NCBI GenBank assembly: GCA_965224465.1
Contig: OZ245049.1
Span: forward strand, 120,001 to 152,000
Source: Flavobacteriaceae bacterium
GTDB lineage: Bacteria > Bacteroidota > Bacteroidia > Flavobacteriales > Flavobacteriaceae
Direction: 5' to 3'
Length of the DNA stretch: 32,000 nt
Shown here: piece after piece, positions 1-32,000 of the stretch
Numbering within the stretch: position 1 is the first letter of the stretch
Layout: every line of letters begins with the position of its first letter
Notes under the pieces: model-generated
The model's input: only the letters and a program-made list of their open reading frames with translations
The model's database searches: none
Told to the model about the DNA's origin: nothing
Translations under genes and position numbers: made by a program

Positions 1-266
1 TAGGAATTGTCAAAAACTATTCCAGGGATAAATTCATTTCTCAAAATAGTTTGTAGCGCTGTTATTTGATCGTAAAGCAGTTTGTTTTTTATAGCATTGT
101 TAGATGTTATATCTAGAACTACCATTGCGGTTTTATAATCCGCAACAAATTTAAAACTAAACCCTTTTATTTTTGTATTGTATAAAATCCATTTTCGAGG
201 AAATGACTTTCCAAAACTAGTCCAGAATTCTTTTCTTATACTTGCTGATTCTTCTCTACTGAACAT
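1..266 (-). CDS. DUF4268-like hypothetical protein, C-terminus cut by the window edge
   Basis: Manual minus-strand translation from the ATG at 266..264 gives MFSREESASIRKEFWTSFGKSFPRKWILYNTKIKGFSFKFVADYKTAMVVLDITSNNAIKNKLLYDQITALQTILRNEFIPGIVFDNS..., open to position 1. It is absent from the ORF track because there is no stop in the window. The family assignment is from memory of DUF4268 N-termini, not a search. Confidence 0.5.
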   Translation of the reverse strand, partial: MFSREESASIRKEFWTSFGKSFPRKWILYNTKIKGFSFKFVADYKTAMVVLDITSNNAIKNKLLYDQITALQTILRNEFIPGIVFDNS

Positions 267-344
267 ATTGGTGGTAAGATGTTTACTGTTTAGATATAGG
301 AGTGTTTTTAAGAAGCCTGGATAGTACTTAAGTTATCTCGTTGG

Positions 345-926
345 TTAGCCATGCACCGTAGGGCTCGTTCCTCGTTGTTTCATAAAATCAGCTTCGTATT
401 GTAATAATGCTTCCCATTTTTCGTCAACTATTTTACGATCTTGATACTGTCTAGCAAAGGCTAAAAAGGTAGTGTAATGTCCCGCTTCAGAGATCATTAA
501 TTCTTTATAGAATTTTGACAATTCTTCATCTTCCATGTTTTCTGAAAAAACCTTAAATCGTTCGCAACTACGTGCTTCTATTAAAGCAGCAATTAGTAAC
601 CGTTGGATGAGGCTTTCGTCTCTGTCTTTGGTTTTAGTAAAGTATTTTTGTAGGTGTGCGGCATAATCGTTTTTAGAGGCACGGCCTAGGGTCATTCCAC
701 GTTTTACCATCAAATCATGCACCATTTTAAAATGCTCTAATTCTTCAATAGAAATTAGTGCCATTTCTTTAACCAATTCCGTTTGTTCGGAATAATTCAT
801 TATAATAGAGATGGCATTTGAGGCTGCCTTTTGCTCTGCATACGCATGGTCTGTTAATATTTCTCGTAAATCGCTTTTAGCTATTTCTGCCCAAGAAGTG
901 GCAGTTTCAAATTTTAATCCTAACAT
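345..926 (-). CDS. miaE: tRNA-(ms2io6A)-hydroxylase MiaE
   Basis: The 193-aa ORF carries the di-iron four-helix motifs recalled from MiaE: LTDHAYAEQKAA, EELEHF, IEARSCERF and SEAGHY. Its start overlaps the upstream gene's stop (TAATG at 928..924). Confidence 0.85.
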   Translation of the reverse strand: MLGLKFETATSWAEIAKSDLREILTDHAYAEQKAASNAISIIMNYSEQTELVKEMALISIEELEHFKMVHDLMVKRGMTLGRASKNDYAAHLQKYFTKTKDRDESLIQRLLIAALIEARSCERFKVFSENMEDEELSKFYKELMISEAGHYTTFLAFARQYQDRKIVDEKWEALLQYEADFMKQRGTSPTVHG

Positions 927-2842
927 TATGAGTCAAACTTTATTTTTATTTCTTCTAAACTATTTTCAGAACCAACCAAGGTCATTTCATCTCCTAAGCG
1001 CAATCGAGTATAACCGTGGGAAATAATCATTTGCCCTTTTCGTTTTACCGATAATACGATTACATCAGAAGGAAGGCGTAAATCACGTAAATTGAGTCCA
1101 TGAATATCGCTATTTCTAATTTCTATGTCCATGGTATCTTGACCTTCGTCCATTCCCAGTAGGAGGGAAGTAGCATTGGGAGATCGTACAAAATGATCCA
1201 TTAGACTTACCATTGCAGTTGCCGGTTCGATAATTAGCACACCTAATTGATGGAATTTATCAAAATTTTCTCGCTCATTTAATCGTACAATTATATCCTT
1301 GGTTCCTACATACTCATATAATAGCTCTGCAATTTTGTAGTTTTCTTGATCAGAGAGCATCAATACGATGGCTTCTGCTTTTTTTAATTGTAATTCTTTA
1401 AAAACATCAATAGAAATTGTATCCACTTGAATAATATCATGTATGCTATCATCGGGTTTCATACCTTTTAAACAAACAATACGAGTGTTCCATTTGTGTT
1501 TTTCTAATTGTGTTGCTAAGGCAATAGATTGATTTTCAATACCAAAAATCACAGCATCTCTCGTGCCATCAAAATCAGGAACTTTGGCGCGTAAATGTGT
1601 TTCTTTAACATAATTTAGGGCGTACTTAAATAATGGAGGTCCAACCAATTGATTGATAACGATAATTGCAATAACAATGGTTTCAAATTCGTGACCCCAA
1701 GTAGGGAATTCTTTTGCAATAATGGTTGCTAGTCCAAGAGCAACTCCTGCTTGTGTTAAAAAGGGCATCCATGCAATGGGAATGTATTTTTTATCGTCCT
1801 TGGCTGCAAGTACTCCAAAGGCGCCTCCTAGAACCATGGTTATCAGTCTTAAAAAAAACAACGCAATTGCTATTCCAAAAACACTCATTAACACTTGTAG
1901 TGATAAAGACGCTCCAGTAAGCGTAAAGAATACGATAAAAATTAAAGGACTGATGTCGTGTAATAATTTGGAGAATTCTATGCGATGTTTGCTGTAATTT
2001 GTCAACACAAAACTAGCGATGATACAGATTAATAACGGTTCTATTAAAAATTCGTGTTCTAATATAAAAGAGGACTCTATTTTTATAAAATGAGCAAATA
2101 AATACACTCCATATCCAATGGAAACAATGATAAACCATTGTAGGTGCCTATGCATCTTAAAAGCAAATGGAAGTTGTAATATTTTCCCTACAATAATTCC
2201 AATACCAAAAGATGCTGCTATTTCAAGACTTAATATTCCTAAAAACAAGAATCCAATTTCGTCTCCATTTATAAATGCTTTTGAGATAGAAAAACAGATG
2301 GCAAATAAGATAATGACCAAAACATCTTTTACAACTGTAACACCCATTACTGTTTTTGTAAAGGGACCATTGGCACGCATTTCGTTTATTACGGCTATGG
2401 CTGATGATGGTGATCTTGCAACAAATATAGTTCCGAAGAGGATAGAAACTGCTATTTTAGAAGCGGAGTTCATCTCTTTCATAAAAGGAATGTTATCTGC
2501 CATAAAAAAGATGACTACAGCGCTCAATACAAATGTTATTACAAGTTGACCTATAGTCATCCATTTGATGCTATTGAGTCGGCTTCGCAAATCATTTAAA
2601 TACAATTCGGATCCTGCAGAAAATGCAATGATAGATAACGCTATTTCGTTGAGGAAATTTAAATTTTCTAAGGCCTCTAAAGTAATGAAATTTAAGATGG
2701 AGGAGCCCGCAACAATCCCTGTGATGATGAGTCCAGTGATGATTGGAAAATTGATTTTTTGAAATACTTTTGCTATTTGGTTTGAGGCTATGGCAATGAT
2801 GGCAAATCCTACCAAAAAGATGATGAGTTGATTTATGTCCAA
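926..2842 (-). CDS. Cation:proton antiporter (Na+/H+ exchanger family) with C-terminal RCK/TrkA-C domains
   Basis: 638-aa ORF. The N-terminal ~400 aa are polytopic and hydrophobic, typical of CPA-type exchangers. The C-terminal soluble part has TrkA-N-like (AVIFGIENQSIALATQLEK) and TrkA-C-like (IEIRNSDIHGLNLRDLRLPSDVIVLSVKR...GDEMTLVG) segments. Confidence 0.85.
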   Translation of the reverse strand: MDINQLIIFLVGFAIIAIASNQIAKVFQKINFPIITGLIITGIVAGSSILNFITLEALENLNFLNEIALSIIAFSAGSELYLNDLRSRLNSIKWMTIGQLVITFVLSAVVIFFMADNIPFMKEMNSASKIAVSILFGTIFVARSPSSAIAVINEMRANGPFTKTVMGVTVVKDVLVIILFAICFSISKAFINGDEIGFLFLGILSLEIAASFGIGIIVGKILQLPFAFKMHRHLQWFIIVSIGYGVYLFAHFIKIESSFILEHEFLIEPLLICIIASFVLTNYSKHRIEFSKLLHDISPLIFIVFFTLTGASLSLQVLMSVFGIAIALFFLRLITMVLGGAFGVLAAKDDKKYIPIAWMPFLTQAGVALGLATIIAKEFPTWGHEFETIVIAIIVINQLVGPPLFKYALNYVKETHLRAKVPDFDGTRDAVIFGIENQSIALATQLEKHKWNTRIVCLKGMKPDDSIHDIIQVDTISIDVFKELQLKKAEAIVLMLSDQENYKIAELLYEYVGTKDIIVRLNERENFDKFHQLGVLIIEPATAMVSLMDHFVRSPNATSLLLGMDEGQDTMDIEIRNSDIHGLNLRDLRLPSDVIVLSVKRKGQMIISHGYTRLRLGDEMTLVGSENSLEEIKIKFDS

Positions 2843-2911
2843 GGGTCTTAATTTAGTTCACCGCTAATATATAAAATATATAGAGGTTTGTTTTATACAA
2901 TAGAGATAAAG

Positions 2912-2957
2912 ATCAATATTTTTAAGGATGCTATCGCTAAAGCAGTTAAATATTGAT
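2912..2957 (-). terminator. Possible dnaX terminator hairpin (weak)
   Basis: Perfect 10-bp inverted repeat ATCAATATTT (2912..2921) / AAATATTGAT (2948..2957) with a 26-nt loop. On the minus strand it is followed by TTTAT. It lies 64 nt downstream of the dnaX stop. The stem is AT-only and the loop is large, so it is weak. Confidence 0.3.
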
Positions 2958-3020
2958 GATTTTAATGTTGGGTAACTGCTGAATCTCCGCAAAAAAAGCG
3001 AACGCAATACCTTGTACTTC

Positions 3021-4718
3021 CTACAATTCCAAATCAAATGTATTTCTAAGGAGCCCCATTTCTGGATTCATTTCTAATAATTTTTTAAATTTTTCTTGAG
3101 GAGTGTACGCAAATCGTTTTGCAACGGTTTCATTCACTTCAATTCTAAGGTCTAAACTAAAGTTATTTAATGCTTTACGGATAAAACCTAGTAATATATG
3201 ACGGTGACGCATTAATTGAGATTCCATTAAAGTATTGGGTAACTCCACAATAATATGTTGGTTATTTTCTCTAGGAACTCCCGCATTGATAATAGAAGCG
3301 ATACTTTTTTCGCCACGTTTTAGTAATAGTTGTATATATTGTTTCCAAACGAGTGCTAGCTTTTCTGTATCGAAAACATCTTTCGGTAATTTTGAAAGAT
3401 CTATATTTTCTTCTTCGTCTACTACCTCCACTTTTTTTGCGAAAACGCTTTTCATGGTCAAGCCAGTTGGGCGTTTACGTCTTCCCATTTCCTTTTTTGG
3501 TTCCTGTACTTTTGGCACTTCTTGTTCGGAAGTAGGGGAAGGGGCATTTTTGCTAGTAGGAGCGACTTTTTTTTCTGCTGTTTTATTTTCTAGCCGCTCT
3601 ATTGTGTCTTTAAAAAACGTTGCTGGAATTATGTAGTTTCTAGCTTTTTTTTTTTCTCCATCAAAATTGATAGAGGCAAGCTGCATTAAACATAATTCGA
3701 CGAGTAGCCGTTGGTTTTTACTTAATTTGTATTGCAAATCACAATTATTTGCTTTGTCTATAGCTTGTAATAGGAACGTTATACTGGTTGCTTGAGATTG
3801 CTCTAAATATCTTTTTTTTGCATTGTCACCAACTTCCAAGAGATTAATGGTAATACTGTCTTTGGCAACCAACAAGTCTCTAAAATGAGATGCCAACCCG
3901 TTGATATAATGATGCCCTTCAAACCCTTTAGATAAGATACTATTGAATTGGAGCAATATATTTGGGATGTCATTTTTTAACAATAAATCTGTCGTTGTAA
4001 AATAGACGTCATAGTCTAGGACGTTTAAATTTTCGGTAACAGCTTGTCTTGTCAATTCTTTTCCAGAAAAACTGACAACACGGTCAAAGATAGAAAGTGC
4101 ATCTCGCATTGCGCCATCTGCCTTTTGAGCAATAATATGCAAGGCATCATCTTCTGCATTTATCCCTTCTTCTTTGGCTATTTTTTTTAAATAATTTTTA
4201 GCATCTATTACTTGAATTCGTTTAAAGTCAAAGATTTGACAACGAGACAAAATCGTTGGGATAATTTTGTGTTTTTCGGTGGTAGCTAATATAAAAATGG
4301 CATGTGCAGGCGGCTCTTCTAATGTCTTTAAAAAAGCATTAAAAGCTGCTTGAGATAACATGTGTACCTCATCTATAATATAGACTTTGTATTTTCCTAC
4401 TTGTGGGGGTATTCGAACTTGTTCTATTAAATTTCGAATATCATCTACCGAGTTATTAGAAGCGGCATCCAATTCAAAAATATTGAAAGCAAAATCGTGA
4501 TCTTCTGGATTTTCAACACTTGCTTCGTTTATTTTTTTTGCTAAAATACGAGCACAGGTTGTTTTTCCAACACCTCTAGGTCCAGTAAATAACAAGGCTT
4601 GTGCAAGGTGATTGTTCTTAATAGCATTCTCTAGGGTATTGGTGATTGCTTTTTGCCCAATAACTTCACTAAAAACTTGAGGACGGTATTTACGCGCCGA
4701 TACTATAAATTGCTCCAT
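3021..4718 (-). CDS. dnaX: DNA polymerase III subunit gamma/tau
   Basis: 565-aa ORF with the AAA+ clamp-loader motifs: Walker A GPRGVGKTT, Walker B IIDEVHML, sensor TTEKHKIIPTILSRCQ, and the typical N-terminus ARKYRPQVFSEVIGQ. Confidence 0.95.
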   Translation of the reverse strand: MEQFIVSARKYRPQVFSEVIGQKAITNTLENAIKNNHLAQALLFTGPRGVGKTTCARILAKKINEASVENPEDHDFAFNIFELDAASNNSVDDIRNLIEQVRIPPQVGKYKVYIIDEVHMLSQAAFNAFLKTLEEPPAHAIFILATTEKHKIIPTILSRCQIFDFKRIQVIDAKNYLKKIAKEEGINAEDDALHIIAQKADGAMRDALSIFDRVVSFSGKELTRQAVTENLNVLDYDVYFTTTDLLLKNDIPNILLQFNSILSKGFEGHHYINGLASHFRDLLVAKDSITINLLEVGDNAKKRYLEQSQATSITFLLQAIDKANNCDLQYKLSKNQRLLVELCLMQLASINFDGEKKKARNYIIPATFFKDTIERLENKTAEKKVAPTSKNAPSPTSEQEVPKVQEPKKEMGRRKRPTGLTMKSVFAKKVEVVDEEENIDLSKLPKDVFDTEKLALVWKQYIQLLLKRGEKSIASIINAGVPRENNQHIIVELPNTLMESQLMRHRHILLGFIRKALNNFSLDLRIEVNETVAKRFAYTPQEKFKKLLEMNPEMGLLRNTFDLEL

Positions 4719-4992
4719 TAAAAACTGTTTTAGTTTACAAAAATATCAAAAGTGATGTGATTTCTACTATAATTATCTTCTTTATTTATTTTAATGATAT
4801 GATTTTTGCGTTTGGGTGGCTTATTATTGTGAAGGATTCATTTGAACATACGGTTAGAAGGACTTGTTATAATGATAGTTAAAAATCTTCTTTCGGAAGT
4901 GTAAACTCGTACCCTTATGCTGAGGCTGTTGAATTTTAGATAGATTTTTTTTAGGAACTAGAAGAAAGCAAGCTCTATTTATAGGTTTATCT

Positions 4993-5043
4993 ACTCAAAT
5001 AAAAACCCGCTTAAGAGGTCAAAAGACGACTAGAAGCGGGTTT
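4993..5043 (-). terminator. Rho-independent terminator of the sulfatase gene
   Basis: 10-bp GC-containing stem AAACCCGCTT (5003..5012) / AAGCGGGTTT (5034..5043). On the minus strand it is followed by TTTTTATTTG. It lies 44 nt downstream of the sulfatase stop. Confidence 0.55.
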
Positions 5044-5086
5044 ATACTCGATCAATCAGGGGTATAACGTGTGTTTTTGTTATGGA

Positions 5087-6625
5087 TTAATGTTTTTTGG
5101 CTTTAATTAGCTTAATTTCTTCTAACATTTTAGCAACTAACTCAGGAGATGTTTTTGCTAAGTTTTTAGTTTGTTTTCTGTCTAGGCGTAGATTATACAA
5201 TTGCATTTCCAAAGATCGTCCAGTTTCTATATTGACAAATTTATTGGTCATTTTAGATCCTTTATGAGGTGGGATTAAGACGTAGTCTCCAGATCTAAAA
5301 GAGGTTATTTTTCCTTGTCCAAGAATTAGTTGTGCTCTTCCTGTATCAGATTTACCGAGCAGTGCATCTAAAATGTTCTCACTGTCAGAGCTGTTGATTT
5401 TTTGCCCTGTCAAGGCAGCAAAAGAGGCTAAGAAGTCCATTTGACACACTAAGGCATCAGAAGTAGTTCCGGCTTTTATTTTTGCGGGCCATTTTATCAT
5501 AAAAGGAATATGTGTACCTGCATCAAACAAGCTGTATTTACCTCCTCTAAGACCACCTGTAGGGGTGTGCTTTCCTATTTTAATTACTGCATCATCCTTG
5601 TATCCATCATCTAAAACAGGGCCATTATCACTTGAAAATATAACAATAGTGTTTTCTGTTAATTTTAGACGGTCTAATTCGTCGAGTACTTGTCCTACTT
5701 CCCAGTCGGCTTCAAGGATCACATCTCCTCTTGGTCCTAAACCAGATTTTCCTGCAAAGCGTTCGTTAGGAACTCTTGGAACATGGGGTTGGTGTAAACT
5801 ATAAAATAAAAAGAAAGGGGTTTCTTTATTTATATTTATGAATTTTAAGGTTTCTTTTAAAAAATCATCTCCCATATTTTCATCCGTAAAAAGAGCTGAT
5901 TTTCCACCTTTCATAAATCCAATTCTAGAAATTCCATTGTTAATGCTCATATCATGACCATGACTAGGGAAAAGTTTTAATAATTCAGGATTGTCTTTAC
6001 CTGTAGGTTCTCCTTCAAAATTTTTCTTGTAGCTCACTGCTATTGGATCTGAAGGGTCCAAGCCGTCTATATGGTGATTTTTAACGTATACAGAAGGAAC
6101 TCTGTCGTTTGTTGATGCCATAATATATGAATAGTCAAACCCTATTTCTCGGGGGCCAGGGGTAATTTTACCATTCCAATCTAAGTTTTTATCTCCCAGT
6201 CCAAGGTGCCATTTTCCAACAACTCCAGTAGTATATCCAGCTTTTTGCAACATAGAAGGAAGTGTTTGTTTGCTTGTATCAAAAAGTAAACTGGCATTTC
6301 CGGGTAAAATTTGAGCGCGCTTGCTTCTAAAAGGGTAAATCCCTGATAACATAGAAAATCTACTCGGAGTACATGTAGGGGAAGTGGCATATCCATTTGT
6401 AAATCGGATTCCTTGTTCCCCAATTCTGTCCATATTTACTGTTTTTAATTCGGTAGCCCCATAACTACTAACATCTCCAAAGCCTAAATCATCAGCATAA
6501 ATAATAATAATGTTAGGCTTCGTTATTTTTTGTGCGGTTTTTTCTTGTGCTTTTTTTACCTCTGGTTTACAAGCAAAAGCAAACAAGGCAATAAGTAGAA
6601 CCGTACCTATTTGTGTGGTCTTCAT
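5087..6625 (-). CDS. Arylsulfatase-family sulfatase, lipoprotein
   Basis: 512-aa ORF with the formylglycine motif CTPSRFSMLSG, the metal-binding IIYADDLGFGD, and the later GKWHLG motif. The N-terminal signal peptide ends in a lipobox-like FAC. Confidence 0.9.
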   Translation of the reverse strand: MKTTQIGTVLLIALFAFACKPEVKKAQEKTAQKITKPNIIIIYADDLGFGDVSSYGATELKTVNMDRIGEQGIRFTNGYATSPTCTPSRFSMLSGIYPFRSKRAQILPGNASLLFDTSKQTLPSMLQKAGYTTGVVGKWHLGLGDKNLDWNGKITPGPREIGFDYSYIMASTNDRVPSVYVKNHHIDGLDPSDPIAVSYKKNFEGEPTGKDNPELLKLFPSHGHDMSINNGISRIGFMKGGKSALFTDENMGDDFLKETLKFININKETPFFLFYSLHQPHVPRVPNERFAGKSGLGPRGDVILEADWEVGQVLDELDRLKLTENTIVIFSSDNGPVLDDGYKDDAVIKIGKHTPTGGLRGGKYSLFDAGTHIPFMIKWPAKIKAGTTSDALVCQMDFLASFAALTGQKINSSDSENILDALLGKSDTGRAQLILGQGKITSFRSGDYVLIPPHKGSKMTNKFVNIETGRSLEMQLYNLRLDRKQTKNLAKTSPELVAKMLEEIKLIKAKKH

Positions 6626-7003
6626 ATAATTTAAGTTAAAAAAATTAGATATGAGTAAAGGTATAAATTACGATTCAGATAAACGTAGTTTATACAGTTA
6701 AAAAATGAATTATTTTTAGAAGGTATGTTTTTTTTGGGATTTGCTATCTATTTTGTGTGCTAAGAATTATACAAATTACAATTCAAAATAGCCGATAGAA
6801 TAATACTGTTTTTTAATGGAGATTTAGATTTGTACCCACACAAATCTTGGTAGAACCAATGTTTTCTTTAGGGATCCTATCAAAACCGAAAATTCTCCTC
6901 TTAAGATCTCTATTTCTTGCTATAAATTCGGTTTTAAAAGGTTTTCCAGTAGTAATTGGCTGTAAATATCTAGTTGAAGCAGTCTACTCAATTAGCTGTA
7001 GTG

Positions 7004-7579
7004 CTACCATTTTACAGGTATTGTTATTCTTTCTCCAAATTTATCATTGTCTAAAAATTGTATAGAAATACTATCATTTTCAGTTAGTTTTTTAAATAAT
7101 TTGCTGTGTTTTTGTTTAAACTCACTTACCGTACCAATATGTAAAGTGTCTTTGTTTTCTCTTAACATTTTTTTTATATAAGGATTAAAGTAACTTCTAG
7201 AATATTTTACTGTGTCAACAAAATGTTTTGTATAGATTAAAAATTGTTTGGAAGATTTTGCATTAATAGGTTTTTTTCTTGAAATACTTTGCTTAATCAG
7301 CTTATTGTTTTTGACTAAATACATTTTCATTGGATTTCCTTTTAACTTGTTTCCATAGATATATTTATAATTTAAAAATGTTATTTTTTTTGAAAAAAAG
7401 TTTGTTATTTCTGTTTGAATAGGTATACTTATAACTGAAATGGTTTTCATTTTTTTACTATACCAAAGTGTAATTTCTTTTTTCGATTCAAATTGTTTTA
7501 TTTGAATTTCTTGTTTTATTGTATTACACGACAATACCAAAAAGAGAAATATTATTTGTAAAAAAAGTATTTTCCTCAT
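7004..7579 (-). CDS. Hypothetical lipoprotein
   Basis: 191-aa ORF whose N-terminus MRKILFLQIIFLFLVLSC has a signal peptide and lipobox Cys. I recognise no domain. Confidence 0.6.
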   Translation of the reverse strand: MRKILFLQIIFLFLVLSCNTIKQEIQIKQFESKKEITLWYSKKMKTISVISIPIQTEITNFFSKKITFLNYKYIYGNKLKGNPMKMYLVKNNKLIKQSISRKKPINAKSSKQFLIYTKHFVDTVKYSRSYFNPYIKKMLRENKDTLHIGTVSEFKQKHSKLFKKLTENDSISIQFLDNDKFGERITIPVKW

Positions 7580-7655
7580 AATTATTCGTTTATAAATAGA
7601 GTTTCAATAATTTCAACAGGGACACATAATCTTAGTTATTAGCAACCAACCATTG

Positions 7656-8339
7656 TTAAAACCCGCTTTTAATTCTATATTTATCTAATAATTCCCCTGT
7701 AACTCCATCAATTAGATAACGTACGGTTCCCTTTCTATTTCTTTTATCTTCATGTTTTTCGTTCCCTTTTAAAAAGCCAATAAACCAAATGGGTTTTTTA
7801 TTAACAGAACCTTGGTTTAAATTATTATGTACCGCGTAAAACTCCGTAACGTGATACTTTTCAATGTCTTTTTTGGCAATTCTCTTCACTATTTCTATGG
7901 CTTCTGCCCAACATATTTTATAGCCTTTCTCGTAATCTATTACTTTCGTTATTTTTCCTTGTTCATTGTAATGAGTTTCTTTGAAGATAGGTTTTGTGCC
8001 GTTGATGTAAACAAAACTTACTCTTTTAATTGTTCTGTTTTTTCTATATAAAATCCATTTATCAATGCCTAATTGTTTGCTTGTTTGGTAATTTGCAATA
8101 CTTCCACTAGATAAAACAGAAAATAGATTTTTATAATTCTCATTGTCTGATATGACAATATCCCCGTTTTCGTCTTTTGATTGTTTTAAAATATTTGGAT
8201 TAAGGACTAATTCTTCTTTATTTATTTTAAAAATAGGTTCGTTGTAATGACAAATAGTATCATTTACAACGTACTCTTTAGGTACAGAGGAACAATTAGT
8301 AAAAAAAACACTTAACAATAAAATATGTAAATATTTCAT
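7656..8339 (-). CDS. Hypothetical lipoprotein
   Basis: 227-aa ORF whose N-terminus MKYLHILLLSVFFTNC has a signal peptide and lipobox Cys. I recognise no domain. Confidence 0.6.
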   Translation of the reverse strand: MKYLHILLLSVFFTNCSSVPKEYVVNDTICHYNEPIFKINKEELVLNPNILKQSKDENGDIVISDNENYKNLFSVLSSGSIANYQTSKQLGIDKWILYRKNRTIKRVSFVYINGTKPIFKETHYNEQGKITKVIDYEKGYKICWAEAIEIVKRIAKKDIEKYHVTEFYAVHNNLNQGSVNKKPIWFIGFLKGNEKHEDKRNRKGTVRYLIDGVTGELLDKYRIKSGF

Positions 8340-8415
8340 ATTATTTTAATTTAGAATATTGTTGTAATTTTTCCCACTGCCATTTGTGTGCACGAATCTT
8401 AGTTGCTAGGAAACG

Positions 8416-9273
8416 TTAGTGTATATCCAATTGTTCTTTAAATTCTTTCGTTAGATAAGGTTTTAATTCGTCAAAAGAGTAAAACAAGTCAAAGGAAGGC
8501 TCTAATGATTTAAAAGGTTGAGCATAACCTAAAGAATAAATAAACAGTAAACCATCAATGTTATTTTTTGATGTTAAAATAAAAAAGTTTAAATCATTTA
8601 AAGAAAAGCCGTTGTAATACATTTTAATGTTATTTACTGCGTCTAAATAACTTTCGGAATGTTTTTCTTTATAATAGCGCAAGTCATCTGTTATTATTTT
8701 TTGTATTATGGAATCATTCTTTTTTATCAGAAATTTTTTTTTATCAAGGTTTATAATGTCATCAATTGTTAATAATTTGATCGTTTTTAAATTTATATTA
8801 ACTGGATAGATAGATTGTTGATAGTTCGCGAAAAATGATTCTCTATAACATTCAATACTAACAAATTCTTTTTTATTGTACAATGTATTGAAATATACAT
8901 TTATTTCTCCAAATCCATAATACGAAGGAGAGCAATTTGCTCTAATTTTTTCGAACATTAATTTTACTGCATCTTCTGTAGTAGTTTTTAGAGAGTCATT
9001 TTCTAAAAGCTCAAAAAGCTCAGTATTATCTTGCGTTTGCTGATATATTAAAGTGTTTAGGGTTTTTTGAGTATTTTTATTATCTAAATTTAATTTTGGT
9101 AAGGAATATGTGATTTTAAAAACATCCCTTCCTTCTTTACAAACAACAGCGTCTTTTATTGCTGTAATAAGATTTTTTTGTTTAGAACCAATACTGTTTT
9201 TTATTTGACTTCTACAAGATAAATTTGTAATAATTAAAAAAAAACAAAGGATGTAATTACGTAAATTTTTCAT
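8416..9273 (-). CDS. Hypothetical lipoprotein (possibly DUF4163/DUF3298-like)
   Basis: 285-aa ORF with N-terminus MKNLRNYILCFFLIITNLSC. The domain guess rests only on a loose recalled resemblance and is not verified. Confidence 0.6.
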   Translation of the reverse strand: MKNLRNYILCFFLIITNLSCRSQIKNSIGSKQKNLITAIKDAVVCKEGRDVFKITYSLPKLNLDNKNTQKTLNTLIYQQTQDNTELFELLENDSLKTTTEDAVKLMFEKIRANCSPSYYGFGEINVYFNTLYNKKEFVSIECYRESFFANYQQSIYPVNINLKTIKLLTIDDIINLDKKKFLIKKNDSIIQKIITDDLRYYKEKHSESYLDAVNNIKMYYNGFSLNDLNFFILTSKNNIDGLLFIYSLGYAQPFKSLEPSFDLFYSFDELKPYLTKEFKEQLDIH

Positions 9274-9723
9274 TTTTTATTTTCTTTTTTGATTTTGAAT
9301 CAGTACCGGTTTTGAATTGTAATGAATTTAGTTTTAAGTTAGGTGTAATTTCAAAAAGGATTGTGTTTATGCCTTTTGGTTTTGTTTTAATAGCTTCTTG
9401 TTTGCGTAATTCCTTTAATAAATTCTCAGCTTTTGGGTCTTTTAAATTAACCTGTTTTTTAGTAGAACTATCTTTTTTAAAATTGTCTTTAGATATTTCT
9501 AATAAAATATTTTCTACTTCTTTTTTTTGTTCTTTTGTTCCGTTTTTATGAGTTTCTTTATAATGTTTGTAAACTTTAAACGCCTTATCTTCTTTAGATT
9601 TAAGAGTATTATCTCTTCTAGTTTCTAAACCATTATAACCGCCATTTATTGTATATGATGTATATTGAATATTATCTACATCGGCATAATCAACAGTATA
9701 TTTAGATTTATAAGGGTTTGATC
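9257..9723 (-). pseudogene. Start-less ~155-codon open frame (gene remnant or frameshifted gene) abutting IS66
   Basis: Manual minus-strand translation gives SNPYKSKYTVDYADVDNIQYTSYTINGGYNGLETRRDNTLKSKEDKAFKVYKHYKETHKNGTKEQKKEVENILLEISKDNFKKDSSTKKQVNLKDPKAENLLKELRKQEAIKTKPKGINTILFEITPNLKLNSLQFKTGTDSKSKKKIKNEKFT*. There is no in-frame ATG, GTG or TTG. An in-frame TGA sits exactly at the IS junction. The nearest ATGs (9687, 9681) are out of frame and hit TAG at 9678..9676. The stop at 9259..9257 overlaps the start of the next lipoprotein gene (9273). Confidence 0.4.
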
Positions 9724-9802
9724 GTAAGCGTACGGAGAACTACATCTTGTAAGAAGTTAAAAATAATCTAATTTTTGCATCTAAACAAAAACGAAAATAT
9801 AA

Positions 9803-10144
9803 ATGTTAGGATTAGGTACAGAACACACGTATTATTATCACTTATCTGCAGTTGATATGCGAAAAGGATTTAATGGATTAAGTGGATTAGTTAGTGAGCA
9901 CATGGAACAAGAGCGAGATAGAAATAGTGTTTATGCATTTATCAATAAGCAAAAAAATAAACTAAAACTTCTTCATTGGCGACCTGGAGGATTTGTACTG
10001 TATTATAAACGATTGGAACGAGGTATTTTTGAGCTTCCAAAATACGACATTGAAGATGGATTAGTAGTTTTGAGTTATACCCAAATGGTTATGGTTTTAG
10101 ACGGAATTAGTATTATAAATACTCAGAAAACGAACGTTATTTAG
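9803..10144 (+). CDS. tnpB: IS66 Orf2-like protein TnpB
   Basis: 113-aa ORF inside the IS. The sequence DMRKGFNGLSGLV...LKLLHWRPGGFVLYYKRLERGIFELP matches the recalled IS66 Orf2 family pattern. Confidence 0.9.
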   Translation: MLGLGTEHTYYYHLSAVDMRKGFNGLSGLVSEHMEQERDRNSVYAFINKQKNKLKLLHWRPGGFVLYYKRLERGIFELPKYDIEDGLVVLSYTQMVMVLDGISIINTQKTNVI

Positions 10145-10198
10145 AGGCTAAATAATTCAATAAAACTGTAGGTTTTACCTGCTATTTAGTCTTGTTTT

Positions 10199-11701
10199 TT
10201 GTATATTTATAGTGTGGAAAACAATACAATAGACATACAAAAAGAGCTGGTAATTTTAAAGATTGAACTTGAAAAAACAGCTCAAGAACTAGCTGAAATT
10301 AAGCAGCAATACGAGCAGCTTAAAAGAATGGTTTTCGGGTCTAAAAGCGAACGTTTTATCCCTGTTGACACAAATCAATTGTCGCTTTTCGGAAAAATAA
10401 TAGCTGAGAAAGAAGAGGCATACAAAAAACATATTGTAATCTACGAAAGAAAACAAAAGAAGAAAGGAAAGAAAAAACCTGTTCGCTCTTCTATACCTGC
10501 GCATTTTCCGCGAGTAGAAGAGATTATAGAGCCTAAGCACATAGAAGAAGGAGCTGTAAAAATAGGAGAAGAAGTTACAGAACTTTTAGAAATAACGCCT
10601 CTTTCCGTTTTTGTAAGACGAATTGTAAGACCTAAATATGCACTTCCGGAAGAAAAAGGCGTTGTTATAGCAGAATTACCAAGCTTACCGATACCTAAAG
10701 GAAATGCATCAGCAAGTTTATTGGCCTTTATACTTATTTCAAAATTTGTAGACCATTTACCACTTTACAGATTAATTCAAATTTTTAAACGACAAGATTT
10801 AAAAGTAAGTAAATCAACAATTGGAGGATGGGTATCTAAAAGTTCGGAGCTTATCGCTCCTTTATACGATACATTTAAGGCTCAGTTTTTAGAAAATGCC
10901 AATTATATTCAAGCAGACGAATCTCCTATAAAGGTTTTAGATAAAGACAAGAAAAAATCAACACACAGAGGGTATATGTGGGTGTATCGAAATCCTGTTA
11001 AAAATTTAGTTCTTTTTGAATACAATAAAGGGAGAGGAAAAGTTGTTCCAGAAGAGTTTTTTAAAGATTTCAATGGGACACTACAGTCCGATGGGTATGC
11101 TGCATACCAAAACTTAACAACAAAAGGAGAAATTACTCTTTTAGGTTGCATGGCTCATGCTAGGCGGTATTTTGAGAAGGCGCTGGATAATGATCCTAAA
11201 AGAGCGGATGTTGTTTTGTTGGAAATTCAAAAGCTATACAAGATAGAACGTAAAATAAAAGAACAAGAATTAACTATTGAGCAAACTAAAGCATATAGAG
11301 AAAAACATGCATCACCTGTTTTAGACGGAATAGAAATTTATCTTACAAAAGAGCGAAAAAACGTACTGCCTAAAAGTGCCATAGGAAAAGCAATTGCTTA
11401 TACTCTTAAAATATGGCAAAACCTAAAACTATACATCGATGATGGCAGGTTTGAAATAGACAACAATAATATAGAAAATGCCATAAGACCTTTAGCTATT
11501 GGCAGAAAAAATTATCTCTTTGCTGGCAGTCATGAGTCCGCACAAAACATAGCTCTATTTTATAGCTTTTTTGCTACTTGCAAAAAGAATAACGTAAACC
11601 CACATACGTGGCTATGTGATGTCCTTAATAGATTACCAGAACATAAGGCTAATAAACTTTCGGAGTTACTGCCTCAAAATTGGAAGCCTGTTGATAAATA
11701 A
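10199..11701 (+). CDS. tnpC: IS66-family transposase TnpC
   Basis: 500-aa ORF with an N-terminal coiled coil followed by MVFGSKSERF. It has a DDE-region pattern (IQADESPIKVL, GYMWVYR, LQSDGYAAY, GCMAHARRYF) and the C-terminal IDNNNIENAIRPLAIGRKNYLFAGS. The track start is TTG; the true start could be GTG at 10213. Confidence 0.9.
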   Translation: MYIYSVENNTIDIQKELVILKIELEKTAQELAEIKQQYEQLKRMVFGSKSERFIPVDTNQLSLFGKIIAEKEEAYKKHIVIYERKQKKKGKKKPVRSSIPAHFPRVEEIIEPKHIEEGAVKIGEEVTELLEITPLSVFVRRIVRPKYALPEEKGVVIAELPSLPIPKGNASASLLAFILISKFVDHLPLYRLIQIFKRQDLKVSKSTIGGWVSKSSELIAPLYDTFKAQFLENANYIQADESPIKVLDKDKKKSTHRGYMWVYRNPVKNLVLFEYNKGRGKVVPEEFFKDFNGTLQSDGYAAYQNLTTKGEITLLGCMAHARRYFEKALDNDPKRADVVLLEIQKLYKIERKIKEQELTIEQTKAYREKHASPVLDGIEIYLTKERKNVLPKSAIGKAIAYTLKIWQNLKLYIDDGRFEIDNNNIENAIRPLAIGRKNYLFAGSHESAQNIALFYSFFATCKKNNVNPHTWLCDVLNRLPEHKANKLSELLPQNWKPVDK

Positions 11702-11966
11702 TCAAGGGTGTACTTTACCGTACGCTTACGTTTGATCATAGTTTATTGCCAAACGTTTTTTATTCGCGTACAACCGCTCTAATTAGGTCTGAGTAATTTT
11801 TCCACAATAACCTGATAAAGACCTGAATGATATCTCATCTTGTAATATTATTCAATGCAGACTATTCAGAATAGTAATAATTCTATTATCACGAGTTTTA
11901 GTTGAAGTAGTCAATATGTTTTTCCTCTGCAGTTTTATTGAACTTTATTATATTAGGTCTCCTTTC

Positions 11967-12248
11967 TTAACTATTGATAAACTCAGGCTTCTTATAACTA
12001 GTTTCAAAGTCAGTATCTTTTATTGAACAATTTTTTAAAATAGCAGATCCAAAATGTGTTTCTTTTACAACTACATTTTCAAATGTACACTTATCCATGA
12101 AGACATTTGTTAAATTAGCGTTTTCTAATGTTACGTTTATAAATGTAACATTTGTCATTTTACAATCACTAAAGTCTATATCGTTTAGATTAGAATCTTC
12201 AATAATACAGTCATTTAAATAAGCCTTTGGAGCGTACATGTTTTCCAA
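11967..12248 (-). CDS. Pentapeptide-repeat protein, C-terminal fragment of an interrupted gene
   Basis: 93-aa ORF (TTG start in the track; first ATG at 12239) made of A(D/N)LXX-type pentads (SNLND IDFSD CKMTN VTFIN VTLEN ANLTN ...). It is in frame with the upstream ORF and separated from it only by one TAA. Confidence 0.6.
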   Translation of the reverse strand: MENMYAPKAYLNDCIIEDSNLNDIDFSDCKMTNVTFINVTLENANLTNVFMDKCTFENVVVKETHFGSAILKNCSIKDTDFETSYKKPEFINS

Positions 12249-12272
12249 AATAGAATTACGAAAAACTGATTT

Positions 12273-12638
12273 TTAAAAATTTACTTCCATCATACTACTA
12301 TCCATTAGATTAACTTTAGTAAAAATTGAACCGGATAGATTACCTCTTGTAAAAGATATCTCTTTAAGGTTGGCTCCTGTGAAATCACAATTCGTGAATT
12401 CTTGGTGAGGTAAATAACTATCGATCATCTTTACATTTTTAAAGCTTACTTTATCTAAATTTATTTCTGATGATTCAAGATCGCTAATTGGTAAACCACT
12501 GAGGTCCATATTGTCGAAACATGCTTTTTTACCTTCATTTTTATTCTTGAGCCATAACTTATGAAGTTTTATGATTTTTACAACTTGATTTTTTGTTGAA
12601 TGGAGGTTCATTTTTATTTTATGTTTGGTAACACCCAT
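12273..12638 (-). CDS. Pentapeptide-repeat protein, N-terminal fragment of an interrupted gene
   Basis: 121-aa ORF whose pentads (ANLKE ISFTR GNLSG SIFTK VNLMD ...) run up to its TAA at 12275..12273. Confidence 0.6.
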   Translation of the reverse strand: MGVTKHKIKMNLHSTKNQVVKIIKLHKLWLKNKNEGKKACFDNMDLSGLPISDLESSEINLDKVSFKNVKMIDSYLPHQEFTNCDFTGANLKEISFTRGNLSGSIFTKVNLMDSSMMEVNF

Positions 12639-12847
12639 ATATCATCAATAAACTTCCAAAACTTGACGTTATTTCCGTTATGTCTATAGATAGTTTCGGG
12701 GTATGTGTTGTTTCTTTGTTAAAAAGTATTCGATTTTTTTAAATATTCAAGCGATCCAACGATTTTTTTATTGTTAATTTCAATGGTCTTGTTGTAAAAC
12801 TCTGTGGTTTTTGGAGAAGCATGGCTTAACACCAATTACAATCCAAA

Positions 12848-12934
12848 ATGACAGCTATAAATAGTTTATTTTATGTGCTGGCGTTGTTGAAAAACAGAAC
12901 GATAGCTATGGCTATCCTTATGTTTTTCGCCTAG
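12848..12934 (+). CDS. Candidate small ORF, array copy 1 (28 aa: MTAINSLFYVLALLKNRTIAMAILMFFA)
   Basis: Manual translation of an ATG..TAG frame. It is too short for the ORF track. Support comes only from the conservation pattern across the five copies (see findings). Confidence 0.3.
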   Translation: MTAINSLFYVLALLKNRTIAMAILMFFA

Positions 12935-13009
12935 CTAGAACAAAAAATAATTCCATTTCTAAACCATCACTTGGAAATGTATTTGGTGTAACACCAATTA
13001 CAATCCAAA

Positions 13010-13096
13010 ATGACAGCTATAAATAGTTTATTTTATGTGCTGGCGTTGTTGAAAAACAGAACGATAGCTATGGCTATCCTTATGTTTTTCGCCTAG
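13010..13096 (+). CDS. Candidate small ORF, array copy 2 (identical to copy 1)
   Basis: Same ATG..TAG frame, 162 bp downstream of copy 1. Confidence 0.3.
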   Translation: MTAINSLFYVLALLKNRTIAMAILMFFA

Positions 13097-13171
13097 CTAG
13101 AACAAAAAATAATTCCATTTCTAAACCATCACTTGGAAATGTATTTGGTGTAACACCAATTACAATCCAAA

Positions 13172-13258
13172 ATGACAGCTATAAATAGTTTATTTTATGT
13201 GCTGGCGTTGTTGAAAAACAGAACGATAGCTAAGGCTATCCATCCATTTTTCGCCTAG
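13172..13258 (+). CDS. Candidate small ORF, array copy 3 (28 aa: MTAINSLFYVLALLKNRTIAKAIHPFFA)
   Basis: Same frame and length as copy 1. Only the tail differs. Confidence 0.3.
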   Translation: MTAINSLFYVLALLKNRTIAKAIHPFFA

Positions 13259-13282
13259 CTATAATACCAATTACAATCCAAA

Positions 13283-13369
13283 ATGACAGCTATAAATAGT
13301 TTATTTTATGTGCTAGCGTTGTTGAAAAACAGAACGATAGCTAAGGCTATCCATCCATTTTTCGCCTAG
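13283..13369 (+). CDS. Candidate small ORF, array copy 4 (same peptide as copy 3)
   Basis: Differs from copy 3 within the ORF only by a synonymous CTG->CTA change. Confidence 0.3.
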   Translation: MTAINSLFYVLALLKNRTIAKAIHPFFA

Positions 13370-13393
13370 CTATAATACCAATTACAATCCAAA

Positions 13394-13474
13394 ATGACAG
13401 CTATAAATAGTTTATTTTATGTGCTAGCGTTGTTGAAAAATAGAACGATAGCTATCCTTAGATTTTTCGCCTAA
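13394..13474 (+). CDS. Candidate small ORF, array copy 5 (26 aa: MTAINSLFYVLALLKNRTIAILRFFA)
   Basis: Relative to copy 1 it has a 6-nt in-frame deletion and synonymous CTA and AAT codons. The stop is kept, as TAA instead of TAG. Confidence 0.3.
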   Translation: MTAINSLFYVLALLKNRTIAILRFFA

Positions 13475-13479
13475 CTAGA

Positions 13480-13524
13480 ACAAAAAACAAATACATTTCT
13501 AAACCGTAATTTGGAAATGTATTT
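13480..13524 (-). terminator. Rho-independent terminator of the acyl-CoA ligase gene (inside array copy 5)
   Basis: Perfect 11-bp stem AAATACATTTC (13489..13499) / GAAATGTATTT (13514..13524) with a 14-nt loop. On the minus strand it is followed by GTTTTTTG. It lies 34 nt downstream of the stop at 13558. Confidence 0.6.
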
Positions 13525-13557
13525 GGTATTAAAAGGGTCTTTAGCTATAGAGTTCAA

Positions 13558-15339
13558 TTACTCTTTGTCGTATATTTTATTGTACAAAGCGATGTATTTT
13601 GCTTTTATTTCAGCTCTTTTTGGTTTCATAGTAGGAGTTAGCAATCCATTGTCAATTCCCCAAACATCAGGTGTTAATTCAAAACGTTTGATTGTTTCCC
13701 ATTTAGCGAAGCGTTTGTTTGCTTTATCTACTTCTTTTTGGATACGGGTAATTACATGTGGGTTTAAAATCAAATCTGCATTGTTATTTGATAGAGGCTC
13801 ATGATGAATCCTAGCCCATTCTCTTAAGAACTCATAATTTGGTTGGATAATGGCAGCTGCCATTTTTTCTCCTTCACCTACAACCATTACTTGCTCAATA
13901 AAACGAGATTGTTTTACACGGTTTTCTAATAAAGCAGGGACTACATATTTACCACCCGAGGTTTTGAAAATTTCTTTTTTACGTCCAGTAATGGTTAGAA
14001 ATCCATTTTCATCTATTTCTCCTTTGTCTCCTGTATGGAAATAATCATCAGTCATAACCGATGTTGTTTTTTCGGGGTCTTTATAATAACGCATCATAAT
14101 ATTAGGTCCTTTGACTAAAATTTCTCCATCATTAGCTATTTTTACCGATACATTATCTATAGGTTTACCTACAGAGCCAATTTTCATTCCTTTATTAGCA
14201 TATTCATTTACAGAAATTACTGGAGATGTTTCTGTCAATCCATAACCTTCCATAATTTGCATTCCTGCAGCTGTAAATACTCTTGCTAAACGCGGTTGTA
14301 ATGCCGCAGAACCAGAGACCATTGTGCTCATGTTTCCTCCCAGTGCATCTCTCCATTTACTAAAGATTAGTGTATCCGCAATGCGTAGTTTAAATTCGTA
14401 CCACCAACCATTTTTACCGTAAGGTTTATAGCGCAAACCAACACCAACAGCCCAAAAGAAAATTATTTTTTTAATTCCAGTAAGCTCACTTCCTTTTGTG
14501 ATAATTCCATCATATACTTTTTCTAATAATCTAGGAACAACACTCATTAAATGAGGTTTAATCTCTTTCATATTATCACCGATTTTATCAATTCCTTCTG
14601 CGAAATTAATGCTTATTCCGTTGTATTGATAGAGGTAGAGTAGCATACGTTCAAAAACGTGACATACGGGTAAGAAGCTCAGAACAATCGTTTTTCCTGT
14701 TTCTACAGGTAATTTTTTAGTACAATCAATTACATTGCTCACAATATTTTTATGAGAAAGCATCACTCCCTTAGGTCTTCCTGTAGTTCCAGAAGTATAG
14801 ATTATGGTTGCGAGATCATTTTCTGAAACCTTATTTCTAATCTCATCTACTTCTGATTGATTGCTGTTGTCTTTTCCAAGTTCTAAAATTTCTTCCCAAT
14901 TTTTACATCCCTCAACCTTATCAAAGGAGTAGATCTCTTTTAAGGTACTTGCTTTTTTCTTGGTAAGGCTTGCTTTTTCAAACAATTCACTGTCTGAAAG
15001 AAAACAATGTGTTACTTGTGCATGGTTAAATATATATTCATAATCACTTGCAGATATGGTAGGGTAAATAGGAACATTTTGAGCTCCAATTTGGAGGATT
15101 CCTACATCCATGATATTCCATTCGGTACGATTTGTACTAGAAATAACGGCTATTTTATCGTTTGGTTTTACACCGAGTCTCAATAACCCACGGCTGATGG
15201 CATTTGCTTTTTCTAAAAATTCTTCACTAGATGTAGCCACCCATTTCCCGTTGTATTTTGTAACAAAAGCTTTGGGTAGGTTATACGTTTCCTTTTGATG
15301 ATAAGCAAAATCGAAAGTACGTGTTATTTTTTGAGACAT
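13558..15339 (-). CDS. Long-chain-fatty-acid--CoA ligase (AMP-dependent synthetase)
   Basis: 593-aa ORF with the AMP-binding motif IYTSGTTGRPKGVMLSH, then EGYGLTETS, FHTGDKGEIDENGFLTITGRKKEIFKTSGGKY, and the C-terminal LTPTMKPKR. Confidence 0.9.
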   Translation of the reverse strand: MSQKITRTFDFAYHQKETYNLPKAFVTKYNGKWVATSSEEFLEKANAISRGLLRLGVKPNDKIAVISSTNRTEWNIMDVGILQIGAQNVPIYPTISASDYEYIFNHAQVTHCFLSDSELFEKASLTKKKASTLKEIYSFDKVEGCKNWEEILELGKDNSNQSEVDEIRNKVSENDLATIIYTSGTTGRPKGVMLSHKNIVSNVIDCTKKLPVETGKTIVLSFLPVCHVFERMLLYLYQYNGISINFAEGIDKIGDNMKEIKPHLMSVVPRLLEKVYDGIITKGSELTGIKKIIFFWAVGVGLRYKPYGKNGWWYEFKLRIADTLIFSKWRDALGGNMSTMVSGSAALQPRLARVFTAAGMQIMEGYGLTETSPVISVNEYANKGMKIGSVGKPIDNVSVKIANDGEILVKGPNIMMRYYKDPEKTTSVMTDDYFHTGDKGEIDENGFLTITGRKKEIFKTSGGKYVVPALLENRVKQSRFIEQVMVVGEGEKMAAAIIQPNYEFLREWARIHHEPLSNNNADLILNPHVITRIQKEVDKANKRFAKWETIKRFELTPDVWGIDNGLLTPTMKPKRAEIKAKYIALYNKIYDKE

Positions 15340-15413
15340 TGTGATATAGTTTAGTTAAGTAATTTATTTTTTTACAGCACAGAAAATTGGGCTGATGAAA
15401 TTGTAAGAGTTAA

Positions 15414-16376
15414 TTATAGAAATCGTTGAAGTATATTTTCAATCGAATCAATCTTTTTTGTTTCTTCTATTGTAGGACCTGCAACCCAAACAGTTTTGTA
15501 GGTTGCAGATGTTGCTGCTTTAGAAATTATATTGGTGCCAATCATAAAACGCAACATTTTCACCCACTTTTTTAGTTTTTTATTTTTATTTAAAAGGCTT
15601 TCTAACCACCCTTGTTTGGTGCCTAATTTTTGAACATAGGGGGTGTTGATGACTGTGCAAGGAGTTCCTGATATTTTTTCTGTCATTACAATATCATTTG
15701 CTCCATAATCAACACAGGCTTGTTTGTATTCTTTAGAGATGTCGGATTCTATAGAAGCAATAAATGGACTTCCAATGGAGACGCCAATAGCTCCAGCTTC
15801 CATCATTTTATCTAAATCTATTTTATTAGAAACACCTCCTGCCGAAATTACTGGAATAGTACAAGCTTTTGTGAGTGCTTTGATTAACGCCTCAGGAGTA
15901 GTGTTTCCACGATGTCCGCCAGCTTTATTGTTGACAGCAATTACGGCATCACAGCCTAGTTCTTCAACTATTTTGGCGTATTTTACATCAACTACATCAC
16001 ATAAAACTTTAATCCCTTTTGGCTTGCATTGTGCAATGGTATGTCTAGGACTCCCCAGAGATGTGATGATAAAATCTACTCCGAGCTCACAACAAGCAGC
16101 CAATTGATCTTTGTATTTTATGTTTGATTTATTAACAATAAGGTTAATTCCAAAAGAACCACCTTCAACTTTTGCGTTTTTAAGTTCCTTAATGGCTTCT
16201 TTGAGTTCGGGTATTGTTCTGTAGTTTAATGCAGGTACACAGGCAGCTACACCATGTTCCATTCCGGCAATCAACATTTTTACATTTGAAACTAAAAACA
16301 TGGGTGCTATTATTATAGGGTGTTTAATACCTAATAATGAGGAAAGTGACGTAATTGTAGTGCTTGTGTTTTTCAT
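15414..16376 (-). CDS. Nitronate monooxygenase family / FabK-like FMN oxidoreductase
   Basis: 320-aa ORF with a TIM-barrel NMO pattern: IKHPIIIAPMFLVSN, AGGHRG, PVISAGGV and GAIGVSIGSPF. Confidence 0.8.
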   Translation of the reverse strand: MKNTSTTITSLSSLLGIKHPIIIAPMFLVSNVKMLIAGMEHGVAACVPALNYRTIPELKEAIKELKNAKVEGGSFGINLIVNKSNIKYKDQLAACCELGVDFIITSLGSPRHTIAQCKPKGIKVLCDVVDVKYAKIVEELGCDAVIAVNNKAGGHRGNTTPEALIKALTKACTIPVISAGGVSNKIDLDKMMEAGAIGVSIGSPFIASIESDISKEYKQACVDYGANDIVMTEKISGTPCTVINTPYVQKLGTKQGWLESLLNKNKKLKKWVKMLRFMIGTNIISKAATSATYKTVWVAGPTIEETKKIDSIENILQRFL

Positions 16377-16378
16377 AG

Positions 16379-18151
16379 TTATGAATAAATTTTAGTATAT
16401 AATTTTAAGAATTTTTCCATTATTTGTTTTCTCTTGATTTTTAATGTTGGAGTTAATAAGCCATTGTCTATCGTCCAATCGATAGGTGTTAATTCAAACT
16501 TTTTGATTTGTTCCCACTTTCCAAATTGTGGATTGTAATGATCTAATTCTTTTTGAATACGTTCAATTACACGGCTATCGGTGCTCAGCGCCTTTAAATT
16601 TTCTTTAATATTTAAATCATGCAATTTTGCCCATTTATTCACAAAATGAAAGTTGATTAAAATTAGTGCAGCGGGCATTTTTTTTCCTTCACCTACCACC
16701 ATAATTTCCTCTATAAAACCAGATTGTTTAAATACTCCTTCTATATGTGTTGGTGCAATGTATTTTCCTCCAGATGTTTTGAATATTTCTTTTTTACGAT
16801 CTGTAATATACAAATATCCTTCATCATCCATTCTTCCAATATCACCTGTATGTAAGAATCCATCAATCACACTTTCTTTTGTCTTTTTCTCGTCTTTGTA
16901 ATAGCCTTGCATTACATTGGGACCTTTAACGAGGATTTCGCCGTCTTTTGCGAATTTTATAATTACATTGTTTAATGCTTTTCCTACGGAACCTATTTTG
17001 TTATTACCATCTATTAAACTGTTTAAGGCGATTCCAGGTGAAGTTTCCGTCATTCCATATCCTTCTAAAACAGGGATTCCTGCAGCCATAAATACTCTAA
17101 TTAAATTGGGTTGCATAGCAGCACTTCCGGAAAGGATAAACTTAATGCTTCCGCCCATTGCTTCTTTCCATTTGATAAATACTAATTTCCTAGCAATGTT
17201 TAGCTTAAAATTATAATAACTACTATTTAGCTTTTCAGGGCTGTACTTCTTTCCTACTTTTACTGCCCAATTAAATACAATACGTTTGGGGATGGATAAG
17301 CCTCTTGCGGTTCCTTCAATTTTATCGTAAATCTTTTCTATCAACCTAGGGACTACAGGCATAAAATGTGGATGTACCTCTCTTATATTATCTCCTAGTT
17401 TCTCGATGCTTTCTGCAAAGTATATTTCAAATCCCATATATTGATAGTAATACAAGGCAAAACGCTCAAAAATATGACATACAGGAAGGAAACTCATAAC
17501 CCTACTGCGCCCAACTTCTAAATCCATCATGTGCTTTCCATCAAAAGTATTGGATACCAAATTAAAGTGTGACAACATAACACCTTTTGGAGTTCCTGTA
17601 GTTCCAGATGTATAAATGATAGTCGCTGTTTGTTTTGGATCTATCTCCTTTTTTAATAGCTCAACTTCTGGTTGTAACGTGGTATCTTCTCCCAATTCTA
17701 ACAAGGTGTCCCAATGTGTGACTCCTTCAATTTTATCAAAGGAATAGATGCCCTTTAAATCCGTGTTTTCTTTGATTGCATTTACTTTTTCAAATAATTC
17801 TAAACCTGATACAAAACAATATTTGGCATCTGAATGATTGATTATATATTGATAATCTTTAACAGTAATGTTCGGGTATAAAGGAACGTTGATAGCACCT
17901 ATTTGGAGGATCGCTAAATCAAGTATGCTCCATTCTGGTCTGTTATTTGTGGTAATCACCACAATTTTATCTTCTTTTTTTACTCCTAGTTTTAGGAGAA
18001 ACCTACTTATTGCATTTGCTTTATTAATGTATTCATCAGTTGAAACACTCTTCCAAACACCATCTACTTTGTGATTGAAACATTTTTCATGAGGGTACAT
18101 TTTTTGCTGATAATAAGCGAAATCGAATAATCTTGTTATTTTTTCTGGCAT
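16379..18151 (-). CDS. Long-chain-fatty-acid--CoA ligase, paralog
   Basis: 590-aa ORF that aligns along its whole length with the 13558..15339 product. It carries IYTSGTTGTPKGVMLSH, EGYGMTETS, LHTGDIGRMDDEGYLYITDRKKEIFKTSGGKY and LTPTLKIKR. Its stop is 2 nt from the NMO start. Confidence 0.9.
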   Translation of the reverse strand: MPEKITRLFDFAYYQQKMYPHEKCFNHKVDGVWKSVSTDEYINKANAISRFLLKLGVKKEDKIVVITTNNRPEWSILDLAILQIGAINVPLYPNITVKDYQYIINHSDAKYCFVSGLELFEKVNAIKENTDLKGIYSFDKIEGVTHWDTLLELGEDTTLQPEVELLKKEIDPKQTATIIYTSGTTGTPKGVMLSHFNLVSNTFDGKHMMDLEVGRSRVMSFLPVCHIFERFALYYYQYMGFEIYFAESIEKLGDNIREVHPHFMPVVPRLIEKIYDKIEGTARGLSIPKRIVFNWAVKVGKKYSPEKLNSSYYNFKLNIARKLVFIKWKEAMGGSIKFILSGSAAMQPNLIRVFMAAGIPVLEGYGMTETSPGIALNSLIDGNNKIGSVGKALNNVIIKFAKDGEILVKGPNVMQGYYKDEKKTKESVIDGFLHTGDIGRMDDEGYLYITDRKKEIFKTSGGKYIAPTHIEGVFKQSGFIEEIMVVGEGKKMPAALILINFHFVNKWAKLHDLNIKENLKALSTDSRVIERIQKELDHYNPQFGKWEQIKKFELTPIDWTIDNGLLTPTLKIKRKQIMEKFLKLYTKIYS

Positions 18152-18815
18152 TGTAAAAAATTATATCCTGCAATCTAAATAAAATTTCGTAAGTCTCATA
18201 ATAAAATTTAATATTAATGTAACTATATGGTAACATTGTTGCGTTATCAGTAGTGATACTGGTCTTTTGTCGTGATTTATTTTGATTATTGCTCAATCTA
18301 ATGATTATATCTATATATGCGGTCTTTTTAACAATAAATTAAATAGCTTCTAGATGTACTTAAAAAACGTAAATTGAGTTCGTACATAGGTTTTTGTTTT
18401 TTGCAGAATGTCCTTAAAAACGCCTATATTGAATTATAAAGAATACATTTTTGCAGAGATTATAATTATTATAGGGGGTGTTTTTGTTTTTTCGAACTAT
18501 TTATTTAGTCAGTATTAATCTGTAAATCAATATGTTGGTGTTTTTTATATTTAAGGTGTTGATGCAAATGAAATTATTTGATAGCTTTAGGTGCTTATGT
18601 ATAATTTTAGAAGTTTTTAGGCGTCGTATCGCTGCAATGCAAAGGGTAATGTTACAAAATTCGCAACGAGTTATTTTGTAGGGTGTATTTTTATGGAGAG
18701 CAATTAGAAAGCATAAAATAAGCTGTATTCATTTTTAGAGTGTGTTTTTTTATTTTTCACGTTGATGAAATTCCTTATTAAAAATCAGTGTATCTTGTGG
18801 AGCTAAGAATAAAAG

Positions 18816-19661
18816 ATGTCCATAGATAAGATTCCCGAAATATACCTTAAAAGTGCTACGGGTACACCTGATTTGTTTGTATATGATTTTAAAATGATTC
18901 ACGATGTTGTTAAAACGAAGGTGAATTTAAGCATGAACATGTTTAGTTTTTTACAAATAGGAACAAAGCACGTTCATTTTTCAGAAGCTTCTGTTACTGT
19001 TGATAAAAAACAATCATTATTGATAAAGAATGGGAATTCCTTATGGTCCGAATTATTAGAAAACGACTCCGTGTATATTTGTAAACTGTTTTTCTTTTCA
19101 GAAAAAATACTACTTTCATTTATTCAGAAATATGGAATAGTACCTTCTAATAAGAGTGAAGATTGTCCCTATTTTACCATAGAGAACGATGCCTATATCT
19201 TGGGGTATTTAAATTCCTTATCTTTTGTTAACTCCATAGAGGCTCCTGTTAAAATAGAATTATTACATGTCAAATTTGAAGAAATACTTTTGTATTTGAT
19301 TGGTAAATACGGCCGTGGATTTGAAAATTATTTACTTTCTTTAGTGACTAAAAATAGTTCTCCTTTTAAAAATAGTGTAGAAAGTAATGTTTCTTCTAAT
19401 TTAAAATTAGAAGAAATAGCGTTTCTATGTAACATGAGTCTTTCTACTTTTAAAAGACATTTTATAAAAGAATATGGAGTGAATCCAGGAAAGTGGCTTC
19501 AAGATAAACGACTGGATCGTGCTAAAAAGATGATGATAGACAAAGGTTTATCCGCTTCTGAAGTGTATTTTGAAGTGGGTTATACAAACTTATCTAACTT
19601 TAGTAATGCTTTTAAATCTAAATTCGGATTCAGTCCACGTGATATTCTTGAAAACACATAA
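18816..19661 (+). CDS. AraC-family transcriptional regulator
   Basis: 281-aa ORF with a C-terminal double-HTH AraC signature: LEEIAFLCNMSLSTFKRHFIKEYGVNPGKWLQDKRLDRAKKMM...EVGYTNLSNFSNAFKSKFGFSP. Confidence 0.85.
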   Translation: MSIDKIPEIYLKSATGTPDLFVYDFKMIHDVVKTKVNLSMNMFSFLQIGTKHVHFSEASVTVDKKQSLLIKNGNSLWSELLENDSVYICKLFFFSEKILLSFIQKYGIVPSNKSEDCPYFTIENDAYILGYLNSLSFVNSIEAPVKIELLHVKFEEILLYLIGKYGRGFENYLLSLVTKNSSPFKNSVESNVSSNLKLEEIAFLCNMSLSTFKRHFIKEYGVNPGKWLQDKRLDRAKKMMIDKGLSASEVYFEVGYTNLSNFSNAFKSKFGFSPRDILENT

Positions 19662-19837
19662 ACAACTAGTGTATAGATATTTACAGTGTATTTTATTTTA
19701 CCCGATTGTCTATTGACCTTTTTTCACAATCTTTTGAGCTAATTTCGTAAGTGTTTAAGTGCATTGCTGTAGTACTTTTGCCAAGAAATTAATCAGGAGC
19801 TTCGATACTAAATCGCAGTTCTAAAAAAAATAATTAA

Positions 19838-20989
19838 ATGGCACAGTTTATCGTTCCAAAAACCATGCACCATGGTTTAGGAAGTTTGGAAAAATTAACA
19901 GAATTAAAAGGAAATAAAGCAGTAATCGTAATTGGAGGAGGTTCCGTTCAAAAAAATGGTTATTTAGCGAAAGTTCAAAACTATTTAAAAGAAGCAGGAA
20001 TTGAAAATGTTGTATTTTCAGGAGTTGAGGCAGATCCATCTATTGAAACCGTACTAAAAGGAGCTGCATTTTTTCAAGAAGAGAATCCAGACATTATTAT
20101 TGGTCTTGGTGGTTGTTCATCAATTGACGCTGCCAAAGCAATGTGGATTTACTATGAATATCCAGATTCTAAATTAGAAGAGTTGGTAGAATTATTCGCT
20201 GTAAAAGAATTGCGTAAGAAAGCAATTTTTGTAGCAATCCCATCTACGAGTGGAACAGGAACAGAAATTACAGGGTTATCCGTAATTACCGACAGAGAAA
20301 AAGGAACTAAATACCCAATTGTTTCGTATGAATTAACTCCAGATGTAGCTATTATTGACGCAAATTTAAGCGCAAGTATGCCGAAAGGATTAACTGCAAA
20401 CACAGGGTTGGATGTATTGAGCCATGGAGTAGAAGCCTATGTATCTAATATTGCTGAAAACTTTAGTGATTCTTTGGCAAAAGGAGCAATCGATTTAGTT
20501 TTTAAAAATTTACCTACGGTATTTGAGGATCCAGATAATTTAAAAGTAAGACAAGTAATGCACGATGCTTCAAGTATGGCTGGTATGGCATTTAACAATG
20601 TTTGGTTAGGAATTGTACATTCTATTTCTCATCAAATAGGTGGTACTTTTGCAATCCCTCACGGTTGTGCAAATGCAATCTTAATGCCTAATGTAATTCG
20701 TTTTAACTCAAAAGCAACAGATAAGTATGAAGACTTGGCTGCTTTGGTAGGGAAAACTACTTCAGAGGAATTTGCACAAGCAGTTTCTGACCTAAGAGCT
20801 TCTGTAGATGTAGTTGCTTCTTTCAAAGAATACGGAATTAGCGCAAAAGATTGGGATGAAAAATTAGAAGGAATGGCAAAAAATGCCATGAAAGATCCTT
20901 GTACTCTTTTCAATCCAAGAAAATTAGATTTAAAAGAAATGAAAGCGATCATGCAAGCCTGTTATGATGGTGTAGCGATAGATTTTTAA
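19838..20989 (+). CDS. Iron-containing (group III) alcohol dehydrogenase
   Basis: 383-aa ORF with GGGS, GLGGCSSIDAAKAMW, IPSTSGTGTE, and the metal-site histidines in VLSHGVEAY and HSISHQIGG...HGCANA. Confidence 0.9.
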   Translation: MAQFIVPKTMHHGLGSLEKLTELKGNKAVIVIGGGSVQKNGYLAKVQNYLKEAGIENVVFSGVEADPSIETVLKGAAFFQEENPDIIIGLGGCSSIDAAKAMWIYYEYPDSKLEELVELFAVKELRKKAIFVAIPSTSGTGTEITGLSVITDREKGTKYPIVSYELTPDVAIIDANLSASMPKGLTANTGLDVLSHGVEAYVSNIAENFSDSLAKGAIDLVFKNLPTVFEDPDNLKVRQVMHDASSMAGMAFNNVWLGIVHSISHQIGGTFAIPHGCANAILMPNVIRFNSKATDKYEDLAALVGKTTSEEFAQAVSDLRASVDVVASFKEYGISAKDWDEKLEGMAKNAMKDPCTLFNPRKLDLKEMKAIMQACYDGVAIDF

Positions 20990-21004
20990 GTATTTATAAT
21001 TTTA

Positions 21005-21994
21005 TAGGGTTACCCTCTTAAGTCGCAATATATTTGATTGATTTATAGGTTATTGGTTTTTCTTTACACATTCTTTTTAGTAGGTTTTCTAAGATGTTTT
21101 CTCTAAAATTGAGTCGATTAAATCGATAGAAATACTCTTGAATGTATTGATTTATATACTCTTTCTCACAATACGAATGAACGCCTCTTAACCAATTTTT
21201 AAAGTTTCTTATCTGAAAATGTAGCATCTTAAAATTCTCACCATTATTAGATAATATTTGTGTTAAATTTGGGAAGTTCTTTTTTAAAGGTTTATATCCT
21301 GACCAGCCATCTGTAACTATATTGGCATCAAACTTTATATGTTTCTCAAATATTGGTTTTAATGATTTGCAACTATAATCTTCTATCACCTTTGCGTATG
21401 CTCTGCCTGGTTTACCATTTCTATTTTCAATGGCAATTACAACTCTAATTTTAGTAGCTGATTTACTACGTCCTTGCTCTCCTTTTTTTGGTGTACCTAT
21501 TTCAAACTCGTCTACATGAACTTCTTTTTCTAAAGGATATTTCTCACTACTTTTCATTGCTTCTTGTACTTTTCTTCTAAACAACCAAGCTGTCATCTGT
21601 TTAACACCGTGCCTTTCTGCTAACCAAATACTATTCGCTCCTTTCTTACTGGTAACTATATCATAAGTCATTTCAAAGGCTTCTACAATACCAAATTTAA
21701 CTTTATGAAATAGAGTGTTCGCAGTTGGAGACTCATCATATCCGCATTTTGTACAACGTCTATTATACGCTCTTTTTCCTTTTAAAAACTTTGTGTTTTT
21801 ACATTTAAAACAGGAAAAACCTTCTTCCCATTTTACAGATGATAAAAAAGATAAACATAAACTCTCTTCTCCAAACTTAGTGTGAAATTCTTTACGAGAT
21901 AATTCTTTTAATATTTTCATAGCTTTCTTTTTCTAAAAGTAAAAAATCCTTTCAGAAAAACAAAATATTAGTGAGATTTAAATAGGTAACCCTA
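21005..21994 (-). mobile_element. IS1595-family insertion sequence, 990 bp
   Basis: The imperfect 22-bp terminal inverted repeats match at 17 of 22 positions. One is TAGGGTTACCCTCTTAAGTCGC (21005..21026); the other, as the reverse complement of 21973..21994, is TAGGGTTACCTATTTAAATCTC. A perfect 8-bp target duplication TAATTTTA lies at 20997..21004 and 21995..22002. Confidence 0.85.
21018..21920 (-). CDS. IS1595-family (ISXO2-like) transposase
   Basis: 300-aa ORF with an N-terminal zinc ribbon (CFKCKNTKF...CTKCGYDES) followed by a DDE region (VHVDEFEIG, IVTDGWSGY, the YCEKEYINQYIQEY tail). Its stop lies inside the terminal repeat. Confidence 0.9.
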   Translation of the reverse strand: MKILKELSRKEFHTKFGEESLCLSFLSSVKWEEGFSCFKCKNTKFLKGKRAYNRRCTKCGYDESPTANTLFHKVKFGIVEAFEMTYDIVTSKKGANSIWLAERHGVKQMTAWLFRRKVQEAMKSSEKYPLEKEVHVDEFEIGTPKKGEQGRSKSATKIRVVIAIENRNGKPGRAYAKVIEDYSCKSLKPIFEKHIKFDANIVTDGWSGYKPLKKNFPNLTQILSNNGENFKMLHFQIRNFKNWLRGVHSYCEKEYINQYIQEYFYRFNRLNFRENILENLLKRMCKEKPITYKSIKYIAT

Positions 21995-21999
21995 TAATT

Positions 22000-22045
22000 T
22001 TAATCCCATCAGTGGGTTTAATTCCCCGAGGCGCTGCATCGAAAT
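22000..22045. repeat. 46-nt dispersed repeat, copy A
   Basis: TTAATCCCATCAGTGGGTTTAATTCCCCGAGGCGCTGCATCGAAAT aligns without gaps to 22191..22236, with 34 of 46 positions identical by my count. Confidence 0.6.
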
Positions 22046-22107
22046 GATTAAGGTTTTTTTCTTTTTCATGCAACGTAGGCTTCCCCGAGGTTATTGACTT
22101 TAGTTAC

Positions 22108-22137
22108 AAAAGGACAAGCGAAAGTTTGTCCTTTTTG
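22108..22137. terminator. Bidirectional rho-independent terminator
   Basis: The sequence is AAA-AGGACAA-gcgaaagt-TTGTCCT-TTTTT: a 7-bp stem flanked by an A-run and a T-run. It sits between the convergent alcohol dehydrogenase (+) and response regulator (-) genes. Confidence 0.5.
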
Positions 22138-22190
22138 GATGTTGGGTATAAGAAGCCCTCAGTAAACTTGGAGCTCTAATTATAGATCCT

Positions 22191-22236
22191 TTAATCCTTA
22201 GTGATGGTTTAATTTTCAGTGGCGCTGCCTCGAAAT
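22191..22236. repeat. 46-nt dispersed repeat, copy B
   Basis: TTAATCCTTAGTGATGGTTTAATTTTCAGTGGCGCTGCCTCGAAAT is in the same orientation as copy A, 191 bp away, on the other side of the terminator. Confidence 0.6.
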
Positions 22237-22323
22237 AGAATATAGTCTTTATGGTTCCAAGCCGTTGCTTCTTTTTAAAAAGATAAATTATTAAATTTTT
22301 GAGTCAGGCAAGCCAAATAAATA

Positions 22324-22998
22324 TTAGGAAAGTAAAAAACCATTATTCCGTGCTTTTTTAAGTAGTTCTATAACGTTTTTGGCTTTTAGTTTTTTCATCA
22401 TATTAAACCGATGCACTTCTACCGTACGAATACTGAGGTTAAGGTGCATGGATATTTCTTTATTATTTAAGCCGTTGTCTATCATTTTTAAAATTTCAGT
22501 TTCACGTTTTGAGAGTGGTGATTTTTTTTCTGAGGAGTTTTCGTTGGAACTCCCTTTCCCTGTCAGTGTTTTTAAATATTGTTCGGCGAGTATCTGCGAT
22601 ACCTTGGTACTGTAATAGCGCTTTCCTGCATGGACTACGCGTATTGCTTTGATCAGTTCTTCACTGCTTCCATCCTTTAATAAATACCCCTTAGCACCAT
22701 TGGATAGGCTTTTTGTAATGTATTCTTCATTATCGTGCATAGAAAGAATCAAGCAGGAAGGAGGTGAATCTAAGGTTTCGATGGTTTGCAAGGCATCTAG
22801 TCCATTCATTATAGGCATGGTAATGTCCATAAGGATAATATCTATCCCTTGATGCGCTTTTACAAACGCTATAGCTTCCAGTCCATTGGATGCTTCTCCG
22901 ATAATATGCAAATCACTTTCTTCTTCTATGTTTAGTTTGAGACCTTGTCTAATCATGGCGTGATCATCTACTATTAATATGTGTATTTTATTCTTCAT
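22324..22998 (-). CDS. NarL/LuxR-family response regulator (REC + HTH_LuxR)
   Basis: The receiver domain has MKNKIHILIVDDH and DIILMDITMP. The C-terminal LuxR HTH reads LSKRETEILKMIDNGLNNKEISMHLNLSIRTVEVHRFNMMKKL. The track ORF extends to 23025 (MHSLKAHLN-); I favour the ATG at 22998 because of the usual receiver N-terminus. Confidence 0.9.
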   Translation of the reverse strand: MKNKIHILIVDDHAMIRQGLKLNIEEESDLHIIGEASNGLEAIAFVKAHQGIDIILMDITMPIMNGLDALQTIETLDSPPSCLILSMHDNEEYITKSLSNGAKGYLLKDGSSEELIKAIRVVHAGKRYYSTKVSQILAEQYLKTLTGKGSSNENSSEKKSPLSKRETEILKMIDNGLNNKEISMHLNLSIRTVEVHRFNMMKKLKAKNVIELLKKARNNGFLLS

Positions 22999-23070
22999 GT
23001 TAAGGTGTGCTTTGAGTGAATGCATTTAAATATTGGGGTCTTGGATAAATGAGTGAATTGGCTAAACAGG

Positions 23071-24777
23071 TCAACCTTGTTTAGGGATGGTCATGTGGAT
23101 ATAGGTGCCTTCGGAAGGTTGACTTCTGATGTAAAATGTTCCGTGAAACATTTTTGCCCGCTCTTTCATGGTATGAAGACCGTAACTCTTGGTGGATTCT
23201 TCGGTGATGCTAGGGTCAAATCCAATTCCGTTATCGTTGATATGAATGTGGTAATAGGCGGAGGTAGCATCAATAATAACGTTGATAACACTTGCTTTGG
23301 AATATTTAAGGGCATTGCTAAGGGATTCTTGTACGCCTCGGTAAATGGCTATTTCTATGCGAGAATCCATACGCTCAATAGTGCTTTTTTCTTCAAAAAT
23401 AATACTTGCTTCCGTTTGTTCATTAATTTCTGATACCATTTGTTTGATGGCAGCTTGTAGTCCGAATTCTTCTATGGATGCAGGCATTAAATTATGGGAG
23501 ATTCTTCGGGTTTCATTAATGGTATCTCTCAGGCTTTTTTTAATAGTGCTTAACAATTGCTGTTGCTTATCGGTATTCTCTAATTTTAAGGCTTCTATCG
23601 TGAGTTTTAAACCGGTTAAGTGTTGACCTAAACCATCGTGAAGATCAAAAGCAATTCGTTTTCGCTCGTTTTCTTGTCCGTGAATAATAGCTTGAGATTC
23701 GTTACGTTGGCTGTCAATTTCTTCTTCAAATCGTTGGGAGATATTTATAAAGCTTCCTATATAGCTCAAAGTTTTATCCGCGGTATTATAGACAGGGATC
23801 AAGCTTAAATTCATCCATATTAACTGCCCTTCCTTTGTTTGTAATTGTAGTTCACCATGCCATAATTCTCCGTCTCTCATGGTTTCCCACATGTTTTTGA
23901 AAAATGATGAAGGATGGATTGCACTTGCTAGATCTGCAATTCGTTTTCCGAAAAAGGCATCTTTTGAATAGCCCGTGAGTTTGGAAAAGTTTGAATTTGC
24001 CAAGGTGATAATTCCTAAAGTATCCAACCGTACCATATAAGTGAAGTTTATAAAGGCATCTTGTAGGTACCTGTAATTATTTAATGTGATGCCTTGTCTT
24101 TTATTTTTTTGTTTTAGAGCCCTGTTTTTCTGTTTTAAAAATTGAGTTTTTGAGTTTAAATCAACGGCTATTTGTTGGTTTTTTTTAAGTGAAGGACTAA
24201 ATAGTTTCCAATAGGAAGTACTAAAAAGAAGCAAGAGTAGTAAGGGAGTCAGGATGTCTAAAGCAAGTGCTTCTCTCTCGCTGTTTACAAGGTGTTCTTT
24301 CAATGCTTTTAGCAGGGCATCACTCCTTATTTTATACTGATTTATAACAGGTAAAGCTACTGTGTTTTCTGTAAGGGCGGATGTGTTTTTACGTAGGGAT
24401 GCTTTTGTATTGGTTTTTAATGCCTCTAACAAGGTAGGGATAATCGCAGTATTTGATAGTTGGAGTTCTGTAATTTGAATTTCTAAGAGCGCTGTTGTTT
24501 TTTGTGCATAAGAAAAAAAAGAGAAACCTTTGTTTAGTTGCTGATTGTTAATGGTGTGTGTGTCGTTGAATCCAGTGCTTTGGATTAAAAAATAGTGGTC
24601 TTCAATAATTTGTATGGATAATTTTGATATATTTATCTCCTTATTAAGTTGTTTAGATTGCCATAAGCTTAGCGTGAAACTAGTGATAACTAGGATTCCA
24701 AGAATAAAATAAGCCCTAAGAAATGAAGTTTTTGACATAAGATATAAATAAAACTTAGTAAAAATACGAATAAACAC
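23071..24777 (-). CDS. Sensor histidine kinase, NarX/NarQ-like topology (TM - extracytoplasmic domain - TM - PAS - HisKA_3 - HATPase)
   Basis: 568-aa ORF with two hydrophobic segments flanking ~150 aa, then a PAS-like region (GIITLANSNFSKLTGYSKDAFFGKRI). The HisKA_3 H-box is ERKRIAFDLHDGLGQHLTG, followed by an ATPase N/G-box region. A likelier start is the ATG at 24738 (MSKTSFLRAYF...). Confidence 0.9.
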   Translation of the reverse strand: MFIRIFTKFYLYLMSKTSFLRAYFILGILVITSFTLSLWQSKQLNKEINISKLSIQIIEDHYFLIQSTGFNDTHTINNQQLNKGFSFFSYAQKTTALLEIQITELQLSNTAIIPTLLEALKTNTKASLRKNTSALTENTVALPVINQYKIRSDALLKALKEHLVNSEREALALDILTPLLLLLLFSTSYWKLFSPSLKKNQQIAVDLNSKTQFLKQKNRALKQKNKRQGITLNNYRYLQDAFINFTYMVRLDTLGIITLANSNFSKLTGYSKDAFFGKRIADLASAIHPSSFFKNMWETMRDGELWHGELQLQTKEGQLIWMNLSLIPVYNTADKTLSYIGSFINISQRFEEEIDSQRNESQAIIHGQENERKRIAFDLHDGLGQHLTGLKLTIEALKLENTDKQQQLLSTIKKSLRDTINETRRISHNLMPASIEEFGLQAAIKQMVSEINEQTEASIIFEEKSTIERMDSRIEIAIYRGVQESLSNALKYSKASVINVIIDATSAYYHIHINDNGIGFDPSITEESTKSYGLHTMKERAKMFHGTFYIRSQPSEGTYIHMTIPKQG

Positions 24778-24795
24778 TTATATAACTACGTATTT

Positions 24796-26061
24796 ATGCA
24801 TAAAAATGAAATTTTAAAAGAATTATTACGTAAGAAAGGCATTGGGCCATCAGGAAGTAAACACCTTGATTTGAGCCAAACCATGTTGTTGAGAGAATTA
24901 TTGTTTGACAGCAGTTTAGAAATTATTACCCAAGCTACAATGCTTACGGCTTTATTAACGCTTGATGCGAATACAGAGGAGGCGGTATTGATAGCGAGGA
25001 TTAAAGAACGAAGATCGCAGCTGCCAAAGGAATTGCAAAACATATTATATCCAACGGAATATAAGGAGTTTGTAGGGATTATTCAACAGGTAATTGCAGG
25101 GGAAGATTTGTCTAAAAAAGATGCGCATGATGGAGTTAGCTATTTATTTGAGGAAGAGGTTCCAGCCTATTTAAAGGCTGTTTTTTTAGAAGCGCAGCGT
25201 TTAAAAAGAGAAACATTCCAAGAGAATCTCGTGTTTTTAAACTCTTTTTGGGAACATTCTACAAGACAAAGCACGGACTTTCCTGTGCTTATTGATATTT
25301 GTAATAATTATGATGGTTGGCAACGGGTTCAAAATTATTCCGTTTTTGTAGCACAACTATTAGCAATCATGGGATTTCCGACGGTGTTACATGGAGCTGT
25401 ATGTGTAGCTCCAAAATTTGGATTTACCAATTATACCTTGTTAAAAGCATTGGGCTATCCAAGTGATAATTCTCTGTCAGAAGCCGTTGCATATCTACAG
25501 GAAGTGGGCTGGGCTTATGTAAATAATACGGAGTTTAGCCCTGAAATTAATGCGTTTAATTTCCTGCGAGAGCAGATGGTAAAGCGCCCCTTTATCGCGA
25601 CTTTTGAAAAAATACTCCATCCAATACATGCGACGGATGCGACCTATGGGGTTGTTGGATATACCCATAAGAAATATAAAATGACCATGGCTAAATTAGT
25701 GAACGCACAGGGCAAAACAAAAAAAGCATTAGTGATCAAAGGAGAAGAAGGTTCTCCGCAATTGTCTCTTGATAAGACAACAGAATACGCCTTGATACAA
25801 GAGGGTCTTATTTTGGAAAAAACCATAAGTCCAGCGGAGTTGGGTATCGAAATTCCTGAAAAAATCACTTTGGATCCTCCGTCTGCAAGCACCATAATTA
25901 ATACCGTAAAAAAGGCATTGGAAGGGAACAATATATATGTTCGGAATAAAATTATTTACAATGCCATGGCTTATTGTGTGATGTTAGGGTTTGATACACC
26001 GTCTCTTAAAGATTTTAATGCAGGTTTTGATCAAATTAAATTAGATACGAACTCATTTTAA
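24796..26061 (+). CDS. TrpD (anthranilate phosphoribosyltransferase)-fold paralog with degenerate catalytic motifs
   Basis: The 421-aa ORF aligns by eye to the TrpD / glycosyltransferase family 3 fold. This covers the N-terminal helical-bundle pattern (apparently present twice) and the alpha/beta domain. All four recalled catalytic motifs are replaced (see findings). Confidence 0.65.
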   Translation: MHKNEILKELLRKKGIGPSGSKHLDLSQTMLLRELLFDSSLEIITQATMLTALLTLDANTEEAVLIARIKERRSQLPKELQNILYPTEYKEFVGIIQQVIAGEDLSKKDAHDGVSYLFEEEVPAYLKAVFLEAQRLKRETFQENLVFLNSFWEHSTRQSTDFPVLIDICNNYDGWQRVQNYSVFVAQLLAIMGFPTVLHGAVCVAPKFGFTNYTLLKALGYPSDNSLSEAVAYLQEVGWAYVNNTEFSPEINAFNFLREQMVKRPFIATFEKILHPIHATDATYGVVGYTHKKYKMTMAKLVNAQGKTKKALVIKGEEGSPQLSLDKTTEYALIQEGLILEKTISPAELGIEIPEKITLDPPSASTIINTVKKALEGNNIYVRNKIIYNAMAYCVMLGFDTPSLKDFNAGFDQIKLDTNSF

Positions 26062-26153
26062 TTTCTGAAAACTCCTGTAATTTTTAGTTTTTTACAGGAA
26101 TCGTAAAATTACTTCGGTGTTTTTGTAAATACTTGATTTTAAGGGGTTTATTT

Positions 26154-26172
26154 TTACGTAATTAGTTACGTA
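26154..26172. promoter_or_regulatory. Candidate operator: two TTACGTA boxes 12 bp apart upstream of nirB
   Basis: The sequence is TTACGTAA-ttag-TTACGTA, centred about 44-56 nt upstream of the nirB ATG. It is followed by TAGTTTAG (26181..26188), which is one mismatch from the Bacteroidota -7 consensus TAnnTTTG. Confidence 0.3.
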
Positions 26173-26210
26173 TTTTTACTTAGTTTAGCAATAGGTAAAA
26201 ATACGGAGCT

Positions 26211-28715
26211 ATGGAGAAAATTTTAGTGATAGGAAATGGAATGGTTGGTTATAAATTTTGCGAGAAATTTATAGAAAAAGGAGGGCTGCAATCTTTTCGT
26301 TTAACTGTTTTTGGGGAAGAGAATAAAAGAGCTTATGACAGAGTGCATCTCTCTAGTTATTTTACAAATCCAGATTTTAATTCCCTTGCCTTATCTTCAA
26401 AAAACTGGTATCAAGATCAGGGTGTTGAATTAATCTTGAACGATAAAATTATAGCAGTTGATTGTACAAAAAAACAAGTTACTTCACAAAGTGGTCTTAT
26501 TCGAGACTTTGACAAACTCATTATAGCTACAGGTTCCAGTTGCTTTATGCCTCCGATTAAAGGCATGGATAAGAAGGGGGTTTTTGCGTATCGAACGATT
26601 GATGATTTGGATGCGATTATCACCTATAGTAAAACATGTAAAACGGCTGCTGTATTAGGAGGAGGACTTTTGGGGCTGGAAGCTGCTAAAGCCATAAAAG
26701 ACTTGAATTTAGAAGCACATGTTGTAGAATTTGCACCACGTCTAATGCCTAGGCAATTAGATGATTCTGGTGCCACACTCCTGCGAGAAAAAATTGAAGA
26801 GAGTGGTGTTCAGATTCACCTCGGTAAAAGCACCAAAGAAATTAGTGGAAATGGATGTATTGAAGGCTTGTCTTTTAAGGACGATACGTTTTTAGAAGTG
26901 GACATGTTGGTGGTTTCTGCTGGCATACGTCCCAACGATATGTTAGGGAAAGCAATGGGTTTAACACTTGGTGACCGTGGAGGAATTGTAGTTGATAATA
27001 CCTTAGAAACCTCAGTGAAAGATGTTTTTGCGATAGGCGAGGTAGCATTGTTCAATAATATGATTTTTGGATTAGTTGCTCCAGGTTATGATATGGCAGA
27101 AGTATTGGCTCATAATTTAGTGTCGGAGAAGCAACAGTTTTTTACCGCACCTGATATGTCTACTAAATTAAAGTTGATAGGGACCGAAGTAGGGAGTTTT
27201 GGAGATGCTTTAAGTGAAAAACAAGGAGAGAGCTATCCAATTATTTATCAAGATAACTTAAAGGGAATTTACAAACGTATTAATATCTGTAAAAAAGAGA
27301 ACATACTGCTTGGTGGTGTCCTTGTAGGGGATACATCTTCCTATGGGATGCTTTTGCAAATGACTTTGAATAAAATGAAATTGCCAGAAAACCCCTCTTC
27401 TCTAATTACGCCTGCCACAACGGAAGGTGGTACAGGCATGAGTGTAGCTGACTTACCTGGAGATGCCTTGATCTGTTCTTGTGAAAATATCACAAAGGAG
27501 GCTATTTGCAATCCTATAAAAGAAGGAACTGCAGTTTCATTAAATGATATTAAAAAATGCACAAAGGCAGGAACGGGATGTGGTGGTTGTATTCCTATGA
27601 TTAATGATTTAATAGAGGACACCTTACAGTCTTTAGGGAAGGATGTTAAAAAATATATTTGTGAACATTTTACCTATACCCGTCAAGAACTGTATTCTTT
27701 AATACAGGTAAAATCGTACAAGTCTTATGACATTGTTTTAGAGAATCTAGGGACAGGAAGTGGATGTGAAACGTGTAAACCTCTCGTAGTTTCTTTGCTT
27801 GCTAGTATTTGGAATGATCTTATTCTAGACAATAATAATGATACTGCTCAAGACACCAACGATCGGTTTTTAGCCAATATTCAACGCGGTGGAACTTATT
27901 CTGTTGTTCCTAGAATCCCGGGAGGAGAAATCACCCCAGATAAACTAATTGTAATTGGTCAGGTAGCAAAAAAATACGATTTGTATACAAAAATTACTGG
28001 AGGGCAACGGATAGATATGTTTGGTGCAACTCTAAGCGATTTACCAATGATATGGGAAGCATTAATAGCAGCTGGTTTTGAAAGTGGGCATGCCTATGGG
28101 AAATCTATGCGAACCGTAAAAAGTTGTGTAGGATCTAGCTGGTGTAGGTATGGAGTCCAAGATGCTGTTGGTTTTGCGATAGAAATTGAACATCGCTATA
28201 AAGGGATACGTTCTCCGCATAAATTAAAATCTGCCGTCTCAGGATGTGTCAGAGAATGTGCAGAGGCACAATGTAAAGACTTTGGAATTATAGCAACGGA
28301 AAAAGGATGGAATCTCTATGTATGTGGAAACGGAGGTGCAAAACCTCAACACGGAAGTTTACTTGCCGTAGATCTTGATAGAGCCACATGCATACGTTAT
28401 ATAGACCGTTTTTTAATGTTCTATATAAAAACAGCGGAACCTTTGATGAGAACTTCCAAATGGATACACACCCTTTCTGGGGGGATTGCGTATTTAAAAG
28501 AAGTGGTAATAGCTGATTCTTTAGGTATTTGTGACGATTTAGAAATTCAAATGCAACAGCATGTAGATAGTTATATCTGTGAATGGAAAGACGTGGTAGA
28601 GACACCAAGTAAGCGTGATAAGTTTGCGCATTTTGTTAATAGCAGTCAGGCAGATAGTACGATTGAATTTGTTCCAATGCGGGATATGAAAATGCCAAAA
28701 CCTTGGGAATCATGA
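26211..28715 (+). CDS. nirB: NAD(P)H-dependent assimilatory nitrite reductase large subunit
   Basis: 834-aa ORF with an N-terminal FAD/NAD Rossmann domain (ILVIGNGMVG, AAVLGGGLLGLEAA). It has BFD-like 2Fe-2S cysteines (CSCENIT..CGGC), and the siroheme/4Fe-4S cysteines SCVGSSWCRYG and SGCVRECAEAQCKD. Confidence 0.95.
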   Translation: MEKILVIGNGMVGYKFCEKFIEKGGLQSFRLTVFGEENKRAYDRVHLSSYFTNPDFNSLALSSKNWYQDQGVELILNDKIIAVDCTKKQVTSQSGLIRDFDKLIIATGSSCFMPPIKGMDKKGVFAYRTIDDLDAIITYSKTCKTAAVLGGGLLGLEAAKAIKDLNLEAHVVEFAPRLMPRQLDDSGATLLREKIEESGVQIHLGKSTKEISGNGCIEGLSFKDDTFLEVDMLVVSAGIRPNDMLGKAMGLTLGDRGGIVVDNTLETSVKDVFAIGEVALFNNMIFGLVAPGYDMAEVLAHNLVSEKQQFFTAPDMSTKLKLIGTEVGSFGDALSEKQGESYPIIYQDNLKGIYKRINICKKENILLGGVLVGDTSSYGMLLQMTLNKMKLPENPSSLITPATTEGGTGMSVADLPGDALICSCENITKEAICNPIKEGTAVSLNDIKKCTKAGTGCGGCIPMINDLIEDTLQSLGKDVKKYICEHFTYTRQELYSLIQVKSYKSYDIVLENLGTGSGCETCKPLVVSLLASIWNDLILDNNNDTAQDTNDRFLANIQRGGTYSVVPRIPGGEITPDKLIVIGQVAKKYDLYTKITGGQRIDMFGATLSDLPMIWEALIAAGFESGHAYGKSMRTVKSCVGSSWCRYGVQDAVGFAIEIEHRYKGIRSPHKLKSAVSGCVRECAEAQCKDFGIIATEKGWNLYVCGNGGAKPQHGSLLAVDLDRATCIRYIDRFLMFYIKTAEPLMRTSKWIHTLSGGIAYLKEVVIADSLGICDDLEIQMQQHVDSYICEWKDVVETPSKRDKFAHFVNSSQADSTIEFVPMRDMKMPKPWES

Positions 28716-28825
28716 TTGCTGTAGTAGAAATGACTTGTAGATGTTCTTGGAATAAACAGCGTCGCCTCTCGAAAGCATGTCAGGTACTTTTGGAAGTACG
28801 TATCAATAATATAAAAAAATAATAG

Positions 28826-29152
28826 ATGAAAAATTGGATTAAAGTAGCATTAGTAAGTGACATCCCTAAAAACGGGGGAGCCTGTGTAAAGGTAGCGGAT
28901 TTACAGATAGCAATTTTTAATTTCTCGAAGGAGAATGCCTGGTTTGCAACACAGAATCTATGTCCTCATAAAAAAGAAATGGTGTTGTCTCGAGGACTTA
29001 TAGGGAGTGATCAGAACAGACCTAAAGTAGCCTGTCCTTTTCATAAAAAAACATTTTCTCTGGAGGATGGTTCTTGCTTGAGTGGAGAGGATTATACACT
29101 TAAAACATATCCTATAAAAATTGAGAACGAAATGGTTTTTGTTGAGGTGTAA
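28826..29152 (+). CDS. nirD: Nitrite reductase small subunit (Rieske-like fold)
   Basis: The 108-aa ORF follows nirB directly. It has the pattern IAIFNF...ATQNLCPHKKEMVLSRGLIG...VACPFHKKTFSLEDGSC typical of NirD. Confidence 0.9.
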   Translation: MKNWIKVALVSDIPKNGGACVKVADLQIAIFNFSKENAWFATQNLCPHKKEMVLSRGLIGSDQNRPKVACPFHKKTFSLEDGSCLSGEDYTLKTYPIKIENEMVFVEV

Positions 29153-29240
29153 GAATCAAGACGTTGGGTTTCTTGACGTTGTGGATGTCACCATTCACTA
29201 ATCACCAATAAACAATGACCATTCATCATAAAAAAAAACT

Positions 29241-30563
29241 ATGAAAATAAAAAATACAGTACCAGCAATTTCCATCAAGCTATGGGATTTTAAATCACCT
29301 CAAATGAGGGCTTTTCACTTCTCATGGTTTGCCTTTTTTTTATGTTTTTTCGGATGGTTTTCCTTTCCTGCACTGTCTAAATGGGTGATTGATGATTTAG
29401 GAATTACTGTCAGTCAATTTGTGACTACTTCTCAATGGGCTGTCGGATCTACCATTATCATGCGCTTGTTAATAGGTGTCTTAGCGAATAAATTTGGACC
29501 GCGAAGAACCTATGCTTGGCTCCTAATACTGGGAGCTATCCCTGTTTTTTTATCAGCATTTATTCAAAACTATGAGCAATTATTAGTGGTTCGAATCTTT
29601 GTTGGTGCGATTGGGGCTTCCTTTGTCTTAACACAAGTGCATACGTCTTTAATGTTTGCTCCAAATATCGTAGGGACGGCAAATGCAACCACAGCAGGTT
29701 GGGGAAATCTAGGAGGTGGTGTCACACAGCAAATAATGCCATTATTATTGGTTGGTTTTGCCTTTTTTATGCCTGAAGAATTGGCATGGCGCTATGCGAT
29801 GGCAGTACCCAGCTTTTTTATGGTTATTATGGGGTTCTTGTATTATAAGTACACGCAAGATACTCCTACAGGGAATTTCAAACCATTAGATAAAAAGGAC
29901 ACGTTTACACTAAAACCGCTATTAATAGCAGTGAAGGATTATCGTGTGGTATTGCTTTTTATTATTTATGGTGCTTGTTTTGGAATTGAACTTATTGTGA
30001 ATTCTAACATCGCTTTGTATTTGATCAACGATATAAACATCACACCGATATTAGCAGCGAGTATTGCCTCCATTTTTGGTTTAATGAATCTCTTTGCGCG
30101 TACTTTAGGAGGCTATTACGGGGATAAATTCGGAAAAAAATCTGGTTTAAATGGACGTGTAAAATGGCTGTTCACCACTTTGTTTGTGGAAGGATGTGTA
30201 CTGCTGGTATTTGCTCAGTTTCATAGCATTACAGCGTTGGTTCCCATACTCATCGTCTTTAGCTTATTTGTTCAAATGGCGGAAGGTGCTACCTTTTCTA
30301 TTGTGCCATTTGTAAATAAAAAATTGACAAGTGTTATTGCTGGAATTGTTGGAGCAGGAGGGAATACAGGTGCCGTTTTAGGCTTGTTTTTGTTTAAAAT
30401 AGAGGGCTTTAGTTGGTCGTATGCTTTCATGACTTTAGGAGTGCTCGTACTAGGGGTCTCTTTTCTTTCTTTGTTGATAAAATTCAGTCCTTCGGAAGAT
30501 GAGAATGCAGAGAAAGAGCTAGTGAAAATCCGTAAAATTCATAAAGAATTACAATTGAATTGA
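29241..30563 (+). CDS. narK: MFS nitrate/nitrite transporter (NarK/NrtP type)
   Basis: The 440-aa ORF is a 12-TM MFS protein carrying the nitrate/nitrite porter signatures GWGNLGGGVTQ and GIVGAGGNTGAV. Confidence 0.9.
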   Translation: MKIKNTVPAISIKLWDFKSPQMRAFHFSWFAFFLCFFGWFSFPALSKWVIDDLGITVSQFVTTSQWAVGSTIIMRLLIGVLANKFGPRRTYAWLLILGAIPVFLSAFIQNYEQLLVVRIFVGAIGASFVLTQVHTSLMFAPNIVGTANATTAGWGNLGGGVTQQIMPLLLVGFAFFMPEELAWRYAMAVPSFFMVIMGFLYYKYTQDTPTGNFKPLDKKDTFTLKPLLIAVKDYRVVLLFIIYGACFGIELIVNSNIALYLINDINITPILAASIASIFGLMNLFARTLGGYYGDKFGKKSGLNGRVKWLFTTLFVEGCVLLVFAQFHSITALVPILIVFSLFVQMAEGATFSIVPFVNKKLTSVIAGIVGAGGNTGAVLGLFLFKIEGFSWSYAFMTLGVLVLGVSFLSLLIKFSPSEDENAEKELVKIRKIHKELQLN

Positions 30564-30682
30564 TTTAGATAGTTGTCTAAATTAATAAAAAATGAATATA
30601 TTTAAATACTTTAAATCATTGGAAAACTGTGTTTTTAACCACTGTTATATTCCATAAAGGTTTAAAAACAAGAAAAAAAGCT

Positions 30683-32000
30683 ATGAATTCATATACAAAA
30701 TCAATTTGTTCGTATTGCGGTGTCGGTTGCGGGGTGCTGATCAAGAGCAATGAGCATACCAATGAGATTGATTTAATTGGGGATACTACGCATCCTGTAA
30801 ATAAAGGCATGCTTTGTTCTAAGGGGAGGAATCTCCACCATACGGTGATGGATACCAGCGATCGTTTATTGCAGCCTCAAATGAGATGGAATCGGGAATC
30901 GCCTTTGGAAGAAGTGAGTTGGGATACGGCTTTAGAACGTGCTGCAGGCGTATTTAAAGGGCTGATAAATAATTACGGCCCCGATGCTGTTGGCTTTTAT
31001 GTGTCGGGTCAATTATTGACGGAAGAATATTATATAGTAAATAAGCTTGTAAAAGGATTTCTTAAAACCAATAATATAGATACGAATTCGCGTTTATGTA
31101 TGAGCTCTGCGGTGGTTGCTTATAAAAAAACATTGGGAGAAGACAGTGTGCCTATTTGTTATGATGATATAGAATTGGCAGATTGTTTTTTTATTGCGGG
31201 TGCTAACCCTGCCTGGTGTCACCCGATATTATTCCGCCGTTTGGAAGCACATAAACAGTCCAATCCTGACGTTAAAATAGTTGTGGTAGATCCAAGAGAA
31301 ACAGCTTCGGCGAGTATTGCAGATTTACATTTGCAAATTAATCCGGGTACAGATGTGTATCTCTACAATGCAATTGCTAAATGTTTGATAGAAACAGATC
31401 AGATAGATGCCTCATTTATAACGGATCATGTAGACGGATTTGAAGCGTTAAAAAAACAAGTATTCCAATATAGTGTAGAAGAAATAGCTGAAATATGTGG
31501 CGTTTCCAAGGATGATATTCAGCTTGCAGCGTCTTGGATTGGTGAAGCTACGGGCTTTATCTCTATGTGGACTATGGGACTCAATCAGAGTTCTATCGGA
31601 GTCAATAAAAATGTAGCCTTGATAAACCTGTCACTTATCACTGGGAAAATAGGGAAACCAGGGAATGGTCCTTTCTCCTTAACCGGACAACCGAATGCGA
31701 TGGGCGGTAGGGAAGTGGGTGGATTGAGTTCGATGTTGGCGGTTCATAAAAGTTATGAAAATCCCATACATGTGGATGAAGTAGCTCGTTTTTGGAATGT
31801 TAGTGGACTTTCTACAAAACAAGGCTTGACGGCAACAGAGATGTTTGACGCTCTTTTTGAAGGAAAATTAAAAGCAATATGGATTATTTGTACCAACCCT
31901 ACAGTGAGTTTACCCGATGCAAGAAAAATTGAGGCCGCTTTAAGAAAGGCTAAATTTGTGATTGTTCAAGACATTTCTAATGCTTCTACAACAGTGCATT
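30683..32000 (+). CDS. nasA: Assimilatory nitrate reductase catalytic subunit (molybdopterin oxidoreductase), 3' end beyond the window
   Basis: Manual translation from the ATG at 30683 gives MNSYTKSICSYCGVGCGVLIKS...HPVNKGMLCSKG, containing the N-terminal 4Fe-4S Cx2Cx3C..C motif. Later come the molybdopterin-domain motifs IAGANPAWCHP and SLTGQPNAMGGREVG. The frame is open to position 32000, so it is not in the ORF track. Confidence 0.9.
   Translation, partial: MNSYTKSICSYCGVGCGVLIKSNEHTNEIDLIGDTTHPVNKGMLCSKGRNLHHTVMDTSDRLLQPQMRWNRESPLEEVSWDTALERAAGVFKGLINNYGPDAVGFYVSGQLLTEEYYIVNKLVKGFLKTNNIDTNSRLCMSSAVVAYKKTLGEDSVPICYDDIELADCFFIAGANPAWCHPILFRRLEAHKQSNPDVKIVVVDPRETASASIADLHLQINPGTDVYLYNAIAKCLIETDQIDASFITDHVDGFEALKKQVFQYSVEEIAEICGVSKDDIQLAASWIGEATGFISMWTMGLNQSSIGVNKNVALINLSLITGKIGKPGNGPFSLTGQPNAMGGREVGGLSSMLAVHKSYENPIHVDEVARFWNVSGLSTKQGLTATEMFDALFEGKLKAIWIICTNPTVSLPDARKIEAALRKAKFVIVQDISNASTTVH

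What the first reader, a model, noticed from the sequence alone, without database searches (positions are those of the whole stretch)
12826..13530. Five-copy tandem array in which every unit carries a conserved 26-28 codon ORF overlapping a long hairpin
There are five head-to-tail units, starting at 12831, 12993, 13155, 13266 and 13377 (spacings 162, 162, 111, 111 bp). Each unit holds an ATG-initiated frame encoding MTAINSLFYVLALLKNRTIA plus a variable tail. The tails are MAILMFFA (copies 1 and 2), KAIHPFFA (copies 3 and 4) and ILRFFA (copy 5). In the first 20 codons the only differences between copies are two third-position synonymous changes, CTG->CTA and AAC->AAT. The single indel is 6 nt and therefore in frame. 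The stop is kept in every copy (TAG, or TAA in copy 5). This pattern suggests selection on a reading frame with a conserved N-terminus and a variable C-terminus. Such a peptide could be a small hydrophobic membrane or toxin-like peptide, or a leader-plus-core precursor. The same segment is also a long imperfect inverted repeat: GCTGGCG..GAAAAACA..GATAGC pairs with GCTATC..TGTTTTTC..CGCCTAGC. In copy 5 a C->T change in the 5' arm is matched by a G->A change in the 3' arm (GAAAAAT/ATTTTTC), which is what an RNA- or DNA-structure element would show. A 51-nt extension module is present in copies 1, 2 and 5. In copy 5 it forms the perfect 11-bp minus-strand terminator of the neighbouring acyl-CoA ligase gene, whereas in copies 1 and 2 it has decayed. 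The array therefore grew by duplicating a segment that includes a terminator. I do not recognise the peptide or the repeat.
Basis: seen in the sequence. Interest (0 to 1): 0.72.

Follow-up and report, generated by a model that had tools for sequence, protein, structure and literature searches.

The report
Cluster of small palindromic mobile repeats
The five-unit array is a local pile-up of a roughly 165-base hairpin-forming mobile repeat (MITE-like) that also sits as single copies at unrelated sites in related marine Flavobacteriaceae, and its 28-codon reading frame is most likely incidental, so this is an ordinary kind of element in a new family.

Summary
In detail: five head-to-tail units (162, 162, 111, 111 nt spacing), each with a 26-28 codon ATG frame over a hairpin.

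The unit is not unique to this locus. The full 162-167 nt unit (111-nt core plus 51-nt extension) occurs as single or nested copies at four unrelated intergenic or gene-end sites in related North Pond MAGs and metagenomes. The whole unit folds as one long imperfect hairpin: 60 pairs, 94% paired, 7 pairs with compensatory changes. Downstream of aceA, one relative has the element, one has a deletion remnant, and two are empty. This anatomy is MITE-like (compare ERIC, Correia, SPRITE, RPE).

The peptide reading is weak. ATG is ATA in 5 of 8 independent copies, and the tail is lost in two. The array's "variable tail" falls mainly on the hairpin loop, an internal loop and one compensated pair. One coding-like signal remains unexplained: an excess of synonymous changes (p about 0.006, 22 events).

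The terminator hairpin of copy 5 is a derived gain. Copies 1 and 2 carry the family consensus, so they have not decayed.

No transposase partner or target-site duplication was established.

Verdict: new member of a known kind, low to moderate interest.

The parts
12829..12989 (+). Unit 1: full-length element (111-nt core plus 51-nt right-end module). The ends ACACCAATTACAATCCAAA ... TTTGGAAATGTATTTGGTGT are imperfect inverted repeats.
   Evidence: Alignments A1 and A2. nhmmer match to model positions 3-167, E 2e-53. Inverted repeats I3 and I9.
12991..13151 (+). Unit 2: full-length element, identical to unit 1 apart from the first flanking base. It folds as one long hairpin.
   Evidence: Fold energy is -46.3 kcal/mol (z -6.3) on the + strand and -57.8 kcal/mol (z -8.3) on the - strand.
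13153..13261 (+). Unit 3: core only, with the right-end module missing. Its 5' part is of the unit-1/2 type, and its hairpin-tip region is of a third type.
   Evidence: nhmmer match to model positions 2-118.
13264..13372 (+). Unit 4: core only. Its 5' part is of the unit-5 type and its tip region is as in unit 3, which makes it a recombinant between unit types.
13375..13529 (+). Unit 5: full-length element with a 6-nt deletion at the hairpin tip and a modified right-end module.
   Evidence: E 5e-47.
13482..13525 (-). Intrinsic-terminator-like hairpin (12+4 pairs) followed directly by TTTTTT. It is formed by the right-end module of unit 5 and begins 32 nt downstream of the ligase stop. This is a derived, improved version of the family's weak right-end hairpin.
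   Evidence: The hairpin folds at -13.5 kcal/mol (z -2.5), against -5.6 to -8.9 kcal/mol (z about 0) for units 1 and 2 and five copies from other genomes.
12889..12928 (.). Central hairpin (the tip of the whole-element hairpin) of unit 1. Equivalent hairpins lie at 13051-13090, 13213-13252, 13324-13363 and 13435-13468.
   Evidence: Helix 3 of A6 has 16 pairs with 100% of cells paired.
12848..12934 (+). 28-codon ATG frame of unit 1. Equivalent frames lie at 13010-13096, 13172-13258, 13283-13369 and 13394-13474. Judged most likely incidental.
   Evidence: One search lists the frames. Start codon and tail are not conserved in family members elsewhere. A synonymous excess is noted.
13558..15339 (-). 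Long-chain fatty-acid-CoA ligase gene (context). The array starts 28 nt downstream of its stop codon.
   Evidence: The best homologue has 91% identity and is named long-chain fatty acid--CoA ligase, from a Flavobacteriaceae MAG.
11967..12638 (-). Two adjacent pentapeptide-repeat ORFs (121 and 93 aa) downstream of the array on the minus strand (context).

Best explanation
The array is a local cluster of a small, non-autonomous, palindromic mobile repeat, MITE-like in anatomy. It belongs to Lutibacter-related marine Flavobacteriaceae.

The element:
- One complete element is about 162-167 bp.
- Its two ends are imperfect inverted repeats (ATACCAAWWACAATCC... / ...GGAAATGTAWTTGGTAT).
- The whole sequence is self-complementary, so either strand folds into one long imperfect hairpin.

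The array:
- The window holds three complete elements (units 1, 2, 5) and two copies that lack the right-end module (units 3, 4).
- Inferred: they arose from one or two adjacent insertions, followed by unequal recombination or replication slippage between copies. Units 3 and 4 are recombinants of the unit-1/2 and unit-5 types.

The reading frame:
- The 28-codon frame is most likely a by-product of the sequence.
- Its 'conserved N-terminus' lies on stem positions.
- Its 'variable tail' falls mainly on the terminal loop, an internal loop and one compensated pair.

The terminator:
- In the orientation found here, the right-end module of unit 5 has acquired substitutions that turn a weak family hairpin into a canonical hairpin-plus-T6 terminator.
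- It sits directly behind the acyl-CoA ligase gene, which would be an exaptation.

Shown versus inferred:
- Shown: the family exists elsewhere, the whole-element hairpin is kept with compensatory changes, one orthologous site is insertion-polymorphic, the start codon and tail are not conserved, and the unit-5 hairpin is derived.
- Inferred: transposition by a transposase supplied in trans (none identified), the recombination history of the array, and actual terminator activity.
For: 1. Family members elsewhere. A 21-nt word from the core hits three loci in two related MAGs, L008 (NORP129) and L009 and L010 (NORP150). A further copy, L013, came from a peptide search. All align over the full 162-167 nt at 85-90% identity. 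They sit in unrelated contexts: after aceA, after a 1008-aa aminotransferase fusion gene, after a 274-aa gene, and inside the 3' end of a UPF0158 gene.

2. Whole-element hairpin. Fold z-scores are -6 to -8 on both strands. The element matches its own reverse complement (E 1e-16). Across six copies there are 60 pairs with 94.1% of cells paired. Seven pairs (11 cells) changed on both sides, against 0-2 in the slid controls.

3. Insertion polymorphism downstream of aceA.
   - L008 is filled: TCGATTGTAT[GGTGATACC...TTTGGTAT]AAGTTAAGTTTTCAAAACACC.
   - L014 holds a 51-nt internal-deletion derivative that keeps both ends.
   - L011 and L015 are empty, with conserved flanks.

4. A second cluster. L010 holds one full element lying within another, with the two units about 7% different. 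Clustering is therefore a family habit.

5. Against coding.
   - ATG is ATA in L008, L009, L010 copy 1, L013 and P0242.
   - In L008 an in-frame TAA directly precedes it.
   - The tails of P0242 and P0243 diverge after KNK/KNR.
   - An exhaustive phmmer search of 1.84 billion representatives found only two ORF calls. One (P0241) is a UPF0158 host gene that reads into a copy of the element. The other (P0242) is a 46-aa ORF call over another copy.

6. The array's variable region. Columns 72-73 are an internal loop, columns 83-86 are the terminal loop, and column 71 is the compensated pair. The remaining difference (column 75 in units 3 and 4) breaks a pair.

7. The window is a variable region. 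In the closest relatives the ligase is followed 49 nt later by dnaX. Here about 8.8 kb lies between them, and the array is at its edge.

8. Published MITE biology. The review PMC10969869 describes ORF-bearing elements (ERIC, BOX, RPE), terminator-like elements (SPRITE), and clusters in which elements insert into one another.
Against: - No target-site duplication could be defined. Flanks are compatible with TA or TAT but ambiguous, and the aceA site carries an unexplained extra GGTG/GGTA at the left junction.
- No autonomous insertion sequence with matching ends was found. The only one in the window is an IS66-family element with unrelated ends, CGTAAGCGTACGG.
- Known copy number is low. There are about 5 independent DNA loci plus two ORF-called copies, and none in about 85 kb of other related sequence.
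- The proposed frame shows an excess of synonymous differences: 11 of 22 against 2 of 21 in each other frame, p = 0.006. In the central hairpin, third codon positions pair with third codon positions. Neither is predicted by a purely non-coding element.
- Compensatory changes in a DNA palindrome can arise by template switching without any selection.
- Array copy number rests on a single assembly.
Confidence: 0.7

Rival explanations
1. Each unit is a real small-protein gene on the + strand. The product would be a 26-28 aa amphipathic or hydrophobic peptide, for example a type-I-toxin-like membrane peptide. The long hairpin would be its mRNA structure. Copies elsewhere with ATA in place of ATG would be inactivated pseudogenes, as is common for chromosomal type I toxin loci.
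For: - The frame is open with the stop at the same place in all 9 DNA copies except the interrupted one.
- Synonymous changes are in excess: 11 of 22 events against 2 in each other frame, permutation p = 0.006.
- ATG is present in all 5 window units, in L010 copy 2 and in P0243.
- In the central hairpin, third positions pair with third positions (position sum 123). Structure and coding could therefore co-vary silently (derived from the sequence).
- The upstream context AAAATG is A-rich, as expected for Bacteroidota, which do not rely on Shine-Dalgarno sequences (own knowledge).
- Tandem multi-copy arrangement is typical of Ibs/Sib and Ldr type I loci (own knowledge).
Against: - The start codon is ATA in 5 of 8 independent copies, and L008 has an in-frame TAA directly before it.
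- The C-terminal third is replaced in P0242 and P0243.
- No called small protein of this family exists among 1.84 billion representatives, apart from read-through artefacts.
- The hydrophobic stretch is broken by KNR in the middle, so there is no 18-20 residue membrane span.
- An element with only about 20 nt ahead of the ATG has no room for its own promoter, and no antisense RNA promoter is evident.
- The start region is buried in the stem (pairs 21-29 with 139-147).
- The synonymous signal rests on about 22 events.
Confidence: 0.1
2. The unit is a structured non-coding RNA (a small RNA or cis-acting 3'/5' UTR element) that functions on the window's minus strand. The array would be a multi-copy RNA locus between the ligase gene and the pentapeptide-repeat genes. 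Its spread to other sites would be secondary.
For: - The minus-strand fold is stronger: -57.8 against -46.3 kcal/mol, and -51.7 against -45.4 kcal/mol.
- One-sided changes give G.U on the minus strand at 11 pair positions, against A.C at 3.
- The ATG/ATA polymorphism is G-C/G.U on the minus strand (pair 25/143).
- In the array, three of the four differences between the unit 1/2 and unit 3/4 arms keep or improve minus-strand pairing (sequence).
- In this orientation the element begins with a hairpin plus T-run.
Against: - The G.U asymmetry is only p = 0.057, and the structure was derived on that strand.
- In L008, L009, L010 and L013 the flanking genes run in the opposite sense. Read-through transcripts there would carry the other strand.
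- No Rfam family matches.
- No convincing promoter was found.
- Presence/absence and deletion derivatives at the aceA site suggest a selfish repeat rather than a conserved RNA gene.
Confidence: 0.1
3. The array is a purely local tandem duplication or an assembly artefact with no counterpart elsewhere. The ORF and the hairpin would be accidents of the duplicated segment.
For: Copy number rests on one assembly and could not be checked. Units 1 and 2 are identical, and units 3 and 4 nearly so.
Against: Full-length homologues occur at four other loci in other genomes and metagenomes. The hairpin is kept by compensatory changes. Units 1/2 and unit 5 differ by about 16% in the right-end module, so they are not products of one recent duplication.
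Confidence: 0.03

Closest known systems
ERIC / IRU elements of Enterobacteriaceae, and ERIC-like elements of Yersinia
   Same: - Intergenic repeat of about 127-170 bp that is an imperfect palindrome over its whole length.
- Often located just 3' of genes, inside transcription units.
- Size variants arise by internal deletion.
- Some copies carry ORFs.
- The RNA hairpin can alter mRNA fate.
(Review PMC10969869, plus own knowledge.)
   Different: - No sequence similarity, and a different phylum.
- Far lower known copy number here.
- Tandem or nested clusters are not a hallmark of ERIC.
- No effect on RNA has been tested here.
Correia repeat-enclosed elements (Neisseria)
   Same: - Non-autonomous element of about 100-155 bp with terminal inverted repeats.
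- Intergenic and co-transcribed, with hairpin RNA.
- Can supply regulatory signals.
(PMC10969869.)
   Different: - Correia elements have defined 26-bp terminal repeats, a TA duplication and an IHF site, and are cut by RNase III. None of these is established here.
- They occur in hundreds of copies per genome.
SPRITE, RUP and BOX repeats of Streptococcus pneumoniae
   Same: - SPRITE is a mobile rho-independent-terminator-like element.
[quoted passage not shown] This matches the window array and the nested L010 cluster.
- It also matches the terminator module of unit 5.
   Different: Different sequence and host. In the present family, the consensus right-end hairpin is a weak terminator. Only unit 5 has the strong form.
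Rickettsia palindromic elements (RPE)
   Same: Palindromic repeat of about 150 bp with an open frame, so that host genes can read into it. Here the UPF0158 gene P0241 ends in 34 element-encoded residues (PMC10969869).
   Different: RPEs are open across the whole element and sit in-frame inside genes. This element has a stop after 28 codons and is mainly intergenic.
Type I toxin-antitoxin loci in tandem arrays (Ibs/Sib, Ldr/Rdl)
   Same: Tandem multi-copy units that each have a short hydrophobic ORF within a highly structured RNA (own knowledge).
   Different: - No antisense RNA gene or promoters were found.
- The unit is only 111-162 nt.
- Start codon and tail are not conserved in the family.
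- The unit has terminal inverted repeats and an insertion polymorphism.

Membership tests
MITE (miniature inverted-repeat transposable element) | Small size (tens to a few hundred bp) with no transposase gene | tested here: met
   The element is 162-167 bp. Its only ORF has 26-28 codons.
MITE (miniature inverted-repeat transposable element) | Terminal inverted repeats | tested here: met
   The ends ATACCAATTACAATCCAAA and TTTGGAAATGTATTTGGTAT pair (I3/I4; helix 1 of A6 has 24 pairs with 91.7% of cells paired). The complementarity extends over the whole element.
MITE (miniature inverted-repeat transposable element) | Target-site duplication flanking each copy | tested here: inconclusive
   Flanks of 6 copies show no common direct repeat. 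TA (as A-TA-CC...GG-TA-T) cannot be told apart from the terminal repeat itself. The aceA filled/empty comparison leaves an extra GGTG/GGTA at the left junction.
MITE (miniature inverted-repeat transposable element) | Multiple dispersed copies at non-orthologous sites | tested here: met
   There are five loci in four contexts outside the window (L008/L014, L009, L010, L013). P0242 and P0243 lie on a 5.24-Mb contig. Copy number per genome could not be counted and appears low.
MITE (miniature inverted-repeat transposable element) | Presence/absence polymorphism at an orthologous site | tested here: met
   Downstream of aceA, L008 is filled, L014 holds a deletion derivative, and L011 and L015 are empty with conserved flanks.
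MITE (miniature inverted-repeat transposable element) | A cognate autonomous insertion sequence with the same ends | tested here: not met
   The only insertion sequence in the window (IS66 family, 9723-11730) has unrelated ends, CGTAAGCGTACGG. No genome-wide search was possible because the scans were exhausted.
Small protein / type I toxin gene | Start codon, frame and stop conserved across homologues | tested here: not met
   ATG is ATA in 5 of 8 independent copies. The tail diverges in P0242 and P0243. Frame and stop are kept in the closer DNA copies.
Small protein / type I toxin gene | Purifying selection on the peptide (excess of synonymous change) | tested here: inconclusive
   Of 22 events, 11 are synonymous, against 2 in each other frame; permutation p = 0.006. 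The sample is small, and two of the non-synonymous changes form a compensatory stem pair.
Small protein / type I toxin gene | Own promoter plus an overlapping antisense RNA gene | tested here: not met
   Sigma-70-like sites are no more frequent than in shuffles (8 against 8.6). None lies upstream of the ATG on the + strand. Bacteroidota promoter motifs were inspected only by eye.
RiPP precursor (leader plus variable core) array | Conserved leader, variable core, and neighbouring maturation enzymes | tested here: not met
   The neighbours are a ligase, pentapeptide-repeat ORFs and an IS66 element, with no modifying enzymes. Copies elsewhere sit in unrelated contexts.
Any Rfam RNA family | Match at or above the family gathering score | tested here: not met
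   There are 0 hits at gathering thresholds in the window. Only sub-threshold generic hairpin hits (plant and animal microRNA models) appear at E<=10.
Intrinsic (rho-independent) terminator (unit 5 right end, minus strand) | Stable stem-loop followed immediately by a T-run, downstream of a gene on the same strand | tested here: met
   A 12+4-pair stem (-13.5 kcal/mol, z -2.5) is followed by TTTTTT, starting 32 nt after the ligase stop. Termination activity was not tested. The stem is AT-rich and falls outside the scanner's rule of at least 3 G-C pairs.
REP / REPIN (RAYT-mobilised) | A 20-40 bp G+C-rich palindrome with a conserved GTAG/CGTC head and an associated RAYT gene | tested here: not met
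   The element is 165 bp and AT-rich, with no GTAG/CGTC head. No Y1 transposase was seen in the window.

The most novel reading that the evidence does not exclude
The element could be a mobile, dual-coded module. On this reading, a 28-codon frame for a cationic amphipathic peptide is kept under purifying selection while lying inside an 80-bp hairpin.

In the central stem, third codon positions pair with third codon positions, so RNA structure and peptide could co-evolve. Copies with ATA would be dead copies. The five-copy array with intact ATGs would be an amplified active locus.

This could, for instance, be a selfish type-I-toxin-like gene in Bacteroidota, where I know of few if any such systems (own knowledge).
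Probability: 0.08. Interest if true: 0.65.

Novelty: new member of a known kind. Interest (0 to 1): 0.3.

Why it matters
- Annotation: the finding adds a previously undescribed palindromic repeat family for Lutibacter-related marine and subseafloor Flavobacteriaceae. Such repeats break MAG assemblies, create spurious small ORFs and gene-tail fusions (P0241, P0243), and mark recombination-prone regions.
- Exaptation: unit 5 is a compact example. Two or three substitutions turn a weak repeat hairpin into a canonical terminator for a housekeeping gene whose original operon partner (dnaX) has been displaced by 8.8 kb.
- Caution: the case shows that a 'conserved N-terminus, variable C-terminus' across tandem copies can simply mirror stem against loop positions of a hairpin.
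- Open point: only the unexplained synonymous-site excess would make the element more than ordinary.

Tried and rejected
Searches that found nothing:
- Exact-protein look-ups for the window's ligase and pentapeptide protein are not on record. The source genome could not be fetched. P0122, P0242 and P0243, on a 5,241,564-bp contig that may be the source or a close relative, are likewise not indexed.
- A scan of genome contigs with a codon-degenerate pattern of the first 12 codons gave 0 hits. No genome keeps that peptide sequence exactly.
- blastn of the array against plasmids and phages gave no match. Two viral-contig scans gave 0 hits.
- Rfam gave nothing real at gathering or relaxed thresholds.
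- A full-text search for the core sequence strings found 0 papers.
- PADLOC and NCBIfam on neighbouring unknown ORFs returned no hits for the three unknown ORFs and only weak, sub-threshold hits for the pentapeptide-repeat ORFs.

Searches with limited yield:
- The metagenome scan gave one hit, L007, with only about 25-30 nt of similarity in a GC-rich unrelated contig. It has no hairpin partner and is probably chance.
A concatenated query found only P0241 and P0243.

Ideas considered and dropped:
- The IS66 element as the mobilising partner. Its ends are unrelated.
- An attenuator leader peptide or riboswitch array. There is no amino-acid run, no conserved downstream gene, and copies elsewhere are 3' of genes.
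- att-site accretion by an integrative element. Units abut each other without intervening DNA.
- A CRISPR-like array. There are no spacers.
Full report
**1.

- Tandem Repeats Finder reports two overlapping arrays: 12827-13261 (period 162, 2.7 copies, 98% matches) and 13151-13454 (period 111, 2.7 copies, 98%).
- A 26-nt word from the core occurs exactly five times, at 12854, 13016, 13178, 13289 and 13400. None is expected by chance.
- The alignment of the five units shows three things:
  - a nearly invariant first 79 nt;
  - a cluster of differences at unit positions 80-100;
  - a 51-nt extension present only in units 1, 2 and 5.
- The central inverted repeat is present in each unit.

**2. Setting**

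- The organism is a Lutibacter-related member of the Flavobacteriaceae. The ligase at 13558-15339 (-) is at most 91% identical to proteins of Flavobacteriaceae MAGs and about 72-76% identical to Lutibacter proteins.
- In the nearest relatives (L001-L003) the ligase is followed 49 nt later by dnaX. In the window dnaX is at 3021-4718.
- About 8.8 kb therefore lies between the two genes here. It contains:
  - a sulfatase gene;
  - three ORFs without family matches;
  - an IS66-family element;
  - two pentapeptide-repeat ORFs;
  - the array, at the ligase-proximal edge.
- Homology to the relatives resumes about 50 nt upstream of dnaX.
- Other relatives (L004, L005/L006) have different DNA after the ligase. 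None has the repeat there.

**3. The unit is a member of a dispersed family**

- A codon-degenerate search for the first 12 codons found nothing in 185,579 species genomes.
- A 21-nt word from the conserved hairpin arm found three loci in two North Pond subseafloor MAGs.
- An exhaustive protein search with the element-encoded peptide found a fourth locus.
- In each case a complete 162-167 nt element (core plus extension) aligns end to end with the window units.

The contexts are unrelated:

| Locus | Position of the element |
|---|---|
| L008 | Between the aceA stop and its terminator |
| L009 | Between a 1008-aa fusion gene and the next gene |
| L010 | After the terminator of a 274-aa gene |
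| L013 | At the 3' end of a UPF0158 gene, whose called product P0241 ends in 34 element-encoded residues |

- Two further ORF calls, P0242 and P0243, contain the element's left half. Both lie on a 5.24-Mb contig that I could not fetch.

**4. Anatomy**

- The two ends of the full element are imperfect inverted repeats. The complementarity runs through the whole element.
- The element matches its own reverse complement (E 1e-16).
- It folds into a single long hairpin on either strand:
  - unit 2: -46.3 kcal/mol (z -6.3) on the + strand and -57.8 kcal/mol (z -8.3) on the - strand;
  - L009: -45.4 and -51.7 kcal/mol.
- On six full copies the consensus structure has 60 pairs, and 94.1% of cells are paired.
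- Seven pairs (11 cells) changed on both sides, against 0-2 when partners are slid by 1-3 columns.
It occurs as C-G, U-A and, in units 3 and 4 and L010 copy 2, as the intermediate U.G (minus strand) or C.A (plus strand).

**5. Mobility**

- Downstream of aceA the four genomes differ:
  - the NORP129 genome carries the full element (L008);
  - a second genome (L014, isocitrate lyase 93% identical) carries a 51-nt internal-deletion derivative that keeps both ends;
  - two further genomes (L011 and L015, 94%) have an empty site with conserved flanks, TCGA(A)TTGTAT | (T)TTAAGTTTT....
- This is a presence/absence polymorphism at an orthologous site, with subsequent decay.
- L010 holds a second cluster. 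A truncated unit is followed 97 nt later by a full unit and then by a spare right-hand part. The units differ by about 7%.
- The simplest reading is one element inserted into the T-run of another.
- I could not define a target-site duplication. I also found no insertion sequence with matching ends. The IS66-family element in the window (9723-11730) ends in CGTAAGCGTACGG.

**6. How the window array is built**

- Units 1 and 2 are identical full elements.
- Unit 5 is a full element whose right-end module differs from theirs at about 8 of 51 positions.
- Units 3 and 4 lack the right-end module and share a third version of the tip region.
- The 5' part of unit 3 is of the unit-1/2 type (AACACC, CTGGCG). 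That of unit 4 is of the unit-5 type (AATACC, CTAGCG).
- This mosaic points to one or two neighbouring insertions followed by unequal crossing-over or slippage between copies. That history is inferred, not shown.
- The 6-nt deletion in unit 5 removes one of two GCTAT repeats spaced 6 nt apart at the hairpin tip. Its in-frame length needs no selection.

**7. The reading frame**

Against a functional peptide:
- ATG is ATA in L008, L009, L010 copy 1, L013 and P0242. It is ATG only in the window, L010 copy 2 and P0243.
- In L008 an in-frame TAA directly precedes the ATA.
- The residues after KNR/KNK are unrelated in P0242 and P0243.
- Within the array, three of the four differing positions between the unit 1/2 and unit 3/4 arms are free to vary in the structure. 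They are the internal loop (A6 columns 72-73) and the compensated pair (column 71). The terminal loop (columns 83-86) also varies. The fourth difference (column 75 in units 3 and 4) breaks a pair.
- No called small protein of this kind exists among 1.84 billion representative proteins.
- An ORF of 28 codons in a 111-nt AT-rich unit is not unusual. Its five-fold repetition is not independent evidence.

In favour:
- Outside the 21 nt fixed by my search pattern, 11 of 22 substitution events are synonymous in this frame, against 2 in each of the other two frames. A permutation that keeps the base changes gives p = 0.006.
- In the central stem, third positions pair with third positions.

I regard this as an unexplained residue, not as proof. 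The sample is small, and two of the non-synonymous changes are a compensatory stem pair. Review literature also notes that MITEs such as ERIC, BOX and RPE often carry ORFs of unknown significance (PMC10969869).

**8. Which strand matters**

- One-sided changes produce G.U on the window's minus strand at 11 pair positions and A.C at 3 (p = 0.057). The minus-strand folds are stronger.
- This hints at an RNA or single-stranded role for the strand antisense to the proposed ORF.
- However, in four of five loci elsewhere the flanking genes would transcribe the other strand. I give this little weight.

**9. The terminator**

- On the minus strand every full element begins with a right-end hairpin and a T-run.
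- In units 1 and 2 and in five copies from other genomes, the local hairpin is weak (-5.6 to -8.9 kcal/mol, z about 0) and is separated from the T-run.
- Only in unit 5 do substitutions (AATTCC to AAATAC) extend the stem to 12+4 pairs that abut TTTTTT (-13.5 kcal/mol, z -2.5). It starts 32 nt after the ligase stop.
- Units 1 and 2 carry the family consensus, so unit 5 gained a terminator rather than units 1 and 2 losing one.
- In the nearest relatives the ligase has no terminator and runs into dnaX. The repeat has therefore plausibly been co-opted after the 8.8-kb insertion. Activity was not tested.

**10. Comparison with known systems**

- The anatomy is that of prokaryotic MITE-like palindromic repeats:
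  - about 165 bp;
  - inverted ends with whole-length self-complementarity;
  - intergenic or 3'-of-gene sites;
  - insertion polymorphism and deletion derivatives;
  - nested or bunched copies;
  - a terminator-like module;
  - an incidental ORF, with host genes reading into it.
- The closest analogues are ERIC, Correia, RUP/BOX/SPRITE and RPE.
- There is no sequence similarity to any Rfam family, phage or plasmid. The core strings appear in no paper in the library.
- MITEs are reported to be abundant in Bacteroidota and Flavobacterium genomes (PMC11602168).
- Membership of the MITE class is met on size, inverted ends, dispersal and insertion polymorphism. It is inconclusive on target duplication and not met on a cognate transposase.

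**11. Verdict**

This is a real feature, a new family of a known kind of element, amplified locally. Interest is low to moderate. It would rise only if the synonymous-site signal survives a large copy set.

Noticed in passing
window 4719-13557: About 8.8 kb lies between the ligase gene and dnaX, which are adjacent (49 nt apart) in the closest relatives L001-L003. Other relatives have different DNA at this spot, so it is a variable region. Homology to the relatives resumes about 50 nt upstream of dnaX.
   Followed up: partly
window 9723-11730: IS66-family element with TnpB (9803-10144) and the DDE transposase (10199-11701). It is bounded by 22-nt inverted repeats, CGTAAGCGTACGGAGAACTACA / TGTACTTTACCGTACGCTTACG. 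No IS66 orf1 (TnpA) was recognised.
   Followed up: partly
window 11967-12638 (-): Two adjacent pentapeptide-repeat ORFs of 121 and 93 aa add up to the length of a Qnr/MfpA-type protein (about 215 aa). This may be one gene split by a stop or a frameshift.
   Followed up: no
window 6744-6810: A partial look-alike of the element's left end, ATACAAATTACAATTCAAAAT, has 2 mismatches to the 21-nt end (0.01 expected by chance). It is preceded by TATTTTGTGTGCTA and lies about 150 nt upstream of the sulfatase gene. The nhmmer E-value is only 0.1. It could be a decayed solo end or chance.
   Followed up: partly
L007 7952-7976: A 24-nt exact match to the conserved hairpin arm (GTTGTTGAAAAACAGAACGATAGC) lies in a GC-rich, unrelated metagenome contig. 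There is no partner arm and no further similarity. Roughly 0.02-0.05 such hits are expected by chance, so it remains unexplained.
   Followed up: partly
L014 11293-11345: A 51-nt miniature form of the element sits at the aceA site. The left end, ATACCAAAAACAAT, is joined to the right-end hairpin, and the junction lies at a shared AAT. This shows that internal deletion can generate still smaller derivatives that keep both ends.
   Followed up: yes
L010 3882-4209: An independent cluster consists of a truncated unit, a full unit 97 nt later and a spare right-hand part. It is best explained as one element inserted into the T-run of another.
   Followed up: partly
L013 367-759 (P0241) and P0243: Gene callers produce chimeric proteins that read into the element. 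P0241 is a UPF0158 protein with a 34-residue element-encoded tail. P0243 is a 159-aa ORF whose residues 36-59 are the element's left half, preceded by an N-terminal stretch that to the eye resembles a helix-turn-helix (Pfam gave no match).
   Followed up: partly
L004 9800-9850 (shown reverse-complemented): In a relative with an 87% identical ligase, the DNA just after the ligase stop reads AATACCAAATTATAATTGTATTTAAAAGAGG. This resembles the element's end and the window's junction, TGTATTTGGTATTAAAAGGG. It may be a remnant of an old insertion at the same site, but nhmmer did not score it.
   Followed up: no
window 13261-13289 and 13372-13400 (-): At the two 111-nt junctions the minus strand carries CTGTCA-17 nt-TATTAT with a TG two bases upstream (extended -10-like). 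It points into the next unit's hairpin. Such sites are no more frequent than in shuffles, and Bacteroidota use a different promoter consensus.
   Followed up: no
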